Shown: piece by piece, positions 1 through 5,943 of the stretch
Position numbering within the stretch: the first letter of the stretch is position 1
Layout of the letters: every line of letters starts with the position of its first letter
Virus record (IMG/VR): IMGVR_UViG_2713897140_000009
Coordinates: 1-5,943 of that record
Origin: a virus
Lineage: Duplodnaviria > Heunggongvirae > Uroviricota > Caudoviricetes
Strand: one strand, 5' to 3'
Length of the DNA stretch: 5,943 nucleotides
Made by a program: the position numbers and the translations under genes
Notes under the pieces: generated by a model
The model's input: the letters and a program-made list of their open reading frames with translations, nothing else
What the model was told of the DNA's origin: nothing
Databases searched by the model: none

Positions 1-20
1 GCCCTGGAAATACCCCACAG

Positions 21-58
21 CCCCGAAAAAGAGCCAGTCAGTTGCTTAACTGACTGGC
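21..58 (-). terminator. Rho-independent terminator-like hairpin
   Basis: Perfect 11-bp stem GCCAGTCAGTT/AACTGACTGGC (33-43/48-58) with loop GCTT; on the minus strand the stem is followed by TCTTTTTC (complement of 24-31). Confidence 0.4.
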
Positions 59-240
59 ATTAACCGTAAGGGTTGGTTTTTTCTTGGCACGAGAGTATTC
101 AAAACGCGCCAATAACTACTTGATTTAATTGAAGTCGAAAATTTTAAGTCAAAAATCGTATAGCTTAACGTGTAGCTAAAAATGTTTGCTGCAAAAGTAT
201 ACAATTTTAACCGTTATGACTCCCTGTTATCCGCTATCAA

Positions 241-408
241 GCTGGTGGATGATCACTGATAACTCGTATGGGAATCCCCATATCGGCATCATGCCCATGC
301 CATAACAAAAACCCCATATTCGTGGGTTTTCTGTGTTGTGGCTATTCTGCCGTTGCCGTGCTGGTGGATATTTCCGGTATGTGGCTCACCATATCGGCAT
401 CATGCCCA
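241..408. repeat. Imperfect ~120-bp tandem duplication: GCTGGTGGAT (241-250, 360-369) each followed by the 20-bp repeat CCATATCGGCATCATGCCCA (278-297, 389-408)
   Basis: Exact 20-bp direct repeat and exact 10-bp direct repeat read directly from the sequence; spacing between the 10-mer and 20-mer differs between copies (27 vs 19 nt). Confidence 0.6.
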
Positions 409-626
409 CCAGCGTGATTGGTTGCTGGTGGGCTGCATCACCATCATGGTGATGATGCAGTGAATGTAAGGATTACTTAGGTTAGGGGCGTAACTCATTG
501 TCATTTTTTGAGCAGACCGGGAATCTCCGGTTTGGTTACTCTGTAACCAAGTCAATTTTATTTACTCTGTTGTGAGGGACTATAAGTTCTGCGCAAATTT
601 CCCCGGTTTCCTCAAATTGAGTTTCT

Positions 627-762
627 CGAAAATATCAGCGGGTTAGCGATTAAGCTGGCGAGTAATTAAACTGCGAAAATTTCGTAGTTTGTGACTATCT
701 GAAAGATAGTCGGTTGTTCCGACCTCAGCCATTGGCGGTCTCCGAAAATATCAACGGGTTAG
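627..762. repeat. Direct repeat pair CGAAAATATCA(G/A)CGGGTTAG (627-645 and 743-762), each containing an IHF-consensus-like core
   Basis: Two 19/20-nt matching copies 116 bp apart. Copy 2 contains TATCAACGGGTTA, matching the IHF consensus WATCAANNNNTTR exactly; copy 1 has one mismatch. Confidence 0.45.
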
Positions 763-768
763 GCCATC

Positions 769-808
769 GTGCAAATTTGCACTCTGCCAGCCAACGCAAT
801 TTTGCGTT
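769..808. promoter_or_regulatory. Two adjacent perfect palindromes with a shared core: GTGCAAATTTGCAC (769-782) and AACGCAATTTTGCGTT (793-808); candidate tandem operator
   Basis: Perfect 14-bp and 16-bp palindromes, centres about 25 bp apart, sharing a GCAA-(A/T-tract)-TTGC core. Two perfect palindromes of this length so close together are unlikely by chance. The binding protein is unknown. Confidence 0.4.
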
Positions 809-1027
809 ATCAGTCCTCAGATTTGAGGGATGTAGCCAGCTTTTCCCCCAATAGGGGGATTATCCAGTTACCGACGGTTTAACCGTCTGTGCCAGCACAA
901 CGAAAGAATTTGCGGGTAGCTTTAAACTACTTACAACATCCAATCTTACAGGCCGTGCCTTTCTAACTTTTTGCAATGTAATAAGTCAGGTAGCGCTATG
1001 CGTTCCACCGTGTACACCGCGTTCCGT

Positions 1028-1052
1028 AAAAACCACAGATTCGTGGTTTTCC
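1028..1052 (-). terminator. Terminator-like hairpin immediately after the Nu1-like ORF
   Basis: Stem AAAACCAC/GTGGTTTT with a 6-nt loop, located 15 nt past the stop at 1067-1069; the U-tract is partly inside the stem, so efficiency is uncertain. Confidence 0.35.
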
Positions 1053-1066
1053 TGAATATCATGAAT

Positions 1067-1451
1067 CTACCGCCGCAACCGTTCCGGCTTCTTCCACTGG
1101 TAAGTATTTTTCATGCTCTCCCTCCGTTGTTGAGAACGGCGACGGTATGCCAGCAACTCAAGGACTCTGGTTCGTATGTTGCGCATATCCACGCCGTTAA
1201 GCTCAATACCGTCACGGCGCATAACCTCAGCAACAACACGCGCATAGTTTTCGGCTGTCACGCTGTCCGGCTGCGTGGCCACCTGTTTGCCTGTTGCCTG
1301 ACTGATTCCGGTAATACGGCGGATTACTTTCAGTAGTTCGGCGTCGGTCATGGTTATGGTCTCCATAGTGATGGGGGAACAATTTCTGTAATCTGCGAAG
1401 CTGGCGATCGGTCAGACTCAAATGCCTGGCAACTTCAGTCTGAGTAGCCAC
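1067..1451 (-). CDS. Nu1-like (small terminase / Rpp-like) HTH protein, apparently frameshifted; would be 127 aa if the C5 run at 1373-1377 were C4
   Basis: GTG start at 1451 preceded by GAGGTG at a 5-6 nt spacing. N-terminus VATQTEVARHLSLTDRQLRRLQKL resembles the Nu1 winged-HTH (MEVNKKQLADIFGASIRTIQNWQ) and sits about 210 nt past cosN, as Nu1 does in lambda. That frame degenerates into low-complexity sequence after about 28 codons, while a protein-like reading frame (track ORF 1067..1366) continues in a different frame. A 1-nt change in the C5 homopolymer joins them. Confidence 0.5.
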
Positions 1452-1526
1452 TGTTCACCTCGCCAAAAAATCTCCCCTCATGCGTTTTAAACATGCATCT
1501 TGCGAACAACTTTATGAAACGCGGCA

Positions 1527-1706
1527 TATATGTCCGGTTTGAGTGTTCAATTTTTGCGCATGTCCGGTTCACGGAAAGTGAATTTTTATATTTTTCAAAT
1601 AGTTAACTCCCAGAAAAACCGGACATGGTTTCCGAAAAATTTTCATAAATAGTGAAATTCTGCGCCGCTCCCGCCCCGTAACGGGTCCATATGCCGGAAA
1701 GGACCC
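1527..1706 (-). other. Lambda-type cos site: cosQ (1694-1706), cosN region (1662-1680), conserved cosN-proximal block (1633-1656), and three ATGTCCGGTT repeats in R-site positions (1530-1539, 1560-1569; inverted copy 1617-1626)
   Basis: Minus strand reads ACGGGTCCTTTCCGG-N14-ACGGGGCGGGAGCGGCGCAGAATTTCACTATTTATGAAAATTTTTCGG, against my recall of lambda ACGGGTCCTTTCCGG-N14-ACGGGGCGGCGACCTCGCGGGTTTTCGCTATTTATGAAAATTTTCCGG. cosQ and the cosQ-cosN spacing are identical; the 12-nt cohesive-end position reads GGGCGGGAGCGG versus lambda GGGCGGCGACCT. The three 10-bp repeats (two direct, one inverted, with an AT-rich spacer) occupy the place of lambda R3/R2/R1 but differ in sequence. Confidence 0.6.
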
Positions 1707-1708
1707 GT

Positions 1709-1731
1709 AAAAAAAGCCGGATTTCTCCGGC
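1709..1731 (-). terminator. Rho-independent terminator of the capsid cassette
   Basis: Minus strand GCCGGAGAAATCCGGC followed by TTTTTTT, starting 5 nt past the stop of the 137-aa ORF. Confidence 0.65.
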
Positions 1732-1736
1732 CTGTC

Positions 1737-2150
1737 TCAGATGGTTTTCAGTATGCGATCGATGTCGCCGTCATCGCCCGGGTTTCTGCCATCGTATGCC
1801 ATGCCAGCTGATACGGCTTTCGGGCTGTGTATGTCCATAAAGTTTTCAAAGGCTGCGGTAAGCTCTGGTGCAACCTTCTGGCGTTCCTGCTCTATGGTCA
1901 TGCTAAGAATGCTTTTAGCCGTACCAACATCGATACAAGGCACGTTTGCCATTGCACGTAACAGCGGCTGATAGTCGCCAGATTCATCAAGCGCCATAAT
2001 CGCATCAGCGCGCGGCTTGTCCTGCTCTTCCAGTTTGTTAAGTTGATATATGGCCTCGTAGGTTGATAACCCTCTGTCAGCCATTGCCCGCGCTTCGGCT
2101 TTAAATTTACTCGCCAGCGGTAGCGCCATGATGCTTTCATTCGTTGCCAT
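1737..2150 (-). CDS. Hypothetical 137-aa protein, last gene of the capsid cassette
   Basis: ATG at 2150 with AGGGGGAA 4-5 nt upstream, starting 13 nt after the gpD-like stop, followed by a terminator. Protein-like composition; I do not recognise the family. Its position and size are similar to lambda FI, but no sequence similarity is seen. Confidence 0.6.
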   Translation of the reverse strand: MATNESIMALPLASKFKAEARAMADRGLSTYEAIYQLNKLEEQDKPRADAIMALDESGDYQPLLRAMANVPCIDVGTAKSILSMTIEQERQKVAPELTAAFENFMDIHSPKAVSAGMAYDGRNPGDDGDIDRILKTI

Positions 2151-2162
2151 CGTTCCCCCTGC

Positions 2163-2498
2163 TTATCGGGCCAGCGGCTGAACGGATACGCCAGAACCCG
2201 TAAAGGCGGCGCATTTTTTCGCATCGGTGTCGACGCTCTCAGGCCAGTTAACGGCGGCAATATTGAATATCCCCGTCTTGTAACACTGTGCTGATTTCTG
2301 CTTTGACGTGTCCACGGGGTACGCCGTCAGATAAACAGCCTTGCCAGATTCCTGACCATCCCACGCCTTAAACTCGCCATTGTCCGCCAGCATCAGCGGG
2401 GTAAATTCCTGAATAACGCCAGCATCAGCGGCAAAATGTACCAGCGTCGTGGCGACCTGCTGACTGCCTGCAAATAACTCAACATATGGAGTGCCCAT
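2163..2498 (-). CDS. Head decoration protein, lambda gpD-like (111 aa)
   Basis: TPLMLADNGEFKAWDG, YKTGIFNIAAVNWPE and KKCAAFTGSGVSV align with lambda gpD TPLMLDTSSRKLVAWDG, YKSGTFRYEDVLWPE and KKRTAFAGTAISIV. Same length class; GGGAGA Shine-Dalgarno 6 nt upstream of the ATG. Confidence 0.85.
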   Translation of the reverse strand: MGTPYVELFAGSQQVATTLVHFAADAGVIQEFTPLMLADNGEFKAWDGQESGKAVYLTAYPVDTSKQKSAQCYKTGIFNIAAVNWPESVDTDAKKCAAFTGSGVSVQPLAR

Positions 2499-2509
2499 AG
2501 AATCTCCCG

Positions 2510-3565
2510 TTAACCAATTTTGACGGTAACAAATTTGCGAATATCTGCCGGAACCGGCTGCGGTGCGCTGTGCGTCTGCACGTACTCAATCGCCGGATCG
2601 CCGTCCTCAATCCAGTTTTTCGGGTAAAACATGTTTTGCGTTGCGCCCGTTCTTACTGCGTCCTGATCCATAATCGCACCATAGGCCACCAGCCCTTTAT
2701 TGTTGGTGTTGCCCAGGACAAGCAAATCAGGCTCAAGGAAATATTTTTCGGTGCCGTCGCTGTCGGCGTATTTGCCGGAATAGACGATAAGGGCAATATC
2801 GCCCAGATAGCCTTTAAAGCTCACCACTTCGCCCAGGTTTTTACACGCCAGCTCTGCGGCGGATTCTGAACCACGGGAAAGATCGTACAGCTCGCGGAAT
2901 TTTTTAAAGCTGCGTAACGTTCGCCATACCTCAGCGCCCATAATCATGACGTTGGCGGGGCAGCTGGCCTGTTCGGCGTATAGCTCGATGTCATCTGTCG
3001 GATCATGCGTCTCTTTATTCTGCTCAGACCATTTTTTTCCTGGCCCCTGATGGACAATGCAGTTTGCCGGCATATTCCAGTCGATTTCATAGCGTTCTAT
3101 GCCTTCGCCTTCAATGATGTTTTTTCCGGTCGTGACCGCATTCACTGCCAGCCATTCCACACGCGCTTTAATGGCGTTTATCTGGCGGCGCATGTTGCCA
3201 GTAATGAGGCGCATACGTCGCCAGGTGGGGTCGTTAAGCTGTGCCGGATCTTCTCCAGCCATGCGCATAATGGTTTTTGATGGATCGATTTCGTGCTTTG
3301 GCTTCATGTAGCCGGGGCGGATAGTGCTTGTTTCGTACCCTTTATCGCGCTGAACCTGGCTACCCACCATAGGCGAACAAAACGCCGACATGGTGACTTC
3401 TTCAATATCCAGGGTATCCAGCATGATGTCCTGCGTGTTGAAGGTCGCCACGTTCGGAAAAAACAGCGACGTAAACAGCGGACTGAATCTAAAATCCGGA
3501 ACATCCTGCCGATTCAGGTACGCGAAAAGCTGGTTAGTGTTAAGAGCCGTTGCTTTACCTGCCAT
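2510..3565 (-). CDS. Major capsid protein, lambda gpE-like (351 aa)
   Basis: Multiple co-linear blocks shared with lambda gpE: FRFSPLFTSLFF vs FKFDPLFLRLFF; PGYMKPKHEIDP vs PGYVKPKHEVNP; DPTDDIELYA vs DPTDDIEAYA; YPKNWIEDGDPA vs YPKNWVTTGDPA; similar length (351 vs 341 aa). Confidence 0.92.
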   Translation of the reverse strand: MAGKATALNTNQLFAYLNRQDVPDFRFSPLFTSLFFPNVATFNTQDIMLDTLDIEEVTMSAFCSPMVGSQVQRDKGYETSTIRPGYMKPKHEIDPSKTIMRMAGEDPAQLNDPTWRRMRLITGNMRRQINAIKARVEWLAVNAVTTGKNIIEGEGIERYEIDWNMPANCIVHQGPGKKWSEQNKETHDPTDDIELYAEQASCPANVMIMGAEVWRTLRSFKKFRELYDLSRGSESAAELACKNLGEVVSFKGYLGDIALIVYSGKYADSDGTEKYFLEPDLLVLGNTNNKGLVAYGAIMDQDAVRTGATQNMFYPKNWIEDGDPAIEYVQTHSAPQPVPADIRKFVTVKIG

Positions 3566-3771
3566 TATTCACCCCCGTGAACCTGATTCATGCCCAACGC
3601 CGCACGTAAATAGGCGCGCACCTGCCAGCCTGTTGACGGCTCAACCATTGCCAGCGGATCAAGTCCTGCCGCAATGCTCGCTTTTACGTTCTGCTGGTGG
3701 CGTTCCTTGAGTGCCTCCACGATGTCGGGGCTTATGTAGACTGTAACCCCACCTTTTTTCTCTTCTGCCAT
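3565..3771 (-). CDS. Small hypothetical protein (68 aa from the ATG at 3771; track ORF extends to 3804), translationally coupled to the capsid gene
   Basis: The ATG at 3771 has AAGAGGAA about 9 nt upstream, whereas the upstream ATG at 3804 has no Shine-Dalgarno. Its TAA stop overlaps the gpE-like ATG (TAATG). Family not recognised. Confidence 0.5.
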   Translation of the reverse strand: MAEEKKGGVTVYISPDIVEALKERHQQNVKASIAAGLDPLAMVEPSTGWQVRAYLRAALGMNQVHGGE

Positions 3772-3804
3772 AGTCAGAAATTCCTCTTTGACGTTAAAAA
3801 TCAT

Positions 3805-3855
3805 AACTGGATGTTCATCCAGTTATGATTATAATCATGATTTCATATTTCGCAA
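3805..3855 (-). promoter_or_regulatory. Candidate sigma70 promoter of the capsid cassette (-35 TTGCGA at 3850-3855, 16-nt spacer, -10 TATAAT at 3828-3833) overlapping two dyad operators
   Basis: A perfect TATAAT lies inside the perfect 14-bp palindrome ATGATTATAATCAT (3825-3838). Immediately downstream is the dyad AACTGGATG-N2-CATCCAGTT (3805-3824). Prediction by eye only. Confidence 0.35.
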
Positions 3856-3930
3856 TAATATCGATCCATGTTGCAAATTATGAAATGATTTCCGGAAACA
3901 GTAGTCACCATGCTGTTAACCTCATATATG

Positions 3931-3974
3931 AAAAAGCCCGCTAAGTTTGCCTCCTGTACTTATCGGGCTTTTTT
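3931..3974. terminator. Bidirectional terminator-like hairpin (A5 - interrupted 10-bp stem - T6)
   Basis: AAAAAGCCCGCTAAGT...ACTTATCGGGCTTTTTT: stem flanked by an A-run on one side and a T-run on the other, so it could terminate on either strand. Confidence 0.35.
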
Positions 3975-4020
3975 ATCTGCCTGCAAAGGTGTCGAACAAA
4001 AAAACAATCAAAATCGACAC

Positions 4021-4064
4021 CATAAAAATAAAACCACTGTAATATCAATCCATTACAGTAGTGG
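4021..4064 (-). terminator. Terminator-like hairpin (second in tandem after the SSB gene)
   Basis: 8-bp stem ACTGTAAT/ATTACAGT (4036-4043/4052-4059) with an 8-nt loop; on the minus strand it is followed by TTTTATTTTTAT. Confidence 0.35.
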
Positions 4065-4101
4065 TGATGACGAATGAAATTTCAAAAACTAGCCTTTTTC
4101 C

Positions 4102-4145
4102 GCGCCGCTCCCGCCCCGTGGCAGGTCACTACACCGGGAGGACCC
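4102..4145 (-). other. Second cosQ/cosN-like segment, lacking the ATGTCCGGTT R-repeats
   Basis: The 18-mer GCGCCGCTCCCGCCCCGT (4102-4119) is identical to 1662-1679. It is followed after the same 14-nt spacing by a slightly degenerate cosQ (minus strand GGGTCCTCCCGG, 4134-4145). The surrounding ~75 bp is about 80% identical to 1660-1735. Confidence 0.45.
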
Positions 4146-4147
4146 AT

Positions 4148-4169
4148 AAAAAAGCCGGATTGCTCCGGC
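4148..4169 (-). terminator. Rho-independent terminator after the SSB gene
   Basis: Minus strand GCCGGAGCAATCCGGC followed by TTTTTT; a paralog of the terminator at 1709-1731. Confidence 0.6.
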
Positions 4170-4185
4170 TTCTGTTACTCGTTGC

Positions 4186-4608
4186 TTAAAACGGTATGTT
4201 ATCCCCGTACGGATCATCATTTCCCGCCTGTTGTTTTGCTCTGCTCAGTGCATCAGCAGCCTGCCCCTGTTGGCCTTTTTTGCCGCCCGGTCGCGCCGTT
4301 CTCGCACTGATTACGCTGTCTGCGATAACCTGCCAGCCCTGCCGCATTTCCCCGTTCTGTCCGGTCCACTGGCTCACCTGCATGTTACCCGCCACGCTCA
4401 GGGGTTCACCCTTGCGGTGCTTTGCCAGTGCTTCGGCCTGTCTGCCAAACGCCAGGACGGATAACCACATCGTCGCCGTTCCGTCATCGGCCTGGCTGCA
4501 CGGCAGGGGAACCGCCATACTCGCCATCGCCATTTGTGTCCCTTTGCTGGTGGTCTTTAACTGCGGGTCAGCCACCAGCCGCCCGTAAGCTGCTATCTGT
4601 GCTGTCAT
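4186..4608 (-). CDS. ssb: Single-stranded DNA-binding protein (SSB-like, 140 aa) with a C-terminal acidic IPF tail
   Basis: FGRQAEALAKHRKGEPLSVAGNMQVSQWTGQNGEMRQGWQVIA aligns with E. coli SSB [43 protein letters not shown]. Gly/Gln-rich linker and C-terminal DDPYGDNIPF (E. coli DDDIPF). Its ATG overlaps the upstream stop (ATGA). Confidence 0.75.
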   Translation of the reverse strand: MTAQIAAYGRLVADPQLKTTSKGTQMAMASMAVPLPCSQADDGTATMWLSVLAFGRQAEALAKHRKGEPLSVAGNMQVSQWTGQNGEMRQGWQVIADSVISARTARPGGKKGQQGQAADALSRAKQQAGNDDPYGDNIPF

Positions 4609-4862
4609 GCTGTCTGCTCTCCGGTTTTAACGTTGATGGTTGTCACCTGTTCCGCTTCGGCAATCTCCCGTTCTGTCAGCGTGGCAAAGTTTGCTGCCGC
4701 CGTGGTCATGAATGCGCTTATCAGTTCAGGATGTGCTTTCGCGTATCCTTCTCCCGCGTTGCGGTCGATGATTTTTATCGCCACCCTCAGCCAGTGCTCT
4801 GTAAGGTCAATGGCGCGGTTATGTTGCTTCTTCTGATTGTTAAGTTTTCCTGATGTGTGCAT
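4605..4862 (-). CDS. Hypothetical 85-aa protein between the origin and the SSB gene
   Basis: ATG at 4862 with GAGGGGGG about 11 nt upstream; stop overlaps the SSB start (ATGA), suggesting translational coupling. Family not recognised. Confidence 0.5.
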   Translation of the reverse strand: MHTSGKLNNQKKQHNRAIDLTEHWLRVAIKIIDRNAGEGYAKAHPELISAFMTTAAANFATLTEREIAEAEQVTTINVKTGEQTA

Positions 4863-4911
4863 TTTTGTTTTTACCCCCCTCGTTTAAAAAGTTTTGGAGA
4901 TACCCCCACCT

Positions 4912-5138
4912 TGTCTACCTTATCTACCTGGTGGATGCTCAGGCCAGTAATGACGCGGGTTTTATGGTGGTAGACAGTAAAAAATCTCTGTCTACCTGAT
5001 GTCTACCCATCCCTCCGACTGGCTACAAAAACAGGTAGACAAGGTAGACAGCTTGTAGACAGTAAAAAAAAGCTGTCTACCTAAATTAATACACTGAATT
5101 AAAACAACTTTTATGTAATCAGGTAGACAAGGTAGACA
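4912..5138. repeat. Iteron-type replication origin: 11 copies of the 8-bp iteron GGTAGACA/TGTCTACC in both orientations, interspersed with A-tracts
   Basis: TGTCTACC at 4912, 4989, 5000, 5074 and a variant at 4921; GGTAGACA at 4969, 5034, 5043, 5122, 5131 and a variant at 5055. Tandem pairs have a 9-bp period. AGGTAGACAAGGTAGACAG occurs twice (5032-5050, 5120-5138). A-rich tracts at 4976-4984 and 5062-5070 could act as an unwinding element. Lies directly downstream of the rep ORF. Confidence 0.65.
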
Positions 5139-5152
5139 GCAATTGCCAAAAA

Positions 5153-5878
5153 TTATAAAAACGCGTCGCAATCGTCGGTTGTTATTGCGTTAGTCTGCGT
5201 CACTCCATTAATTTTTCGCGTAATATATTCATGTCCGTAAACTTTTGCGGCTGGCTTCATGGCCTTGCCAAAGTCATTTACGTTTAGTGGTTTGGTTCTG
5301 CCTGCGTATGCCATAAACGCCAGATAGACGCGGTAAAGGCTGTTTCTGGTCGTGTACTTCACGGAATCGCCACCGCCACCCATCATCAGGCCACGTGCTT
5401 CCTCCAGAAAATTCAGGAACTGGCAAAACTCAATAACCGGATCCGTTTGCTGCTTTATCGCCAGTGCTTCATCACCGTCACGCTGTTCCAGTAGTAAAGC
5501 CCGCGCCTTTTCAGGGTCTGCAAAGTTCGCCAGTAATCGGCGGATAATGACGGGGATTTCAGCCGCAATCTTTTCCGGTAGTTCCCTGTCTTTTTCGGCC
5601 TCGTTGACGATATTGTCGAAACGGAAAATCACGCGACGACGTGCCACGCCTCCGGCCCGTTCGGTGAATATCATCGGATTGTTATTGGTTGCCAGCACCA
5701 CCGCCCTGATTACCGCCGTAAAACGCTTTTCATATTTCGGGTTAATTTCCACGGGGTCGCCGCCCGTGATTTTCTTGATGCCCGTTCCTTCGCCTGTATA
5801 TTTCGGCTGGTCTGCCAGGACGATAAGACGACTCCCGACAACCTGTGCACGCCCACCAGCATCATCAAGCGATGTCAT
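5153..5878 (-). CDS. Replication protein resembling the C-terminal region of P4-family (D5-like) primase/SF3 helicases; no Walker A in this ORF
   Basis: GSRLIVLADQ (Walker-B-like region), KKITGGDPV, VVLATNNNP (SF3 motif-C-like TNNxP), RRRVIFRFDN and ELPEKIAAEIPVII match the conserved post-Walker-A pattern of P4 alpha-type proteins as I recall it. No GxxxxGK[ST] motif is present. The ATG overlaps the stop of the upstream ORF (ATGA). Confidence 0.6.
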   Translation of the reverse strand: MTSLDDAGGRAQVVGSRLIVLADQPKYTGEGTGIKKITGGDPVEINPKYEKRFTAVIRAVVLATNNNPMIFTERAGGVARRRVIFRFDNIVNEAEKDRELPEKIAAEIPVIIRRLLANFADPEKARALLLEQRDGDEALAIKQQTDPVIEFCQFLNFLEEARGLMMGGGGDSVKYTTRNSLYRVYLAFMAYAGRTKPLNVNDFGKAMKPAAKVYGHEYITRKINGVTQTNAITTDDCDAFL

Positions 5879-5943
5879 CTCAGCGCTGATATGACTTTCC
5901 GTGTCAAACCGGAATCTCTAATTTTGACGATTTTCTTTTTAGG
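5875..5943 (-). CDS. 3' end of an upstream ORF continuing beyond the window (C-terminus ...PKKKIVKIRDSGLTRKVISALR)
   Basis: The only minus-strand frame open to the window edge; its TGA overlaps the rep ATG. Too short to identify. Confidence 0.3.
   Translation of the reverse strand, partial: PKKKIVKIRDSGLTRKVISALR

Follow-up and report, generated by a model that had tools for sequence, protein, structure and literature searches.

The 0.9-kb stretch described here is a mosaic of several features, not a single one, and is best read as a DNA-level platform of putative protein-binding sites, the function of which we infer. In our main reading, to which we assign a probability of about 0.55, positions 86-1066 of the window (the whole stretch of 5,943 nucleotides that was analyzed) represent the gene-free, int-distal end of an EcCICFT073-type phage-inducible chromosomal island (PICI), a satellite that parasitizes phages, in the tRNA-Pro gene proL of E. 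coli. According to this reading, its dyads are mostly sites that act at the level of DNA, the units of a dyad and IHF-box array were copied from the phage genes roi and rha, and IHF together with a Roi/Rha protein of a helper phage would form a nucleoprotein block. The hairpins and dyads would mostly belong to four kinds of DNA site, namely attR, Chi, terminators, and the array.

As widespread satellites, PICIs mobilize virulence and defence genes, and to our knowledge att, ori, and cos are the only cis-acting sites known in them. The array defines a further conserved non-coding PICI module, present in roughly a sixth of complete E. coli genomes (unit found in about 977 of 5426, at one to four places each), a count that, like the others given here across related islands and genomes, does not consist of independent observations, since the sequences share descent.

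Hairpin density and borders of the region

The preliminary description had presented positions 60-970 as free of large ORFs and more densely packed with hairpins than spacer DNA should be. Both statements held. The longest ORF overlapping the region is 52 aa, and all five inverted repeats that had been quoted were found (533-549, 693-711, 815-828, 845-858, and 873-887), as were the two direct-repeat families D1 and D4. With stems of at least 5 and loops of 3-8, we counted 17 perfect hairpins in 60-970 compared to 5.0 ± 2.3 in dinucleotide shuffles, and none of the 500 shuffles reached this number; for stems of at least 6, the count was 8 compared to 1.3 ± 1.2. The remaining window contains 1-10 perfect hairpins per 911 nt. 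In addition, the fold of 100-1066 is far more stable than that of shuffles on both strands (z −10.4 and −7.2).

As one element, the region stands only from position 86 onward. Positions 1-61 are the right end of the insertion sequence IS4, which lies outside the satellite and includes a terminal hairpin (33-58); they share 98.5-100% identity with IS4 (InsG) ends in phage records, and host homology begins at position 62. Positions 62-85 are host yejO-proL intergenic DNA with the right half of a host bidirectional terminator hairpin that was cut by IS4, and 62-87 are identical to K-12 within the 102-bp proL-yejO spacer. It had also been considered that the stretch might be unconserved junk or host chromosome. 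Except for 60-85, it lies inside the element, and its modules are kept in hundreds of related elements, where they are combined differently from island to island. The IS4/host left edge had been overlooked previously, as had the Chi and IHF consensus sequences inside the repeats and the origin of the array unit in a phage gene.

The surrounding island

The island of about 12-13 kb encodes lambda E/D-like capsid proteins (with E and D homologues as the only capsid genes), SSB, and a primase, and carries iterons and two cos-like sites. EcCICFT073 has been described with such E/D capsid, cos, and primase content (PMC6092414, PMC6739421), and the islands are alike in the homologues of capsid protein E and decoration protein D, the two cos sites, the primase with iterons, and the dedicated integration site, whereas terS/rpp is truncated here. 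Two lambda-like cosN copies are located at 1662-1678 and 4102-4118, and the TerS-like (rpp) gene is reduced to about 24 codons. The primase (C-terminus 5153-5878; GGTAGACA occurs nine times) is followed by an iteron origin, tail and lysis genes are lacking, and the size lies within the range of about 10-15 kb of such elements. A near-identical twin island without IS4 is located between yejO and proL with int adjoining the tRNA; it has an integrase, interrupted by IS21, and a specific att site with flanking direct repeats, the core being present at both ends. The two papers cited contain no description of the terminal non-coding region of EcCICFT073-type PICIs. Literature searches on the motifs, on Chi and IHF sites of PICIs, and on sRNAs of the O157 island yielded nothing relevant and no account of this module.

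The last gene of the island, a conserved gene for a 94-aa protein (phrog_1561) at 1067-1351 on the minus strand, borders the region, and its reading frame is open in 32 of 32 related islands. A PDB sequence search with this protein gave no meaningful match, its AlphaFold model (pLDDT 67, three helices) was too poor for a fold search, and a scan of species-representative genomes with the protein returned a single locus.

The attachment site

The left end of the region has the structure of an attR site. The 10-bp core GGCACGAGAG at 86-95 duplicates part of the proL (tRNA-Pro) 3' end, and in the near-identical island of FDAARGOS_943 the identical core is found at attL, within that 3' end. At 18 bp from the core, in an H'-type position, an exact IHF consensus (AATCAAGTAGTTA, 113-125, minus strand) was found, which occupies the same position in four different proL islands with constant consensus bases and variable N4. 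It is followed by a 26-bp block (157-182, plus strand) with two integrase arm-type repeats, GT(A/G)TAGCT(T/A)A. This block shares 96% identity with a block beside int at attL and is also kept in other proL islands. Five such repeats are present at attL and two at attR, which, together with the IHF consensus, points to putative integrase arm and IHF sites. A TAGCT-N8-AGCTA sequence noted earlier as a hairpin consists of these two arm repeats.

The core at a tRNA 3' end, the repeats in two arms, and the core-side IHF site resemble attP/attR of lambda- and P4-type tyrosine integrases, a likeness that explains only positions 86 to about 185. The DNA from there on (800 bp) is common to islands with other att sites and therefore does not consist of integrase-specific arms. 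The earlier proposal of an attachment/recombination region with accessory sites applies to 86-185 with its core, IHF consensus, and arm repeats shared with attL. These sites would serve both integration and excision. A sigma-54 promoter at the core was rejected, as the −12 GC is missing, and so was an integron attC, as there is no inverted core; an oriT was considered from the sequence and likewise rejected.

Chi octamers and terminator-like hairpins

Next to attR, exact Chi octamers (GCTGGTGG) are clustered within 241-431, with three on the plus strand (at 241, 360, and 424) and one on the minus strand (406-413); the direct repeat GCTGGTGGAT is Chi. The window contains nine Chi compared to 0.16 expected. 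Chi is the commonest octamer of this island and the top octamer in three islands, and its density of about 1 per kb compares to 0.22 per kb in the host. Among 40 distinct island ends, 51 Chi were oriented on the plus strand and 10 on the minus strand, 37 of the ends had at least one, and the octamers were set in several different sequence contexts. Two opposed Chi form a head-to-head dyad with a 10-bp stem at 404-433, the most stable hairpin of the region (−23.3 kcal/mol, z −3.9). The direct repeat D1 is present on the plus strand at 266-297, where it includes the palindrome TATGGGaatcCCCATA (267-282), and at 377-408; most related islands carry the perfect palindrome TATGGGGATCCCCATA about 57 nt ahead of a Chi. 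The palindrome CATCACCATcATGGTGATG at 436-454 is a conserved module partner of the Chi block, and its homologue in the relatives is GATCACCGTAATGATGATC.

At the four Chi, of which three share an orientation and two form an opposed pair, RecBCD would change from degrading DNA to recombining it. With Chi as the top octamer and an oriented terminal cluster, the island resembles Chi-rich lambdoid phages without anti-RecBCD (phage LLS class; PMC12315714). It differs from them in that it is a satellite, that the oriented cluster lies in non-coding DNA, that this cluster, at a distance of about 1.2 kb from cos1, is found on the terminase side, the reverse of the rule in the phages (PMC12315714), and that both Chi orientations are present across the whole island. 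Satellites are not mentioned in that paper. These data show that satellites are Chi-loaded, like some Gam-less lambdoid phages. Across seven islands, Chi polarity diverging from cos1 showed no clear pattern (27:20 and 14:10), and the idea that Chi orientation protects both ends of linear DNA from cos1 was dropped. Lateral transduction was not retained as a reason for the cluster, since cos elements are considered incapable of it (PMC12829572).

Hairpins resembling terminators are interspersed among these modules. The hairpin at 308-330 lies between an A-tract and a T-tract like a bidirectional terminator (−16.3 kcal/mol, z −3.6, on the plus strand and −11.4 on the minus strand), and its loop recurs with different stems at 1029-1050 and in island L005. 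Two adjacent hairpins followed by AATTTTATTT (516-550, plus strand; −16.2 kcal/mol, z −2.5) resemble terminators for transcription entering from the att side, and a compensatory variant, TTGGTTGCtttGCAACCAA, is present in island L002. The hairpin at 1029-1050 (−11.2 kcal/mol on the minus strand, then UUUUUA) is the predicted terminator of the 94-aa gene. It is part of a 60-bp fragment (994-1053, plus strand) that matches the 3' ends of lambdoid KilA-N genes, with 90-92% identity to HK620 hkbK, Stx phages, and others. A GC-containing hairpin with a T-run, as in a predicted intrinsic terminator, was found at 313-326 and 529-553 on the plus strand and at 1029-1050 on the minus strand. The three terminator-like hairpins would close converging transcription of the island and the host.

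The dyad and IHF-box array

The array occupies 601-890 on the plus strand and comprises two intact and several decayed units. Unit 1 (601-650) consists of the dyad CTCAAaTTGAG (611-621) and the box CGAAAATATCAGCGGGTTAG (627-646), and scored 57.3 bits (E 1e-11) with the covariance model R1, which was trained without this island. Unit 2 (717-766; dyad AGCCAtTGGCG, box CGAAAATATCAACGGGTTAG at 743-762) scored 61.5 bits (E 1e-12), and its box contains an exact IHF consensus at 749-761. The dyads CTGCGAAAATTTCGTAG and GACTATCTgaaAGATAGTC in the spacer (671-711) are kept between units in many islands, with the loop variants gaa, ttc, and caa. Judged against the intact units of relatives, 769-887 contains decayed units with dyads at 769-782, 793-808 (box cut to ATCAG), 815-828 (HK620-type, without a box), 844-859 (followed by the degenerate box TTATCCAGTTACC at 860-872), and 873-887. 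This particular island may be degenerating, because each of the two R1-matching units has one broken stem pair and several further units have decayed. Another degenerate IHF-like box (1054-1070, plus strand) overlaps the stop codon of the 94-aa gene; nearly all related islands have a box at −15 relative to the stop codon of their last gene. P4 crr-like iterons were considered and rejected, since the ori iteron is absent from the region.

Comparison across homologous elements, which had been suggested as a check, revealed that the dyad covaries. In an alignment of 71 distinct units from 47 loci, the dyad center is fixed 15 nt ahead of the box, the inner helix is paired in 98.4% of cases, and compensatory changes were found in four of its five pairs. 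The covariation score was 0.378 compared to 0.119 in shuffles (0 of 500 reached it) and did not exceed 0.147 when the dyad was slid. An outer helix around the dyad was dropped, as it was only 63% paired. The conserved positions of the box are those of the IHF consensus, while the N4 bases vary. Exact IHF consensus sequences in 41 kb numbered 70 on the plus strand and 35 on the minus strand, with about 0.6 expected per strand. Matches to the covariance model in 154 kb were confined to this PICI end and always had one orientation, with 2-8 copies of the unit per island end. One related satellite is available as a 12-kb circular copy, in which the array is located between the last gene and attP/int.

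Relationship to roi and rha genes of lambdoid phages

The unit shares 91% identity over 35 nt with 41 phage records, inside genes annotated as roi, anti-repressor, or KilA, and the covariance model trained on islands scored 59 bits at codons 41-57 of HK620 roi. The homologous stretch inside roi/rha spans 50 nt. The dyad lies at nt 131-141 of roi. Its substitutions are paired within these genes as well, and 10-11 nt beyond it lies an exact IHF consensus, so that order and spacing are those of the island units. The homology indicates that the units are free-standing copies of the dyad and IHF site from inside roi/rha genes. Clerget and Boccard are said to have reported in 1996 that Roi of phage HK022 and its relatives binds beside an IHF site inside its own gene, and we know of no work since the mid-1990s that has resolved the function of the Rha/Roi family and its dependence on IHF.

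The island units and the HK022-type roi-internal site have homologous sequence, the same order of a short dyad and an IHF consensus, and a dyad kept by paired substitutions. They differ in that the roi site is a single copy within a coding gene on the sense strand, whereas the island units are present in 2-8 copies outside genes, antisense to the island genes and next to attP, in an element without a roi gene. No Roi homologue is encoded in any island examined, and matches of Roi to island ends are confined to its residues 37-68. The islands rarely carry the HK022-type dyad (1 of 43 ends), the Salmonella rha-type dyad was absent from the island ends compared, and a scan of viral contigs for diverse rha genes yielded only near-identical HK620-type roi.

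Binding of IHF and Roi to the units, and what would follow from it, we infer from these likenesses. Host IHF would bend each unit, and a Roi/Rha-type protein from a co-resident helper would bind the dyads. A nucleoprotein block would then form where the last operon borders on attP/int, when the island is an excised circle, or on host DNA, when it is integrated, and the island would either read out or soak up the protein of the helper phage. The unit may in this way serve as a means of sensing or blocking the helper. The earlier label of a regulatory hub may apply, loosely, to the array. As a tentative generalization, E. coli PICIs and cf-PICIs could possibly carry arrays of Roi/Rha operators and IHF sites at the border of last operon and attP, each operator paired with an IHF site, in order to detect a helper or to titrate and block one of its regulators, with the adjacent oriented Chi cluster protecting linear or replicating DNA or driving its recombination. 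Were this true, excision, int expression, or a transcription barrier could be tied to the helper through detection of its delayed-early expression, and the array would represent the first cis-target and biological context for the connection of Rha/Roi with IHF. Overall, the homology suggests a physical link between satellites and the Rha/Roi family of helper regulators.

Alternative explanations

The array could instead act like a RIB/BIME-1 element at the 3' terminus of the last operon, without any phage protein; hairpins of the transcript would protect or end the mRNA, and IHF on the DNA would insulate the operon, topologically or transcriptionally, from attP/int or host genes. The IHF consensus, the palindromes, the copy number of 2-8, and the location at the end of a transcription unit are those of RIBs (PMC3333891), nearly all islands have the array starting at the stop codon of their last gene, which it separates from attP/int in the circular form, and terminator-like hairpins are interspersed. 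We nevertheless regard this as unlikely: array units are no more stably folded than shuffles (z about 0), their dyads lack T-runs, and neither the homology to the interior of roi/rha nor the covariation of the dyad in these genes is explained. In RIB/RIP elements, moreover, IHF is placed between inverted REPs, whereas the island units have dyad and box in direct order without REP and are confined to satellite ends at 1-4 places per genome. REP/BIME elements proper were rejected, since no REP core motif was present in 1-1100. Rather unlikely, too, is that the region is functionless debris of satellite/lambdoid recombination, made of scraps of roi, kilA, terminator, and intergenic DNA in an accessory-gene slot. 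The mosaic structure with modules in different combinations, the 60-bp kilA-N 3' fragment, the homology of the units to a gene-internal segment, the PerC and other genes found in the same slot of other islands, and the decay of several units in the window would fit such an origin. Debris, however, would not account for the restriction of the matches to a single 50-70-nt piece of the roi gene (720 nt), which occurs in several copies, in one orientation, and at this end only, nor for compensatory changes that preserve the dyad, IHF positions that are conserved next to a variable N4, and Chi that are enriched and oriented.

The preferred reading of DNA-level sites was also weighed against two coding possibilities that had been raised, small RNAs and micro-ORFs. 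One or several small regulatory RNAs, or a structured 3' UTR yielding them, appear improbable to us. The very low fold energies on both strands, the bidirectional terminator-like hairpins, the compensatory stem changes, and the ProQ/FinO-family proteins encoded by some related islands speak for RNA; the Rfam 15 covariance models gave no match in 1-1100 at E up to 1, sigma-70-like promoters in 1-1800 numbered 0 compared to 2.5 expected, the conserved units are unstable as RNA, their best-conserved bases are those of the IHF consensus, a DNA signal, and the shuffling of modules breaks any long transcript. For the window as a whole, Rfam gave only a weak look-alike of mir-374 at 3919-3987, a terminator hairpin that lies beyond the region. 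That micro-ORFs encode small proteins here, such as 714-854, which translates the units as FRPQPLAVSENINGLG, is very improbable, even though the roi frame stays open in the units more than in random sequence (a stop in 7 of 72) and the RefSeq annotation of the twin island includes a 41-aa ORF at this place. None of nine ORFs was kept open in homologous copies from related islands, compared to all 32 for the 94-aa gene used as a control, a PHROG search with ten small ORFs gave no match, and the paired dyad changes lead to radical amino-acid changes. The spurious small ORFs that gene callers place here are explained by a non-coding module of sites.

Genomic context of the non-coding region

Apart from its first 26 bases, window 60-970 is the non-coding terminus of a phage satellite, on the side away from the integrase, since the gene make-up of the island is that of an EcCICFT073-type PICI. 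Every gene in the window lies on the minus strand. The genes comprise a conserved 94-aa gene (phrog_1561), a remnant of about 24 codons of a TerS/Nu1-like (rpp-type) gene (1380-1451), a scaffold-like gene of 137 aa (phrog_1999; 1737-2150), lambda D-like and E-like capsid genes, an SSB gene and a primase gene. An iteron origin with nine copies of GGTAGACA was found at 4900-5150. In addition, there are two lambda-like cosN copies, one on the minus strand at 1662-1678, beyond which the sequence closely resembles the left end of lambda (within 1625-1735), and one at 4102-4118 (within 4085-4170), which is 82% identical to the first. EcCICFT073-type PICIs carry capsid and decoration homologues as well as two cos sites (PMC6092414, PMC6739421). 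The gene make-up of the island agrees with this published description, and the two cos-like copies agree with the reported cos1/cos2 pair.

At the left edge, the terminus of an IS4 element (1-61) is followed by the host spacer between yejO and the tRNA-Pro gene proL (62-87), which is identical to that of K-12. From position 80 onwards, the window is 99.9% identical to the twin island of strain FDAARGOS_943, which lacks the IS4 and spans from yejO to an integrase adjoining proL. The objection that the region could lie outside the element applies to positions 60-85 (IS4 end and host spacer), while the rest is satellite end. Since only the TerS/Nu1-like codons are left of it, the gene for redirecting packaging is probably lost from this island. 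The present copy looks worn, given the truncated terS/rpp, several decayed repeat units, the IS4 at its edge and the interruption of the twin's integrase by IS21.

Between yejO and proL, the IS4 insertion interrupts the host's bidirectional terminator in its left arm, at a distance of 24 bp from the att core. The 137-aa protein is similar to head maturation protease families in their C-terminal part and may be a scaffold-like protein; in RefSeq it is named head-tail connector. The iteron copy number differs in the twin island, where the alignment breaks at 4997/5055. About 150 bp (3989-4145) match the end of phage mEp460 next to cos with 92-96% identity, and an exact IHF consensus is located at 4043-4055.

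Density of inverted repeats and coding capacity

The five inverted repeats quoted in the preliminary description were all recovered at their positions, and its impression of an unusual density of dyads was borne out. We counted 17 perfect hairpins (perfect stem of at least 5, loop of 3-8) in 60-970 compared to 5.0 ± 2.3 in 500 dinucleotide-preserving shuffles, none of which reached the observed level; coding parts of the window contain 1-7 per equal length. The fold energy of 100-1066 corresponds to z = -10.4 on the plus strand and z = -7.2 on the minus strand. Both direct-repeat families described earlier emerged from the repeat search (as D1 and D4), and a large ORF is indeed missing, the longest overlapping one having at most 52 aa. 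Small RNAs and micro-ORFs had also been proposed, and neither proposal was supported. Not one of nine small reading frames stays open across the homologous copies, compared to 32 of 32 for the 94-aa gene, and the small ORFs of the region had no match in PHROG. The region has no Rfam match, and no sigma-70-like promoter was detected in 1-1800. A REP motif is likewise absent from the region. The sole Rfam hit in the window (mir-374, 3919-3987, 27 bits compared to a gathering score of 54) was rejected as a chance look-alike; the sequence is a terminator hairpin, bidirectional, that separates the capsid operon from the cos2 region.

Attachment site, Chi sites and terminator-like hairpins

The proposed attachment region with accessory binding sites was located at 86 to about 185. 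The 10-bp att core GGCACGAGAG (86-95) recurs within the 3' end of proL at attL, and an exact IHF consensus lies 18 bp beyond it on the minus strand (113-125). Four different proL islands have this IHF site at the equivalent position; its consensus bases are constant and its four free bases vary. A 26-bp block (157-182) contains two GT(A/G)TAGCT(T/A)A repeats and is 96% identical to the int-adjacent block at attL, which has five of them. Judged by their sequence, these repeats have features of integrase arm-type sites. The supposed hairpin TAGCT-N8-AGCTA simply represents the two arm-type repeats.

One of the direct repeats noted earlier is the Chi octamer GCTGGTGGAT (GCTGGTGG), present on the plus strand at 241, 360 and 424 and on the minus strand at 406-413. 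At 404-433, a head-to-head pair makes up the hairpin with a 10-bp stem, whose stability (-23.3 kcal/mol) is the highest in the region. The average density of Chi in E. coli is about 0.22 per kb. The window holds nine sites compared to 0.16 expected from shuffles, and Chi is the top octamer in its island part, tied with the ori iteron, and alone at the top in two related islands. Among 40 distinct island ends, 37 have at least one Chi, with 51 sites in the plus orientation of the window and 10 in the opposite one. The sequences surrounding the sites are of several kinds, which speaks for selection acting on the octamer itself. Their orientation is fixed to island gene order and not to chromosome replication, because islands next to clpS and phoQ are inverted relative to the fork compared to the proL island, as placed by the K-12 gene orientations. 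Not confined to the non-coding end, Chi occurs about once per kb in both orientations over whole islands (window 88-5943 and the related islands L001 12009-24400 and L004 8801-18131), and a clear polarity relative to cos was not found over whole islands. A published description of Chi-rich lambdoid phages that lack an anti-RecBCD function makes no mention of satellites (PMC12315714).

A repeat pair (266-297 and 377-408) carries the palindrome TATGGGGATCCCCATA, which is imperfect in the window. It is conserved across islands with different att sites, where it adjoins a T-loop hairpin (ACCGGA-T7-TCCGGT) and always lies about 57 nt ahead of a Chi.

Three structures look like intrinsic terminators: a hairpin between an A-tract and a T-tract (308-330; -16.3 kcal/mol, z -3.6), two adjacent hairpins followed by AATTTTATTT (516-550), and, on the minus strand, a hairpin with a UUUUUA tail directly 3' of the 94-aa gene's stop codon (1029-1050). 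The last lies within a 60-bp stretch (994-1053) whose identity to lambdoid KilA-N genes, at their 3' end and terminator, is 90-92%; this stretch now apparently serves as terminator of the island's last gene. The matching KilA-N genes are from HK620, Stx phages and Salmonella phages.

A conserved array of dyads and IHF boxes

The stretch 601-890 is an array of units, each consisting of a 5-bp dyad followed by an IHF box. Within the box CGAAAATATCA(G/A)CGGGTTAG (627-646 and 743-762), an A-rich tract precedes the IHF consensus WATCAANNNNTTR. Scanning for the exact pattern identified 39 IMG/VR contigs that carry the box. In nearly all of these and in the fetched E. coli islands, the boxes (two to eight per island) are located just downstream of the 94-aa gene, the first overlapping its stop codon. 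In 71 distinct units, the positions conserved to at least 90% read ATCA....GTTA, with the intervening bases varying, and 52 of them have a short dyad centred 15 nt ahead of the box.

Covariance, a check suggested in the preliminary description, was assessed for the dyad. Across an alignment of 25 distinct units, pairing at the five dyad positions is 98.4%, with changes on both sides in four of them. The covariation score was 0.378 compared to 0.119 for shuffled alignments (0 of 500 reached it) and at most 0.147 with the partners slid. A covariance model whose training set left out the island of the window matched 717-766 (61.5 bits) and 601-650 (57.3 bits), on the plus strand only. Its 20 matches over 154 kb, islands plus host flanks, were all at this end of the islands and in one orientation. 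The dyads at 769-887 have boxes that are truncated or degenerate by comparison with relatives; three of the five hairpins and both perfect palindromes noted earlier are among these decayed units. Overall, 977 of 5426 complete E. coli genomes have the unit, each at one to four places. As RNA, its stability does not exceed that of shuffles (z about 0), which points to a DNA-level element.

Relationship to roi/rha genes of lambdoid phages

A sensitive search of phage and plasmid records retrieved the dyad and the start of the box with 91-94% identity, within genes annotated as roi, anti-repressor, KilA or Rha-family regulator. The island-trained model scored 59.1 bits at codons 41-57 of HK620 roi (L054 1499-1548), and further matches to it came from HK75, phi296 and a Salmonella phage-plasmid. 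The dyad reads CCTCAAATTGAGG in HK620 roi, CCTCCAATGGAGG in Salmonella rha and CTGCATTGCAG in HK022 roi (L058 5786-5820), and the encoded peptides are listed in this order as LPQIEVS, LPPMEVS and PPALQHT. It changes by paired substitutions, and although the peptide changes, an exact IHF consensus follows 10-11 nt past it in each gene; in HK022 roi this is the only one. As the paired substitutions (L054 1499-1548, L058 5786-5820, L055 896-945) alter at least two amino acids, the cis site and the protein segment coded by the same bases seem to co-evolve.

Clerget and Boccard reportedly found in 1996 that the binding site of Roi is inside roi itself, in close linkage with an IHF site, and that IHF stabilises the binding. 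The Roi domains are Phage_pRha and ANT/KilAC. From roi, the islands hold only a piece of 50-70 nt (Roi residues 37-68), and a Roi homologue is encoded in none of the fetched islands. The HK620-type dyad is present in 27 of 43 distinct island ends, and an IHF-like box follows 26 of its 29 copies.

Position of the array and possible functions

In the chromosome, the array lies between the last operon and host DNA. The 12.15-kb 'plasmid' of strain Z1323CEC0013 (L053, NZ_CP148430.1, 12,152 bp) is a circular satellite with primase, AntA/AntB, PerC, integrase and attP, probably an excised or replicating island captured by assembly. Its last gene, PerC, is followed by a unit with further dyads, the attP region with TGTACA arm repeats and int, so that in the circle the array separates the last operon's end from attP/int.

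For the region's anatomy, conservation, covariation and homology, the above results are direct observations; as to function, we infer that it is a platform of DNA sites. The attR sites would serve integrase and IHF, Chi would turn RecBCD from degradation to recombination on linear or replicating island DNA, and the terminators would act on converging host and island transcription. The array may bind IHF and, as the homology suggests, a Roi/Rha-type protein from a lambdoid phage resident in the same cell. At the border of operon and attP, a complex of this kind could be a transcription barrier, which might hold even against anti-terminated polymerase; alternatively, it could sense or sponge the helper protein. 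Two other readings are less likely. The array could have a RIB-like role for which no phage protein is needed, which would not account for its kinship with the roi-internal site. The region could also be plain recombinational debris, a reading to be weighed with the decayed units on one side and the covarying dyads on the other. PICIs, att sites, Chi and IHF-palindrome repeats are already known. For the composite unit, its restriction to satellite ends, its origin from a roi-internal site and the Chi loading of satellites, we found no description in the literature searched.

In other islands, accessory genes such as those for PerC-family regulators fill the slot of the array. At one locus near the vat toxin gene, a PerC gene and an integrase fragment adjoin three units (L012 3501-3771) and the 94-aa gene is absent, which looks like the remnant of an island end.

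Follow-up and report, generated by a model that had tools for sequence, protein, structure and literature searches.

Introduction

The closest described counterpart of the locus considered here is the Roi/IHF site in the roi gene of phage HK022. Roi reportedly binds a site within its own gene beside an IHF site, and IHF is said to stabilise this binding. The palindrome of the HK022 site lies about 10 bp upstream of WATCAANNNNTTR, which is the established IHF consensus. Mosaic palindromic units and an IHF site also come together downstream of an operon's last gene in the BIME-1 (RIB/RIP) elements of Escherichia coli, which are said to pair palindromes with an IHF site at operon ends. Other comparable elements include datA, a cluster of DnaA boxes that needs IHF, and P1 incA, a cluster of plasmid iterons; the crr of P4, in which two 120-bp repeats with ori-type iterons lie 4.5 kb from ori; and lambda cosB, in which R sites are arranged around the IHF site I1. 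IHF is, moreover, the standard cofactor of attP.

Here we describe a palindrome array in a satellite island, with reference to a window that is the whole stretch of DNA analysed (5,943 nt; IMGVR_UViG_2713897140_000009:1-5943). A sequence-only reading of this window had singled out two palindromes at 769-808 as resembling tandem operators for a dimeric regulator, with a binding factor that might be encoded elsewhere in the element, by the helper or by the host. Several units of the array are sequence-identical variants of the HK022-type roi site, and in the units at 603-645 and 721-761 a palindrome directly precedes an IHF consensus, both reading on one strand. The phages, however, carry a single copy within coding sequence, whereas the array consists of 2-7 tandem, non-coding copies of mixed specificity, in satellites that have no recognisable roi or rha gene among the ORFs tested and at which binding is predicted from sequence.

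Results

A decayed capsid-forming PICI carries the array at its int-distal end

The window shows 100% identity to E. coli FDAARGOS_943 and corresponds to the packaging (int-distal) end of a capsid-forming PICI (cf-PICI), with genes for a major capsid protein, a decoration protein, a head-tail connector, SSB and a P4-like primase, all on the - strand, and no tRNA or tmRNA in the window. The island is decayed, as terS is truncated, icd is frameshifted and the far-end int is split by IS21, and its array may therefore be non-functional. The palindromes sit in a non-coding stretch of about 800 bp, bordered by yejO of the host and by the last PICI ORF, near the following features:

307-333, + strand: near-copy of the hairpin at 1028-1054 (the terminator scan lists 313-326)
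1028-1054, - strand: hairpin with a T run, just past the stop of the last PICI ORF; repeat family D2; not in the terminator-scan list
1067-1351 (longest ORF to 1366), - strand: last PICI ORF, 94 aa as annotated and 99 aa at its longest; phrog_1561, function unknown
about 1660-1690: cosN-like sequence, from reading of the sequence, with candidate R-like repeats at 1528-1630 and a Nu1 match at 1380-1480

The hairpin at 1028-1054 reads as a terminator, and the sequence suggests that the cos of the island probably lies at about 1660-1690, away from the array. A role of the array as cos was rejected with the cosN-like sequence outside it. Like lambda cosB, the array would combine protein-binding repeats with an IHF bend near packaging genes, but its palindromes are not terminase R sites, they vary between units, and the probable cos is elsewhere. 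There is also a likeness to P4 crr, as a P4-like primase is encoded on the island and 116 bp separate its two strongest units, which lie about 4.2 kb from the ori iterons; the defining feature of crr is lacking, however, since 200-1066 has no copy of the ori iteron GTAGACA, against 10 copies in 4860-5150.

The phrog_1561 ORF adjoins the array in every cf-PICI and is missing from other array-bearing PICIs; a contig scan using this ORF returned one locus. It gave no Pfam hit, its alignment was shallow, and it was set aside as a binder in view of the missing Pfam domain, the poor AF2 model (pLDDT 61) and its absence from some array-bearing PICIs. The sequence-only reading had stated that no regulator gene of at least 66 aa is nearby; this ORF of 94-99 aa is 260 bp off, but it shows no sign of regulator function.

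The array comprises at least nine palindromes, some of them followed by IHF motifs

The array in the window (about 603-887) consists of the following parts:

603-645, + strand: array unit 1, a degenerate palindrome of the HK620/H-19B Roi type, CTCAAATTGAG (611-621), then an IHF-type motif
628-645, + strand: IHF-type motif of unit 1, GAAAATATCAGCGGGTTA, whose TATCAGCGGGTTA fits WATCARNNNNTTR
669-689 (core 671-687), no strand: palindrome AAACTGCGAAAATTTCGTAGTT
693-711, no strand: palindrome GACTATCTGAAAGATAGTC, with 8-bp arms
721-761, + strand: array unit 2, palindrome GCCATTGGC (729-737) with an outer GACC/GGTC pair, then the 18-mer
744-761, + strand: 18-mer of unit 2, GAAAATATCAACGGGTTA, a perfect consensus, with the strict IHF consensus TATCAACGGGTTA at 749-761
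769-782, no strand: palindrome 1, GTGCAAATTTGCAC, perfect, 14 bp (direct reading and script)
793-808, no strand: palindrome 2, AACGCAATTTTGCGTT, 7-bp arms AACGCAA/TTGCGTT with the central TT unpaired
815-828, no strand: palindrome CCTCAGATTTGAGG, part of a conserved module, CCTCAGATGTGAGGGATGTAGCCAGC, found in other arrays
844-873, + strand: degenerate unit, a palindrome of the Stx2a_14040 type that has gained a base, TCCCCCAATAGGGGGA (844-859)
within 844-873, + strand: IHF-motif remnant TTATCCAGTTACCG, after the palindrome of the degenerate unit
873-887, no strand: palindrome GACGGTTTAACCGTC, perfect, 15 bp

With arms of at least 5 and loops of at most 4, positions 590-900 contain nine palindromes, against 1.34 +/- 1.2 in dinucleotide shuffles, and none of 1000 shuffles reached nine; the density is 29 per kb in this segment vs 4.7 per kb in the coding part (1100-5943). 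Across the whole window, arms of at least 7 with loops of at most 2 occur six times, against 1.1 in dinucleotide shuffles. Stops are present in all six frames of 603-887, in agreement with the earlier description of the region as non-coding, and a 46-aa ORF that overlaps the array (714-854) was without match in a Pfam search. A consensus scan found no sigma-70-like site in 1-1700, vs 2.4 in shuffles.

There is one strict IHF match in the window (749-761) and one relaxed match (633-645). This adjacent IHF consensus is the sequence-conserved part of the region, and it had been overlooked in the sequence-only reading.

Units combine an invariant IHF consensus with a covarying palindrome

The anatomy of the units was established on a sample that included 74 IMG/VR loci with the repeated 18-mer; 51 of the loci collected show arrays of 2-7 units, and from these 66-90 distinct units were obtained. 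Each unit is a palindrome of unit-specific sequence followed 4-5 nt later by GAAAATATCAACGGGTTA. Among 66 distinct units, which were gathered by motif similarity and so carry an ascertainment bias into the IHF-motif statistics, A6 T7 C8 A9 and T15 T16 A17 never change, A and T are the only bases at position 5, and positions 11-14 are variable; this pattern is exactly the IHF consensus WATCAANNNNTTR. Hairpin-anchored samples lessen the bias, with the consensus kept in about 19 of 20 contexts by our own count, and degenerate copies of the motif do exist. The array of EDL933, at about 1694757-1695187 of NZ_CP008957.1, has six WATCARNNNNTTR matches on one strand within 400 bp, and its locus overall has eight, vs 0.6 expected per 10 kb.

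The palindromes, in turn, covary by compensatory change. The pair at -16/-8 is TA in 32, CG in 24 and GC in 18 cases, the pair at -14/-10 is AT in 47 and CG in 34, and the arms are Watson-Crick paired at 78%, vs 42% and 25% with the partner slid by one or two bases.

The units are homologous to a short segment inside roi and rha genes of helper phages

Homology between the array and phage roi/rha genes was established by several searches. By blastn, units of the window match the interior of roi/ant genes at 81-89% over 35-42 nt: positions 603-637 match internal sequence of roi/anti-repressor genes, at 83% in HK620, CUS-3, H-19B and Stx phages and at 89% in Klebsiella phages, positions 729-763 match a Roi-like gene of Stx2a phages, and positions 713-754 match ant of phage D6. 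The palindrome at 669-689 is one mismatch from the 21-bp perfect AACTACGAAAATTTCGTAGTT in a Roi-like (ANT-domain) gene of Salmonella phage ST65; for the palindrome at 693-711 no phage counterpart was identified. Lenient blastn of 590-900 against 50,697 phage genomes gave weak matches in 63 records, almost all in genes annotated as Roi, anti-repressor, KilA or DNA-binding protein, and starting 114-135 nt past the start codon in the four genes examined.

A scan with the hairpin alone (TTCCTCAAATTGAGGTTTCC, IHF core excluded) returned PICI arrays together with many phage contigs of about 40 kb in which the sequence is coding. The coding matches are roi of HK620, CUS-3, HK633, Kapi1 and Stx phages, a gene of 240 aa with Pfam domains Phage_pRha and ANT/KilAC, and in HK620, CUS-3, Kapi1 and Stx phages this gene contains TTCCTCAAATTGAGGTTTCC together with GAAAGAATCAATAACTTAGG. 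By tblastn, roi residues of about 37-57 only (KNGVIRLPQIEVSERINNLG) resemble the arrays, and the array copies are in different frames and contain stops, so that what is common is a module of about 50 nt and not the gene. A coherent roi pseudogene was rejected on the same grounds, that is, a match confined to residues 37-57 and in mixed frames.

The stretch of roi with homology to a unit is about 45-60 nt long in HK022, HK97, HK620, Stx and P1-like phages, and the palindrome variants and the sole IHF consensus of the gene fall there at gene nt ~125-165. In the roi of the HK620 type, which carries CCTCAAATTGAGG and AATCAATAACTTA, the palindrome is at gene nt 130-142 and the sole IHF consensus of the gene at nt 153-165; by our own reading, one array unit from a classical PICI (L078) is identical to it over about 43 nt, and another (L198) differs in the palindrome. 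The roi of HK022 and HK97 carries CTGCATTGCAG and AATCAATGATTTA; in HK022 the second follows 12 nt after the first, and the 7 kb examined there contain no other + strand IHF consensus.

This arrangement extends to distant phages. A search of loci with a Roi alignment gave only near-identical genes of the HK620 type, and diversity was obtained by tblastn on a phage collection, which provided 14 Roi homologues from enteric lambdoid phages, P1-like D6, and Klebsiella, Pseudomonas, Psychrobacter, APSE-7 and Vibrio ICP1 phages. Ten of the 14 carry a palindrome, its arms 5 bp or longer, at gene nt 124-148; three have an imperfect one, and one is without. There are seven compensated variants of the palindrome, with the protein altered (LPQIEV, LPPMEV, LPPMGI, FPQTVEIE, PPALQH and others), and four of them are array palindromes: CCTCAAATTGAGG; CCCCAATGGGG / CCCCCAATGGGG; TTTCCACAGxCTGTGGAAA; and CTGCATTGCAG / CCTGCATTGCAG. 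An IHF consensus is located at gene nt ~150-165 of the enteric homologues. A location inside roi/rha coding sequence is not shared by the array, which is non-coding with units in different frames, and it is thus a derivative or mimic of the roi site rather than the same element.

The two palindromes at 769-808 are independent modules

The sequence-only reading had described both sequences at 769-808 as perfect palindromes. This is true of 769-782, but 793-808 has two 7-bp arms around a non-complementary TT. Their distance of 25 bp from centre to centre and their shared core, GCAA(A/T)TTTGC, are as described.

Palindrome 1 is the inner portion of a 22-bp palindrome, CAGAGTGCAAATTTGCACTCTG, with the right outer arm TCTG (783-786) retained and the left outer arm lost. 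Low-GC phages have an imperfect 22-bp version in a Phage_pRha+ANT gene (L081-type), at gene nt 130, and a perfect one lies in a prophage region with a Bro-N/P22_AR_C antirepressor gene among its neighbours. The few loci found by exact-pattern search suggest a link between palindrome 1 and Rha genes, which is weaker than that for palindrome 2.

Palindrome 2 is a degenerate copy or inner portion of a 26-bp palindrome, CAGCCAACGCAATTTTGCGTTGGCTG, that occurs inside Rha-family genes. The window retains its left outer arm CAGCC (788-792) plus the inner right arm, and three classical PICIs (L198, L078 and L096) have the outer right arm instead, GCCAACG...CGTTGGC; palindrome 2 appears as a "shifted hairpin" because different outer arms were kept. 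The 18-nt core of CAGCCAACGCAATTTTGCGTTGGCTG is located at gene nt 130-192 of canonical Phage_pRha genes, with arms of 9-13 bp in several and the full 26 bp in one (L105), and in the E. coli phages HK639, 2B8 and phiv205-1 it falls within a gene annotated "Rha protein". The palindrome encodes QRNFAL in five loci (L113, L120, L131, L112 and L118), the usual peptide being SQRNFAL, and is read in another frame (PAQFCA) in a further Phage_pRha gene (L158). In genes of the QRNFAL type the palindrome could partly reflect the conserved peptide motif.

No strict IHF consensus adjoins either palindrome in this window, and palindrome 2 is followed by a degraded form of the motif, TTATCAGTCC. The proposal that the two are tandem operators for one dimeric regulator of the island or host, controlling a nearby promoter, draws on the common core and on the 25-bp distance, which is about 2.4 helical turns; in addition, some classical PICIs encode AntA-family antirepressors, and that gene itself holds a 20-bp palindrome. 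We consider this proposal very improbable. In the AVS0542 PICI an IHF unit separates the two sites and their spacing is 58 bp, and palindrome 1 is absent from the array of EDL933. The longer forms of the two sites differ (CAGAGTGCAAATTTGCACTCTG vs CAGCCAACGCAATTTTGCGTTGGCTG), a second copy of either was not found elsewhere in the islands examined, and there is no promoter-like site in 1-1700 by the consensus scan. Furthermore, a Rha or ANT domain was found in none of 10 small or regulatory ORFs of the complete AVS0542 cf-PICI, in which AlpA and PerC are present. Palindromes 1 and 2 are two independent modules among at least nine different palindromes. What survives of the operator claim is that the sites would, to judge from their sequence, behave as DNA-level protein-binding sites, although not as a pair for one regulator, and that the factor may come from outside, the best candidate binders being helper Rha/Roi-family proteins and host IHF.

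The array occupies the same place in four PICI lineages

Lambda-type cf-PICIs next to clpS have the array at their int-distal end, with the last gene on one side of it and the att core on the other. It also ends the HK97-type cf-PICI EcCIEDL933, next to phoQ, and occurs in a type with MCP and TerS but without the phrog_1561 ORF as well as in classical PerC/AlpA PICIs. Its location is thus the same in four PICI lineages, and their attachment sites differ. Arrays are mosaic, with variable number and order of units. Of 5,426 complete E. coli genomes, about 1,200 contain array segments. A search of phage genomes with the EDL933 array found none at normal stringency, and the array appears to be specific to satellites.

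The position beside att raises the possibility that the IHF sites and palindromes aid the integrative or excisive intasome, or control int. The array is always on the int-distal side of att, and a 12,152-bp "plasmid" record, which is an excised circular PICI, has the order perC, array, attP, int, such that int is downstream of the array; the role of IHF as attP cofactor fits as well. In that circular PICI (L198), however, attP is flanked by GTGTACATAA arm repeats, and in AVS0542 the att core AAATTAACTACACCATT has CACGAACA arm repeats about 270 bp from the first array unit. Since separate arm repeats closely flank the core and the array is about 270 bp away in AVS0542, the array is not the set of integrase arm sites. 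It lies on one side only, starts about 190-330 bp from the core or outermost arm repeat and reaches to about 750 bp, a distance far beyond that to which attP sites are known to extend. Moreover, its orientation to att flips between PICI types, and PICIs with different integrases and att sites have the same units. We consider an accessory role at attP rather improbable.

Two other readings of the repeats were rejected. An integron attC or CRISPR-like array was dismissed as there is no inverse core site and no cas or intI, and as the spacers are palindromic and the repeats are not. The motif contains TTGATATT, as does the phiX174 origin; this was judged an 8-mer coincidence, and with no Rep gene a HUH-nuclease origin was dismissed.

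The features of the array point to DNA sites rather than RNA structures

The orientation of the array is independent of the neighbouring transcription units, as it is antisense to the upstream genes in cf-PICIs and sense in classical PICIs. A wobble signature is lacking (G:T 11 vs A:C 8 of 450 cells, no excess on either strand), folding energies have no consistent strand bias, and Rfam, searched at an E-value threshold, has no family for the array, its two chance miRNA (mir-374) hits being elsewhere in the window, at 3919-3987. We read the array at the level of DNA because there is no wobble bias, no energy bias, no Rfam match and no promoter-like site and because the orientation flips; that no phage genome carries the array is a further reason to prefer DNA sites to RNA. 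Taken at face value, these sequence properties point to sites for DNA-binding proteins.

An RNA-level explanation is that the palindromes are hairpins in the 3' UTR of the late operon that stabilise or process mRNA in the manner of REP, with the IHF sites incidental or architectural. The BIME-1/RIB elements are a precedent for palindromes with an IHF site at operon ends; hairpin potential is maintained by compensatory change; and in HK97-type cf-PICIs the array is bounded by the last ORF's stop codon and by a hairpin that we take for a bidirectional terminator. In this window, on the other hand, a terminator-like hairpin stands between the ORF and the array, and an inverted array relative to the upstream genes in classical PICIs, the lack of a G:U excess, energies without consistent strand bias and the absence of an Rfam match all argue against such hairpins. 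A role in RNA would also leave the identity with roi-internal sites unexplained. In contrast to BIMEs, which alternate in direction and are dispersed, the array units all have the same direction, are restricted to PICI ends and are homologous to roi/rha. The units bear no resemblance to the REP consensus, and their motifs are all on one strand. Altogether, we regard a 3'-end RNA element as quite unlikely.

Discussion

An array built of pieces of phage genes might be no more than recombination debris, in which non-functional roi/rha fragments were gathered by repeated recombination, illegitimate or homologous, and by tandem duplication in a dispensable region adjoining att. The units are indeed homologous to the coding sequence of phage genes, the arrays are mosaic with variable unit number and order, and the copies in this decayed island are degenerate. 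Yet despite several roi/rha source variants, only the palindrome + IHF segment of about 45-60 nt is ever present and never flanking roi sequence; and the frames are scrambled, yet the 78% Watson-Crick compensated palindromy and the IHF positions are kept in 66-90 units. The position of the array, in addition, is constant in four PICI lineages. Debris is therefore an explanation that we find unlikely.

We favour, if by a narrow majority of our confidence, the reading that the array is a docking or decoy/titration platform for Roi/Rha-family proteins of helper phages together with host IHF. The platform is likely because the array is built of copies of the palindrome + IHF module of roi/rha genes; binding itself we infer. 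The array would consist of short modules in mosaic arrangement, which were either taken over from the intragenic palindrome + IHF stretch of roi/rha or have stayed similar to it, each with a palindrome of 9-25 bp that is usually followed by a host IHF site. During lytic growth of a helper, Roi/Rha-family proteins of different specificities would each bind the matching palindrome, and IHF at the flanking site would bend the DNA and stabilise the complex, as is reportedly the case for Roi at the roi gene. The satellite would thereby hold a multi-specific docking or titration platform for helper proteins, and replication of the island would amplify the dosage of the array. As to the consequence of binding, we lean towards the view that the array acts as a decoy for Roi-type proteins or titrates them, and less towards a sensor by which island functions are triggered. 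As a decoy, the array would resemble datA and P1 incA in being a cluster of regulator sites outside promoters, with IHF and an effect that scales with copy number, but by this analogy it would bind the proteins of another element, the helper phage, and with several specificities.

It is tempting to go further and to propose that PICIs carry a multi-specific decoy or sensor array of helper roi/rha palindrome + IHF modules, by which they titrate or read an early function of the helper, with one variant per helper family: HK022/HK97, HK620/Stx, P1-like D6, and the Salmonella and Klebsiella phages. We hold this more specific proposal as tentative, plausible but somewhat short of even odds. A corollary is that Rha/Roi/Ant genes of distant phages would place a palindrome, probably their operator, inside the coding sequence and just after the region that encodes the helix-turn-helix, and such an intragenic palindrome would constrain the protein sequence and covary with it.

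The single Roi/IHF site in roi was already known. For tandem, non-coding satellite copies of mixed specificity we found no description in the literature consulted, nor for the rule of a compensated intragenic palindrome at a fixed position of roi/rha.

On how PICIs of Gram-negative bacteria perceive or manipulate their helpers, the literature consulted goes no further than the induction of alpA by the helper, with the helper factor unnamed. The pattern of 18-mer + palindrome is a marker of PICI ends in enterobacterial genomes. If the proposal is true, it would provide a concrete, testable family of DNA targets for Roi/Rha proteins, which are very common and generically annotated in the phage records considered here, and the intragenic palindrome would shape the sequence evolution of these proteins. 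An array of mimics of helper-regulator sites would then be a new interface between satellite and helper, based on DNA and not on protein and multi-specific in nature, which would suit the broad helper range of cf-PICIs.

Decay of the island and left edge of the window

The cf-PICI is decayed: its small terminase is reduced, icd carries a frameshift, and IS21 interrupts the integrase. At the left edge of the window, many E. coli genomes, and lambda derivatives too, have at the end of IS4 (insG region) a stretch identical to the first 62 bases (window 1-62), but in the FDAARGOS_943 genome these bases are directly preceded by the yejO pseudogene.

L001 19140-24901 (the island's own genomic locus), decay region
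Window 1227-1451 (- strand), remnant of a Nu1-like small terminase (phrog_57/7289), only the first ~23 residues left

Other repeats and palindromes of the window

Further repeats lie at window 266-460, and segment 284-413 has unannotated counterparts of 93-96% identity in many E. coli genomes.

266-297 and 377-408, direct repeat of 32 nt, GTATGGGAATCCCCATATCGGCATCATGCCCA
404-433, hairpin
433-460, near-perfect palindrome of 28 bp

Two palindromes at the head of the capsid gene block, whose first member is ORF 3565-3804, are candidates for a more conventional operator than the palindromes at 769-782 and 793-808.

3799-3830, palindrome of 32 bp with 15-bp arms, AATCATAACTGGATGTTCATCCAGTTATGATT
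3825-3838, perfect palindrome of 14 bp, ATGATTATAATCAT

The two overlap each other (3799-3838) and sit at the beginning of this ORF or immediately before it.

A cosN-like segment of ~75 bp is present twice, at 1660-1735 and 4095-4170, both copies reading CGCGCCGCTCCCGCCCCG ... AAAAAGCCGGATTxCTCCGGC. The genome end of phage mEp460 matches window 3989-4145 at 94%, a stretch that takes in most of the second copy. Within the origin region, which has the primase gene on one side and the next ORF on the other, ten GTAGACA/TGTCTAC iterons were found (4860-5150), and the iteron count in the window gave none in the terminal array.

Palindromes within antirepressor-type genes

Among the compared loci, L198 (NZ_CP148430.1, 1-12152) was deposited as a 12.15-kb non-mobilizable plasmid but is an excised, circular classical PICI, with genes for a TOPRIM/DUF927 primase, PerC, AntA and integrase; across its circular junction, the order is array, attP, int.

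Two Phage_pRha genes, in loci L158 (1160-1177) and L113 (5208-5225), carry one DNA palindrome (CCAGCGCAATTTTGCGCT / CCAACGCAATTTTGCGTT) at an equivalent position, read in different frames as PAQFCA in the former and QRNFAL in the latter. That the same palindrome is read in different frames argues for conservation of the DNA rather than of the peptide. Vibrio phage ICP1 is the helper of PLE satellites, and its Roi homologue (L389) likewise holds a palindrome, CCCCAGTGGGG, at the conserved intragenic position (gene nt 131-141). Because the AntA-family antirepressor gene of L198 also has one in its coding sequence, a 20-bp perfect palindrome (TTTCCCCAAATTTGGGGAAA, L198 714-733), intragenic palindromes may be a general feature of antirepressor-type genes, not limited to those with a Rha domain.

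Follow-up and report, generated by a model that had tools for sequence, protein, structure and literature searches.

A phage terS remnant and a separate intact gene beside the cos site of an EcCICFT073-type island of Escherichia coli: a probable scar of recombination with a helper prophage

The window, a 5,943-nucleotide stretch of DNA covering positions 1 to 5,943 of the IMG/VR virus record IMGVR_UViG_2713897140_000009, contains next to a lambda-like cos site a locus that an earlier note, made from the letters alone, had described as one Nu1-like gene broken at a homopolymer. Two unrelated pieces of coding DNA meet there: the first 24 codons of a phage terS, and an intact island gene of 94 codons. 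Their meeting is very probably a recombination scar, formed when a cos patch from a helper prophage replaced the cosB/TerS module of the island. The coordinates of the features on which this reading rests are collected in Table 1.

The window corresponds to the right arm of a phage-inducible chromosomal island (PICI) of E. coli of the EcCICFT073 type, and the satellite context proposed for it was therefore correct. Positions 80-5943 are about 99.9% identical to a chromosomal island beside yejO in three complete E. coli genomes, in which the flanks supply an integrase, a small HTH regulator, Icd-like genes and the remaining part of the primase. Along the island the primase is followed by SSB, a capsid module like lambda E/D, cos and, last, the 94-aa gene; the Pfam names found in the window are Phage_cap_E, HDPD, SSB and D5. 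The features by which EcCICFT073-type cos PICIs are recognized, namely integrase, regulator, primase/ori, lambda-like cosQ and cosN, and capsid and decoration homologues, were all found. Island copies in the complete genomes are decaying, with IS110 in the primase, a frameshifted icd and, in locus L001, a truncated integrase; an intact 584-aa primase is found in some island copies.

Several other features of this arm were recorded. The primase ORF of the window is truncated at about 5887 (5887-5943), where two of the three near-identical genomes have an IS110-family insertion; the intact 584-aa form is present in FDAARGOS_943. Adjoining the primase at 4900-5140 is an array of iterons with GGTAGACA-type repeats in both orientations, presumed to be the island ori; one unit of about 57 nt (4998-5054) is present here that the three complete genomes lack. 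A perfect 15-nt palindrome, AATCATAACTGGATG / CATCCAGTTATGATT, lies at 3799-3830 directly upstream of the capsid operon and is likely a regulator-binding site. Past the decoration gene, a 137-aa minus-strand ORF (1737-2150) matches phrog_1999 and, more weakly, the C-terminal part of the head-maturation-protease family phrog_53 (494-567 of 583), which suggests an island-encoded Nu3-like scaffold protein; one genome annotates it as 'head-tail connector'. The assembly GCA_000167915.2 holds two copies of the island arm (L017, L018), one adjoining clpS and the other IS4 and gat genes. They differ by one base in 4.9 kb, and such near-identity within one genome indicates recent duplication, re-integration or gene conversion.

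On the minus strand, the GTG at 1451-1449 is preceded by GAGGTG, and the good Shine-Dalgarno sequence ascribed to this start is indeed present. From it an ORF of 74 codons, opening MATQTEVARHLSLTDRQLRRLQKL, extends as far as 1227. The same strand has another ORF, in the +1 frame, whose stop lies at 1067; it has 99 residues if counted from ATG 1366 or 94 if counted from ATG 1351. When one C is deleted from the minus-strand C5 run (plus-strand GGGGG, 1373-1377), a single ORF of 127 codons results, as had been claimed. Since the gain or loss of one or two bases is enough to repair any out-of-frame junction, this reconstruction has no weight by itself. The 74-codon ORF has family matches confined to residues 1-24 and is probably meaningless; neither it nor the 99-aa ORF was present when looked up exactly in a collection of 15 billion proteins.

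The segment containing C5 is best read, from the alignments on its two sides, as a recombination or deletion junction. Phage homology begins at 1380 and homology to the related island L006 stops at 1377, and at the breakpoint five nucleotides, TTCCC, are assignable to neither parent. The 80 bases around C5 are identical in the three complete genomes, and the 28-nt junction CAGAAATTGTTCCCCCATCACTATGGAG recurs unchanged in another ten assemblies whose 94-aa protein is exactly this one, so that C5 is found in 14/14 loci, the window included. Up to 16 positions separate the cos DNA adjacent to these junctions from that of the window, and the islands occupy at least two chromosomal sites. With C5 invariant against this background, both sequencing error and phase variation, which had been offered as explanations of the run, become very unlikely. 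A search of JGI metagenomes and GTDB representative genomes for the junction with variable tract length gave zero matches, and thus added no further tract alleles.

Table 1. Features of the cos region and its surroundings (positions are those of the window)
Feature	Position	Strand	Description
94-aa gene, WP_000128610.1	1067..1351	minus	Intact; GGAG 9 nt before ATG 1351; separate CDS in L001-L003
Hairpin AAAACCAC-N6-GTGGTTTT	1029..1050	minus	After the 94-aa gene stop; -11.2 kcal/mol
Chimeric 74-codon ORF	1227..1451	minus	24-codon remnant plus 50-codon out-of-frame read-through over the start of the 94-aa gene
Junction TTGTTCCCC	1373..1381	minus	Contains C5; phage-type DNA on the high-coordinate side, island-type DNA on the low-coordinate side
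terS remnant	1380..1451	minus	GTG and codons 1-24 (VATQTEVARHLSLTDRQLRRLQKL) of a phage Nu1-family terS; 145 codons gone
Phage-derived patch	1380..1679	minus	cosN right half, cosB, terS ribosome-binding site, terS 5' end
cosB-like region	1530..1626	minus	Three exact AACCGGACAT R-type repeats
AACCGGACAT repeats	1530-1539, 1560-1569, 1617-1626	minus, minus, plus	Layout of lambda R1, R2 and inverted R3
cosN equivalent GGGCGGGAGCGG, after TACG	1676-1665	minus	Cohesive-end equivalent, from alignment with lambda cos ends
cosQ-like ACGGGTCCTTTCCGG	1708-1694	minus	From alignment with lambda cos ends
Intrinsic terminator	1714..1733	minus	From terminator scan; ends the capsid operon directly upstream of cos
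Lambda E-type major capsid, lambda D-type decoration, SSB, and C-terminal part of D5/P4-type primase		minus (all)	From Pfam

The Nu1-like character of the N-terminus was rightly seen. The 24 residues of the stub are identical to residues 1-24 of the 169-aa TerS WP_000235445.1 of prophage L009, a protein that matches Pfam Phage_Nu1 (PF07471) at residues 71-150 and also phrog_57, and whose gene is followed by those for terL, portal, protease, decoration and capsid. The frame decays as described, with the correction that identity to TerS ends after codon 24 rather than about codon 28: past CAGAAA(T/C)TG the window and the phage TerS have nothing in common, and the similarity stops abruptly. Against protein families the stub matches phrog_57 at positions 12-34 of 199 and phrog_7289 at positions 2-25 of 91. 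The NCBI pipeline, PGAP, labels the 72-nt stub a partial pseudogene and the 94-aa ORF a separate gene in L001-L003. The stub is the 5' end of a phage terS and most likely non-functional. It retains a good ribosome-binding site, and for that reason some peptide may be made from it.

The homology to phage DNA extends well beyond the stub. Over the whole patch the window is 96% identical to the lambdoid prophages L009, L024, L025 and L026, rising to 99.4% over 1380-1560, and another island allele, L011, is identical to L009 at 298/300 positions. Within the patch, 11/12 of the differences between the window and the prophage fall at 1571-1615, between R2 and R3, which is the place of the IHF site in lambda. 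Other island alleles also differ between R2 and R3, and L011 has the phage version there. This clustering, together with the phage-type sequence of L011, suggests repeated small exchanges within cosB.

When aligned with lambda cos, the minus strand reads ACGGGTCCTTTCCGG ... GTTACG/GGGCGGGAGCGG ... CTATTTATGAAAATTTT. The remnant thus lies downstream of lambda-like cosQ, cosN and cosB, and its position relative to cosN is that of Nu1, as the earlier note had it. Three R repeats were reached by 0/200 shuffles. Phages L009 and L010 and island L008 share this triad, spaced identically; islands with a TerS-like gene of their own (L004-L007, L021) lack it, as does the lambda sequence that was compared (L022-L023). 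The repeats are exact in most island alleles, with a variable spacer. The cos itself is a mosaic, the cosQ side being island-type and the segment from the right half of cosN through terS codon 24 phage-type, which points to one crossover in the conserved cosN core and the other at the C run. Past the SSB terminator, at 4098-4175, a cosQ/cosN-like sequence occurs once more, oriented as the main cos is and 91.7% identical to the cosQ-cosN of prophage L009; this copy has no cosB repeats. The two copies bracket the capsid module.

The frame that continues to 1067 is real, as reported, and belongs to another gene. Residues 1-94 of its product match phrog_1561 end to end (1-93/93, E=1.2e-50), and the gene has its own ATG in all relatives; the 986 close homologues start at MT(E/D). 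The alternative in-frame ATG 1366 is without a ribosome-binding site. The gene stands alone in island L008, and in L004-L007 and L021 it stands alone downstream of a full TerS-like or DUF1441 gene of 162-194 aa. DNA homology to the related islands ends at window positions 1351-1377. Among relatives, variable sites are distributed over the three codon positions as 26/21/45, with the excess at the third. Comparison of orthologous loci, which had been proposed as a check on a single gene, accordingly shows a stand-alone gene in relatives and no fused protein. Homologues of 122-130 aa do occur; their added length comes from gene calls that continue through an inverted cos-like element, not from an HTH fusion.

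That inverted element lies between the TerS-like and 93-aa genes in L004 (6684-6798), L006 (about 5380-5430) and L008 (3328-3400), and is at times translated by gene callers into extra N-terminal residues, MQKLAFFRDAPAPWQGTPQGGPAITME... In related islands inverted cos copies thus lie on both sides of the TerS gene; the inverted element is absent from the window. The 5' end of the 94-aa gene also varies in its number of ATGACC hexamers (MT, MTMT, MTMTMT), as seen in homologues P0051, P0053, P0064, P0081 and P0082, and this tandem repeat (window positions about 1351-1366) alters the N-terminus or the choice of start codon.

The 94-aa family is narrow and enterobacterial: an exhaustive HMMER search of 1.84 billion representatives gave 39 matches, and no informative fusion was among them. 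An AlphaFold2 model of the protein has three helices and is of moderate confidence (pLDDT 72.5). A Foldseek search of this model against the PDB, where Nu1 and RppC-TerS structures are present, returned noise, with no match of E below 0.9, and no function can be assigned to the protein on that basis. Its gene is always at the end of the island, after whatever specificity module is present, from which a role in packaging or interference might be guessed.

With respect to transcription signals, scans of 900-1800 called neither a sigma-70-like promoter nor, past the end of the 94-aa gene, a terminator. The terminator claimed at this place is therefore not called by consensus, while the hairpin is there and is possibly a weak terminator. 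Two similar hairpins of the form AAAACC(C/A)CA-ATTCGTGG-TTTT lie near 306-330 and 1029-1050. Positions 1-1066 contain no ORF longer than 52 aa except one antisense ORF, and of this region 284-1066, some 700-780 nt past the last gene, is conserved non-coding island DNA. Paired direct repeats occur in the non-coding end (266-297/377-408 and 627-646/743-762). Rfam and tRNA scans of the window found nothing.

A prophage with the matching cos is present in the same genomes. When the terS and cos segment of the prophage was compared with 5,426 complete genomes at ≥99% identity, eight had a match. All three complete genomes with the island (3/3) also hold the matching prophage elsewhere on the chromosome, its cos/terS segment being present at 99.6-99.9% identity. 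These three genomes are possibly related, which would weaken the argument from co-occurrence, as it may partly reflect shared ancestry. An IS600 sits in the terL of the co-resident prophage in two of these genomes. A sister lineage has the same design with a different partner: in island L008, with the similar hits H5-H6, the DNA from cosQ through R1 is 98.9% identical to another prophage, L010, and the homology ends exactly at R1. The 660-bp gap that follows in L008 contains no terS or rpp-like ORF. Taken together, the window lineage and L008 indicate that islands without TerS and with a helper-type cosB arose at least twice.

These findings can be joined in the following scheme. Related islands have their own cosB and a complete TerS-like gene in a slot that separates cos from the 94-aa gene, and an inverted second cos usually comes next. 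In the window lineage this slot would have been replaced by some 300 bp copied from a lambdoid helper prophage, with one crossover in the conserved cosN core and the second after terS codon 24, about 26 nt upstream of the 94-aa gene, where C5 is found. In another possible order, a whole phage terS was gained first and most of it lost later. What had appeared to be an N-terminal HTH is therefore the remnant of terS, and the C-terminal frame belongs to an intact gene of its own; the two never formed one gene. The stub would be a by-product of the position of the crossover and is most likely without function. As the island has the helper's own cosB, the TerS-TerL of the helper would recognize island concatemers directly, and the matching prophage would be expected to package them. 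The island would then have no need of its own TerS or of an Rpp adaptor.

Some of the same data would fit another history, in which the junction is a neutral scar in a dead island, cos is unused, and the match with the prophage arose from local recombination or gene conversion between resident elements. IS insertions and pseudogenes in the island copies, the IS in the prophage terL, and the patchy R2-R3 substitutions, which suggest continuing exchange, all fit with this history. It is harder to reconcile with the presence of the same island at two chromosomal sites in one genome with a single difference over 4.9 kb, with the copies that have an intact primase, with the exactness of the three R repeats in most alleles beside a variable spacer, and with an independent lineage, L008, of the same design. 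For the copies in the complete genomes this history is possible; as a general explanation it is unlikely.

A CCC-C quadruplet is slip-prone for +1 frameshifting by tRNA-Pro. It could therefore be proposed that programmed +1 frameshifting there, or phase variation of the tract, produces a fusion of the HTH stub with the 94-aa protein that acts at cosB; a +1 fusion peptide across the junction would contain QKLFPITMETITM. The shift needed is precisely +1 on CCC-C, the stub has kept its start codon and ribosome-binding site, and the junction is the same in all copies. Recent common descent accounts for this last point. The length of the tract is constant over the 14 loci, no stimulator is evident, there is no suitably spaced upstream SD-like sequence, and the CAT codon that follows is not a rare one or a stop. 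The stub supplies 24 residues of a winged HTH (wHTH) that needs about 55 or more (PMC6739421), and the sister lineage L008 is without any stub. Both frameshifting and phase variation, each of which the earlier note had raised, are thus very improbable, and the same applies to the more particular idea that a low-level slip joins the stub, with its part of the helper's DNA-recognition helices, to the 94-aa protein and gives a cosB-directed fusion only in fixed proportion to the unfused form, so that the stub and CCC-C would be no mere scar.

Least credible of all is the original suggestion of a single 127-aa Nu1/Rpp-like satellite gene with a +1C frameshift mutation or a sequencing error in the homopolymer: the removal of one C does join the ORFs and the N-terminus is TerS-like, but C5 recurs in every one of the independent assemblies, the halves match separate families (phrog_57/7289, positions 2-25 only, as against a complete phrog_1561) and come from different parental genomes with a sharp break between them, no 94-aa homologue bears a stub-type N-terminus, the 127-aa (C4) and +2C (C7) fusion proteins are both missing from the 15-billion-protein collection on exact look-up, and the reconstruction has no Pfam or PDB likeness to Nu1 or Rpp beyond its first 24 residues.

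The frameshift question is therefore an ordinary one, concerning a gene remnant already flagged as a partial pseudogene by the NCBI pipeline. Of somewhat more interest is the cos itself. The described E. coli cos PICIs use Rpp to turn the helper terminase to a PICI-specific cosB; the window lineage and the independent sister lineage carry instead a three-repeat cosB that is a near-exact copy of that of a co-resident prophage, and have no TerS or Rpp. If this cos works, enterobacterial satellites could switch helpers by exchanging a cos cassette of about 300 bp, and a cosB match would offer a simple way to assign satellites to their helpers from genome sequence.

Among known systems, the lambda gpNu1-type TerS (PF07471) is the family to which the remnant belongs, in that the stub corresponds to residues 1-24 of a Nu1-family TerS, with the ribosome-binding site and the distance to cosN as in phage. 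A complete wHTH of such a protein has about 55-65 residues, of which residues 1-24 are present here. The stub differs from gpNu1 in the loss of 145 of 169 codons, which includes the wing and the oligomerisation and TerL-binding regions; neither the 127-aa construct nor the 74-aa ORF gave a Pfam match to the latter two or to anything else. No large terminase gene follows, as was correctly noted: no terL is found downstream of the stub as an ORF in the window or as an annotation in the identical loci.

The Rpp proteins (RppA/B/C; PDB 6HLK, 6HN7) are 139-154 aa long and consist of a wHTH, residues 1-64, and a C-terminal coiled-coil helix by which they dimerise (PMC6739421, PMC9026076). They retarget the helper TerS to a PICI-specific cosB that is without R repeats and unlike the phage cosB (PMC6739421, PMC9026076). 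The locus in the window resembles theirs in its island slot directly downstream of cos. Judged by PDB sequence and fold searches and by the published description, nothing in the window matches Rpp in sequence or fold. The lengths here are 74, 94 or 127 aa, and cosB is the phage's own (96-99% identity) rather than PICI-specific. The 127-aa construct and the 94-aa protein matched no Pfam terminase or HTH family; PDB sequence searches with these two, with the DUF1441 protein of L007 and with the phage TerS returned nothing relevant, and in a control lambda Nu1 1-98 recovered 6HN7 and 1J9I. With no fold match for the 94-aa model either, the proposal of an Rpp-like packaging-redirection factor is not upheld.

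The closest relatives of the island as a whole are the EcCICFT073-family cos PICIs of E. coli (Fillol-Salom 2018, PMC6092414; 2019, PMC6739421). EcCICFT073 encodes a capsid homologue, c1499, and a decoration homologue, c1500, and has two cos sites, cos1 and cos2 (PMC6092414). The window shares with this family the primase/ori module, SSB, the lambda E-like capsid and D-like decoration genes, lambda-like cosQ and cosN, two cos-like copies, and a small terminal gene cluster past cos. In the described islands rpp follows cos1, and cosB has no R repeats and is unlike that of the helper (PMC9026076). The window, in contrast, has neither rpp nor terS, and its three-repeat phage cosB is 96-99% identical to that of the co-resident prophage.

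In this respect it is nearer to the SaPIbov5-type satellites, which carry the cos of their helper (cited in PMC6092414, PMC5052747). A patch 96-99% identical to a prophage in the same genome and the absence of a terS or rpp ORF are what is found here. Like these satellites, the window island lacks a terminase gene of its own, and its packaging specificity may come from a copy of the helper cos. The window is distinguished by a Gram-negative host, a lambda-type cos, a cosB with R repeats, and capsid and decoration genes of its own.

What the first reader, a model, noticed from the sequence alone, without database searches (positions are those of the whole stretch)
1662..4169. Capsid cassette bracketed by direct repeats of a terminator-cosQ-cosN unit
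Two ~75-bp segments (1660-1735 and 4100-4170), about 2.44 kb apart and in the same orientation, share an identical 18-mer GCGCCGCTCCCGCCCCGT, the same 14-nt spacing to a cosQ-like element and a paralogous terminator hairpin, at about 80% identity overall. Only the copy at 1660-1735 is followed by the ATGTCCGGTT R-repeats and the Nu1-like ORF. The repeats exactly flank the capsid cassette. This suggests the cassette was acquired or duplicated by recombination at cos, or that the second copy is a termination-only site that could exclude or include the cassette during packaging.
Basis: partly seen in the sequence, partly recalled or inferred. Interest (0 to 1): 0.75.

Follow-up and report, generated by a model that had tools for sequence, protein, structure and literature searches.

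The report
Two helper-type cos sites bracket capsid module
In this E. coli phage satellite (a PICI), the capsid-gene module sits between two genuine phage-type DNA-packaging (cos) sites, each copied from a different group of helper prophages; this is a new layout of a known trait (PICIs with two cos sites), not a new kind of system.

Summary
The repeat is real. Two terminator–cosQ–cosN units lie 2,440 bp apart in direct orientation and share an identical 18-mer. They bracket an operon encoding a small protein, a gpE-like capsid protein, a gpD-like decoration protein and a scaffold-like protein.

The window is the right half of an EcCICFT073-like Gram-negative PICI, here made defective by IS insertions.

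Neither copy is an in-situ duplicate of the other, and the upstream copy is not "termination-only".
- **Upstream copy:** it is orthologous to the single cos of cassette-less relatives. It keeps 132 of the 186 bp that separate cosN from terS in "type A" prophages, at 95–98% identity.
- **Downstream copy:** it is 97% identical to "type B" λ-like prophages from cosN through cosB and the first 24 codons of phage terS. This stub replaces rpp.

Relatives show presence or absence of a capsid module exactly at cos. A second, unrelated module (a ClpP-protease/MCP fusion) is bracketed the same way: 28 distinct loci in all.

PICIs with two cos sites are already published (EcCICFT073 cos1/cos2), but those are inverted around rppA.

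**Verdict:** This is a new variant of a known kind. The function (dual-helper packaging, cassette loss by cos-to-cos cutting) is inferred, not shown.

The parts
4146..4175 (-). Intrinsic terminator after ssb (GAAGCCGGAGCAATCCGGC + T-run), 5' of the upstream cos
   Evidence: Fold -18.0 kcal/mol, z -3.3. Identical in the cassette-less relative L089. 95% identical to the hairpin at 1710-1731.
4134..4148 (-). cosQ of the upstream cos (copy 2); GGGTCC at 4145-4140
   Evidence: Same sequence and 29-nt spacing as the type A/B prophage cos.
4105..4116 (-). cosN of the upstream cos: GGGCGGGAGCGG (bp 1 = 4116)
   Evidence: The exact 18-mer around it occurs in 85 IMG/VR stretches, many on 30-60 kb phage contigs.
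3985..4104 (-). Truncated 'type A' helper cosB: bp 13-132 of the 186 bp between cosN and terS in the phage. Candidate R3-equivalent TCATCACCAC at bp 47-56 (4070-4061); related motifs at 4021-4014 and 3995-3988.
   Evidence: cosQ to bp 120 is 95-98% identical to about 25 prophage contigs. Junction at bp 133 = window 3984. The junction is shared with IHE3034.
3928..3976 (-). Second terminator-like hairpin (T2) at the start of the capsid module
   Evidence: Inverted repeat I5. Fold -17.5 kcal/mol, z -2.8. Present in CFT073 and IHE3034.
3799..3855 (-). Promoter-like site (TTGCGA-16-TATAAT, 3855-3828) and a perfect 15-bp inverted repeat (3799-3813 / 3816-3830) over the start of the first gene of the capsid operon
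   Evidence: A consensus match only; not tested.
3565..3804 (-). 79-aa ORF (68 aa from the internal ATG at 3771), phrog_3255, function unknown
   Evidence: The AF2 model has low confidence (pLDDT 64), so no fold assignment.
2510..3565 (-). Major capsid protein, lambda gpE family (351 aa)
   Evidence: PF03864, 9e-50. PDB 3bqw, 4e-219, and lambda gpE 7vi9, 1e-82. 44% identical to the E protein of CFT073 phage 4.
2163..2498 (-). Head decoration protein, lambda gpD family (111 aa)
   Evidence: PF02924, 2.9e-17. phrog_49.
1737..2150 (-). 137-aa protein, phrog_1999; its C-terminal part resembles the C-terminus (Nu3/scaffold part) of the helper S49 prohead protease
   Evidence: phrog_53 positions 494-567. 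35% identity over 83 aa to residues 416-493 of the L188 protease.
1707..1736 (-). Intrinsic terminator of the capsid operon, 5' of the downstream cos
   Evidence: Terminator scan 1733-1714. Fold -17.7 kcal/mol, z -2.95.
1695..1710 (-). cosQ of the downstream cos (copy 1); TTTACGGGTCCTTTCC as in lambda, GGGTCC at 1706-1701, 30-nt spacing
   Evidence: Same cosQ and spacer as the published EcCICFT073 cos1.
1665..1676 (-). cosN of the downstream cos: GGGCGGGAGCGG (bp 1 = 1676)
1452..1664 (-). Complete 'type B' helper cosB with three ATGTCCGGTT elements (1626-1617 = bp 51-60, the R3 position; 1569-1560 and 1539-1530 inverted)
   Evidence: bp 1-294 is 96.9% identical to prophage L153, and the last 179 bp are 100% identical. 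Same cosB type as the published EcCICFT073 cos2.
1380..1451 (-). 24-codon stub of a type B phage terS (GTG start at 1451); homology to the phage ends at 1383
   Evidence: The full gene (169 aa) is in prophage L188.
1067..1366 (-). 99-aa ORF (phrog_1561), conserved last gene of these satellites; homolog of the 93-aa ORF after cos2 in EcCICFT073

Best explanation
The two repeats are two genuine lambda-type cos sites (cosQ + cosN) of an EcCICFT073-like Gram-negative PICI. Each is joined to a different cosB module captured from a different group of helper prophages. They are not copies of each other made in place.

**Upstream site.** This is the original cos of the replication backbone (pri-ssb-terminator-cos). 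Its type A cosB was cut off at bp 132, where the capsid module was joined on.

**Downstream site.** This cos travels with the capsid module. In this lineage its right half (right half of cosN, cosB, first 24 codons of terS) was overwritten by recombination with a type B lambda-like prophage, which removed rpp.

**Why the 18-mer is identical.** Type A and type B prophages use the same cosQ-cosN.

**How it would work (inferred).**
- A type B helper starts packaging at the downstream site, whose cosB is complete.
- A type A helper could start at the upstream site, where a candidate R3-equivalent is retained at the right distance.
- Any helper's terminase could cut at either site when a head is full, because termination needs cosQ + cosN but no matching cosB.
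- Cutting at the downstream site and then the next upstream site leaves out the 2.44-kb capsid module. This yields the one-cos, cassette-less form seen in relatives.

**Shown:** the identity and homology of every part, the mosaic origin, and presence/absence of the cassette at cos.
**Inferred:** which sites are cut, and by which helper.
For: **PICI identity.** The gene order int, HTH regulator, icd-like, primase, ori, ssb, capsid genes, cos matches EcCICFT073.

**Upstream copy.**
- It is identical to L089's only cos from ssb through cosN, including a private spacer variant.
- cosQ to bp 120 is 95-98% identical to about 25 prophage contigs, where it lies 186 bp before a DUF1441-type terS.

**Downstream copy.**
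- It has the same terminator, cosQ and spacer as the published EcCICFT073 cos1.
- From cosN onward it is 96.9% identical to type B prophages, and 100% identical over the last 179 bp. One of these prophages (L153) is in the same genome as an identical PICI.

**Cassette polymorphism.**
- The flanks of the empty sites L089/L155 are 93-95% identical to the left flank of the upstream copy. They are 90-98% identical to the right flank of the downstream copy in L092, L134, L138 and L170.
- 28 distinct loci have two direct cos sites 2.4-3.4 kb apart around a capsid module: 13 with gpE/gpD and 15 with a ClpP-protease/MCP fusion.
- In the ClpP-MCP type, the upstream site holds a complete phage type C cosB plus the first codons of phage terS.

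**R3-like elements.** They sit at bp 51-60 (copy 1) and bp 47-56 (copy 2). Lambda and N15 R3 lie at bp 48-65 (PMC9026076).

**Published rules.**
- Termination works at a heterologous cos, right-half cosN changes are tolerated, and mismatched cohesive ends remain viable (PMC4669245).
- Both cos sites of EcCICFT073 are functional when cloned (PMC6092414).
Against: - No packaging data exist for this element.
- All three complete-genome copies are defective: primase is cut by an IS110-family element, or int by IS21; the icd-like gene is frameshifted; rpp is absent.
- The upstream copy lacks the terS-proximal 54 bp of phage cosB.
- Only 15 of 77 gpE/gpD-cassette relatives have an upstream copy. In 13 of those 15 its cosN is altered; the commonest variant (11 loci) has lost 1 nt relative to the nearest prophage cosN and is never found in phage contigs. 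CFT073 has lost the upstream copy altogether. This looks like relaxed or negative selection.
- Deleting the second cos of EcCICFT073 increased transfer (PMC6092414).
- I found no co-resident type A prophage in the one genome I could check.
Confidence: 0.6

Rival explanations
1. The upstream copy is only a scar. It is the disabled former cos of the backbone, left behind when the capsid module with its own cos was joined on, and it has no present role in packaging.
For: - It is truncated at bp 132 of 186.
- It is present in only 15 of 77 gpE/gpD-cassette loci and altered in 13 of those.
- The commonest variant occurs only in satellites.
- It is deleted in CFT073.
- The element in the window is itself defective.
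Against: - In the window lineage cosQ, cosN and 120 bp of cosB are 95-98% identical to live prophage cos sites, which is far better kept than in IHE3034.
- In 15 ClpP-MCP satellites both cosN are intact-looking (12-mers identical in 5, differing at one position in 9). In the one examined (L126), the upstream site holds a complete phage cosB.
Confidence: 0.25
2. One reading: the second copy is a termination-only site. Its purpose is to include or exclude the capsid cassette from packaged DNA.
For: - cosQ + cosN are intact and match the downstream cosN, so the ends would anneal.
- Termination does not need a matching cosB (PMC4669245).
- Cassette-less relatives have exactly the predicted joint.
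Against: - It carries helper-type cosB with a candidate R3-equivalent, so it is not built as termination-only.
- It is the ortholog of the sole cos, which must be the initiation site, of cassette-less relatives.
- Regular loss of the cassette would work against the cassette's own maintenance.
- The same joint could arise by ordinary recombination between the repeats.
Confidence: 0.12
3. The repeat is an in-situ duplication, or a target-site duplication made when a mobile capsid cassette inserted at cos.
For: Direct repeats flank the cassette. The terminator hairpins are 95% identical over 22 nt.
Against: - The spacers between cosQ and cosN differ at about half their positions and in length, 30 versus 29 nt.
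- The sequences after cosN are unrelated and match two different phage groups.
- No transposase or integrase lies in the cassette.
- In ClpP-MCP satellites the two terminators are unrelated.
Confidence: 0.03
4. The repeats are just paralogous transcription terminators with a chance G+C-rich tail, unrelated to cos.
For: Both contain good intrinsic terminators.
Against: - The non-terminator part is the conserved part.
- It equals the cosQ-cosN found just before terS in prophages, which lack these terminators.
- Its layout matches lambda cos and the experimentally validated EcCICFT073 cos1.
Confidence: 0.01

Closest known systems
EcCICFT073 cos1 and cos2 (Fillol-Salom et al. 2018, PMC6092414; 2019, PMC6739421)
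   Same: Same PICI family and gene order, with the same capsid and decoration genes (c1499/c1500). The window's downstream copy sits at the cos1 position, with the same terminator, cosQ and spacer. Its cosB is the same type as that of cos2. There are two cos sites with different cosB in one island.
   Different: In CFT073 the two sites are inverted and flank rppA, both carry the lambda cosN GGGCGGCGACCT, and there is no cos upstream of the capsid genes. Here the sites are direct, flank the capsid module, carry cosN GGGCGGGAGCGG, and rpp is missing.
Lambda cos (cosQ-cosN-cosB) and lambda derivatives with duplicated cos sites (Emmons 1974; Feiss and Campbell 1974; recalled from memory, not read here)
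   Same: Same subsite order and spacing, with an R3-like element at about bp 50-60. Two direct cos sites are expected to give alternative cut points and loss of the DNA between them.
   Different: The right half of cosN differs from lambda's. The two sites carry different cosB types. They occur naturally in a satellite rather than in a laboratory phage.
Satellites that carry their helper's cos: SaPIbov5/SaPIbov4, and HE-PICI 11capE, which shares 258 bp at 90% with helper 50icd (PMC10111431)
   Same: Capture of helper cos DNA by a satellite. SaPIbov4 is also reported to have two putative cos sites (PMC6092414).
   Different: Here two different helper cos types are carried at once, and they bracket the capsid module.
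Capsid-forming PICIs (cf-PICIs; bioRxiv 10.1101/2022.09.08.507074)
   Same: A satellite that encodes its own capsid protein.
   Different: cf-PICIs encode a full head and packaging module (terminase, portal, protease, connectors). This element has only MCP, a decoration protein and a scaffold-like protein.

Membership tests
Lambda-type cos site | 12-nt cosN flanked by conserved ACG / CGC, lying just upstream of terS in phage genomes | tested here: met
   Both copies read ACG GGGCGGGAGCGG CGC. The same sequence lies 186-226 bp before terS in prophages L005, L006, L091, L153 and L188.
Lambda-type cos site | cosQ about 30 bp upstream of cosN | tested here: met
   GGGTCC lies 30 nt (copy 1) and 29 nt (copy 2) before GGGCGG.
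Lambda-type cos site | cosB with a TerS-binding R element at about bp 48-65, followed by terS | tested here: inconclusive
   Copy 1 has a complete type B cosB with ATGTCCGGTT at bp 51-60, but only a 24-codon terS stub. Copy 2 has 132 of 186 bp of type A cosB, with a candidate element at bp 47-56 and no terS. Binding was not tested.
Lambda-type cos site | Cleavage by terminase to give 12-nt cohesive ends | not testable with these tools
   Needs end-mapping of packaged DNA.
Gram-negative PICI (EcCICFT073-like) | About 10-15 kb island with int, alpA-type regulator, primase-replicase plus ori iterons and unidirectional genes, integrated at a specific site | tested here: met
   L001/L191: int next to tRNA-Pro, HTH regulator, icd-like gene, primase, iterons at window 4900-5140, ssb; about 11.4 kb without IS. 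Same order as CFT073.
Gram-negative PICI (EcCICFT073-like) | Rpp protein that redirects helper TerS to the island's cosB | tested here: not met
   No rpp is present. Its place is taken by a phage terS stub. RppA = c1503, 144 aa, in CFT073.
Gram-negative PICI (EcCICFT073-like) | Induction and high-frequency transfer by a helper phage | not testable with these tools
   The copies seen carry inactivating IS insertions.
Published EcCICFT073 two-cos arrangement | cos1 and cos2 inverted, flanking rppA, downstream of the capsid genes | tested here: not met
   CFT073 sites lie at L004 17559 (+) and 18298 (-). The window sites are direct and flank the capsid genes.
Target-site duplication of a mobile cassette | Flanking repeats identical at origin, and a recombinase in the cassette | tested here: not met
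   Different spacers and flanks. No recombinase.
Capsid-forming PICI | Own terminase, portal, protease, MCP and connectors | tested here: not met
   Only MCP, a decoration protein and a scaffold-like protein.

The most novel reading that the evidence does not exclude
Direct cos pairs make the capsid module a terminase-delimited cassette. Cutting at both sites and annealing of the shared cohesive ends would let satellites lose, gain or swap capsid modules (gpE/gpD type or ClpP-MCP type) to match a new helper. At the same time, the two cosB types would let one island be packaged by two helper groups. [quoted passage not shown]
Probability: 0.15. Interest if true: 0.75.

Novelty: new variant of a known kind. 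Interest (0 to 1): 0.5.

Why it matters
PICIs spread virulence genes by hijacking phage packaging. The authors of the EcCICFT073 work explicitly left open why some PICIs carry two cos sites.

The comparison here suggests a concrete and testable answer. The extra sites are captured cos sites of other helper-phage groups, exchanged by recombination at the conserved cosQ-cosN. The capsid module sits in a slot bounded by such sites.

If both sites are used, this would widen the helper range and explain how capsid modules are gained and lost. If not, the pair is a clear footprint of how these mosaics are built.

Tried and rejected
- **Genome-contig scan with the MCP:** it found pattern matches but no confirmed relative, so diversity outside IMG/VR and E. 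coli was not sampled.
- **The published EcCICFT073 cos1/cos2 as the same pair:** rejected. They are inverted around rppA, and CFT073 lacks the upstream copy.
- **The IHE3034-type cosN variant as a real phage cosN:** rejected. It has 18 exact matches, all on contigs of 18 kb or less. It is a 1-nt-deleted version of an O157 prophage cos.
- **RHH-repressor guess for the 79-aa protein:** Pfam and PDB gave nothing, and the single-sequence AlphaFold model was poor (pLDDT 64), so no claim is made.
- **137-aa protein against the PDB:** nothing.
- **Rfam and tRNA scans of the window:** nothing credible.
- **Recent homogenisation of the two copies in the window:** rejected, because the spacers differ. 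In some ClpP-MCP satellites the two copies do share private spacer variants. I did not pursue this.


Full report
**1. What the window is**

All genes of interest lie on the minus strand. In reading order they are:
- the C-terminal part of a D5/P4-type primase (5878-5153);
- ori iterons (about 4900-5140);
- an 85-aa ORF;
- SSB (4608-4186);
- repeat copy 2 (4100-4175);
- a five-part capsid unit (terminator T2, promoter-like site, 79-aa ORF, gpE-like major capsid protein, gpD-like decoration protein) followed by a 137-aa protein;
- repeat copy 1 (1660-1736);
- a region with ATGTCCGGTT repeats;
- a 24-codon gene stub;
- a 99-aa ORF.

Three complete E. coli genomes hold the window at 99.9% identity. 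In them it is the right half of an island of about 11.4 kb (not counting IS elements), next to tRNA-Pro/yejM. The island carries int, an HTH regulator, icd-like genes and a primase. This is the gene order of the Gram-negative PICI EcCICFT073.

These copies are defective. Primase is cut by an IS110-family element in two genomes, and window 5888-5943 is that IS end. Int is cut by IS21 in the third.

**2. The observation**

The 18-mer occurs at 1662-1679 and 4102-4119; about 0.0003 such pairs are expected by chance. The units are 82% identical over 123 aligned columns.

Each starts with a good intrinsic terminator. It is followed, on the minus strand, by cosQ (GGGTCC), a spacer, and ACG GGGCGGGAGCGG CGC. 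This is the layout of lambda cos and of the experimentally validated EcCICFT073 cos1. The spacing is 30 nt in copy 1 and 29 nt in copy 2, and the spacers differ at about half their positions.

The bracketed genes are a gpE-family capsid protein (PDB 3bqw, 4e-219; lambda gpE, 1e-82) and a gpD-family decoration protein. There is also a protein whose C-terminus resembles the scaffold end of the helper's prohead protease.

**3. What is already published**

EcCICFT073 was shown to carry two functional cos sites. cos1 is needed for transfer and is recognised through RppA-TerS. Deleting cos2 raised transfer. The capsid homolog c1499 has no known phenotype, and the island is packaged as phage-length DNA (PMC6092414, PMC6739421). 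The authors asked why some PICIs have two cos sites.

I located both sites in CFT073. cos1 follows the 137-aa gene. cos2 lies inverted on the far side of rppA. At the position of the window's copy 2, CFT073 has only the terminator. So the window's pair is not the published pair.

**4. Each copy matches a different helper-phage cos**

*Copy 2.* From cosQ to bp 120 after the cut site, copy 2 is 95-98% identical to the cos of about 25 prophage contigs. In these "type A" prophages it lies 186 bp before a DUF1441-type terS. That terS is followed by a 700-aa TerL, a portal and a ClpP-protease/MCP fusion. The window keeps bp 1-132 and then joins T2.

*Copy 1.* From cosN onward, copy 1 is 96.9% identical to "type B" prophages, and 100% identical over the last 179 bp. 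The match runs through cosB and the first 72 nt of their terS and ends at window 1383. Type B prophages have lambda-like TerS, TerL, portal, S49 protease and D and E genes. One of them (L153) is in the same IMG genome as an identical copy of this PICI.

*Left part of copy 1.* The terminator, cosQ and spacer of copy 1 are those of EcCICFT073 cos1. Copy 1 is therefore a chimera with a breakpoint in cosN, and the exchange removed rpp.

*The shared 18-mer.* Type A and type B prophages share the same cosQ-spacer-cosN and upstream context, although their TerL proteins are only 24% identical and their TerS proteins are unrelated. That is why the two copies share the 18-mer.

**5. Relatives with and without the cassette**

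L089 and L155 have primase, SSB, terminator, one cos, a TerS homolog and the final ORF, with no capsid genes. From ssb through cosN they are identical to the window's copy 2, including a private spacer variant.

A second satellite type (L126, L161 and others) has a 68-aa ORF plus a ClpP-protease/MCP fusion between two direct cos sites. The 600 bp left of L089's cos are 93-95% identical to the left flank of the upstream site in four of these (L092, L134, L138, L170). The 600 bp to its right are 90-98% identical to the right flank of their downstream site. So the presence or absence of the module is exact at cos.

In all, 28 distinct loci have two direct cos sites 2.4-3.4 kb apart around a capsid module: 13 with gpE/gpD and 15 with ClpP-MCP. 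In the ClpP-MCP type examined (L126), the upstream site holds a complete phage "type C" cosB and the first codons of that phage's terS. The downstream site is followed by the satellite's own TerS, which in L089 is 68% identical to type A phage TerS.

**6. How general is the upstream copy for the gpE/gpD module?**

I examined 80 IMG/VR loci with this capsid gene.
- The downstream cos is present in 65 of the 72 loci that extend far enough.
- An inverted third cos (the CFT073 layout) is present in 40 of 49.
- The upstream copy is present in 15 of 77 (about 20 by similarity score).

Only the two window-identical loci have an intact upstream cosN. The commonest variant is GGGCGGGAGGCG. It occurs only on small satellite contigs. 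It is a 1-nt-deleted form of an O157 prophage cos. It is paired with a lambda-type downstream cosN, so the cohesive ends would not match.

IHE3034 and the window share the same junction between the cosB remnant and T2. One ancestral joining event is therefore likely, followed by decay in one line and refreshment from phage DNA in the other. The IHE3034 form is in 171 of 5,426 complete genomes. The window form is in 3.

**7. Mechanism**

*Shown:* the identity of the parts and their mosaic origin.

*Inferred from lambda biology:*
- Initiation needs cosN plus a correctly spaced R3-type element in cosB (PMC9026076).

Copy 1 has ATGTCCGGTT at bp 51-60. Copy 2 has TCATCACCAC at bp 47-56. These are candidate R3-equivalents, not demonstrated binding sites.

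A type B helper should therefore start at copy 1, and a type A helper might start at copy 2. Either terminase could cut at whichever site it meets once the head is full.

For an 11.4-kb unit in a lambda-sized head, the first site past about 38 kb after a start at copy 1 is copy 2, at 43.2 kb. This is my own arithmetic, using the published finding that these islands are packaged as phage-length DNA. The circle formed after injection would have one unit without the capsid module. That is the one-cos joint seen in L089-type elements. Ordinary recombination between the repeats would give the same product, so sequence alone cannot separate the two routes.

**8. Judgement**

The cos reading and the link between cos and cassette gain or loss are supported. 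In-situ duplication and a "termination-only" site are not supported.

The element belongs to a known family, and the trait "two cos sites" is known. Three things are new in the literature I could search:
- the direct arrangement around the capsid module;
- its recurrence with an unrelated capsid module;
- the match of each site to a different helper cos type.

The function is untested, and this particular copy is a defective island. Interest is therefore moderate.

Noticed in passing
L004 18140-18340 (EcCICFT073 cos2), compared with L153 and L188: The published EcCICFT073 cos2 has a cosB that matches the native cosB of widespread type B lambda-like prophages (ATGTCCGGTT elements) over about 170 bp. 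The original papers describe PICI cosB as completely divergent from phage cosB. cos2 may simply be a captured cos of another helper group.
   Followed up: partly
L005/L091 (type A) versus L153/L188 (type B): Two prophage groups share the same cosQ-spacer-cosN and the same upstream DNA. Their TerS proteins are unrelated, their TerL proteins are only 24% identical, and their head modules differ. This implies a recombination hotspot at cosN and loose cosN specificity of TerL.
   Followed up: partly
window 4900-5140: The ori iteron array (GGTAGACA-type repeats, units of 85-88 bp) appears to have one more unit than in the closest genome. 5,864 query bases align to 5,778 record bases in two pieces.
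   Followed up: no
window 5888-5943: The last 56 bases are not PICI DNA. They correspond to the end of an IS110-family element (ISSso6) inserted in the primase gene in strains VL7S7 and O121 201805972. In FDAARGOS_943 primase is intact, but int is cut by IS21.
   Followed up: partly
window 1-1066: About 1 kb at the island's end has no convincing ORF. It contains paired direct repeats (266-297/377-408 at 88%; 627-646/743-762 at 95%) and several hairpins. There is no Rfam match.
   Followed up: no
window 3799-3855: The capsid operon has its own promoter-like site (10 of 12 consensus matches). A perfect 15-bp inverted repeat overlaps the start of its first gene, which suggests a dedicated regulator. 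The small first ORF could not be assigned a fold.
   Followed up: partly
L189 4713-7120 and L190: An O157:H7 prophage terL gene is interrupted by an integrase-led island. In strain UTAK-6 a ClpP-MCP satellite sits inside a prophage terminase gene. These are examples of the helper-embedded PICIs described in PMC10111431.
   Followed up: no
L092, L126, L134, L138, L141: In several ClpP-MCP satellites the two cos copies share private variants in the cosQ-cosN spacer. This hints at gene conversion between the copies. It is not seen in the window's pair.
   Followed up: no

What the first reader, a model, noticed from the sequence alone, without database searches (positions are those of the whole stretch)
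1527..1706. Lambda-homologous cos site with a different predicted cohesive end and novel R-site repeats
cosQ (GGGTCCTTTCCGG), the 14-nt cosQ-cosN spacing and the cosN-proximal block CTATTTATGAAAATTTT match lambda as I recall it. The 12-nt cohesive-end position reads GGGCGGGAGCGG instead of GGGCGGCGACCT, and lambda's R3/R2/R1 are replaced by three copies of ATGTCCGGTT (two direct 30 bp apart, one inverted, separated by an AT-rich spacer). This is the pattern expected for an element that uses a lambdoid large terminase for cutting but redirects recognition through its own small-terminase-like protein.
Basis: partly seen in the sequence, partly recalled or inferred. Interest (0 to 1): 0.7.

Follow-up and report, generated by a model that had tools for sequence, protein, structure and literature searches.

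The report
Helper-phage cos site copied into satellite
This is a genuine lambda-type DNA-packaging (cos) site, but it belongs to a small E. coli phage satellite that has copied the cutting and recognition sequences of a resident lambda-like prophage, not evolved its own recognition system, so it is an ordinary member of a known kind.

Summary
The sequence features are real. On the minus strand, 1706→1527 reads cosQ (identical to lambda), the same spacing, cosN, the 17-bp I2 block (identical), then three exact ATGTCCGGTT copies with an IHF-like site. The predicted cohesive end is GGGCGGGAGCGG.

The window is a degraded EcCICFT073-family PICI satellite. Window 1380-1679 (cosN, cosB, Nu1 leader and the first 24 Nu1 codons) is about 96% identical to lambda-like prophages that continue into a full 169-aa Nu1 and a gpA. 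The same R boxes occur in phage PhiR12_1, a CFT073 prophage and EcCICFT073's second cos. They resemble phage 21's annotated CATGTCGG boxes.

The island has no TerS or Rpp, only the 24-codon Nu1 stub. All three complete genomes with this island are among the eight of 5,426 that carry the matching prophage.

The cohesive-end variant changes only bp 7-12, the half known to vary naturally. It is shared with mEp460-like phages and with a second, mEp460-type cos at 3989-4145.

Best reading: the island mimics its helper's cos and is packaged by unmodified helper terminase.

The parts
1714..1733 (-). Intrinsic terminator hairpin after the 137-aa scaffold-like gene; its T-run abuts cosQ
   Evidence: Terminator scan. 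The same hairpin-cosQ junction is seen in EcCICFT073 and the IHE3034 island.
1694..1706 (-). cosQ (GGGTCCTTTCCGG), the packaging-termination element
   Evidence: Identical to lambda and at the same distance from cosN.
1660..1681 (-). cosN. The predicted 12-nt 5' cohesive end GGGCGGGAGCGG is at 1665-1676. The CG dinucleotides flanking both predicted nicks are conserved.
   Evidence: Gap-free alignment to lambda, phage 21, PhiR12_1 and mEp460. The exact 18-mer occurs in 85 IMG/VR loci. Nick positions are inferred by homology, not measured.
1636..1652 (-). I2 block CTATTTATGAAAATTTT (lambda bp 25-41)
   Evidence: 17/17 identical to lambda. It overlaps the annotated I2 IHF site of phage 21. It is invariant in 12 distinct related cos sites.
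1617..1626 (-). R3-equivalent TerS box (ATGTCCGGTT), at bp 51-60 from the predicted left end
   Evidence: Same position as lambda R3, bp 51-66. Invariant in 12 distinct related sites.
1593..1605 (+). I1-equivalent IHF-like site TTTCAAATAGTTA, between R3 and R2, flanked by an A/T tract
   Evidence: 12/13 match to WATCAANNNNTTR. The match count is not above chance on its own; the position matches I1 of lambda and 21.
1560..1569 (+). R2-equivalent box, inverted relative to R3
1530..1539 (+). R1-equivalent box. It has the orientation of R2, unlike lambda and 21, and lies inside an imperfect palindrome (1517-1540).
   Evidence: The arrangement is the same in phage PhiR12_1 and in the cos1-type prophages.
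1380..1451 (-). Remnant of the phage Nu1 (TerS) gene: GTG start plus 24 codons, then loss of homology
   Evidence: The first 24 aa are identical to PhiR12_1 Nu1; the L016-type prophage Nu1 matches 23 of the 24 (95.8%). Both phage proteins are 169 aa. The locus is annotated as a pseudogene in RefSeq.
1380..1679 (-). Block of 300 bp, 95.7-96.7% identical to the cosN-cosB-Nu1 5' end of lambda-like prophages
   Evidence: BLAST against L016, L043, L047, L053 and L076.
3989..4145 (-). Second cos site (cos2), same orientation. cosQ-like element at 4134-4145, cohesive-end position 4105-4116 (same GGGCGGGAGCGG), perfect IHF consensus at 4043-4055. It lies 2,440 bp from cos1.
   Evidence: 94.3% identical to the cosQ-cosN-cosB region of phage mEp460. 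The same 2,440-bp spacing is seen in IMG/VR islands L013 and L041.

Best explanation
The region is a complete lambda-type cos site (cosQ, cosN, I2, R3, I1, R2, R1) in a phage satellite of the EcCICFT073 PICI family.

Its right-hand part, from cosN through cosB and the Nu1 leader to Nu1 codon 24, is a copy of the cos of a lambda-like prophage lineage that lives in the same genomes. The island has no small terminase and no Rpp.

The likely mechanism has these steps, all inferred:
1. After helper induction the island replicates into concatemers.
2. The helper's own 169-aa Nu1-type TerS binds the ATGTCCGGTT boxes, with IHF bending the DNA at I1.
3. TerS positions the helper's gpA-type TerL on cosN.
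4. TerL nicks 12 bp apart, giving 5'-GGGCGGGAGCGG ends.
5. DNA is packaged towards lower window coordinates until a cosQ-cosN is met in a filled head.

A second cos, 2,440 bp away, copies the cos of an unrelated helper type (mEp460) and has the same cohesive end.

Shown here: the anatomy, the homologies, the absence of TerS and Rpp, and the co-occurrence with the prophage. Inferred: the nick positions, TerS binding to the boxes, and actual mobilisation.
For: - Island identity. The locus carries int, an HTH regulator, Icd-like, DUF4222, primase, iterons, ssb, a gpE-like capsid gene, a gpD-like decoration gene and a scaffold-like gene. Window 1643-3974 is 91.5% identical to EcCICFT073, with the same gene order.
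- Alignment. cos1 aligns without gaps to lambda and phage 21 cos from cosQ to R3. The R3 core lies at bp 51-60, against lambda R3 at 51-66.
- Phage origin. The 300-bp block is about 96% identical to five IMG/VR prophage loci. Those continue into a full-length Nu1 (PF07471) and, in L016, a lambda-like A-W-B-C-D-E module.
- Same stub in other islands. Six island-size IMG/VR loci carry the same 24-codon Nu1 stub. They fall into two lineages with different cosQ sides.
- No island terminase. No TerS or Rpp is found in the island.
- Co-occurrence. All 3 of 3 island-bearing complete genomes are among the only 8 of 5,426 with the exact prophage cos/Nu1. Two IMG genomes hold both island and prophage.
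- Conservation. Across 12 distinct related cos sites, the I2, R3, I1, R2 and R1 columns vary less than the spacers: 8 of 60 against 32 of 73, one-sided Fisher p = 1e-4.
- Literature. The right half of cosN tolerates change, natural variants exist, and TerL is positioned by TerS bound at R3 (PMC4669245; PMC9026076).
Against: - No experiment: the cohesive ends and the transfer are unmeasured.
- In the source-type genome VL7S7, the island primase is split by an IS110-family element. The matching prophage has gpA split by IS600 and its portal gene split by another island. This copy is probably not mobilisable by its resident prophage today.
- The cassette is rare: 3 of 591 family members among complete genomes.
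- Among the closely related GAGCGG-type sequences alone, the functional elements are not significantly more conserved than the spacers (p = 0.25).
- The three complete genomes may be clonally related, so the co-occurrence is not three independent observations.
Confidence: 0.72

Rival explanations
1. The island has its own cosB, recognised by its own Nu1-like small terminase, which recruits a lambdoid large terminase. This is redirection, as with SaPI TerS, or with Rpp in EcCICFT073.
For: Sister islands do work this way, or are built for it. EcCIIHE3034 has a 180-aa Nu1-family TerS next to a different cosB, and EcCICFT073 has rppA in the same slot (PMC6739421, PMC6092414). An ORF with a Nu1-like N-terminus starts at 1451.
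Against: Only 24 codons are Nu1-like, and the remaining 50 codons are an alternative frame of the conserved 99-aa gene. The tail length differs between island lineages, 74 against 66 aa. There is no other TerS or Rpp in the island. The R boxes and the leader are about 96% identical to prophages with their own full-length Nu1.
Confidence: 0.05
2. A non-functional recombination scar. A piece of a co-resident prophage (cosN to Nu1 codon 24) replaced the island's terS or rpp cassette by accident. It now sits in a decaying island with no role in packaging.
For: This island copy is degraded: it is flanked by an IS4 end, its primase is split by an IS110-family element, and the resident prophage is also broken. 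The cassette is rare, 3 of 591. Conservation among the close relatives is not significantly concentrated in the elements.
Against: Every cos element is intact and correctly spaced. The copy differs from the co-resident prophage at about 4% of positions, yet keeps all three R cores, I2 and cosN, so it is not a very recent conversion. The same junction occurs in two island lineages and in several genomes. A second complete helper-type cos with the same cohesive end is maintained 2,440 bp away in several islands.
Confidence: 0.18
3. The variant cohesive end marks a distinct cutting specificity. Only large terminases co-evolved with GGGCGGGAGCGG would cut this cosN, so cosN and not cosB would set helper range.
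For: The variant differs from lambda at 5 of the 6 right-half positions. Both cos sites of the island share it.
Against: The variant is used by two TerL types that are only about 24% identical: mEp460 (700 aa) and the L016-type (642 aa). The L016-type TerL is 92% identical to the PhiR12_1 TerL, whose cosN is lambda-type. The left half and the flanking CG dinucleotides are unchanged. Published genetics show that changes at bp 7-12 are tolerated, and that lambda TerL cuts the N15 cosN equally well (PMC4669245).
Confidence: 0.05

Closest known systems
Bacteriophage lambda cos (cosQ-cosN-I2-R3-I1-R2-R1, next to Nu1)
   Same: cosQ is identical. The cosQ-cosN spacing is identical. [quoted passage not shown] The 17-bp I2 block is identical. 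R3 is at the same distance from cosN. There is an IHF-like site between R3 and R2. R2 is inverted.
   Different: bp 7, 8, 9, 11 and 12 of the cohesive end differ. The R-box sequence is ATGTCCGGTT instead of CGTTTCC-type. R1 has the orientation of R2. The adjacent Nu1 gene is a 24-codon stub.
Phage 21 cos (M81255, annotated R boxes)
   Same: The layout is the same. The R-box core is CATGTCGG in phage 21 (R3 AATCGTGTCGGTACTT, R2 AAGGTCCGACATGAAA, R1 TTTCATGTCGGGCCTT), against CATGTCCGG here, a difference of one extra C.
   Different: Phage 21 has the lambda cohesive end, and its R1 has the orientation of R3. The N-terminal DNA-binding region of the 169-aa Nu1 that goes with ATGTCCGGTT is not alignable with lambda Nu1. 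BLASTP aligns only the C-terminal halves, and the Pfam Nu1 match covers residues 71-150.
cos of lambda-like phage PhiR12_1 (PV340549) and of the CFT073 prophage at 1.348 Mb
   Same: The same ATGTCCGGTT R3/R2/R1 boxes, I1 and I2 are present, with a 169-aa Nu1. PhiR12_1 Nu1 matches the window stub at 24 of 24 residues.
   Different: These phages have the lambda-type cohesive end GGGCGGCGACCT. The prophages with both the ATGTCCGGTT boxes and GGGCGGGAGCGG (L016-type) exist only as unannotated IMG/VR contigs and in 8 complete E. coli genomes.
EcCICFT073 (PICI) cos1/cos2 and the Rpp system (Fillol-Salom 2018, 2019; Murialdo and Feiss 2022)
   Same: Same island family and same gene order. The capsid-decoration-137aa module is 91.5% identical. 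Both have a terminator-cosQ-cosN junction, two cos sites per island, and the same 93-99-aa gene after the slot. EcCICFT073's second (inverted) cos carries the same ATGTCCGGTT boxes.
   Different: EcCICFT073 cos1 has a PICI-specific cosB without R repeats and is read by an Rpp-TerS heterodimer. Here the slot holds a phage cosB with three R boxes and no rpp. The cohesive end also differs. The second cos here is direct, lies upstream of the capsid operon, and is mEp460-type.
cos-type staphylococcal islands (SaPIbov5, SaPIbov4) that carry the helper phage cos
   Same: The strategy is the same: no island terminase and a copy of the helper's cos. SaPIbov4 also has two putative cos sites, and SaPIbov5 has a capsid-protein homologue (as described in PMC6092414).
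   Different: The sequences are unrelated and the host is Gram-positive, with HNH-dependent cos phages. The resemblance is in how it works, not in family membership.
Gifsy-1 and N15 natural cohesive-end variants
   Same: Variation is confined to bp 7-12. Gifsy-1 reads GGGCGGCAGCGT and differs from the window variant only at bp 7 and 12 (PMC4669245).
   Different: The window, mEp460 and L016 variant changes five positions. I found no paper containing this string in a phage context.

Membership tests
Lambda-like cos site | cosQ element upstream of cosN at a fixed distance | tested here: met
   13/13 identical to lambda, with 17 nt to the predicted nick in both.
Lambda-like cos site | cosN with a conserved left half of the 12-nt cohesive end and conserved CG flanking both nick positions | tested here: met
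   ACG|GGGCGGGAGCGG|CGC against lambda ACG|GGGCGGCGACCT|CGC. The criterion is taken from PMC4669245.
Lambda-like cos site | Terminase actually introduces nicks 12 bp apart, giving 5' cohesive ends | not testable with these tools
   Inference by homology only. The linear assembly of mEp460_4F5 breaks 5 bp upstream of the predicted nick, which is weak indirect support.
Lambda-like cos site | cosB with R3 about 50-65 bp from the left end, an IHF site I1, and an inverted R2 | tested here: met
   R3 core at bp 51-60. IHF-like site (12/13) at bp 72-84. R2 inverted at bp 108-117.
Lambda-like cos site | R1 in the same orientation as R3 (lambda, 21, phi80, Gifsy-1 layout) | tested here: not met
   R1 (1530-1539) has the orientation of R2. 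The same holds in phage PhiR12_1 and the L016-type prophages. It lies in an imperfect palindrome.
Lambda-like cos site | Cognate Nu1-type terS gene immediately downstream | tested here: not met
   The island keeps only 24 codons. The full gene is present in the prophages with the same cos.
EcCICFT073-type PICI using Rpp | PICI gene set (int, regulator, pri-rep, iteron ori, about 11-13 kb) with synteny to EcCICFT073 | tested here: met
EcCICFT073-type PICI using Rpp | rpp gene next to cos1 | tested here: not met
   No tblastn hit for RppA in the island (best E = 2.2, outside the island). The slot holds the Nu1 stub.
EcCICFT073-type PICI using Rpp | PICI-specific cosB without phage R repeats | tested here: not met
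   Three phage-type R boxes are present, about 96% identical to the prophage cosB.
Satellite with its own small terminase (EcCIIHE3034, SaPI1 type) | Full-length terS encoded by the island | tested here: not met
Satellite carrying a copy of the helper's cos (SaPIbov5-like strategy) | cos near-identical to that of a phage present with it, and no island terminase | tested here: met
   About 96% over 300 bp. The prophage is present in all 3 island-bearing complete genomes.
Satellite carrying a copy of the helper's cos (SaPIbov5-like strategy) | Helper-dependent, cos-dependent transfer | not testable with these tools
   Needs induction and transduction assays.

The most novel reading that the evidence does not exclude
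In EcCICFT073-family satellites, the stretch between cosN and the conserved 93-99-aa gene is a swappable packaging-specificity cassette. It can hold rpp plus a PICI cosB, terS plus its own cosB, or a plain helper cosB.

On this reading, this lineage has given up redirection for pure mimicry of two unrelated helper types: a lambda-like one through cos1 and an mEp460-like one through cos2. The cohesive ends of the two sites are kept identical, so that DNA cut at one cos and finished at the other can still circularise.
Probability: 0.35. Interest if true: 0.45.

Novelty: new member of a known kind. Interest (0 to 1): 0.3.

Why it matters
The site adds a third way of filling the packaging slot of the well-studied EcCICFT073 satellite family. 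Besides Rpp and an island TerS, the slot can hold a straight copy of the helper's cosN and cosB.

It also gives a natural example of cosQ, cosN and cosB being reshuffled between phages and satellites.

The R box ATGTCCGGTT, paired with a divergent 169-aa Nu1, and the GGGCGGGAGCGG end are ready-made reagents for testing TerS-DNA specificity and tolerance of cohesive-end variation. None of this changes current understanding of cos packaging.

Tried and rejected
- TerL co-variation. I asked whether the cohesive-end variant tracks the large terminase. It does not: two TerLs about 24% identical share it, and two TerLs 92% identical differ in it.
- Rpp or TerS in the small ORFs. The 99-aa ORF has no PDB or Pfam match and belongs to PHROG 1561, of unknown function. 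tblastn with RppA and TerS was negative.
- Structure-database match for the 169-aa Nu1. None was found by sequence.
- Two scans of the one-genome-per-species collection, for R3...R2 and for I2...R3 patterns. Both found nothing, so the spread outside E. coli remains unknown.
- Literature search for the cohesive-end string. It returned only unrelated G-quadruplex and primer papers. A search for papers on PhiR12_1 returned nothing relevant.
- Conservation test within the closely related GAGCGG-type sequences only. Not significant. It becomes significant only when the more distant PhiR12_1 and CFT073 sites are included.
- The IHF consensus count in the window is not above chance. The I1 call rests on position and conservation only.

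Full report
**What the window is.** The 5,943-bp window is almost identical (99.9%) to a chromosomal segment in three complete E. coli genomes: VL7S7, O121 201805972 and FDAARGOS_943.

In VL7S7 the segment lies between yejO and tRNA-Pro/yejM. It is the right-hand part of a roughly 12.8-kb island. The island carries an integrase, an HTH regulator, Icd-like genes, DUF4222, a primase split by an IS110-family element, ssb, a major capsid protein, a head decoration protein and small ORFs.

Pfam and PHROGs identify these window genes:
- 2510-3565, a lambda gpE-type capsid protein.
- 2163-2498, a gpD-type decoration protein.
- 1737-2150, similar to the C-terminal scaffold part of head proteases.
- 4186-4608, SSB.
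- 5153-5878, the C-terminal part of a D5-type primase.

Window 1643-3974 is 91.5% identical to the well-studied PICI EcCICFT073, with the same gene order: small ORF, capsid, decoration, 137-aa gene, cos, then a slot followed by a conserved 93-99-aa gene. The decoration-137aa-terminator-cosQ module is present at 90% identity or more in 591 of 5,426 complete E. coli genomes.

**The observation.** Read on the minus strand, 1706→1527 aligns without gaps to the junction of the lambda right and left ends.
- cosQ (1694-1706) is identical to lambda.
- The 17 nt between cosQ and the nick have the same length in both.
- The first six bases of the cohesive end, and the CG dinucleotides flanking both predicted nicks, are identical.
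- CTATTTATGAAAATTTT (1636-1652) equals lambda bp 25-41.
- The cohesive-end position (1665-1676) reads GGGCGGGAGCGG, differing from lambda at bp 7, 8, 9, 11 and 12.
- ATGTCCGGTT occurs exactly at 1617-1626 (minus strand), 1560-1569 and 1530-1539 (plus strand), far more often than chance allows.

In lambda numbering the three boxes lie at bp 51-60, 108-117 and 138-147. Lambda R3, R2 and R1 lie at 51-66, 110-125 and 151-166.

An IHF-like site (12/13 to consensus) lies between the first two boxes, at 1593-1605. Its count in the window is not above chance, so the call rests on its position.

BLAST against all phage records recovers lambda, 21, Gifsy-1 and many lambdoid phages over the cosQ-I2 part, with E-values from 1e-12 to 1e-6.

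**The R boxes are not new and not island-specific.** The same three boxes, in the same positions and orientations and with the same IHF-like site, are found in several places:
- Phage PhiR12_1 (PV340549), upstream of a 169-aa Nu1. The first 24 residues of that Nu1 are identical to the ORF starting at window 1451.
- A CFT073 prophage.
- An inverted second cos inside EcCICFT073 itself.

The annotated R boxes of phage 21 have the core CATGTCGG. The box here, CATGTCCGG, differs by one extra C.

One layout difference from lambda and 21 is that R1 has the orientation of R2. This is also true in the phages.

**The whole right side of the site is a phage copy.** The exact 18-mer ACGGGGCGGGAGCGGCGC occurs in 85 IMG/VR loci. 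Twelve of these have the cos1 arrangement.
- Five are in contigs of 16-50 kb and continue into a full-length 169-aa Nu1. In L016 this is followed by a lambda-type A-W-B-C-D-E head module.
- Six are island-size contigs that carry the same truncated Nu1 as the window.
- The twelfth, L085, lies in a 50-kb contig and ends before Nu1, so it could not be classified in this way.

Window 1380-1679 is 95.7-96.7% identical to the prophage sequences. Homology starts at cosN and ends after Nu1 codon 24. Left of cosN the window follows the island family, with a terminator hairpin fused to a lambda-like cosQ. The prophages have an mEp460-like cosQ side there.

The 74-aa ORF at 1227-1451 is therefore 24 Nu1 codons followed by an alternative reading frame of the conserved 99-aa gene. 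Its length differs between island lineages.

No TerS or Rpp homologue exists anywhere in the 23.8-kb island locus.

**Sister islands fill the same slot differently.** EcCICFT073 has a PICI-specific cosB plus rppA (144 aa). The IHE3034 island has another cosB plus a 180-aa Nu1-family TerS. Published work shows two things (PMC6739421, PMC6092414, PMC9026076):
- The EcCICFT073 cosB lacks R repeats and is read by an Rpp-TerS heterodimer.
- EcCICFT073 has two functional cos sites.

The window island lacks both proteins, and so fails those two membership tests. What it has is a plain copy of a phage cosB.

**Association with a matching prophage.** A 1.2-kb probe spanning the prophage cos, Nu1 and the start of gpA finds only eight complete genomes with full coverage at 97.8% identity or more. 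All three island-bearing genomes are among them. Two IMG genomes also hold both island-type and prophage-type loci.

The genomes may be related, so this is not three independent events. It does fit a helper-satellite pair.

In VL7S7 both partners are damaged. The island primase is split by an IS element. The prophage gpA is split by IS600, and its portal gene is split by a second, TerS-type PICI. This particular copy is probably a fossil of the arrangement.

**The cohesive end.** The variant is shared by cos1, by cos2 (3989-4145, cohesive-end position 4105-4116), by mEp460-like phages and by the L016-type prophages.

It does not track the large terminase:
- The mEp460 and L016-type TerLs are about 24% identical, yet both are associated with this end.
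- The L016-type and PhiR12_1 TerLs are 92% identical, yet their ends differ.

Feiss and colleagues showed three relevant points (PMC4669245):
- bp 7-12 vary naturally. N15 differs from lambda at bp 9 and 12, and Gifsy-1 at bp 8, 9 and 11.
- The left half and the flanking CG dinucleotides are conserved.
- Lambda TerL cuts cosN of N15 as well as its own.

My reading of Gifsy-1 (GGGCGGCAGCGT) reproduces their positions. It differs from the window variant only at bp 7 and 12. The different end is therefore real, but it is of a known, tolerated kind.

**Conservation.** Across 12 distinct cos sites of this cosB type, R3 and the I2 block are invariant, and R2 and R1 each vary at two columns. Between bp 15 and 147, element columns vary at 8 of 60 positions and spacer columns at 32 of 73 (p = 1e-4). 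Within the closely related GAGCGG-type subset alone the contrast is not significant.

**Mechanism and verdict.** The best-supported reading is cos mimicry. The satellite is cut and packaged by the helper's unmodified TerS-TerL, acting at a copy of the helper's own cosN-cosB.

A second complete cos copied from an unrelated helper type (mEp460, whose TerS is in the DUF1441 family) may widen helper range. Its identical cohesive end would allow circularisation of molecules that start at one cos and end at the other. That last point is inference.

The alternatives considered are an own-TerS redirection, an inert recombination scar, and a cosN-based specificity. They are weighed under rival explanations.

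The finding is a correct observation of an ordinary, though neatly mosaic, member of a known kind.

Noticed in passing
window 3989-4145 (minus strand): A second complete cos site, 94% identical to the cosQ-cosN-cosB region of phage mEp460. It has the same predicted cohesive end as cos1 and a perfect IHF consensus at 4043-4055. It lies 2,440 bp from cos1 in the same orientation. IMG/VR islands L013 and L041 have the same spacing, and other island lineages have two such sites 2.5-3.35 kb apart.
   Followed up: partly
L099/L100 (NZ_CM177009.1 1173594-1186083): In VL7S7 the cos1-type lambda-like prophage has its portal gene split by a second, TerS-encoding PICI (int ... primase, ssb, capsid, decoration, 180-aa TerS). 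A satellite is thus integrated inside the helper-type prophage's portal gene. The prophage gpA is also split by IS600. IMG/VR locus L043 appears to show the same arrangement.
   Followed up: partly
L097 3163-3340 (NC_004431.1, EcCICFT073): EcCICFT073 carries, between rppA and the 93-aa gene, an inverted cos with a lambda-type cosN and a full ATGTCCGGTT R3/R2/R1 cosB. This matches the cosB type of a CFT073 prophage at 1.348 Mb (L098). It is probably the published 'cos2', for which no phage cosB was reported.
   Followed up: partly
L002 9668-9787, 10523-10642, 12964-13083 (IHE3034 island): The IHE3034 island has three cos-like sites. One has a lambda-type cosN next to its own terS. One is an inverted phage-21-like site (R3 CATGTCGG). 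One lies upstream and has a further cosN variant, GGGCGGGAGGCG.
   Followed up: no
window 1380-1679 compared with L016 and PhiR12_1 (L096): The cos1-type prophages are themselves mosaics. Their cosQ and cosN are mEp460-like, while I2, cosB, Nu1 and gpA are PhiR12_1-like. The switch falls just right of the cohesive end. In the window island a different switch, from island-type cosQ to prophage-type sequence, falls at the left edge of cosN.
   Followed up: partly
window 1737-2150 (minus strand): The 137-aa protein upstream of cos matches the C-terminal scaffold-like part of head maturation proteases (PHROG 53; 35% identity to the C-terminus of the L016 gpC homologue). The island therefore encodes capsid, decoration and a scaffold-like protein, but no portal, protease or terminase.
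   Followed up: partly
window 1-65 and 5887-5943: The window starts with the end of an IS4 element, and homology to the intact primase ends at 5887, where an IS110-family element (ISSso6) interrupts the gene. The island copy is degraded.
   Followed up: partly
window 260-420 and 600-770: Short direct repeats lie in the non-coding stretch left of the island genes, for example ccatatcggcatcatgccca twice and ctccgaaaatatcaacgggttag-like twice. Their nature was not examined.
   Followed up: no
window 4900-5140: Clustered GGTAGACA(A)GGTAGACA iterons lie between the primase gene and the 85-aa ORF. They fit the replication origin expected 3' of pri-rep in PICIs.
   Followed up: no

What the first reader, a model, noticed from the sequence alone, without database searches (positions are those of the whole stretch)
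1737..3855. Self-contained lambda gpE/gpD-type capsid cassette inside a satellite-like replicon
A gpE-like major capsid gene and a gpD-like decoration gene, bracketed by two small unidentified ORFs, form one tightly coupled operon (TAATG overlap, 11-13 nt intergenic gaps) with its own candidate promoter and operators and its own terminator. The neighbours are an iteron origin, SSB, P4-family helicase-C ORF, a cos site and a Nu1-like ORF, with no portal, protease, scaffold, large terminase or tail genes in the window. The satellite families I know either remodel helper capsids without a major capsid gene (P4, classical PICIs) or carry HK97-type capsid genes together with terminase and portal (capsid-forming PICIs); a minimal lambda E+D cassette does not fit either. 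It could let the element build or resize capsids from helper portal/scaffold/tail parts, or poison helper capsid assembly.
Basis: partly seen in the sequence, partly recalled or inferred. Interest (0 to 1): 0.85.

Follow-up and report, generated by a model that had tools for sequence, protein, structure and literature searches.

The report
Known PICI capsid-gene module, decayed copy
This is the already described four-gene "capsid" block (c1498-c1501) of an EcCICFT073-type phage-inducible chromosomal island of E. coli, present in about one in nine complete E. coli genomes; what the block does for the island is still unknown.

Summary
On the minus strand, 1737-3855 carries one compact unit: a promoter-like site with a palindrome, a 68-aa ORF, a lambda E-type major capsid gene, a lambda D-type decoration gene, a 137-aa ORF and a terminator. 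The claim that it fits no known satellite does not hold. The block is 93% identical in DNA to c1498-c1501 of EcCICFT073, the model Gram-negative cos-type PICI. There c1499 (capsid; crystal structure 3BQW) and c1500 (decoration) were named in 2018. They were deleted without effect on lambda interference or on transfer. The whole block was later replaced by cargo, and the island was still transferred by phage 80. The two cos sites that flank the block are also published. The whole block occurs in 594 of 5426 complete E. coli genomes. This copy sits in a decayed island with a split integrase, a split primase and a deleted Rpp/TerS gene. New here: the 137-aa protein is homologous to the C-terminal half of Nu3-type scaffolds; the island's capsid and decoration proteins form a satellite lineage far from all phage homologues; the capsid gene is under purifying selection; and both 2018 marked islands were marked inside the block. 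Function remains open.

The parts
3828..3855 (-). Promoter-like site of the block: -35 TTGCGA, 16-nt spacer, -10 TATAAT
   Evidence: 10 of 12 matches. The -10 is invariant and the -35 is TTGCxx in five E. coli islands. The site count in the region is not above chance.
3799..3830 (.). Perfect inverted repeat (15-nt arms, 2-nt spacer) running from the -10 into the leader; candidate operator with core CTGGAT-N4-ATCCAG at 3807-3822
   Evidence: I8, 100% complementary. It is the only copy in the island. The core is conserved in five E. coli islands but absent in L010 and L011.
3565..3771 (-). 68-aa ORF, homologue of EcCICFT073 c1498; function unknown; its stop overlaps the capsid gene start (TAATG)
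2510..3565 (-). 351-aa major capsid protein of the lambda gpE family; homologue of EcCICFT073 c1499
   Evidence: PF03864, E 9e-50. PDB 3BQW, E 3.8e-219. 43% identical to lambda gpE. dN/dS 0.13-0.18.
2163..2498 (-). 111-aa head decoration protein of the lambda gpD / phage 21 SHP family; homologue of c1500
   Evidence: PF02924, E 2.9e-17. 1TD0, E 1.4e-13. Lambda gpD, 37% over 76 residues.
1737..2150 (-). 137-aa protein, homologue of c1501; residues about 25-120 are homologous to the C-terminal half of Nu3-type scaffold proteins
   Evidence: phrog_53 positions 494-567 of 583, E 2.1e-8. tblastn to phage 21-type Nu3, 35-37% identity. Bridge protein P0041. hhalign probability 96.4%, E 1e-9. c1501 is listed as 137 aa. 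The AF2 model is all-helical with a disordered tail.
1714..1733 (-). Intrinsic-terminator-like hairpin with T-run directly after the last stop codon; the T-run runs into cos1
   Evidence: 8-pair stem, 5 G-C pairs.
1632..1713 (-). cos1-type site downstream of the block, with lambda-like cosQ and cosN-region sequence (TTTACGGGTCCTTTCCGG ... GTTACGGGGCGGG) and the lambda-like stretch CTATTTATGAAAATTTT
   Evidence: Alignment with the lambda cos junction. EcCICFT073 cos1 and cos2 are described in PMC6739421.
4100..4152 (-). cos2-type partial copy (cosQ and cosN-like only) upstream of the block, just after the SSB terminator
   Evidence: alignment; family D8; PMC6739421.
3928..3976 (.). Conserved hairpin (AAAAAGCCCG...CGGGCTTTTT) between cos2 and the promoter; with the SSB terminator it insulates the block from upstream transcription
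   Evidence: I5. Conserved in five islands.

Best explanation
Identity (shown). The region is the c1498-c1501 block of an EcCICFT073-type Gram-negative cos-type phage-inducible chromosomal island (PICI). This copy lies in a decayed island. The block is one transcription unit set between the island's two cos sites. It encodes a 68-aa protein of unknown role, a lambda E-type major capsid protein, a lambda D-type decoration protein, and a 137-aa protein that keeps the C-terminal half of a Nu3-type scaffold.

Mechanism (inferred; I give it about 0.35-0.4). The three recognisable products are a satellite-specific shell set. During a lambdoid helper's late phase they would assemble into, or co-assemble with, helper shells around the helper's portal and protease. 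The resulting heads would be filled by the helper terminase, redirected by Rpp. They would then be stabilised by the island's own decoration protein, and joined to helper tails.

This contribution is auxiliary. With lambda, phage 80 and the CFT073 helper prophage in the laboratory, the block is dispensable for transfer and for interference.
For: Identity:
- 93.1% DNA identity over the full 2.1 kb to CFT073.
- The capsid protein matches PDB 3BQW at E 3.8e-219. The 3BQW sequence equals the CFT073 protein over the residues shown.
- c1498 is 68 aa and c1501 is 137 aa in the 2018 supplement. c1499 and c1500 are named capsid and decoration there.
- The same four genes sit in the same order in islands with different integrases, att sites and replication modules.
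- PICI context: int, AlpA (PF05930), D5-type primase, iterons after the primase gene, SSB and two cos sites.

Evidence that the genes are kept for a function:
- All four genes are intact and of equal length in five islands.
- Capsid gene dN/dS is 0.13-0.18 at dS 0.15-0.32.
- The full block is present in 594 of 5426 complete genomes.

Satellite lineage:
- PICI capsid proteins from E. coli, a metagenomic contig and Edwardsiella are 62-97% identical to each other.
- They are 42-47% identical to lambda, phage 21, Gifsy-1 and the Edwardsiella island's own embedding helper.
- Decoration proteins show the same split, 51-95% against 29-36%.
- No phage record among the 408 with a match reaches 60% identity; the best is 45.6%.

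Scaffold link: hhalign probability 96.4%, E 1e-9, over 94 columns against a Nu3 alignment.

Inference from lambda biology (my own knowledge, not a tool result). gpD binds only expanded shells and is needed only for capsids holding near full-length DNA. Keeping a cognate decoration protein and a scaffold-like protein therefore points to productive, DNA-filled shells rather than a poison.
Against: - No phenotype has been found for the block. [quoted passage not shown]
- Islands with c1498-c1501 replaced by cas9 or melA are still transferred by phage 80 (PMC10530653 and PMC10460865).
- No tool result or paper I read shows these proteins in particles.
- The Nu3 link covers only half of Nu3 and rests on sequence profiles. 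The fold search found nothing.
- The Edwardsiella island has the capsid and decoration genes but no 137-aa gene.
- The 68-aa protein has no assignable function.
- In this particular island int and primase are split by IS elements and the Rpp/TerS gene is deleted. Here the block is probably a remnant with no current role.
Confidence: 0.8

Rival explanations
1. Capsid size or shape redirection. The island's capsid protein would act like SaPIbov5 Ccm. The truncated Nu3-like protein would act like SaPI1 CpmB, an alternative internal scaffold that shares the coat-binding end of the helper scaffold. Together they would make small island-sized heads with natural helpers.
For: - The 137-aa protein keeps only the C-terminal half of a Nu3-type scaffold.
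- A related Pasteurella PICI with a capsid homologue makes small capsids (PMC6092414; PMC6893505).
- The 2018 'phage-sized DNA only' result and the deletion tests used islands marked inside the block, c1501::tetA and c1499::cat.
Against: - Packaged DNA was phage-sized with lambda.
- Synthetic islands are designed to keep their size an exact fraction of the helper genome.
- No small particles are reported for E. coli islands of this type in the papers I read.
Confidence: 0.15
2. Interference. The products would poison or mis-assemble capsids of lambdoid phages, either helpers or competitors, and so protect the host or favour the island.
For: - Capsid-directed interference is common in satellites (PMC6893505).
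- The island's capsid protein is close enough to gpE (43% identity) that co-assembly is conceivable.
Against: - Deleting c1499 or c1500 did not relieve interference with lambda.
- Of the genes after the origin, each expressed alone, only c1503 (RppA) reduced lambda plaques.
- A poison would not need a cognate decoration protein (inference).
- None of the four block proteins matches a PADLOC defence model.
Confidence: 0.12
3. Backup copy. The block would replace helper E and D functions for islands that integrate inside helper late genes (helper-embedded PICIs).
For: - Helper-embedded PICIs most often sit in gene E and carry their own E homologue (PMC10111431).
- L011 is such an island, inserted in a portal gene, with its capsid and decoration genes directly upstream of the helper's own.
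Against: - Most copies, including this one and those of CFT073, IHE3034, O157 and 042, sit in chromosomal sites away from prophages.
- Island and helper proteins are only 42-47% identical.
- The interrupted helper gene is restored on excision.
Confidence: 0.05
4. Remnant of a defective lambdoid prophage, or a new kind of satellite.
For: The genes are lambda-type head genes, and this island is visibly decayed.
Against: - The flanks hold a complete PICI gene set and no other head or tail genes.
- The block is conserved at 90-93% identity in 594 genomes.
- It is under purifying selection.
- It has been described in print since 2018.
Confidence: 0.02

Closest known systems
EcCICFT073 (E. coli CFT073), genes c1498-c1501, with cos1, cos2 and RppA (Fillol-Salom et al. 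2018, 2019)
   Same: - The same four genes in the same order and of the same lengths, 93% DNA identity.
- The same promoter region and palindrome.
- Two cos sites bracketing the block.
- The same island architecture: int, alpA, primase, ori, ssb.
   Different: - This island is at tRNA-Pro/yejM rather than phoQ-roxA.
- It lacks the PerC-family gene between ssb and the block.
- Its integrase is split by IS21 and its primase by an IS110-family element.
- It has lost its Rpp/TerS gene except for 24 codons.
Lambda head genes Nu3, D and E (also phage 21 gp6, SHP and gp7)
   Same: Homologous capsid, decoration and scaffold C-terminal domains.
   Different: - The gene order is E, D, Nu3-like rather than Nu3, D, E.
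- The Nu3-like protein is free-standing and 137 aa long. It is not nested in a protease gene, and it has a different N-terminal part.
- Identity is only 43% for E and about 30-37% for D.
- There are no portal, protease, W, FI, FII or terminase A genes.
SaPIbov5 Ccm and SaPI1 CpmB (Gram-positive PICI capsid redirection)
   Same: - A classical, cos-packaged satellite that carries a homologue of the helper's capsid protein, as with Ccm.
- A short protein sharing the helper scaffold's C-terminal part, as with CpmB (CpmB from my own knowledge of Dearborn et al. 2017, which is listed).
   Different: - No size redirection has been seen for the E. coli island.
- A decoration protein is present here and not in the SaPIs.
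- No sequence relationship to Ccm or CpmB was tested.
Capsid-forming PICIs (cf-PICIs, e.g. EcCIEDL933)
   Same: A PICI backbone that carries its own capsid gene. The satellite capsid proteins form clades apart from phage homologues.
   Different: cf-PICIs encode portal, protease, head-tail connectors, HNH and both terminase subunits, and they make their own small capsids. None of those genes is present here.

Membership tests
Gram-negative classical (cos) PICI, EcCICFT073 type | Island of about 10-15 kb with a tyrosine integrase at one end and a specific chromosomal att site | tested here: met
   In the 99.9% identical genome the island runs from just after the yejO pseudogene to tRNA-Pro/yejM. 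Integrase fragments (PF00589, PF13356, PF22022) are split by IS21. I did not find the att direct repeat.
Gram-negative classical (cos) PICI, EcCICFT073 type | AlpA-family regulator next to int | tested here: met
   L001 25665-25871 matches PF05930 Phage_AlpA, E 7.9e-8.
Gram-negative classical (cos) PICI, EcCICFT073 type | Its own primase/replicase gene followed by an iteron origin | tested here: met
   D5_N and Pox_D5 domains, with the gene split by an IS110-family element. GGTAGACA iterons lie at 4908-5144, directly downstream.
Gram-negative classical (cos) PICI, EcCICFT073 type | Helper-type cos site(s) and an Rpp or TerS-like gene | tested here: inconclusive
   Two cos-like sites align with the lambda cosQ and cosN region. 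The Rpp/TerS gene is reduced to 24 codons, whereas CFT073 RppA matches RppC 6HLK.
Gram-negative classical (cos) PICI, EcCICFT073 type | No portal, protease, large terminase, tail or lysis genes | tested here: met
Gram-negative classical (cos) PICI, EcCICFT073 type | Induction, packaging and transfer by a helper phage | not testable with these tools
   Shown experimentally for EcCICFT073 (PMC6092414). This copy is probably immobile.
Lambda gpE major capsid family (PF03864) | Full-length match to the family profile and to solved gpE | tested here: met
   PF03864, 170 bits against a cut-off of 22.9. 7VI9, E 1.1e-82.
Lambda gpD / SHP decoration family (PF02924) | Match above the curated cut-off | tested here: met
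   63.3 bits against a cut-off of 29.1. 1TD0 and 1C5E also match.
Nu3-type scaffold | Homology over the scaffold, and a gene nested in frame in the 3' part of the S49 protease gene | tested here: not met
   Only the C-terminal half aligns (hhalign 96.4%; query 25-120 against template 91-186 of 203). The gene stands alone and the island has no protease gene. I therefore file it as Nu3-related, not as a Nu3 orthologue.
Capsid-forming PICI (cf-PICI) | Portal, protease, head-tail connectors and terminase encoded by the island | tested here: not met
   None is present in the window or the flanks.
P4-like satellite | sid, psu and delta capsid-remodelling genes | tested here: not met
   No such products are annotated in the island and none of the window proteins scanned matches them. 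Only the D5/P4-alpha-type primase is shared.

The most novel reading that the evidence does not exclude
The four genes would be a complete satellite-specific shell kit: capsid protein, its own decoration protein, a truncated Nu3-like internal scaffold, and a small translationally coupled protein. With natural lambdoid helpers the kit would build island-specific heads, possibly smaller than T=7, on helper portals.

This could have been missed because the two marked islands of the 2018 study carry their marker inside the kit (c1501::tetA and c1499::cat). The later cargo replacements tested only whether phage 80 can still transfer the island.
Probability: 0.15. Interest if true: 0.7.

Novelty: already known. 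Interest (0 to 1): 0.25.

Why it matters
As a finding it is ordinary: a well-described gene block of a well-described satellite family, here in a decayed copy.

The open point is why roughly a tenth of complete E. coli genomes keep a satellite-lineage capsid, decoration and scaffold-like set under purifying selection. Every laboratory test so far finds it dispensable.

If the block does build or modify heads with natural helpers, these islands would sit between classical PICIs, which take everything from the helper, and capsid-forming PICIs, which take only tails. That would bear on how cf-PICIs arose.

It also matters in practice. c1498-c1501 is the slot now used for cargo in engineered PICI delivery vehicles.

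Tried and rejected
- The 68-aa protein against lambda gpW, and the 137-aa protein against lambda FI: no similarity.
- The 137-aa protein. An exhaustive HMMER search found only 10 proteins at E up to 0.001, so the family is very narrow. A Foldseek search of the model against viral predicted structures gave nothing. The Nu3 link rests on sequence profiles only.
- A LexA-box reading of the palindrome core (CTG-N10-CAG). The core is conserved in five E. coli islands but absent in the two more distant islands. I did not score it with a matrix, so it remains a lead.
- A search for the promoter and operator region in phage records gave only short chance matches.
- A defence-system reading found no PADLOC matches.
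- Rfam and tRNA scans of the window found nothing.
- The att repeat of the island was not found by exact 12-mers.
- An alignment of the window's Nu1-like region with IHE3034 TerS and CFT073 RppA showed no real homology beyond the first codons. The region is a deletion junction.
- I first took the O157 island at phoQ-roxA for EcCIEDL933. The cf-PICI paper shows that EcCIEDL933 is a different, capsid-forming element, so I do not use that name.
Full report
**What is there**

Read on the minus strand, the window holds, in order:
- the C-terminal part of a D5/P4-alpha-type primase (5153-5878);
- a field of GGTAGACA iterons (4908-5144);
- an 85-aa ORF;
- an SSB gene (4186-4608) with its terminator.

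The reported block follows.
- A promoter-like site lies at 3855-3828 (TTGCGA, 16 nt, TATAAT). A perfect 15-bp-arm palindrome at 3799-3830 starts at its -10.
- Four tightly packed ORFs come next: 3565-3771, 2510-3565, 2163-2498 and 1737-2150. They are joined by a TAATG overlap and gaps of 11 and 12 nt.
- A hairpin and T-run lie at 1733-1714.
- The longest-ORF reading of the first gene (79 aa) is not conserved. In four related islands the extension meets a stop codon, while the ATG at 3771 with its AAGAGGA site is invariant. RefSeq also aa.

The 351-aa protein matches Pfam Phage_cap_E (E 9e-50). It is 43% identical to lambda gpE end to end. The 111-aa protein matches Pfam HDPD (E 2.9e-17), phage 21 SHP (E 1.4e-13) and lambda gpD (E 1.3e-9).

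**The element is a known satellite**

A 99.9% identical copy in E. coli O121 strain 201805972 lets the flanks be read. Next to tRNA-Pro and yejM lies an integrase split by IS21. Then come an AlpA-family regulator (PF05930), Icd-like and DUF4222 genes, the primase split by an IS110-family element, the origin and SSB. The four-gene block follows, then a 24-codon stub of a Nu1/TerS-like gene and a 94-aa gene. No portal, protease, large terminase, tail or lysis gene is present. That is the architecture of Gram-negative PICIs.

The block alone is found at full length and 90-93% identity in 594 of 5426 complete E. coli genomes. These include CFT073 (93.1%), Nissle, 042 and O157:H7. It sits in islands with different integrases, att sites and replication genes: a primase in CFT073 and IHE3034, and a RepA-type helicase in O157 and 042.

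**It is already in print**

- The 2018 description of EcCICFT073 names c1499 a capsid protein and c1500 a head decoration protein. It deletes each, and finds no change in lambda interference or in transfer (PMC6092414).
- Its supplement lists c1498 as 68 aa and c1501 as 137 aa. The CFT073 68-aa protein is AAN79967.1, one accession below c1499.
- The capsid protein's crystal structure is in the PDB as 3BQW.
[quoted passage not shown] Both are in the window and they bracket the block. Each aligns with the lambda cosQ and cosN region, and only the one next to the Rpp position has a lambda-like continuation.
- A 2023 survey notes a major capsid gene in 21 of 29 reference Gram-negative PICIs (PMC10111431).
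- Dokland's 2019 review comments that EcCICFT073 has a capsid homologue yet is packaged in full-size heads (PMC6893505).
- Engineered islands replace c1498-c1501 wholesale with cas9 or melA, calling it the adaptable module, and are still transferred by phage 80.

The statement that the cassette 'does not fit' known satellites is therefore wrong. The finding is already known.

**What I can add**

(a) The 137-aa protein is related to Nu3-type scaffolds.
- PHROGs place residues 45-119 on the C-terminal end of the protease/scaffold family (E 2.1e-8).
- tblastn finds phage 21-type Nu3 at 35-37% identity.
- An exhaustive HMMER search finds a 195-aa protein (E 8.1e-6) that is itself a clear Nu3 relative (E 2e-16 against lambda Nu3).
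- Profile-profile comparison gives 96.4% probability, E 1e-9, over 94 columns covering Nu3 positions 91-186 of 203.
- The predicted structure is helical with a disordered tail. The last residues (RILKTI) are invariant across the family alignment, which includes a 41%-identical relative.
- It is free-standing, and the island has no protease gene. It fails the full Nu3 definition, and I call it Nu3-related.

(b) The island's capsid and decoration proteins are a lineage of their own.
- Among islands from E. coli, a metagenomic contig (L010) and Edwardsiella tarda (L011), capsid proteins are 62-97% identical and decoration proteins 51-95%.
- Against lambda, phage 21, Gifsy-1 and the helper prophage in which the Edwardsiella island is embedded, the figures are 42-47% and 29-36%.
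- No phage record among the 408 with a match exceeds 45.6% identity.

(c) Selection. All four genes are intact and of equal length in five islands. The capsid gene has dN/dS of 0.13-0.18. The other three genes have too few changes for a firm value.

(d) A caveat on the published negatives. The two marked islands of the 2018 study carry their marker inside the block (c1501::tetA, c1499::cat). The deletion tests and the 'phage-sized DNA' result were thus not done on an intact block. The later whole-block replacements show that the block is not needed for transfer by phage 80. They do not show that it does nothing.

**How it most likely works**

Shown: the block is an insulated unit. Terminator-like hairpins lie on both sides, and it has its own strong-looking promoter with a dedicated palindrome found nowhere else in the island.

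Inferred: its three recognisable products are the shell set of a lambda-type head, namely scaffold part, capsid protein and decoration protein. In lambda, gpD binds only expanded shells and matters only for capsids holding near full-length DNA (my own knowledge). Long-term retention of a cognate decoration protein and a scaffold-like protein fits productive, DNA-filled shells better than a poison. I therefore favour assembly or co-assembly into heads on helper portals as an auxiliary function, at roughly 0.35-0.4. The rivals are size redirection (0.15), interference (0.12), a backup copy for helper-embedded islands (0.05), and a prophage remnant or new kind of satellite (0.02).

**This particular copy**

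Its integrase and primase are split by IS elements, and its Rpp/TerS gene is deleted. The deletion fused cos1 and 24 codons to the downstream 94-aa gene. The island is probably immobile, and the block's intactness here says little by itself.

**Verdict**

Novelty: already known. Interest is low. One residual question is open and directly testable.

Noticed in passing
window 3807-3822 (within the palindrome 3799-3830): The palindrome core CTGGAT-N4-ATCCAG has the CTG-N10-CAG spacing of LexA boxes and, from memory, resembles the ruvAB and cho boxes. An SOS-controlled capsid operon would parallel the LexA-controlled operon I of SaPIs. The core is conserved in five E. coli islands but absent in L010 and in the Edwardsiella island L011.
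   Followed up: partly
window 3850-3880, minus strand; L011 8880-8945; L010 160-200: A TTGCA-N5/6-TGCAA dyad lies over the -35 region, with a second TTGCAA block about 35 nt upstream. It is kept from E. coli to Edwardsiella, further than the palindrome. It may be a second regulator site.
   Followed up: no
window 4862-5153: The origin region has one more iteron unit of about 85 nt than the otherwise 99.9% identical copy in NZ_CP119441, so iteron copy number varies.
   Followed up: partly
window 1380-1451 and 1067-1351: Only the first 24 codons of a Nu1/TerS-like gene remain. They sit just upstream of a 94-aa gene (phrog_1561) that lies further downstream in intact islands. This island has therefore lost its Rpp/TerS.
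   Followed up: yes
L011 1-18213 (Edwardsiella tarda, GCA_053360915.1): A helper-embedded PICI splits the portal gene of a lambdoid prophage. It carries a 70-aa ORF, a capsid gene and a decoration gene, but no 137-aa gene, directly upstream of the helper's own portal remainder, protease, D and E genes.
   Followed up: partly
proteins P0027 and P0031 (relatives of window 1737-2150): Natural 93-aa variants of the Nu3-like protein lack residues 21-64 in frame and keep the N-terminal 20 residues and the Nu3-like part.
   Followed up: no
window 1-79: The first 79 bases match none of the closest complete genomes, whose matches start at base 80, and a 9-nt indel follows. The window may therefore come from a strain with a different left junction.
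   Followed up: no
window 266-297 / 377-408 and 627-646 / 743-762: Two pairs of direct repeats (32 nt at 88% identity, 20 nt at 95%) lie in the roughly 1-kb stretch at the island's end. That stretch carries no annotated gene in the 99.9% identical RefSeq genome, and its role is unknown.
   Followed up: no

What the first reader, a model, noticed from the sequence alone, without database searches (positions are those of the whole stretch)
3565..3804. Small ORF translationally coupled to the major capsid gene
The 68-aa product (from the ATG with a good Shine-Dalgarno at 3771) ends in a TAATG overlap with the gpE-like start. In lambda the genes before E are D and the Nu3 scaffold. A small, coupled, charged/helical protein here could be a minimal scaffold or capsid-size determinant, or a regulator. 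I cannot assign a family.
Basis: inference. Interest (0 to 1): 0.45.

Follow-up and report, generated by a model that had tools for sequence, protein, structure and literature searches.

The report
Small satellite gene leading capsid operon
The small gene is real and sits at the head of the capsid operon of an E. coli phage satellite (an EcCICFT073-type island); it is most likely a small ribbon-helix-helix-type DNA-binding regulator rather than a capsid scaffold, and its function has never been tested.

Summary
A 68-aa ORF (minus strand, ATG 3771, stop 3565-3567) ends in a TAATG overlap with a lambda-E-type capsid gene. That junction is kept in 80 of 80 related loci, and the ORF is under purifying selection (dN/dS 0.06-0.44). 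The 33 bases up to 3804 are not coding.

The window is a decayed EcCICFT073-type phage-inducible chromosomal island (PICI). The ORF is the uncharacterised gene just before c1499 and belongs to phrog_3255. The family is tiny, restricted to Enterobacterales satellites, and absent from 50,697 phage genomes.

A scaffold role is unlikely:
- A Nu3-like scaffold gene already lies downstream (1737-2150).
- Two alleles only 66-68% identical sit next to capsids that are 91-95% identical.
- Sister PICIs carry the E-D gene pair without it.
- A distant homologue leads an operon with a different capsid family.

The best reading (confidence about 0.4) is a ribbon-helix-helix (RHH)-like DNA-binding protein that feeds back on its own promoter. 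That promoter carries two TTGCA-N5-TGCAA dyads, a TATAAT box and a LexA-type SOS box. RHH membership stays below threshold, and DNA binding is inferred, not shown.

Interest is moderate.

The parts
3565..3771 (-). Small ORF, 68 aa (MAEEKKGGVTVYISPDIVEALKERHQQNVKASIAAGLDPLAMVEPSTGWQVRAYLRAALGMNQVHGGE). It belongs to phrog_3255 and is the gene immediately before c1499 of EcCICFT073.
   Evidence: It is conserved in length and motifs and has dN/dS 0.06-0.44.
3772..3804 (-). 5' leader, not coding. The upstream ATG at 3804 that gives the 79-aa reading abuts the operator palindrome.
   Evidence: This extension is not conserved, and in-frame stops occur in L007. PGAP aa.
3783..3790 (-). Shine-Dalgarno sequence AAGAGGAA for the small ORF, 11 nt from the ATG.
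   Evidence: it is conserved in all aligned loci.
3805..3824 (-). LexA-type SOS box AACTGGATGAACATCCAGTT (CTG-N10-CAG). It is the core of a 32-nt palindrome (3799-3830) and lies over the predicted transcription start.
   Evidence: It scores 20.2 bits with a position weight matrix (PWM) built from 18 published E. coli SOS boxes. Leave-one-out scores of the known boxes range 6.6-27.6, and the 95th percentile of shuffle maxima is 12.3. A box scoring 16-21.6 bits is present at the same place in 79 of 80 IMG/VR loci, and in the Salmonella, Pluralibacter and other lineages with different sequence.
3828..3855 (-). Sigma-70 promoter TTGCGA-N16-TATAAT, with -35 at 3855-3850 and -10 at 3833-3828.
   Evidence: It matches 10 of 12 consensus positions, and the -10 is conserved in 79 of 80 loci.
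3841..3855 (-). Proximal dyad TTGCGAAATATGAAA (family consensus TTGCA-N5-TGCAA), overlapping the -35 hexamer and the spacer.
3871..3885 (-). Distal dyad TTTCATAATTTGCAA, 30 bp upstream of the proximal dyad.
3931..3974 (-). Hairpin flanked by an A run and a T run (AAAAAAGCCCG...CGGGCTTTTT). It looks like an intrinsic terminator that insulates the operon from the replication module.
   Evidence: Read directly from the sequence and conserved in other PICIs. The consensus scan did not list it.
3989..4145 (-). cos-like region with a cosN-like core GGGCGGGAGCGG at 4116-4105.
   Evidence: It is 94% identical to the segment just upstream of terS in phages mEp460 and phi458.
3570..3576 (-). Strong Shine-Dalgarno sequence GGGGGTG for the capsid gene, embedded in the last codons (H-G-G-E) of the small ORF.
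   Evidence: GGGGGTGA or GGAGGTGA is found in every junction listed. This explains the invariant GGE C-terminus.
2510..3565 (-). Major capsid protein, lambda gpE family, 351 aa.
   Evidence: Pfam Phage_cap_E at E 9e-50 and phrog_29.
2163..2498 (-). Head decoration protein, lambda gpD family, 111 aa.
   Evidence: Pfam HDPD at E 2.9e-17.
1737..2150 (-). Nu3-like scaffold homologue, 137 aa (phrog_1999).
   Evidence: It matches the C-terminal part of the head-protease family phrog_53. BLASTP to residues 365-487 of an S49 gpC-like protein gives E 2e-7. tblastn hits an annotated Nu3 at E 3e-4.

Best explanation
The small ORF encodes a satellite-specific, ribbon-helix-helix (RHH)-like DNA-binding protein. 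It is the first product of the PICI late (capsid) operon.

Proposed sequence of events:
1. In the resting cell the promoter (3828-3855) is shut by host LexA bound at the SOS box over the transcription start (3805-3824).
2. DNA damage, the same signal that induces lambdoid helper prophages, removes LexA.
3. The operon is then transcribed: small ORF, capsid E, decoration D, Nu3-like scaffold.
4. The small protein, as a dimer or a dimer of dimers, binds the two TTGCA-N5-TGCAA dyads. These are centred at about -27 and -57 from the predicted transcription start. Binding feeds back on the promoter and sets the level or duration of expression. This is the arrangement seen for Arc with ant, for CopG with repB, and for antitoxin-first toxin-antitoxin operons.

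The TAATG overlap lets ribosomes pass from the small ORF into the capsid gene, but the capsid gene also has its own strong SD. The small protein is therefore probably made in lower amounts than the capsid protein.

What is shown: the gene, its conservation and selection, the junction, the promoter anatomy and its conservation, and the satellite context.

What is inferred: the RHH fold, DNA binding, the identity of the operator, and actual LexA control.
For: Fold and family:
- AlphaFold2 with a 38-sequence alignment gives pLDDT 79.7, an extended N-terminal segment, a helix at 15-34 and a helix at 47-58. This is the beta-alpha-alpha order of an RHH protomer.
- The conserved residues fit that order. 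V9, V11 and I13 alternate with polar T/S10, Y12 and S14, and a P45-S46-x-G48-x-x-V51-R52-x-x-L55-R56 motif sits at the start of helix 2.
- The only recurrent Pfam signal is to RHH-type families: RHH_1 and BrnA_antitoxin each in 5 of 20 members, in the right register.
- I removed the 14-16-residue insert between the helices in silico. RHH_1, BrnA or RHH_7 then become the top hit in 7 of 8 constructs. The match covers RHH_1 positions 2-37 of 39, with best E 0.0036.

Position:
- The gene is always the first gene after the ori/SSB module and behind the promoter.

Operator candidates:
- Two dyads 30-32 bp apart are kept in E. coli (both alleles), Salmonella, Pluralibacter, Edwardsiella and other lineages.
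- A dyad TTGCG-N5-TGCAA, with a variable spacer and intact half-sites, also precedes the distant 65-aa subfamily in Enterobacter PICIs. Their downstream cargo is different: another capsid family plus a tailspike. The chance of such a site in a 280-nt upstream region is about 0.008 by my estimate.
- In the two loci checked against the gene maps (CFT073 L011; Enterobacter L099), no dyad lies upstream of alpA. AlpA is the known PICI activator (PMC6092414).

Allele pattern:
- The N-terminal arm and strand are identical between the two E. coli alleles, and so are the dyad half-sites. The helices have diverged.

Against a capsid-specific role:
- See the first rival explanation.
Against: - No RHH model reaches its curated cut-off. 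The best score is 17.6 bits against a cut-off of 20.5, and that is only after an in-silico deletion that I chose myself.
- A profile-profile comparison with an ad hoc RHH alignment gave P 0.06 over only 19 columns.
- Helix 1 plus the loop is about 12-16 residues longer than in canonical RHH proteins.
- The net charge is about -1.
- The dimer could not be modelled.
- Sister 'class 2' PICIs lack the small ORF yet have TTGC-containing repeats upstream of their capsid gene. These are direct repeats, TTGC-N6-TTGC-N6-TTGC, not dyads. A different factor could therefore read TTGCA-type sites.
- The dyad and the gene could travel together simply by common descent of a promoter-plus-first-gene unit.
- Tight coupling to an abundant structural gene is unusual for a regulator.
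Confidence: 0.4

Rival explanations
1. Capsid-morphogenesis accessory. The small protein acts on the PICI capsid protein as a minimal scaffold, a size determinant or an assembly chaperone, in the manner of SaPI CpmB or P4 Sid.
For: - It is strictly adjacent to the E-type capsid gene with a TAATG overlap in 80 of 80 loci, and also in Edwardsiella, Salmonella and other lineages.
- It is small and largely helical, like the 72-aa CpmB (the CpmB size is from my own knowledge).
- The distant subfamily also heads an operon that contains a capsid-like gene.
Against: - A Nu3-like scaffold gene is already present.
- There is no similarity to Nu3, gpC, the capsid protein or D beyond shuffles.
- Two alleles only 66-68% identical pair with capsids 91-95% identical, and the divergent block ends exactly at the gene boundary.
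- About 39 related PICI loci have SSB-promoter-E-D without this gene.
- In the Enterobacter subfamily two other genes separate it from a capsid of another family.
- There is no homologue in 50,697 phage genomes.
- In the Pluralibacter locus the capsid gene is frameshifted while the small ORF is intact.
- EcCICFT073 DNA packaged by lambda was phage-sized, c1499 and c1500 deletions had no phenotype, and c1498-c1501 can be replaced by cargo (PMC6092414, PMC10530653).
Confidence: 0.2
2. Helper- or host-directed effector made on SOS induction. Examples would be an antirepressor acting on a helper repressor, or a modulator of LexA, with the variable C-terminal two-thirds as the specificity determinant.
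For: - The gene is the first gene behind a conserved SOS box.
- The two E. coli alleles differ in a sharply bounded cassette (3560-3707) with dS about 0.9, whereas the flanks are about 90% identical. This is the pattern of a specificity module.
- Small LexA-controlled antirepressors are known (phage 186 Tum and the Gifsy antirepressors, from my own knowledge). A small phage protein that binds LexA is also known (GIL01 gp7, PMC4551915).
Against: - There is no sequence or fold similarity to any such protein.
- The Edwardsiella and Enterobacter members lack the SOS box.
- The conserved part of the protein is the strand-plus-helix pattern typical of DNA binders.
Confidence: 0.15
3. Packaging accessory. 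The protein is a small DNA-binding protein that marks the adjacent cos site for the helper terminase.
For: - In this window a cos-like region lies about 220 bp upstream, and a second one lies downstream of the module.
- In phages mEp460 and phi458 the gene that follows this cos segment is terS.
Against: - In CFT073 and many other islands the upstream cos is absent and a PerC gene sits there instead.
- Packaging specificity in these islands is already explained by Rpp (c1503) (PMC6739421).
- Islands with c1498-c1501 replaced by cargo still give transducing lysates (PMC10530653, PMC10460865).
Confidence: 0.08
4. A leader ORF with no function of its own, kept only to deliver ribosomes to the capsid start.
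For: The TAATG overlap is universal, and the C-terminal GGE is fixed by the capsid SD sequence.
Against: - dN/dS is 0.06-0.44.
- Length and internal motifs are conserved across genera at 35-65% identity.
- The capsid gene has its own strong SD.
- Class 2 PICIs express E without any leader ORF.
Confidence: 0.05

Closest known systems
Arc of phage P22 (Pant-arc-ant) and CopG of pMV158 (copG-repB): small RHH repressors encoded as the first gene of the operon they repress
   Same: - It is a small protein of 45-70 aa.
- The predicted order is strand-helix-helix.
- It is the first gene directly behind a promoter that carries symmetric repeats overlapping the -35 hexamer.
- It is closely followed by the operon's payload gene.
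   Different: - No significant sequence or structural match was found.
- The insert between the helices is about 14-16 residues longer.
- DNA binding is untested.
- The payload is a capsid gene.
- The promoter also carries a LexA box.
c1498-c1501 module of EcCICFT073, the model Gram-negative cos PICI (PMC6092414, PMC6739421, PMC10530653)
   Same: - It is an orthologous gene: the CFT073 copy is 92% identical in DNA and 94% in protein.
- The order is the same: small ORF, capsid (c1499), decoration (c1500), 137-aa protein (c1501).
   Different: - This copy lacks the PerC gene upstream and has an mEp460-type cos there instead.
- Its terS/Rpp region is truncated, and IS elements interrupt the island.
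- The small ORF was never cloned or tested on its own. The interference screen started at c1499, with a forward primer that lies inside the small ORF.
SaPI operon I, the LexA-controlled packaging and morphogenesis operon of staphylococcal PICIs (Ubeda et al. 2007, cited in PMC6092414)
   Same: A satellite's late, capsid-related operon lies behind a LexA box, which ties it to the SOS signal that induces the helper.
   Different: - The genes are unrelated.
- LexA control here is predicted from sequence only.
- SaPI operon I has no known RHH leader gene.
SaPI1 CpmB (gp6) and P4 Sid, satellite capsid-size determinants
   Same: Satellite-encoded proteins associated with capsid genes or capsid function. 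CpmB is similar in size and is helical.
   Different: - There is no homology.
- There is no mimicry of the scaffold C-terminus.
- There is no co-variation with the capsid.
- No small capsids were seen for the model island.

Membership tests
Ribbon-helix-helix superfamily (Pfam RHH_1 PF01402 and relatives) | Domain of about 45 aa with the order beta-strand, helix A, helix B | tested here: met
   The AlphaFold2 models show an extended N-terminal segment to residue 14, a helix at 15-34 and a helix at 47-58, with pLDDT 78-80. Helix A plus the loop is about 12-16 residues longer than is canonical.
Ribbon-helix-helix superfamily (Pfam RHH_1 PF01402 and relatives) | Significant match to a curated RHH family model | tested here: not met
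   For the native proteins the best RHH_1 hit is E 0.064 at 13.7 bits against a cut-off of 20.5, and the best BrnA hit is E 0.017. With the insert removed in silico the best hit is E 0.0036 at 17.6 bits, covering model positions 2-37 of 39, still below the cut-off. hhalign against an ad hoc RHH alignment gave P 0.06.
Ribbon-helix-helix superfamily (Pfam RHH_1 PF01402 and relatives) | Structural similarity to solved RHH proteins | tested here: inconclusive
Ribbon-helix-helix superfamily (Pfam RHH_1 PF01402 and relatives) | Obligate homodimer with a two-stranded intersubunit sheet that reads the DNA major groove | not testable with these tools
Ribbon-helix-helix superfamily (Pfam RHH_1 PF01402 and relatives) | Binds repeated or dyad operator sites, usually in its own promoter | not testable with these tools
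   Candidate sites exist and are conserved. Binding itself needs an experiment.
Lambda Nu3 / gpC C-terminal scaffold | Homology to the Nu3 / gpC C-terminal region | tested here: not met
   The small ORF gives no hit. The neighbouring 137-aa protein does meet this feature.
Satellite capsid-size determinants (SaPI CpmB, P4 Sid) | Interaction with the capsid, expected to show as co-variation with the capsid protein or mimicry of the scaffold C-terminus | tested here: not met
   Alleles 66-68% identical pair with capsids 91-95% identical. There is no local similarity to scaffold proteins beyond shuffles. No small capsids were seen in the model island (PMC6092414).
EcCICFT073-type Gram-negative PICI (the context of the gene) | Gene order int, alpA, primase or rep, ori, then a late module with a phage-like capsid gene and cos sites; about 10-15 kb; inserted at a chromosomal att site | tested here: met
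   The full island sits at tRNA-Pro next to yejM in the source strain. The orthologous islands in CFT073, IHE3034 and O157:H7 have the same order. Primers published for c1499-c1504 map onto the CFT073 locus.
LexA (SOS) regulon promoter (applies to the promoter, not the protein) | A 20-bp CTG-N10-CAG box matching the E. coli consensus and overlapping the core promoter | tested here: met
   The site scores 20.2 bits, against 6.6-27.6 for 18 known boxes, and lies directly after the -10 hexamer. It is conserved in 79 of 80 loci and in other genera with different sequence. LexA binding itself was not tested.

The most novel reading that the evidence does not exclude
The small protein could be a satellite-specific switch that combines two signals at the late promoter. 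LexA would report DNA damage, and the small protein's variable helical cassette would report which helper (or helper protein) is present. The PICI would then build its own E/D/Nu3-type shell only with the right helper. The two E. coli alleles would be helper-specificity types. This could also explain why the capsid module shows no phenotype with the laboratory helpers lambda and phi80.
Probability: 0.12. Interest if true: 0.65.

Novelty: new member of a known kind. Interest (0 to 1): 0.38.

Why it matters
EcCICFT073-type islands are the model for Gram-negative phage satellites and are being engineered as delivery vehicles. Yet their capsid module (c1498-c1501) has no known function or known regulation. 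In the papers I read it is treated as replaceable cargo space.

If the first gene of that module is its regulator, and the promoter is under LexA control, several things follow:
- It gives a concrete and cheap way to find out when the module is switched on, and with which helpers.
- It gives a direct parallel to the LexA-controlled operon I of staphylococcal islands.
- It provides a compact SOS-responsive, self-limiting promoter cassette for synthetic PICIs.

If the protein is not a regulator, it is still a conserved orphan carried by about 11% of complete E. coli genomes.

Tried and rejected
Searches that found no assignment:
- Direct sequence and profile searches of the PDB found nothing for the single sequence and only a spurious GCN4-fusion hit at E about 1 for the profile.
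- NCBIfam and PADLOC gave no meaningful hit.
- tblastn against 50,697 phage genomes found no match at E <= 1.
- A profile search of 1.84 billion representative proteins found only 13 proteins, all of the same small family. An iterated search added a 65-aa Enterobacter subfamily but gave no link to a named family.

- The afdb50 fold library was not available.
- Two scans of genome contigs returned pattern matches but no tblastn-confirmed locus. I used the look-up of encoding contigs and IMG/VR instead.

Ideas tested and dropped:
- The region 3989-4145 as a captured late promoter read by the helper Q antiterminator: rejected. It aligns with the cos segment between the lysis genes and terS of mEp460 and phi458.
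- The 32-nt palindrome as the small protein's own operator: set aside in favour of a LexA box.
- The dyads as helper-repressor operators: no cluster of the motif in phage phi458.
- AlpA as the dyad reader: in the two loci checked against their gene maps (L011, L099), no dyad lies upstream of alpA.
- The 79-aa reading: rejected.
Full report
**What is in the sequence**

All genes of the window lie on the minus strand. The ORF at 3565-3804 can be read as 79 aa from the ATG at 3804, or as 68 aa from the ATG at 3771. Its TAA stop (3567-3565) shares its last A with the ATG of the next gene, giving TAATG.

That next gene (2510-3565, 351 aa) belongs to the lambda gpE capsid family, with Pfam Phage_cap_E at E 9e-50. 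It is followed by two more head genes:
- a gpD-type decoration gene (2163-2498, HDPD at E 2.9e-17);
- a 137-aa gene (1737-2150).

The 68-aa start is the real one, for three reasons:
- PGAP annotates 68 aa in four genomes.
- The 11-codon extension is not conserved between homologues.
- In the Salmonella locus the extension contains in-frame stops.

The SD sequence AAGAGGAA (3790-3783) is conserved but sits 11 nt from the start. The capsid gene has its own stronger SD, GGGGGTG (3576-3570). It lies inside the last codons of the small ORF, which explains why the protein family always ends in G-G-E.

**Is it a real gene?**

Yes.
- The DNA occurs in 607 of 5426 complete E. coli genomes, always annotated as 'hypothetical protein' overlapping 'major capsid protein'.
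- In 80 IMG/VR loci found with the protein family, the TAATG junction is present in 80 of 80, and a 351-aa capsid ORF follows in 77 of 80.
- Pairwise dN/dS between eight loci is 0.06-0.44 wherever synonymous sites are not saturated.
- Homologues from Salmonella, Edwardsiella, Pluralibacter, Enterobacter and unnamed assemblies keep the length and a set of motifs: V9, V11, I13, V18, L21, G36, P45-S46, G48, V51-R52 and L55-R56.

**Where it comes from**

The window matches E. coli chromosomes at 99.9% identity. In the source strain it is part of an island at tRNA-Pro next to yejM. The gene order is integrase, AlpA-type regulator, Icd-like, DUF4222, P4-type primase, an 85-aa gene, SSB, the small ORF, capsid, decoration and the 137-aa gene.

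This is the layout of the Gram-negative phage-inducible chromosomal islands (PICIs). The orthologous island in strain CFT073 is the model element EcCICFT073. The published cloning primers for c1499-c1504 map onto that locus and identify:
- c1499 as the capsid gene;
- c1500 as the decoration gene;
- c1501 as the 137-aa gene;
- c1503 as RppA.

The small ORF is the gene immediately before c1499, so it is presumably c1498.

What the literature says about this module:
- Deleting c1499 or c1500 gave no phenotype, and EcCICFT073 DNA packaged by lambda was phage-sized (PMC6092414).
- Islands in which c1498-c1501 are replaced by cas9 or melA still give transducing lysates (PMC10530653, PMC10460865).
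- The interference screen cloned genes from c1499 onwards, and the c1499 forward primer lies inside the small ORF. The small ORF has therefore never been tested alone.

I found no paper that assigns it a function.

**Family searches**

- The protein belongs to PHROG 3255, 'unknown function'.
- It has no tblastn match in 50,697 phage genomes, even at E <= 1.
- It has no sequence match in the PDB, and no meaningful hit in NCBIfam or PADLOC.
- A profile search of 1.84 billion representative proteins returned 13 proteins.
- An iterated search returned 64 clusters, all from Enterobacterales and all 'hypothetical'.

It is a small, satellite-restricted family.

**Why a scaffold or size determinant is unlikely**

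1. The scaffold slot is already filled. The 137-aa protein matches the C-terminal part of the head-protease/scaffold family phrog_53. It also matches residues 365-487 of a gpC-like S49 protein at E 2e-7 and an annotated Nu3 at E 3e-4.
2. The small protein shows no similarity to that protein, to gpC, to the capsid protein or to D beyond shuffled controls.
3. E. coli islands carry two alleles of the small protein that are only 66-68% identical. The capsid, decoration and Nu3-like proteins beside them are 91-99% identical. The divergent block is sharply bounded at 3707-3560, which is codons 22-68, and it ends at the gene boundary.
4. A capsid-led scan found about 39 sister PICI loci with capsids 55-56% identical. 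They have SSB upstream and D downstream but no small ORF at all.
5. A distant subfamily (65 aa, 35-44% identical) sits in Enterobacter PICIs as the first gene after the RepA-type helicase and its iteron-like repeats. There it is followed by two other small genes, a capsid-like protein of a different family (phrog_617) and a tailspike. What is conserved is the position at the head of the post-ori operon, not the partnership with gpE.
6. In the Pluralibacter locus the capsid gene is frameshifted while the small ORF is intact. This is a single case and therefore weak evidence.

**Evidence for an RHH-type DNA-binding protein**

AlphaFold2 with 20 sequences gave pLDDT 78 and the order strand, helix 15-34, helix 47-58. 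With 38 sequences it gave pLDDT 79.7. The first 14 residues were then extended rather than folded back, as expected for the unpaired strand of an RHH protomer.

In the strand, invariant hydrophobic residues (V9, V11, I13) alternate with polar ones (T/S10, Y12, S14). Helix 2 starts with an invariant P-S-x-G followed by V-R-x-x-L-R.

The Pfam signal:
- The only recurrent Pfam hits are to RHH-type families: RHH_1 and BrnA_antitoxin, each in 5 of 20 members and always in the same register. All are below the curated cut-offs.
- I removed the 14-16 residues between the helices in silico. RHH_1, BrnA or RHH_7 then became the top hit in 7 of 8 constructs. RHH_1 was covered from position 2 to 37 of 39, with best E 0.0036 at 17.6 bits against a cut-off of 20.5.
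- That test used boundaries I chose myself, so it is suggestive only.

Overall the signal is consistent but sub-threshold. The dimer could not be modelled.

**The promoter**

Between SSB and the small ORF, read on the minus strand, the window holds these elements in order:

| Element | Coordinates | Source |
|---|---|---|
| cos-like segment, with cosN-like core GGGCGGGAGCGG at 4116-4105 | 4145-3989 | 94% identical to the DNA just upstream of terS in mEp460 and phi458 |
| Terminator-like hairpin | 3974-3931 | |
| Distal dyad TTTCATAATTTGCAA | 3885-3871 | |
| Proximal dyad TTGCGAAATATGAAA, overlapping the -35 TTGCGA | 3855-3841 | |
| -10 TATAAT | 3833-3828 | |
| 20-bp palindromic box AACTGGATGAACATCCAGTT | 3824-3805 | |

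The box fits the E. coli LexA consensus CTG-N10-CAG and is close to the ruvA box CGCTGGATATCTATCCAGCA. I scored it with a matrix built from the 18 SOS boxes tabulated in PMC3009722.
- The box scores 20.2 bits.
- The known boxes score 6.6-27.6 when each is left out in turn.
- The 95th percentile of the best score in shuffled windows is 12.3.
- A box of 16-21.6 bits is present at the same place in 79 of 80 IMG/VR loci.
- Salmonella, Pluralibacter and other lineages have boxes of 17.7-21.9 bits. Their sequences differ, and in two cases the position is shifted.
- The box is absent in the helper-embedded Edwardsiella island and in the Enterobacter subfamily.

The two dyads, 30-32 bp apart, are kept in every lineage that has the 67-74-aa form of the protein. 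A TTGCG-N5-TGCAA dyad, with a variable spacer and intact half-sites, precedes the 65-aa subfamily. In the two loci I checked against their gene maps (CFT073, L011, and Enterobacter, L099), no such site lies upstream of alpA. There is no cluster of the motif in phage phi458.

**Model**

The operon is probably silent under LexA and opens on SOS induction, the signal that also induces lambdoid helpers. Its first product is an RHH-like protein. The most economical reading is that this protein binds the dyads over the -35 hexamer and upstream of it and feeds back on the promoter. Arc does this at Pant, and CopG does it at the copG-repB promoter (established knowledge of those systems).

The weaker SD of the small ORF, compared with that of the capsid gene, fits a regulator made in smaller amounts than the structural protein.

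The fold, DNA binding, the identity of the operator and LexA control are all inferred.

Two caveats apply:
- The class 2 islands lack the protein yet have TTGC-N6-TTGC-N6-TTGC direct repeats upstream of their capsid gene. Another factor could therefore read TTGCA-type sites.
- The dyad and the gene could be linked simply by common descent.

I put this model at about 0.4. The rivals are:
- a capsid-assembly accessory, 0.2;
- an SOS-timed effector aimed at the helper or at LexA, suggested by the bounded variable cassette, 0.15;
- a cos-binding accessory, 0.08;
- a pure leader ORF, 0.05.

**Verdict**

The gene is an uncharacterised, satellite-specific member of what is probably a well-known fold and regulatory design, set in a model mobile element. 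Interest is moderate. The gene and its SOS-box promoter give a testable handle on a PICI module that has had no function for years, but nothing here is categorically new.

Noticed in passing
window 3805-3824 (minus strand), and the same position in L002, L007, L009, L096, L184-L186 and 79 of 80 IMG/VR loci: A LexA-type SOS box lies directly after the -10 hexamer of the capsid-operon promoter (20.2 bits; known E. coli boxes score 6.6-27.6). It is conserved across genera with different sequence. This parallels the LexA control of SaPI operon I. The Gram-negative PICI papers I read do not mention it.
   Followed up: yes
window 4105-4116 and 1665-1676 (minus strand), within the cos-like regions 3989-4145 and about 1640-1710: Two directly repeated cos-like sites with the same cosN-like core GGGCGGGAGCGG bracket the capsid module, 2440 bp apart. 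The upstream one is 94% identical to the pre-terS segment of phages mEp460 and phi458. The phi458 annotation lists no lambda E/D-type head genes; a 652-aa 'putative protease' follows the portal gene. The downstream one is lambda-like (CTATTTATGAAAATTTT follows it). EcCICFT073 is reported to have two cos sites.
   Followed up: partly
window 1737-2150 (minus strand): The 137-aa 'hypothetical' protein (c1501 orthologue) is a homologue of the Nu3 / gpC C-terminal scaffold. The island therefore encodes capsid, decoration and scaffold proteins but no portal or protease.
   Followed up: yes
window 3560-3707 and 2958-3077: Two sharply bounded variable cassettes distinguish otherwise roughly 90-100% identical islands. 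One covers codons 22-68 of the small ORF (two alleles, 66-68% identical in protein). The other is a patch inside the capsid gene, with at least three types.
   Followed up: partly
L143-L183 (IMG/VR), about 100 nt upstream of the capsid start, e.g. L145 1388-1415: Sister PICIs with SSB-promoter-E-D but no small ORF carry three direct repeats, TTGC-N6-TTGC-N6-T(T/C)GC, upstream of the capsid gene. They have no LexA box. The spacing is that of the lambda CII recognition repeat (from memory). This was not tested further.
   Followed up: no
L095, L099-L103 (Enterobacter PICIs next to fis/dusB): A 65-aa subfamily of the small protein leads an operon of a 55-aa coiled-coil protein, a 66-aa protein, a 315-aa capsid-like protein (phrog_617) and a tailspike or tail-fibre gene. 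GTGAGGAG iteron-like repeats lie just upstream.
   Followed up: partly
window 1-65, 1380-1451 and the right end; L001 17988-19114: This copy of the island is decayed. It has an IS4 fragment at the left end and a truncated Nu1-type terS fragment (1380-1451). In the source genome an IS110-family element splits the primase gene just beyond the window.
   Followed up: partly
L005 (Edwardsiella) and L096 (Salmonella): These islands are embedded in lambda-like prophage head regions, next to a truncated portal gene and next to FI/FII/Z/U genes respectively. This fits the published helper-embedded PICI type. The Edwardsiella one has perfect dyads but no LexA box.
   Followed up: no
L011 2799, L012 955, L013 1058, L002 17123: One further conserved copy of the dyad motif (TTGCCATACCTGCAA) lies in the early region between alpA and the Icd-like genes of several islands. 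Its significance is unknown.
   Followed up: no
L011 7498-7746, L012 5126-5398, L007 5482-5760: Many islands, but not this window, carry a PerC-family regulator gene immediately upstream of the small-ORF promoter, in the place where this window has its cos-like segment.
   Followed up: no

What the first reader, a model, noticed from the sequence alone, without database searches (positions are those of the whole stretch)
3805..3855. Capsid cassette promoter overlapped by two dyad operators
A perfect TATAAT sits within the perfect palindrome ATGATTATAATCAT, and the dyad AACTGGATG-N2-CATCCAGTT lies at the predicted transcript start. This implies the capsid cassette is repressed until an induction signal (helper- or element-encoded) arrives, as expected for a satellite late operon.
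Basis: inference. Interest (0 to 1): 0.5.

Follow-up and report, generated by a model that had tools for sequence, protein, structure and literature searches.

The report
SOS (LexA) box on PICI capsid promoter
The dyad at the start of this E. coli phage-satellite's capsid operon is most likely a binding site for the host DNA-damage repressor LexA. If so, the satellite would switch on its capsid and packaging genes with the same SOS signal that wakes its helper prophage.

Summary
The window is an EcCICFT073-type phage-inducible chromosomal island (PICI) of E. coli, with all genes on the minus strand. Upstream of the capsid cassette sits a conserved sigma-70 promoter: -35 TTGCGA at 3855-3850, a 16-nt spacer, and -10 TATAAT at 3833-3828.

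The dyad AACTGGATG-N2-CATCCAGTT (3805-3824) starts 3 nt after the -10. It fits the LexA SOS box pattern CTG-N10-CAG:
- It scores 21.2 bits on a matrix built from 20 published E. coli LexA boxes, which places it eighth among them.
- It is close to the ruvA and cho boxes.
- None of 200 shuffles of the window comes near this score.

Four diverged lineages keep the box at the same distance from TATAAT while changing its centre in ways LexA tolerates. Two of these changes break the dyad symmetry. The repressor is therefore most likely host LexA, not a helper- or element-encoded protein. This parallels LexA control of staphylococcal SaPI operon I.

The second proposed operator, ATGATTATAATCAT, is not more than chance and is largely the self-complementary -10. 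In E. coli the dyad extends to a perfect 32-bp palindrome (3799-3830) followed by a T-run. Its outer arms show compensatory changes, and this remains unexplained. Nothing was tested experimentally.

The parts
3850..3855 (-). -35 hexamer TTGCGA of the capsid-cassette promoter
   Evidence: Promoter scan. TTGC is invariant in 52 variants. TTGCNN-16 nt-TATAAT is kept in Salmonella and in two more distant relatives.
3828..3833 (-). -10 hexamer TATAAT
   Evidence: It is invariant or nearly so in 52 variants. Box-less relatives have TAAAAT at the same place.
3805..3824 (.). Predicted LexA (SOS) box: 20-mer AACTGGATGAACATCCAGTT on the minus strand, with core CTG-N10-CAG at 3807-3822. It covers roughly -3 to +17 of the promoter.
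   Evidence: PWM score of 21.2 bits, with none of 200 shuffles reaching it. 50 of 52 variants score at least 17 bits. The box is kept with altered centres in L085, L089 and L094.
3799..3830 (.). Perfect 32-bp inverted repeat (15-nt arms, 2-nt centre) that contains the LexA box. The outer arms AATCAT/ATGATT lie outside the LexA 20-mer. On the minus strand it is followed by a T-run (3794-3800 region).
   Evidence: Covariation is shown. The RNA hairpin has z-scores of -4.5 and -5.4.
3825..3838 (.). 14-bp palindrome ATGATTATAATCAT centred on the -10. No independent evidence that it is an operator.
   Evidence: It is not kept in Salmonella.
3841..3855 (-). Proximal upstream dyad overlapping the -35. 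It reads TTGCG-N5-TGAAA in the window and TTGCA-N5-TGCAA in most relatives.
   Evidence: Alignments. It is kept in Salmonella, Edwardsiella, L089, L094 and L096.
3871..3885 (-). Distal upstream dyad TTTCA-N5-TGCAA, about 31 nt upstream of the proximal one. Probably the site of an unidentified regulator.
   Evidence: two matches in the window (the other, 5509-5523, lies inside the primase gene) against 0.08 expected by chance. Its TTTCA and AATTTGCAA stretches are invariant in 52 variants, with one variable base between them. Edwardsiella has two tandem copies.
3781..3788 (-). Shine-Dalgarno sequence AAGAGGAA of the first cassette gene
   Evidence: invariant.
3565..3771 (-). First cassette gene, 68 aa, function unknown (phrog_3255)
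   Evidence: No Pfam family and no fold match.
2510..3565 (-). Major capsid protein homologue (lambda gpE family)
   Evidence: Pfam Phage_cap_E, E = 9e-50.
2163..2498 (-). Head decoration protein homologue (lambda gpD family)
   Evidence: Pfam HDPD, E = 2.9e-17.
1737..2150 (-). 137-aa protein resembling the C-terminal (Nu3/scaffold-like) part of head maturation proteases
   Evidence: phrog_53, profile positions 494-567 of 583, E = 2e-8.
3928..3976 (.). Bidirectional terminator-like hairpin that insulates the promoter from upstream transcription
   Evidence: Conserved in relatives.

Best explanation
The window is an EcCICFT073-type phage-inducible chromosomal island. Its capsid and packaging cassette runs on the minus strand. 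The genes in order are a 68-aa protein, a gpE-like capsid protein, a gpD-like decoration protein and a Nu3-like protein; intact relatives also carry a TerS-like gene. The cassette is transcribed from a sigma-70 promoter, TTGCGA-16 nt-TATAAT.

The dyad AACTGGATGAACATCCAGTT begins 3 nt downstream of the -10 and spans the predicted start site. I read it as an SOS box bound by the host LexA dimer. The proposed mechanism has three steps:
1. In undamaged cells LexA occludes the start site and keeps the cassette off.
2. DNA damage activates RecA, which makes LexA cleave itself, and the promoter is freed.
3. The same signal induces resident lambdoid helper prophages, so satellite capsid and packaging proteins would appear just as the helper starts its lytic cycle.

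Shown here: the sequence, its match to LexA boxes, its position, and its conservation. Inferred: LexA binding, repression, and the start site.

Two features probably add further control that I could not assign. One is the extension of the box into a perfect 32-bp palindrome with a T-run. The other is the pair of conserved upstream dyads.
For: 1. Match to known LexA boxes. I built a matrix from 20 E. coli LexA boxes printed in PMC3009722 Tables 4 and 7.
- Window 3806-3823 scores 21.2 bits. That ranks eighth among the known sites, above recA, cho, ruvA and sulA.
- The next best site in the window scores 13.8 bits.
- None of 200 shuffles reaches 21.2 bits; the mean maximum is 7.7.

2. Published boxes with the same half-sites. 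The ruvA box (GCTGGATATCTATCCAGC) and the cho box (ACTGGATAGATAACCAGC) use CTGG/CCAG half-sites, as this site does. PMC11228462 gives CTG-N10-CAG as the invariant consensus.

3. Positive control and background rate. The matrix recovers the umuD box of CFT073 at 25.2 bits. In 157 kb of E. coli DNA, apart from the island's own box, it finds only one other site of at least 20 bits and a 17.5-bit match that lacks CAG.

4. Conservation within E. coli. 50 of 52 distinct promoter variants from 84 related loci score at least 17 bits. CTG and CAG are kept in 51 or 52 of 52 sequences. The three single-base core variants move towards the LexA consensus (G7 to A, A8 to T, C13 to A), and C13 to A breaks the dyad. 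A fourth core variant, seen in one sequence, changes the centre from AA to TT.

5. Conservation across diverged lineages. Relatives whose 68-aa protein is 57-65% identical keep TTGCNN-16 nt-TATAAT-5 nt-CTG-N10-CAG but with different centres:
- Salmonella L085: CTGGATAAATATCCAG, 20.1 bits.
- L094: CTGGATGCACATACAG, 20.6 bits.
- L089: CTGTATATAAATTCAG, 22.4 bits. This one has the canonical CTGT, and the core dyad is lost.

6. Presence in the prototype. EcCICFT073 carries the identical promoter and box.

7. Precedent. SaPI operon I, the packaging module of staphylococcal PICIs, is controlled by LexA (Ubeda et al. 2007, cited in PMC6092414 and PMC6739421).
Against: - There are no binding data, expression data or start-site mapping. 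The promoter is only a consensus match.
- LexA contacts about 20 bp, but in E. coli the symmetry runs to 32 bp. The outer arms show compensatory changes (four pairs with changes on both sides; none of 500 shuffles is as high). LexA does not explain this.
- Both half-sites are the weaker CTGG type.
- Three relatives (L072, L096, Edwardsiella L087) lack the box entirely, so it is not essential to the cassette.
- Fillol-Salom et al. 2018 found that induction of alpA, the island's master activator gene, depends on the helper phage and not on SOS. SOS control of this operon would therefore be a separate layer.
Confidence: 0.72

Rival explanations
1. One reading: the dyads are operators for a dedicated repressor encoded by the island or by the helper phage, which holds the cassette off until a helper-specific signal arrives.
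For: - The symmetry extends well beyond the LexA 20-mer, to perfect 15-nt arms.
- The outer-arm pairs covary: T-A, C-G and G-C at one pair, and C-G to T-A at another.
- The hexamer xTGATT/AATCAx recurs at 3799-3804, 3825-3830, 3833-3842 and 3885-3890.
- The end pair of the 14-bp palindrome also covaries: 24 A-T against 10 C-G, with 2 of 500 shuffles as high.
Against: - No candidate repressor gene was found. The 68-aa first gene has no Pfam family and no DNA-binding fold match.
- The outer arms are imperfect in the commonest variant classes: 21 of 52 sequences have a G-A mismatch.
- The outer arms are only 4 bp in Salmonella and L094.
- Relatives change the core in ways that break the dyad but keep the LexA pattern.
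- The covariation could come from shared ancestry, or from templated correction of quasi-palindromes. The latter is a known mutational process in E. coli (my own knowledge).
Confidence: 0.12
2. The palindrome acts mainly as an RNA hairpin on the sense (minus) strand. It could be an intrinsic terminator or attenuator (hairpin plus U-run) that needs antitermination by a helper or by AlpA. Alternatively it could be a 5' stem-loop that stabilises the mRNA.
For: - The RNA fold gives a 14-bp stem: minimum free energy -22.9 kcal/mol with z = -4.5 in the window, and -24.5 kcal/mol with z = -5.4 in EcCICFT073.
- The hairpin is followed by 5-7 U, which are conserved.
- All one-sided changes that keep pairing are A to G, giving G-U on the sense strand (24 cells at 5 pairs). 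Four pairs have changes on both sides.
- A Pseudomonas protein also named AlpA works as an antiterminator (my own knowledge; its relation to the PICI AlpA was not examined).
Against: - The only conserved promoter overlaps the left arm. Its predicted transcript starts inside the hairpin and keeps only about 5 bp of stem (z = -0.6).
- Upstream transcription already meets two or three terminators.
- The stem base is A-U rich, and the terminator scan did not call it.
- Salmonella and L089 show no significant fold (z = +0.14 and -0.43), yet both keep the LexA box.
- There is no Rfam match.
Confidence: 0.12
3. A constitutive promoter whose palindromes have no regulatory function, arising by chance or as by-products of mutation.
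For: The 14-bp palindrome alone is within chance: 104 of 300 shuffles have one.
Against: - The 15-nt arms are never reached in 300 shuffles.
- The CTG-N10-CAG core is held at a fixed distance from the -10 across four lineages, while the surrounding intergenic sequence diverges.
Confidence: 0.04

Closest known systems
LexA control of SaPI operon I (Staphylococcus aureus pathogenicity islands; Ubeda et al. 2007, cited in PMC6092414)
   Same: In both cases a phage satellite puts its capsid-remodelling and packaging operon under the host SOS repressor. The operon is then expressed when DNA damage induces the helper prophage, separately from the satellite's master induction switch.
   Different: The elements are unrelated, and so are the genes. 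The LexA motifs also differ: the Gram-positive box is not CTG-N10-CAG (my own knowledge). Here the evidence is sequence only. This would be convergence, not homology.
E. coli SOS boxes of ruvAB and cho (PMC3009722, Table 4)
   Same: They use the same CTGGAT...ATCCAG or ACCAG half-sites, have the same 16-bp core length and score similarly (19.9 and 20.2 bits, against 21.2 here).
   Different: Those sites are chromosomal DNA-repair promoters and are not embedded in a 32-bp perfect palindrome. Their induction ratios are modest: 2- to 3-fold for ruvAB in PMC11228462.
EcCICFT073, the prototype Gram-negative PICI (Fillol-Salom et al. 2018, 2019)
   Same: It has the same gene order (int, alpA, primase, ori, ssb, then the capsid, decoration and TerS-like genes). 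It has the identical promoter and palindrome upstream of its 68-aa gene and c1499-type capsid gene.
   Different: The published work describes helper-dependent AlpA activation, cos sites and Rpp. In the papers I could search it does not describe this promoter or any LexA box. The copy in the window lacks perC, has the cos region between ssb and the promoter, and has an IS-disrupted primase.
SOS-controlled switches in temperate phages, such as the LexA-repressed tum antirepressor promoter of coliphage 186 (my own knowledge)
   Same: A mobile element uses a host LexA box over a promoter to sense DNA damage directly.
   Different: There LexA controls the lysis-lysogeny decision. Here it would control structural and packaging genes of a satellite.

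Membership tests
LexA (SOS) operator of Enterobacteria | Invariant CTG-N10-CAG core | tested here: met
   CTG at 3807-3809 and CAG at 3820-3822. The consensus is as stated in PMC11228462.
LexA (SOS) operator of Enterobacteria | Overall match within the range of validated sites | tested here: met
   21.2 bits. The 20 published sites range from 15.3 to 26.6 bits. My heterology-type index is 4.8, against 1.2-8.5 for the known sites.
LexA (SOS) operator of Enterobacteria | Overlaps the core promoter or start site of the regulated gene | tested here: inconclusive
   The box starts 3 nt after a conserved TATAAT. However, the promoter and start site are predictions only.
LexA (SOS) operator of Enterobacteria | The motif, rather than the exact sequence, is conserved in orthologous promoters | tested here: met
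   Four lineages have different centres and the same spacing. Three box-less lineages exist.
LexA (SOS) operator of Enterobacteria | LexA binding, and RecA- and LexA-dependent induction by DNA damage | not testable with these tools
   This needs EMSA or footprinting, and reporter assays in lexA(Def) and lexA3(Ind-) strains.
EcCICFT073-type PICI | Integrase, alpA, primase-helicase with an adjacent iteron ori, a cos site, and a small set of capsid and packaging genes, without a full phage gene set | tested here: met
   Island layout in the 99.9% identical genome copy. Iterons at 4863-5152. The cos region matches the termini of phage mEp460. The cassette is shared with CFT073.
Intrinsic (Rho-independent) terminator | A stable G+C-rich stem immediately followed by a U-tract, lying within a transcript | tested here: inconclusive
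   The stem is stable and followed by 5-7 U. Against this, its base is A-U rich, the scan did not call it, and the predicted transcript starts inside it.
Ribbon-helix-helix autorepressor (considered for the 68-aa first gene) | A beta-alpha-alpha fold with matches to Arc, MetJ or CopG family members | tested here: not met
   No Pfam family. The AlphaFold model has pLDDT 75, with two strands and two helices separated by a long loop. No PDB match below E = 3.

The most novel reading that the evidence does not exclude
The 32-bp palindrome may be a two-key switch. As DNA it would be a LexA operator. As sense-strand RNA it would be a hairpin with a U-run that stops or destabilises transcripts, unless a helper- or island-encoded factor overrides it. 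That factor could be an AlpA-type antiterminator, or the unknown protein that binds the conserved TTKCA-N5-TGMAA dyads. Capsid and packaging genes would then fire only when SOS and a helper are both present.
Probability: 0.12. Interest if true: 0.65.

Novelty: new member of a known kind. Interest (0 to 1): 0.45.

Why it matters
Published work on Gram-negative PICIs explains induction through helper-dependent AlpA. It does not say how the capsid and packaging cassette, which includes the Rpp packaging-redirection gene in intact islands, is timed.

A LexA box on that promoter would mean these islands read the host SOS signal directly. That would be a convergent copy of the strategy known from staphylococcal SaPIs. 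SOS-inducing antibiotics could then prime satellite packaging and phage interference even before a helper acts.

The idea is cheap to test in the existing EcCICFT073 system, because that island carries the identical site.

Tried and rejected
- Searches for cross-species relatives in genome contigs returned nothing, with either the 68-aa alignment or the capsid protein as query. I used IMG/VR loci and exact-protein look-ups instead.
- Rfam has no family for the region. The only hits were chance mir-374 matches to the terminator hairpin.
- The idea that the 68-aa first gene is a ribbon-helix-helix autorepressor was rejected.
- A second LexA-like hit at 5018-5035 (13.8 bits) is an iteron-like stretch of the ori, not an SOS box.
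- An upstream tandem promoter (TTCATA-18 nt-TATTAT) was dropped, because its -10 is not conserved among variants.
- The 11-mer GGTGACTACTG upstream of the cassette resembles GGTGGGTACTG upstream of alpA. By my estimate this is within chance.
- The TTKCA-N5-TGMAA dyad was not found at other promoters of the island.
- By eye I compared the region with the lambda CII, Fur, IHF, sigma-54 and P2 Ogr / P4 Delta site consensuses from memory. None fitted.
- Two look-ups in CFT073 hit the wrong regions before the island was found.

Full report
**What the window is**

The window matches E. coli chromosomes at 99.9% identity. In the best match it lies in an island inserted beside tRNA-Pro and yejM. That island carries an integrase, an AlpA-type HTH gene, ash and icd-like genes, a primase split by an IS110-family element, and ssb. 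An intergenic gap follows, and then come a 68-aa gene, a major capsid gene, a head decoration gene and small ORFs. All are on the minus strand of the window.

Pfam confirms lambda gpE-like capsid and gpD-like decoration proteins, an SSB and a D5-type primase C-terminus. The 137-aa ORF resembles the C-terminal, Nu3-like part of head maturation proteases.

The prototype Gram-negative PICI, EcCICFT073, has the same layout next to phoQ in CFT073. Fillol-Salom et al. 2018 describe its capsid (c1499) and decoration (c1500) homologues, its cos sites and its helper-dependent AlpA activator.

**The observation**

The downstream dyad is larger than reported. It is a perfect inverted repeat with 15-nt arms, at 3799-3813 and 3816-3830. 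It is the longest in the window and is never reached in 300 dinucleotide-preserving shuffles, whose mean longest arm is 7.9 nt and maximum 13 nt.

The 14-bp palindrome ATGATTATAATCAT is not unusual on its own. 104 of 300 shuffles contain a perfect palindrome at least that long. Most of it is the self-complementary ATTATAAT around the -10.

On the coding (minus) strand the consensus scan finds TTGCGA (3855-3850), a 16-nt spacer and TATAAT (3833-3828). A Shine-Dalgarno sequence AAGAGGAA and the annotated ATG at 3771 follow. The longer 79-aa ORF that starts at 3804 is unlikely to be the real product.

**Comparative data**

I collected 80 IMG/VR loci with capsids 89-100% identical to this one, plus E. 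coli genome copies. Together they give 52 distinct versions of the promoter region.

The following are invariant or nearly so:
- TTGC of the -35.
- TATAAT.
- CTG and CAG of the dyad.
- The T-run.
- The Shine-Dalgarno sequence.

More distant relatives were reached through homologues of the 68-aa protein and exact-protein look-ups. Those with a box read as follows:
- Salmonella L085: TTGCGA-16 nt-TATAAT-CAGGA-CTGGATAAATATCCAG.
- L094: TTGCTT-16 nt-TATAAT-CATGA-CTGGATGCACATACAG.
- L089: TTGCGG-16 nt-TATAAT-CATCA-CTGTATATAAATTCAG.

Three relatives keep the promoter with a TAAAAT -10 but have no dyad: L072, L096 and Edwardsiella L087.

**What the dyad is**

The element conserved across lineages is CTG-N10-CAG with an A/T-rich centre, 5 nt after the -10. 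The specific sequence CTGGATG/CATCCAG is not conserved. CTG-N10-CAG is the Enterobacterial LexA box, with full consensus TACTG(TA)5CAGTA (PMC6590174 and PMC11228462).

I built a symmetrised matrix from 20 E. coli boxes printed in PMC3009722. The results are:
- The window site scores 21.2 bits. That is eighth among the known sites and above recA, cho, ruvA and sulA. The ruvA and cho boxes share its CTGG/CCAG half-sites.
- The next best site in the window scores 13.8 bits. None of 200 shuffles reaches 21.2 bits.
- The matrix recovers the umuD box in CFT073 at 25.2 bits. In 157 kb of E. coli DNA, apart from the island's own box, it finds only one other site of at least 20 bits and a 17.5-bit match that lacks CAG.
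- 50 of 52 variants score at least 17 bits.
- The three single-base core variants all move towards the LexA consensus: G7 to A, A8 to T and C13 to A. The last one breaks the dyad. A fourth core variant, seen in one sequence, changes the centre from AA to TT.
- L089 has the canonical CTGT and has lost the core dyad, yet it scores 22.4 bits.

On this evidence the dyad is a LexA operator placed over the transcription start. I put the probability at about 0.7.

**Mechanism**

LexA bound from about -3 to +17 would block open-complex formation or promoter escape. RecA-stimulated LexA self-cleavage after DNA damage would release the promoter.

The helpers of this PICI family are SOS-inducible lambdoid prophages, lambda and phi80 for EcCICFT073. 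The cos region here matches phage mEp460. Satellite capsid and packaging proteins would therefore be made as the helper enters lytic growth.

Staphylococcal SaPI operon I follows the same logic and is controlled by LexA (Ubeda 2007, cited). I found no paper in the searchable library that links LexA to a Gram-negative PICI or that prints this sequence.

**What LexA does not explain**

In E. coli the symmetry extends 6 bp beyond the LexA 20-mer on each side (AATCAT/ATGATT). Counting pairs on the 52 variants gives the following:
- 94.9% of cells are paired.
- Four pairs have changes on both sides, for example T-A to C-G or G-C, and C-G to T-A. None of 500 shuffles is as high.
- The one-sided changes that keep pairing are all A to G, which gives G-U on the sense strand.

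As RNA the full element folds to a 14-bp stem (z = -4.5 and -5.4), followed by 5-7 U.

Several points argue against a role at the RNA level:
- The only conserved promoter overlaps the left arm, so its transcript would keep about 5 bp of stem (z = -0.6).
- Upstream transcription already meets terminators.
- 21 of 52 variants carry a G-A mismatch in the outer stem.
- Salmonella and L089 show no significant fold.

Templated correction of quasi-palindromes, or shared ancestry, could produce the covariation without selection. I leave this as an unresolved second layer.

Separately, two dyads of the form TTKCA-N5-TGMAA lie about 31 nt apart. The proximal one overlaps the -35. They are conserved as far as Edwardsiella, including in the box-less relatives. 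They are the best candidates for an island- or helper-encoded regulator. I could not identify that protein. The 68-aa first gene shows no DNA-binding family or fold, and the motif does not recur at other island promoters.

**Verdict**

It is a repressed satellite late promoter, but the repressor is most likely host LexA and the signal is SOS. The proposed -10 palindrome operator has no independent support.
- This is a new member of a known kind: an SOS box on a mobile-element promoter, converging on the SaPI operon I arrangement.
- Interest is moderate. The idea is directly testable in EcCICFT073, which carries the identical site.

Noticed in passing
window 3985-4150: The cos region. It is 92-96% identical to the genome termini of lambdoid phage mEp460, and one record of that phage starts at about window 4121. 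The minus strand reads ACGGGGCGGGAGCGGCGCGG, which resembles lambda cosN (from memory). This stretch alone occurs, unannotated, in about 2,600 E. coli genomes.
   Followed up: partly
window 4863-5152: Replication origin: at least 12 copies of the iteron GGTAGACA(G)/TGTCTACC in both orientations, directly downstream of the primase gene. The weak LexA-like match at 5018-5035 is part of this array.
   Followed up: partly
window 1737-2150 (-): The 137-aa ORF matches only the C-terminal part of head maturation proteases (phrog_53, positions 494-567 of 583). That is a Nu3-like scaffold domain without the protease. The gene order capsid, decoration, scaffold is the reverse of the lambda order.
   Followed up: no
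window 5153-5878 (-); L001 16988-20261: The primase ORF in the window is only a C-terminal fragment. In the 99.9% identical genome copy an IS110-family element splits the primase, and several neighbouring genes are pseudogenes. This copy of the island is probably not able to replicate.
   Followed up: no
L093 22960-23208 (EcCICFT073); L003 4313-4585; L004 4675-4947; L085 2482-2760: Many relatives, including the prototype EcCICFT073, O157:H7 and Salmonella, carry a PerC-family regulator gene immediately upstream of the cassette promoter. The window's island lacks it and has the cos region there instead.
   Followed up: no
L087 5120-6213 (Edwardsiella tarda): The Edwardsiella relative continues past the decoration gene into a portal gene and an S49 protease gene. 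It therefore has a fuller lambda-like head module, and it lacks the LexA box.
   Followed up: no
L092 24337-24354 (CFT073, between minC and ycgJ): A 21.6-bit LexA-like site, CCTGTTTAAATATCCAGT, lies in a chromosomal intergenic region. I do not know whether it is a described SOS box.
   Followed up: no
L001 22920-22990 (upstream of the alpA-type gene): GTGGGTAC occurs twice, about 20 nt apart, around a 16-bp palindrome ACCGTTTTAAAACGGT. These are possible regulatory sites of the alpA promoter.
   Followed up: no

What the first reader, a model, noticed from the sequence alone, without database searches (positions are those of the whole stretch)
4912..5138. Dense iteron array directly downstream of rep
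Eleven copies of an 8-bp iteron in both orientations with 9-bp tandem spacing, repeated 19-bp double-iteron blocks and flanking A-tracts are characteristic of a rep-adjacent origin in satellite and plasmid-like replicons. Placement between rep and the orf85-ssb pair gives a compact replication module.
Basis: seen in the sequence. Interest (0 to 1): 0.5.

Follow-up and report, generated by a model that had tools for sequence, protein, structure and literature searches.

The report
Replication origin of a PICI satellite
The repeat cluster is real and is the replication origin of an E. coli phage-inducible chromosomal island, a kind of origin already described and tested in a near-identical island (EcCICFT073); in this copy the replication gene beside it has been cut by an insertion sequence.

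Summary
Eleven copies of GGTAGACA (nine exact, two with one mismatch), in both orientations, fill the 290-bp gap between the rep stop codon and orf85, and there is no exact copy elsewhere in the window.

The window is part of an E. coli PICI of the EcCICFT073 family. Its Rep fragment is 96% identical to EcCICFT073 Pri-Rep. The array aligns with the region 3' of that gene at the same iteron positions. Fillol-Salom et al. 2018 named that region ori and showed that it supports plasmid replication.

The GGTAGA core is 85% invariant across nine E. coli/Shigella alleles, against 27% for spacers. It persists after rep homologues in four other genera. The Rep C-terminus matches the P4 alpha origin-binding domain (PDB 1KA8).

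An 82.5% A+T stretch (5082-5121) between oppositely oriented iterons is the likely melting site.

- rep is split by an IS110-like element at 5888, so this origin has no intact cognate rep in cis.
- The three closest genomes lack an 85-bp, five-iteron module.
- The array resembles P4 crr in position and design.

Verdict: a correct reading of an already known kind of element, of low novelty.

The parts
4912..5138 (.). Iteron array: 11 copies of GGTAGA(C/T)A in both orientations. Start spacings are 9, 48, 20, 11, 34, 9, 11, 20, 48, 9, which makes a large imperfect dyad.
   Evidence: The GGTAGA core columns are 85% invariant across 9 alleles, against 27% for spacers.
5122..5138 (+). Rep-proximal tandem double iteron (GGTAGACAAGGTAGACA, 9-bp spacing). 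It is the only iteron set on the rep side of the AT-rich stretch.
   Evidence: It is present directly after the rep stop in all 9 E. coli/Shigella alleles and in Pantoea, Xenorhabdus and Rosenbergiella.
5082..5121 (.). AT-rich stretch (82.5% A+T), the candidate DNA-unwinding element, bounded by oppositely oriented iterons (5074-5081 on - and 5122-5129 on +).
   Evidence: The GC minimum of 0.20 falls at 5080-5119. It is one of only four places in the window where a 40-nt window reaches 80% A+T. An AT-rich stretch occupies the same position in the other genera. PMC6092414 Fig. 2a legend: iteron sets flank an AT-rich region.
5054..5081 (.). Inverted iteron pair around an A8 tract (TGTAGACAG-N10-CTGTCTACC).
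   Evidence: I24, D1. It forms a 9-bp stem if single-stranded, z = -4.3.
4969..4996 (.). Second inverted iteron pair around an A6 tract (GGTAGACAG-N10-CTGTCTACC).
   Evidence: I17, D1; z = -3.7.
4970..5054 (.). 85-bp module carrying five iterons. It is missing in the three closest genomes, and the breakpoints lie in the repeated GTAGACAGTAAAAAA.
   Evidence: The long form is the common one: 405 of 485 matching genomes cover at least 80% of the 290-bp query.
4929..4968 (.). GC-rich 48-bp gap holding a conserved non-iteron block (about 4937-4960, CCAGTAATGRCGCGG). It mirrors the AT-rich gap in the dyad. Function unknown.
4912..4928 (-). orf85-proximal tandem double iteron (GGTAGACA / GGTAGATA, 9-bp spacing).
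5153..5887 (-). 3' remnant of the PICI pri-rep gene, matching EcCICFT073 Pri-Rep residues 337-584. It keeps the end of the SF3 helicase domain and the C-terminal winged-helix origin-binding domain but has lost the Walker A region.
5888..5943 (.). End of the IS110-like ISSso6 element that interrupts rep.
   Evidence: The match to FDAARGOS_943, which has an intact rep, stops at 5887. The matches to VL7S7 and O121 201805972 run on to 5943. The annotation for VL7S7 shows rep split around an IS110-like transposase.
4605..4862 (-). orf85 (PHROG 1231, unknown function), the first gene after the origin.
   Evidence: It is absent next to the arrays of other genera.
4186..4608 (-). Single-strand DNA-binding protein gene.

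Best explanation
The array is the replication origin of a Gram-negative phage-inducible chromosomal island (PICI) of the EcCICFT073 family.

Proposed mechanism:
1. A helper lambdoid phage induces the island, and AlpA turns on the island operon, which includes rep.
2. Rep is an SF3 (D5/P4-alpha type) helicase with a C-terminal winged-helix domain. It binds the GGTAGA(C/T)A iterons on both sides of the 40-bp AT-rich stretch at 5082-5121.
3. Rep oligomerises, melts that stretch and loads itself as the replicative helicase.
4. The host replisome extends from there, helped by the island's own SSB encoded just downstream. The products are concatemers that are packaged from the island's cos sites.

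What is shown:
- The repeats exist and are under selection.
- The homologous EcCICFT073 region is needed, together with rep, for plasmid replication.

What is inferred:
- That Rep is the iteron-binding protein. This rests on homology to the P4 alpha origin-binding domain and to SaPI Reps, and on linkage across genera.
- That the AT-rich stretch is where melting occurs.

In this window rep is split by an insertion sequence. This copy of the origin can therefore fire only if a Rep of the same specificity is supplied in trans. Otherwise it is an inactive relic.
For: - The repeats are far beyond chance and confined to the rep-orf85 gap.
- The genomic context is a PICI at tRNA-Pro, with int, alpA-like HTH, Icd-like, DUF4222, rep, orf85, ssb and capsid E/D-like genes. 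EcCICFT073 has the same order.
- The Rep fragment is 96% identical to EcCICFT073 Pri-Rep residues 337-584.
- The array aligns with the EcCICFT073 and IHE3034 regions with iterons at the same positions, although overall DNA identity is only about 75-79%.
- PMC6092414 reports that the region immediately 3' of the replication initiator gene is the ori and that iteron sets flank an AT-rich region. It also reports that a pri-ori plasmid replicates, while pri-delta-ori and delta-pri-ori are significantly impaired.
- In the phylogenetic footprint, GGTAGA core columns are 85% invariant against 27% for spacers. None of 226 circular shifts of the iteron mask reaches the observed difference.
- Six to thirteen GGTAGA copies follow the rep homologue in Shigella, Rosenbergiella, Pantoea, Xenorhabdus and Symbiopectobacterium. 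orf85 is absent in the last four of these genera, and ssb in all but Rosenbergiella.
- Rep is 41% identical to P4 alpha residues 324-756, and its C-terminus matches PDB 1KA8, the P4 origin-binding domain, at E = 1.1e-06.
- The helicase core matches 7OLA, E = 3.8e-15. PMC9371898, which cites 7OLA, describes SaPI Reps as self-loading helicases. Their winged-helix domain reads 5-6 nt iterons placed just after rep around an AT-rich centre.
- The two E. coli alleles whose iterons read GGTAGAGG instead of GGTAGA(C/T)A differ from near-identical Reps in the C-terminal domain mainly at NVNDFGKAM to NVAEFSKAM.
- The AT-rich stretch is 82.5% A+T.
Against: - No direct Rep-iteron binding or start-site mapping exists for this family in the papers I could read.
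- In the published test, deletion of ori reduced but did not abolish colony formation.
- The AT-rich stretch is not central: two iterons lie on the rep side and nine on the other.
- There are no DnaA boxes, IHF sites or GATC sites in the region, so any host-factor contribution is unknown.
- The Rep/iteron co-variation rests on two related alleles and could reflect shared ancestry.
- In this window rep lacks its first 336 codons or so, including Walker A, so the origin cannot work in cis here.
Confidence: 0.85

Rival explanations
1. The array is a crr-like cis-acting enhancer rather than the initiation site. In P4 the iteron cluster directly downstream of alpha is crr, and replication starts at a separate ori 4.5 kb away.
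For: Position, iteron length (8 bp), mixed orientations and the 9-bp tandem spacing all match P4 crr. Rep is an alpha homologue.
Against: No second cluster of GGTAGANA exists anywhere in three complete islands: CFT073, IHE3034 and FDAARGOS_943. The cloned EcCICFT073 rep-plus-downstream segment was enough for plasmid replication.
Confidence: 0.06
2. The repeats are mainly a regulatory operator or copy-number device. Rep or another island protein would bind there to control read-through into orf85-ssb, or to handcuff or titrate Rep, with origin activity being secondary.
For: The array lies inside a unidirectional operon between rep and orf85-ssb. Iterons have such dual roles in iteron plasmids (general knowledge; PMC4857107 abstract). 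A weak promoter-like match overlaps the rep-proximal iterons on the + strand.
Against: That promoter match points away from orf85 and is no better than shuffled sequence (1 found, 0.8 expected). orf85 and ssb are not conserved next to the array in other genera. The AT-rich stretch between opposed iterons is conserved, and a pure operator would not need it.
Confidence: 0.05
3. The iterons are bound by a different island protein, for example the unknown 85-aa product encoded next to them, and not by Rep.
For: orf85 has no assigned function and abuts the array.
Against: Arrays with the same GGTAGA core persist next to rep in Rosenbergiella, Pantoea, Xenorhabdus, Symbiopectobacterium and E. coli ETEC1732, where no orf85 homologue is found. 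Rep carries a domain homologous to a solved origin-binding domain.
Confidence: 0.03
4. The repeats are a chance or low-complexity feature with no function.
For: None beyond the short length of the unit.
Against: 0 of 200 shuffles reach the observed count. The positions are conserved across alleles at about 75% identity and across genera.
Confidence: 0.01

Closest known systems
EcCICFT073 ori (Gram-negative PICI origin; Fillol-Salom et al. 2018, ISME J, PMC6092414)
   Same: It has the same position immediately 3' of pri-rep, the same flanking genes (orf85, ssb), and the same iteron positions and GGTAGA core. The AT-rich stretch lies between the rep-proximal double iteron and an inverted pair in both. 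Rep is 96% identical over the part present.
   Different: The spacers have diverged (about 76% identity). The window's iterons are more uniform: 9 of its 10 GGTAGA-core copies read GGTAGACA, whereas CFT073 mixes C, T and G at position 7. The window's rep is interrupted by an IS. The island sits at tRNA-Pro next to yejM rather than between roxA and phoQ.
Satellite phage P4 crr and ori (type 1 repeats bound by the alpha protein)
   Same: The iteron cluster lies directly downstream of an alpha-family gene. The units are 8 bp and occur in both orientations, with tandem pairs at 9-bp spacing. The iteron TGTCTACC matches P4 TGTTCACC at 6 of 8 positions. Rep is 41% identical to alpha over the helicase and origin-binding domains.
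   Different: P4 needs two separate sites (ori and crr), whereas these PICIs have one cluster. P4 crr consists of two 120-bp direct repeats, whereas this array is an imperfect dyad with 85/88-bp repeats. The PICI Rep lacks the Zn-ribbon and Toprim primase domains of alpha.
SaPI origins (Staphylococcus aureus pathogenicity islands; Rep1, PriRep5)
   Same: The ori lies immediately downstream of rep. It has 6-12 short iterons around an AT-rich region, with opposed orientation on the two sides. The initiator is an SF3 self-loading helicase with a C-terminal winged helix (PMC9371898). The helicase core matches 7OLA.
   Different: The AT-rich region is off-centre here (2 iterons against 9). The iteron sequences are unrelated, and the hosts and helper phages differ.
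Iteron plasmids (pSC101, R6K, RK2, F, P1 type)
   Same: The general logic is the same: repeated initiator-binding sites next to an AT-rich unwinding element and next to the initiator gene.
   Different: Those iterons are about 17-22 bp, mostly direct repeats, and are bound by Rep_3-type initiators that recruit DnaA and DnaB (general knowledge). Here the units are 8 bp in both orientations, no DnaA box is present, and the initiator is itself a helicase.

Membership tests
Gram-negative PICI origin (EcCICFT073 type) | Lies immediately 3' of the replication initiator (pri-rep) gene | tested here: met
   The rep stop is at 5153 and the first iteron ends at 5138.
Gram-negative PICI origin (EcCICFT073 type) | [quoted passage not shown] | tested here: met
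   Iterons lie at 5122-5138 and at 4912-5081, on either side of the 82.5% A+T stretch 5082-5121.
Gram-negative PICI origin (EcCICFT073 type) | Sequence homology to the tested EcCICFT073 ori and its Pri-Rep | tested here: met
   The alignment shows iterons at the same positions. Rep is 96% identical over 248 aa.
Gram-negative PICI origin (EcCICFT073 type) | Carried by a PICI (int, alpA, rep, cos sites, about 10-13 kb, specific attachment site) | tested here: met
   The near-identical islands in VL7S7 and FDAARGOS_943 show this gene set. Two cos-like segments lie in the window.
Gram-negative PICI origin (EcCICFT073 type) | Rep-dependent origin activity | not testable with these tools
   It has been shown only for the CFT073 homologue (PMC6092414).
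Gram-negative PICI origin (EcCICFT073 type) | Intact cognate rep in cis | tested here: not met
   rep is split by an IS110-like element at 5888, and only residues 337-584 or so remain in the window. This bears on activity in this strain, not on what the array is.
P4 crr / ori | Type 1 repeat TGTTCACC | tested here: not met
   The iteron here is TGTCTACC, a 6 of 8 match.
P4 crr / ori | Iteron cluster directly downstream of an alpha-family gene | tested here: met
   P4 crr lies at 4291-4590 and the alpha stop at 4636. In the window the array ends 15 nt from the rep stop.
P4 crr / ori | Two separate cis sites (ori and crr) several kb apart | tested here: not met
   Three complete islands each have a single GGTAGANA cluster.
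P4 crr / ori | Initiator with an N-terminal Zn-ribbon/Toprim primase, an SF3 helicase and a winged-helix origin-binding domain | tested here: inconclusive
   The helicase and origin-binding domains are present. No primase domain is detected in the first 150 residues of the full-length PICI Rep.
SaPI-type origin | 6-12 short iterons just after rep, an AT-rich region, and opposed iterons on each side | tested here: met
   There are 11 iterons with a 6-nt invariant core. The iteron at 5074 (-) faces the one at 5122 (+) across the AT-rich stretch. The definition is from PMC9371898.
Iteron plasmid origin (Rep_3 type) | Direct repeats of 17-22 bp, DnaA boxes and a Rep_3 initiator | tested here: not met
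   The units are 8 bp in both orientations. No DnaA box is found even allowing one mismatch. The initiator has D5_N, DUF5906 and Pox_D5 domains.

The most novel reading that the evidence does not exclude
The PICI origin is an evolutionary homologue of P4 crr that has taken over the roles of both ori and crr in a single dyad-symmetric site. Three things would follow:
- The conserved GC-rich block (about 4937-4960), which mirrors the AT-rich gap, is a second functional element, for example a loading or priming site.
- Iteron position 8, together with the Rep motif NVNDFGKAM/NVAEFSKAM, defines replication-specificity (incompatibility) groups among co-resident islands.
- Origins left without a working rep, such as this one, could still be fired, or could titrate Rep, when a compatible island is induced.
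Probability: 0.25. Interest if true: 0.35.

Novelty: already known. Interest (0 to 1): 0.15.

Why it matters
The result gives this window a secure annotation: it is a decayed EcCICFT073-type PICI whose origin is intact but whose initiator gene is broken.

It adds little to biology. The origin type, its position and its iteron-plus-AT-rich layout were published and functionally tested in 2018.

The modest additions are:
- A six-base invariant core, GGTAGA, shared across at least six genera.
- A dyad layout with a recurrent 85-bp module deletion.
- A candidate Rep motif that varies together with iteron position 8.
- A clear structural and sequence link to P4 crr, which runs against the published statement that the layout is shared with no other known replicon.

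Tried and rejected
- Rfam at E <= 1 found no RNA family in the region.
- Promoter and terminator scans gave nothing above shuffled expectation.
- DnaA, IHF, Fis and GATC motif scans of 4863-5152 found nothing.
- I tested whether the conserved GC-rich block is a conserved hairpin. It is strong in some alleles (ETEC1732 z = -6.6; CFT073 and Rosenbergiella about -2.3) but absent in the window (z = +0.4) and in several others, so I did not adopt that idea.
- DNA searches of ori plus the rep 3' end found nothing in the phage collection. In the plasmid collection they found only records that look like chromosomal fragments or distant primase genes. pD17EC0246-3 carries chromosomal genes around a capsid-forming island, so it is not evidence of autonomous replication.
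- I did not run structure prediction or the large protein searches. Homology to 1KA8 and to P4 alpha already answered the question they would have addressed.

Full report
**1. Observation**

The window holds 13 matches to GGTAGACA when one mismatch is allowed, against 2.81 +/- 1.61 expected. None of 200 shuffles reaches 13. Eleven of the matches lie at 4912-5138. The 7-mer GTAGACA occurs ten times, all in that interval, against 0.33 expected.

Six copies are on the + strand (starts 4969, 5034, 5043, 5054, 5122, 5131) and five on the - strand (4912, 4921, 4989, 5000, 5074).

- Three tandem pairs are spaced 9 bp start to start.
- The 19-bp block CAGGTAGACAAGGTAGACA occurs twice directly and once inverted.
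- Two inverted pairs, each GTAGACAG-N10-CTGTCTAC, enclose A-tracts.

The start spacings are 9, 48, 20, 11, 34, 9, 11, 20, 48, 9. The array as a whole is thus a large imperfect dyad.

**2. Context**

On the - strand the window encodes, in order of transcription:
- the 3' part of a D5/P4-alpha-type replication protein (5153-5887)
- the array
- an 85-aa protein of unknown function
- an SSB
- a lambda E-like major capsid protein
- a lambda D-like decoration protein
- further small ORFs

The closest genomes are E. coli VL7S7, O121 201805972 and FDAARGOS_943, all at 99.9% identity. In VL7S7 and FDAARGOS_943, whose annotation I read, this is part of a roughly 12-kb island next to tRNA-Pro and yejM. 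Its order is int, HTH regulator, Ash, Icd-like, DUF4222, a 584-aa 'DNA primase family protein', orf85, ssb and the capsid genes.

EcCICFT073, the prototype Gram-negative PICI, has the same gene order. The window's Rep fragment is 96% identical to its Pri-Rep residues 337-584.

**3. Identity of the array**

The window's array, aligned with the regions downstream of rep in CFT073 and IHE3034, has iterons at the same positions, although the DNA is only about 75-79% identical overall.

Fillol-Salom et al. 2018 (PMC6092414) report the following:
- The region immediately 3' of the replication initiator gene is the PICI origin.
- Iteron sets flank an AT-rich region that could be the melting site.
- A pri-ori fragment of EcCICFT073 maintains a temperature-sensitive plasmid at the restrictive temperature, while delta-ori and delta-pri versions are significantly impaired.

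The array in the window is therefore an allele of a published and functionally tested origin.

**4. Independent support from comparison**

Across nine E. coli/Shigella alleles, the six core columns GGTAGA are 85% invariant, against 27% for spacer columns. Positions 7-8 of the 8-mer are never invariant. No circular shift of the iteron mask (0 of 226) reaches the observed contrast.

In one-genome-per-species data, rep homologues at 57-67% identity are followed by six to thirteen GGTAGA copies in a similar layout. The genera are Rosenbergiella, Pantoea, Xenorhabdus and Symbiopectobacterium. The layout is a double iteron right after the stop codon, then an AT-rich stretch, then an inverted pair. 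In those four genera orf85 is absent, and ssb is found only in Rosenbergiella. Rep is thus the only constant neighbour.

About 485 of 5,426 complete E. coli genomes carry a recognisable copy, always on the chromosome and with no annotated feature under the match in the rows listed.

**5. Who binds**

The full-length PICI Rep has three Pfam domains: D5_N, DUF5906 (the SF3 P-loop region) and Pox_D5. It is 41% identical to P4 alpha residues 324-756. Its C-terminus matches PDB 1KA8, the P4 origin-binding winged-helix domain, at E = 1.1e-06. Its helicase core matches 7OLA at E = 3.8e-15.

PMC9371898, the paper that cites 7OLA, describes SaPI Reps as self-loading helicases. Their C-terminal winged helix reads 5-6 nt iterons placed just after rep around an AT-rich centre.

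There is a small piece of co-variation. The alleles UTME-3 and S22EC have iterons reading GGTAGAGG. Their Reps are otherwise about 95% identical to the window's in the C-terminal 125 residues, but carry NVAEFSKAM where the others have NVNDFGKAM. This rests on two related alleles and is only suggestive.

**6. Likely mechanism**

- Rep binds the iterons.
- The 40-bp stretch 5082-5121 is the likely unwinding element. It is 82.5% A+T, the local GC minimum, and one of only four such places in the window. It is bounded by iterons of opposite orientation.
- Rep then loads itself as the helicase.

Binding and melting are inferred. Only the requirement for the homologous region in a related island is experimental.

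The AT-rich stretch is off-centre, with two iterons on the rep side and nine on the other. No DnaA, IHF, Fis or GATC motif is present.

**7.

(a) rep is broken. The match to FDAARGOS_943, which has an intact rep, stops at 5887. VL7S7 and O121 201805972 continue to 5943, and in VL7S7 the annotation shows rep split around an IS110-like ISSso6 transposase. The fragment left in the window starts after the Walker A motif. This origin therefore has no working initiator in cis.

(b) The three closest genomes lack 85 bp (4970-5054) and with it five iterons. What remains is a symmetric minimal array: double iteron, 48 bp, inverted pair, 48 bp, double iteron. The long form is the common one.

(c) The array resembles P4 crr. 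That cluster also lies directly after the initiator gene. It also uses 8-bp units in both orientations with a 9-bp tandem pair, and its unit TGTTCACC differs from TGTCTACC at two positions. Unlike P4, three complete PICIs have no second iteron cluster, and the PICI Rep shows no Zn-ribbon/Toprim primase domain.

**8. Rivals**

- *A crr-like enhancer with initiation elsewhere.* This is unlikely, because there is a single cluster per island and the cloned rep-ori fragment sufficed for replication.
- *A purely regulatory operator.* This is not supported: the promoter scan is at background level, and the downstream genes are not conserved across genera.
- *Binding by Orf85.* This is unlikely, because arrays persist where orf85 is absent.
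- *Chance.* This is excluded.

**9. Verdict**

The element is an allele of a known, tested PICI origin lying in a decayed island. Novelty is low, and interest is 0.15.

The unexplained residue is the conserved GC-rich block at about 4937-4960. It mirrors the AT-rich gap and has no consistent secondary structure.

Noticed in passing
window 5888-5943: This is the end of an IS110-like ISSso6 element inserted in the PICI rep gene. The same insertion is present in E. coli VL7S7 and O121 201805972 but not in FDAARGOS_943.
   Followed up: partly
window 1-65: This stretch matches the end of IS4 (InsG transposase region) at 98-100% identity in two phage records. The window is therefore bounded by insertion sequences at both ends (H39/H40).
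   Followed up: no
window 1590-1745 and 4030-4185: Two cos-like segments share GCGCCGCTCCCGCCCCGT and a hairpin, AAAAAAGCCGGATT(T/G)CTCCGGC. Window 3989-4145 matches the genome ends of lambdoid phage mEp460, and 1380-1480 matches the Nu1 region of lambda-like phages. This fits the two functional cos sites reported for EcCICFT073 (PMC6092414).
   Followed up: partly
window 4937-4960: A conserved non-iteron block (CCAGTAATGRCGCGG) lies in the GC-rich 48-bp gap that mirrors the AT-rich gap of the dyad. A related motif, AAAGCC..GCGCCA, occurs at the same place in other genera. A hairpin is strong in some alleles but absent in the window. Its function is unknown.
   Followed up: partly
window 4970-5054; L001 and L002 around 16889: The three closest genomes lack this 85-bp, five-iteron module. 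The IS in rep is shared with only two of them, so either the deletion or the IS insertion arose more than once, or the region has recombined.
   Followed up: partly
L002 16988-18742 (full-length Rep of the nearest intact island): The protein is annotated 'DNA primase family protein' and called Pri-Rep in the literature. It shows D5_N, DUF5906 and Pox_D5 domains but no Zn-ribbon or Toprim primase domain. P4 alpha has both. The first 150 residues have no assignment.
   Followed up: partly
L024, L025, L027, L028: The same rep-ori-orf85-ssb module is joined to different head modules. Some islands have lambda E/D-like capsid genes, as here. Others have a ClpP-protease/capsid fusion or a complete HK97-type head and terminase set, which are capsid-forming PICI-like. 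This points to modular exchange.
   Followed up: no
L026 2491-2806 (E. coli ETEC1732): In this allele the array is permuted. The half that normally lies far from rep sits next to the rep stop, and the AT-rich half lies distal. A RepA-helicase pseudogene, ProQ/FinO and PerC genes follow instead of orf85-ssb.
   Followed up: no
window 1737-2150 (- strand): This 137-aa protein (PHROG 1999) has a weak match to the C-terminal part of head maturation protease family phrog_53. It may be a Nu3-like scaffold remnant next to the E-like and D-like capsid genes.
   Followed up: no

Follow-up and report, generated by a model that had tools for sequence, protein, structure and literature searches.

The stretch of DNA analysed here, called the window below, comprises the 5,943 nucleotides of the virus record IMGVR_UViG_2713897140_000009 and carries, towards its right-hand end, a minus-strand open reading frame of 241 codons (the Rep ORF) that starts with an ATG at 5878-5876 and whose stop codon ends at 5153. 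Upstream of this ATG the frame is closed by two minus-strand stop codons, at 5920-5918 and 5941-5939, and a second minus-strand frame, open from the window edge, terminates in a TGA (5877-5875) that overlaps the ATG of the Rep ORF (ATGA, 5878-5875). All of these features had been described in an initial annotation and all were reproduced, as was the assignment made there of the ORF to the part of a P4-alpha-like protein that follows the Walker A motif. A motif scan placed a Walker-B-like strand, LIVLADQ, at residues 18-24 (5807..5827, minus strand), ITGGD at residue 37, and, at 5624..5689 of the minus strand, the SF3 motif-C-like TNNNP (residues 64-68) followed by the arginine-rich RRRVIF (residues 80-85), the last two also by alignment with PDB 7OLA. 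The same scan found zero occurrences of the Walker A or P-loop pattern GxxGxGK[ST] (searched as G..G.GK[ST]) in the 241 amino acids. The Walker-B-like segment, ITGGD and TNNNP listed in the initial annotation are present, and the literal pattern RRxxIxF given with them has no match in the Rep ORF, which has RRRVIF. Residues 145-233 (5180..5446, minus strand) form a C-terminal origin-binding, winged-helix domain as judged from Pox_D5 and PDB 1KA8. A tRNA scan of the window found none.

Profile searches gave the same picture. The Rep ORF matched phrog_864 'DNA primase' (1.7e-71), model positions 124-266 of the 304 in TIGR01613 ('phage/plasmid primase, P4 family'; 1e-14), positions 41-109 of the 114 in the Pfam family DUF5906, and Pox_D5 (2.1e-05; 25.3 bits vs a cutoff of 21.4), and gave no match to D5_N. 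The uninterrupted 584-codon protein found in related islands covers TIGR01613 positions 2-266 and contains D5_N (residues 153-283, 7.6e-16) as well as DUF5906 and Pox_D5. Against TIGR01613 the score was 54.1 bits for the Rep ORF and 106.8 bits for the intact allele, both below the curated whole-protein cutoff of 108.7, and by that model the intact allele would rank as a relative of the family and not as a trusted member. Residues 488-576 of a full-length relative, which correspond to residues 145-233 of the Rep ORF, matched PDB 1KA8, the P4 origin-binding domain (7e-06). For its helicase core PDB 7OLA ranked first among solved structures (1.2e-14), with residues 197-443 only being alignable. 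In this alignment the Walker A sequence GDGNNGKGT of 7OLA lies opposite GDGGSGKST of the relative and its Walker B opposite LIVLAD, the LIVLADQ of the Rep ORF pairing with the segment VIGDDVP downstream of the aligned Walker A. 7OLA, labelled 'DNA primase' by the search tool and, together with 7OM0, taken by us to be the SaPI5 primase-helicase, can be aligned in Walker A and Walker B of its helicase core, and comes from a different island family and a different host. At the level of sequence, these matches confirm the Rep ORF as a Walker-A-less C-terminal fragment of a P4-alpha/D5-type helicase-initiator. Over the first 208 residues of this intact protein (L004 4981-5600) no Pfam primase catalytic domain was detected, even at E<=10. 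What can be recognised in the intact 'DNA primase family protein' is limited to D5_N, the SF3 core and the origin-binding domain, so the 'primase' label is a provisional one for this variant of PICI Pri-Rep.

Directly downstream of the Rep ORF lies a cluster of iterons (4912..5138) with nine exact GGTAGACA octamers in both orientations, organised in repeat units of about 85 bp. Only 0.11 such octamers are expected in this interval, and none of 200 shuffles (0/200) reached nine. P4 alpha is a protein of 777 amino acids; the intact relative has 584, and the two are distantly related. They have in common the SF3 helicase core, the C-terminal winged-helix origin-binding domain and adjoining octamer iterons in both orientations. 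Judging from the layouts of P4 ori/crr and of pri-rep/ori in phage-inducible chromosomal islands (PICIs; PMC6092414), we presume that 4912-5138 is the replication origin of the island, that is, the DNA that the lost initiator would have bound. The window has one 85-bp unit more than L003, L005, L014 and L019, indicating that the number of origin repeats varies between strains.

In the annotations of four related islands (L002-L005) the genes are those for an integrase, an AlpA-like HTH protein, Icd-like proteins, DUF4222, Pri-Rep, SSB, a lambda-E-like capsid homologue and a head-decoration homologue, and the Pfam families Phage_cap_E, HDPD, SSB and DUF4222 were found among products of the island. 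The gene set by which we recognised a PICI, namely int, alpA-like, pri-rep, ori and capsid and head-decoration homologues within about 10-12 kb, was present, and on gene content the host element is classed as an EcCICFT073-like PICI. EcCICFT073 itself has a capsid and head-decoration pair like that of this island, requires pri for its replication, and upon deletion of pri-rep shows a roughly 100-fold decrease in transfer, and the Pri-Rep proteins of E. coli PICIs differ in sequence from P4 alpha (PMC6092414). The island studied here follows the gene order of EcCICFT073 (integrase, AlpA-like HTH, DUF4222, pri-rep, iteron origin, SSB, capsid, head-decoration) and differs from it in that its pri-rep is cut by ISSso6 and in that the island at yejO/narP is only putatively inducible. 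An Rfam search at gathering thresholds of the window and of L003 found nothing in the window. In the early region of the L003 island, next to the Icd-like genes and outside the window (4115-4300 and 4690-4778), it gave two matches to C4 antisense RNA (75 and 74 bits) and one to isrK; this island of PICI type carries, in other words, an immunity module resembling those of P4 and P1. Window positions 1-79 have no counterpart in the otherwise 99.9%-identical islands of L003, L004 and L005, with which similarity starts at base 80; in the source strain the island probably has another boundary here or has taken up a further insertion.

Complete E. coli genomes were searched by megablast with window positions 4900-5943 (1044 nt). 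The intact 'DNA primase family protein' genes, hundreds in number, matched this query only from its position 57, which is window position 5887, and among the matches listed (405 genomes covering most of the 1044-nt query) three of the top ones included the IS end, matching the query in full, and the rest began at position 57. Base-level alignment revealed a sharp breakpoint at 5887/5888, beyond which 5888-5943 is unlike the intact gene and the same as the DNA that follows a transposase gene. These 56 nucleotides (5888..5943, minus strand) are the last of the right (3') end of the insertion sequence ISSso6, since they agree at 100% with the DNA that lies 3' of the transposase gene (IS110 family) of L001, L003 and L005, and equally with the right end of each of seven other copies of ISSso6. 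Both in-frame stops sit within this end. The open stretch in the other frame has 22 codons in the window, most of them within 5888..5943, and continues through 5887-5878 to the TGA at 5877-5875; in full it comprises 47 codons, nearly all of them within the 3' non-coding region of the IS, and is called as a gene only occasionally (L014 3861-4004). The stops and the upstream ORF are ISSso6 end sequence and do not belong to the rep gene. Comparison with the empty sites of L002 and L004 identified nine further nucleotides of the rep gene 5' of the ATG (AG CGC TGA G; 5879..5887, minus strand), of which the AG at 5887-5886 is the dinucleotide present at both IS junctions.

The empty site is found in strain FDAARGOS_943 (L004), whose island is that of L003, shares its chromosomal position (yejO/narP side) and its IS21-truncated integrase, and contains an uninterrupted primase gene of 584 codons. 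Over the whole Rep ORF the window and the intact L004 gene differ at 0 of 735 nucleotides, and the N-terminal part of the L004 gene differs from the fragment in L003 at a single nucleotide in 1022. In L003, L005 and L018 an N-terminal fragment is followed by the IS110 transposase gene and then by the 241-aa ORF. Deletion in silico of ISSso6 together with one copy of AG restored a single 584-codon frame, the true upstream rep codons, 1523 bp away, coming into phase once the IS was removed. On this frame the Walker A motif GDGGSGKS occupies residues 317-324 of the intact allele, the insertion falls in codon 341, and the Rep ORF equals codons 344-584 of the ancestral pri-rep gene, its start codon being the native internal Met344. 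The initial annotation had pointed to the sequence beyond position 5943 as the place to look for the primase and Walker A regions, and in the IS-bearing relatives an N-terminal fragment with both D5_N and Walker A does lie there, beyond the IS and in frame after its removal. Of the two observations named in the initial annotation as speaking against its reading, the first, an unrelated gene upstream together with an intact rep elsewhere, was made by half, in that the next gene upstream encodes an IS110-family transposase; the other one, a 241-aa protein that fails to match the C-terminal profiles of D5/P4 primases, was contradicted by the matches to TIGR01613, DUF5906 and Pox_D5. The upstream product of L018, a locus that agrees with the window at 100% over 4791 nt, ends in ...GDGGSGKSTFTHIASLLAGKQNTV followed by RQYDFP*, its last six residues being IS-encoded. 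Such agreement, 100% over 4791 nt, is shown by the assemblies GCA_900450475.1 and GCA_900449825.1. FDAARGOS_943 and the O121 strain 201805972 (L003) share the island and the IS21-truncated integrase and differ by ISSso6, forming a near-isogenic before/after pair. Elsewhere in the FDAARGOS_943 record the ISSso6 end matches at 16 places, yet the primase target is empty. Given these junctions and the empty site, we consider it nearly certain that the Rep ORF is the 3' remnant of the pri-rep gene of an EcCICFT073-like PICI, cut by ISSso6 in codon 341.

In L003, ISSso6 occupies 6536-8056 (1521 bp) and is co-oriented with the rep gene. The NCBI pipeline PGAP names its product 'IS110-like element ISSso6 family transposase' or 'IS110 family RNA-guided transposase', and in L013-L018 precomputed Pfam annotation places a DEDD transposase of 375-391 aa with PF01548 and PF02371 directly upstream of the Rep ORF, outside the window. 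The transposase gene is flanked by 125 nt of non-coding sequence on its 5' side and 265 nt on its 3' side. Comparison of element ends revealed subterminal inverted repeats of 13 bp, ATGACTTTCCGTG at a distance of 5 nt from the left end (beyond the window) and CACGGAAAGTCAT at 3 nt from the right end, the latter at 5891..5903 on the minus strand. Elements of the IS1111 type are recognised by subterminal repeats, a non-coding region downstream of tnp and a specific target, which they pick via RNA from that non-coding region (PMC11187229). ISSso6 has in common with them the DEDD transposase with PF01548 and PF02371, the subterminal repeats, the downstream non-coding region and a short conserved target, and by the criteria of PMC11187229 it is assigned to the IS1111-type members of the IS110 family.

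The target was defined by comparison of the primase site with seven further ISSso6 copies, which represent five additional distinct loci. All six independent sites carry GTAAG at the left junction and (A/G)G(C/T)G at the right one, giving the consensus GTA-AG|CG, and the repeat at the junctions consists of the AG dinucleotide only, with no long target duplication. The rep codons GTA-AGC-GCT (Val-Ser-Ala) spell this target, which is the simplest reason why the gene is broken at this position, and we infer that the site was chosen by RNA guidance. The 3' non-coding region of ISSso6 contains AGCGCTT, GTAAG and ATATCAGCG. With so many k-mers compared, matches this short would be expected by chance, and the three are no more than possible guide parts of a seek/bridge RNA. 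A k-mer search for guides in the non-coding ends of the element returned AGCGCTT, TTACTG and ATATCAG, none beyond chance, and for this reason no guide is claimed. The Rfam search of the window and L003 found no bridge or seek RNA family, and a literature search for ISSso6 gave incidental mentions only.

The exact junction was present in 4 of 5426 complete E. coli genomes, and an index of public assemblies contains the exact 241-aa product in 76 of its blocks. Every public assembly read with its upstream DNA had the right junction (7/7), and every one reaching far enough upstream had the left junction (6/6). The divergent island of VL40, located near clpS, carries the same IS (L001 6243-8360 compared with L003), with zero mismatches over about 300 nt on each side and divergence beyond. 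Homologous recombination has apparently carried the segment with the IS from one related island to another. Independent recurrent insertion in the two island variants through strong targeting was considered and rejected, since the identical flanks of about 300 nt in VL40 fit a single event followed by recombination. All IS-bearing copies of the ORF are identical in nucleotide sequence except that of VL40, which has 11 differences, all synonymous and all beyond the recombined tract; as the ORF has not changed since the insertion, neither decay nor selection after the split can be read from its sequence. In several genomes (L001 and L014-L017) the N-terminal half is further damaged by IS4-like or IS1 elements. 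Other members of this island family also show decay or variation. In some assemblies, such as L013 (6391-7445), the capsid homologue is split into Phage_cap_E pieces of 155 and 180 aa, and in L017 (3521-3979) the distance from the left to the right IS junction is greater by about 205 bp, an additional ORF of 78 aa being called there downstream of the transposase gene and ahead of the right junction.

The 241-aa product could nevertheless act on its own. Translated from Met344 on read-through transcripts, a stand-alone origin-binding fragment might bind the GGTAGACA iterons with its P4-type winged-helix domain and serve as a copy-number brake or as a block on related incoming islands. Isolated C-terminal domains of P4 alpha do bind ori, and here the origin-binding domain is intact, the iterons adjoin it, the IS and the gene are co-oriented, and the allele occurs in the many assemblies counted above. 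Against this, a promoter and terminator scan of 4850-5943 found nothing like a sigma-70 site in 5879-5943 of the minus strand, leaving IS-driven expression without support, and inspection of the sequence before the ATG found no usable Shine-Dalgarno, the sole purine-rich stretch there being a GAG that directly abuts the ATG, with GGAAAG about 20 nt upstream. Moreover, the ORF is identical to the corresponding part of the intact allele, so that it shows no adaptation and no signal of selection after the split, and the surrounding island is decaying in some genomes, which have a truncated integrase, a frameshifted icd-like gene and a partial ash. We hold such a function to be very unlikely, and the suggestion of the initial annotation that the protein is a stand-alone origin-binding/helicase-C protein loses its ground with the discovery of the uninterrupted allele. 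A dominant-negative action of the truncated product on the GGTAGACA iterons, blocking related incoming islands or silencing the crippled island, is an equally improbable outcome; if true, the IS insertion would have created a new satellite-exclusion factor, beyond a mere pseudogene.

A natural division of the initiator, in which a polypeptide with Walker A and the C-terminal polypeptide described here assemble into a helicase, had also been proposed. Gene callers do predict two products in L018, one of 346 aa with D5_N and one of 241 aa, and both halves are undamaged in some strains. The cut, however, goes through the P-loop ATPase core and leaves Walker A on one side and Walker B on the other, the halves are kept apart by a mobile element that brings a transposase gene of its own, and the N-terminal product ends in the six IS-encoded residues. 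An identical uninterrupted allele exists, most of the listed genomes match from position 57 as expected of a contiguous gene, the exact junction is confined to the 4 complete genomes among 5426, and the N-terminal half has been destroyed further by IS4-like or IS1 elements in L001 and L014-L017. On these grounds we regard a split of functions over two polypeptides as very improbable. Scarcely any credence is left for a frameshift pseudogene, that is, a small sequencing or mutational indel near 5880-5920 in a continuous gene, which is suggested by the window-internal picture only (the in-frame stops and the open frame in another phase that overlaps the ATG) and is refuted by the empty-site comparison, as the sequence upstream of 5887 has no similarity to rep in any frame and is identical to the right end of ISSso6, and the codons that truly precede it are found at a distance of 1523 bp, in phase after removal of the IS; of that earlier proposal the pseudogene stands, and its cause is a 1521-bp insertion in place of a frameshift or indel.

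According to the insertion model, ISSso6 entered codon 341 of the 584-codon pri-rep gene at GTA-AG|CG, a sequence matching its preferred target. The 5' part of the gene with D5_N and Walker A lies about 1.5 kb past the end of the window, which retains the right end of the IS and codons 341-584, and the first in-frame ATG after the IS-borne stops is the native Met344, giving rise to the apparent 241-aa ORF. P-loop NTPases are not expected to yield an active SF3 ATPase when the P-loop is apart from Walker B, motif C and the arginine finger. Here the insertion has left the P-loop with the N-terminal piece and the other three elements with the C-terminal one; neither half should be a working SF3 ATPase, and we infer that the pri-rep gene is dead. 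No observation speaks against the insertion as such, and the conclusion on function is tempered by the co-orientation of the IS, which permits read-through transcription, and by the intact origin-binding domain.

The disruption as such is already annotated, since RefSeq (PGAP) records both halves as pseudogene fragments, labelling each 'incomplete; partial in the middle of a contig' and the Rep ORF as 'primase-like DNA-binding domain-containing protein, incomplete, missing N-terminus'. The finding matters mainly for correct annotation, in that the Rep ORF should not be mistaken for a novel, minimal type of Rep protein. It also teaches that stop codons and an 'overlapping upstream ORF' at the end of a window can be the terminus of an insertion sequence. 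As a by-product, the clean before/after pair and the GTA-AG|CG consensus could help to map the guide RNA of ISSso6. For the island itself, the insertion would mean the loss of its own replication initiator with the iteron origin left intact, and in the source strain it is probably replication-defective and at best dependent on the initiator of another island.
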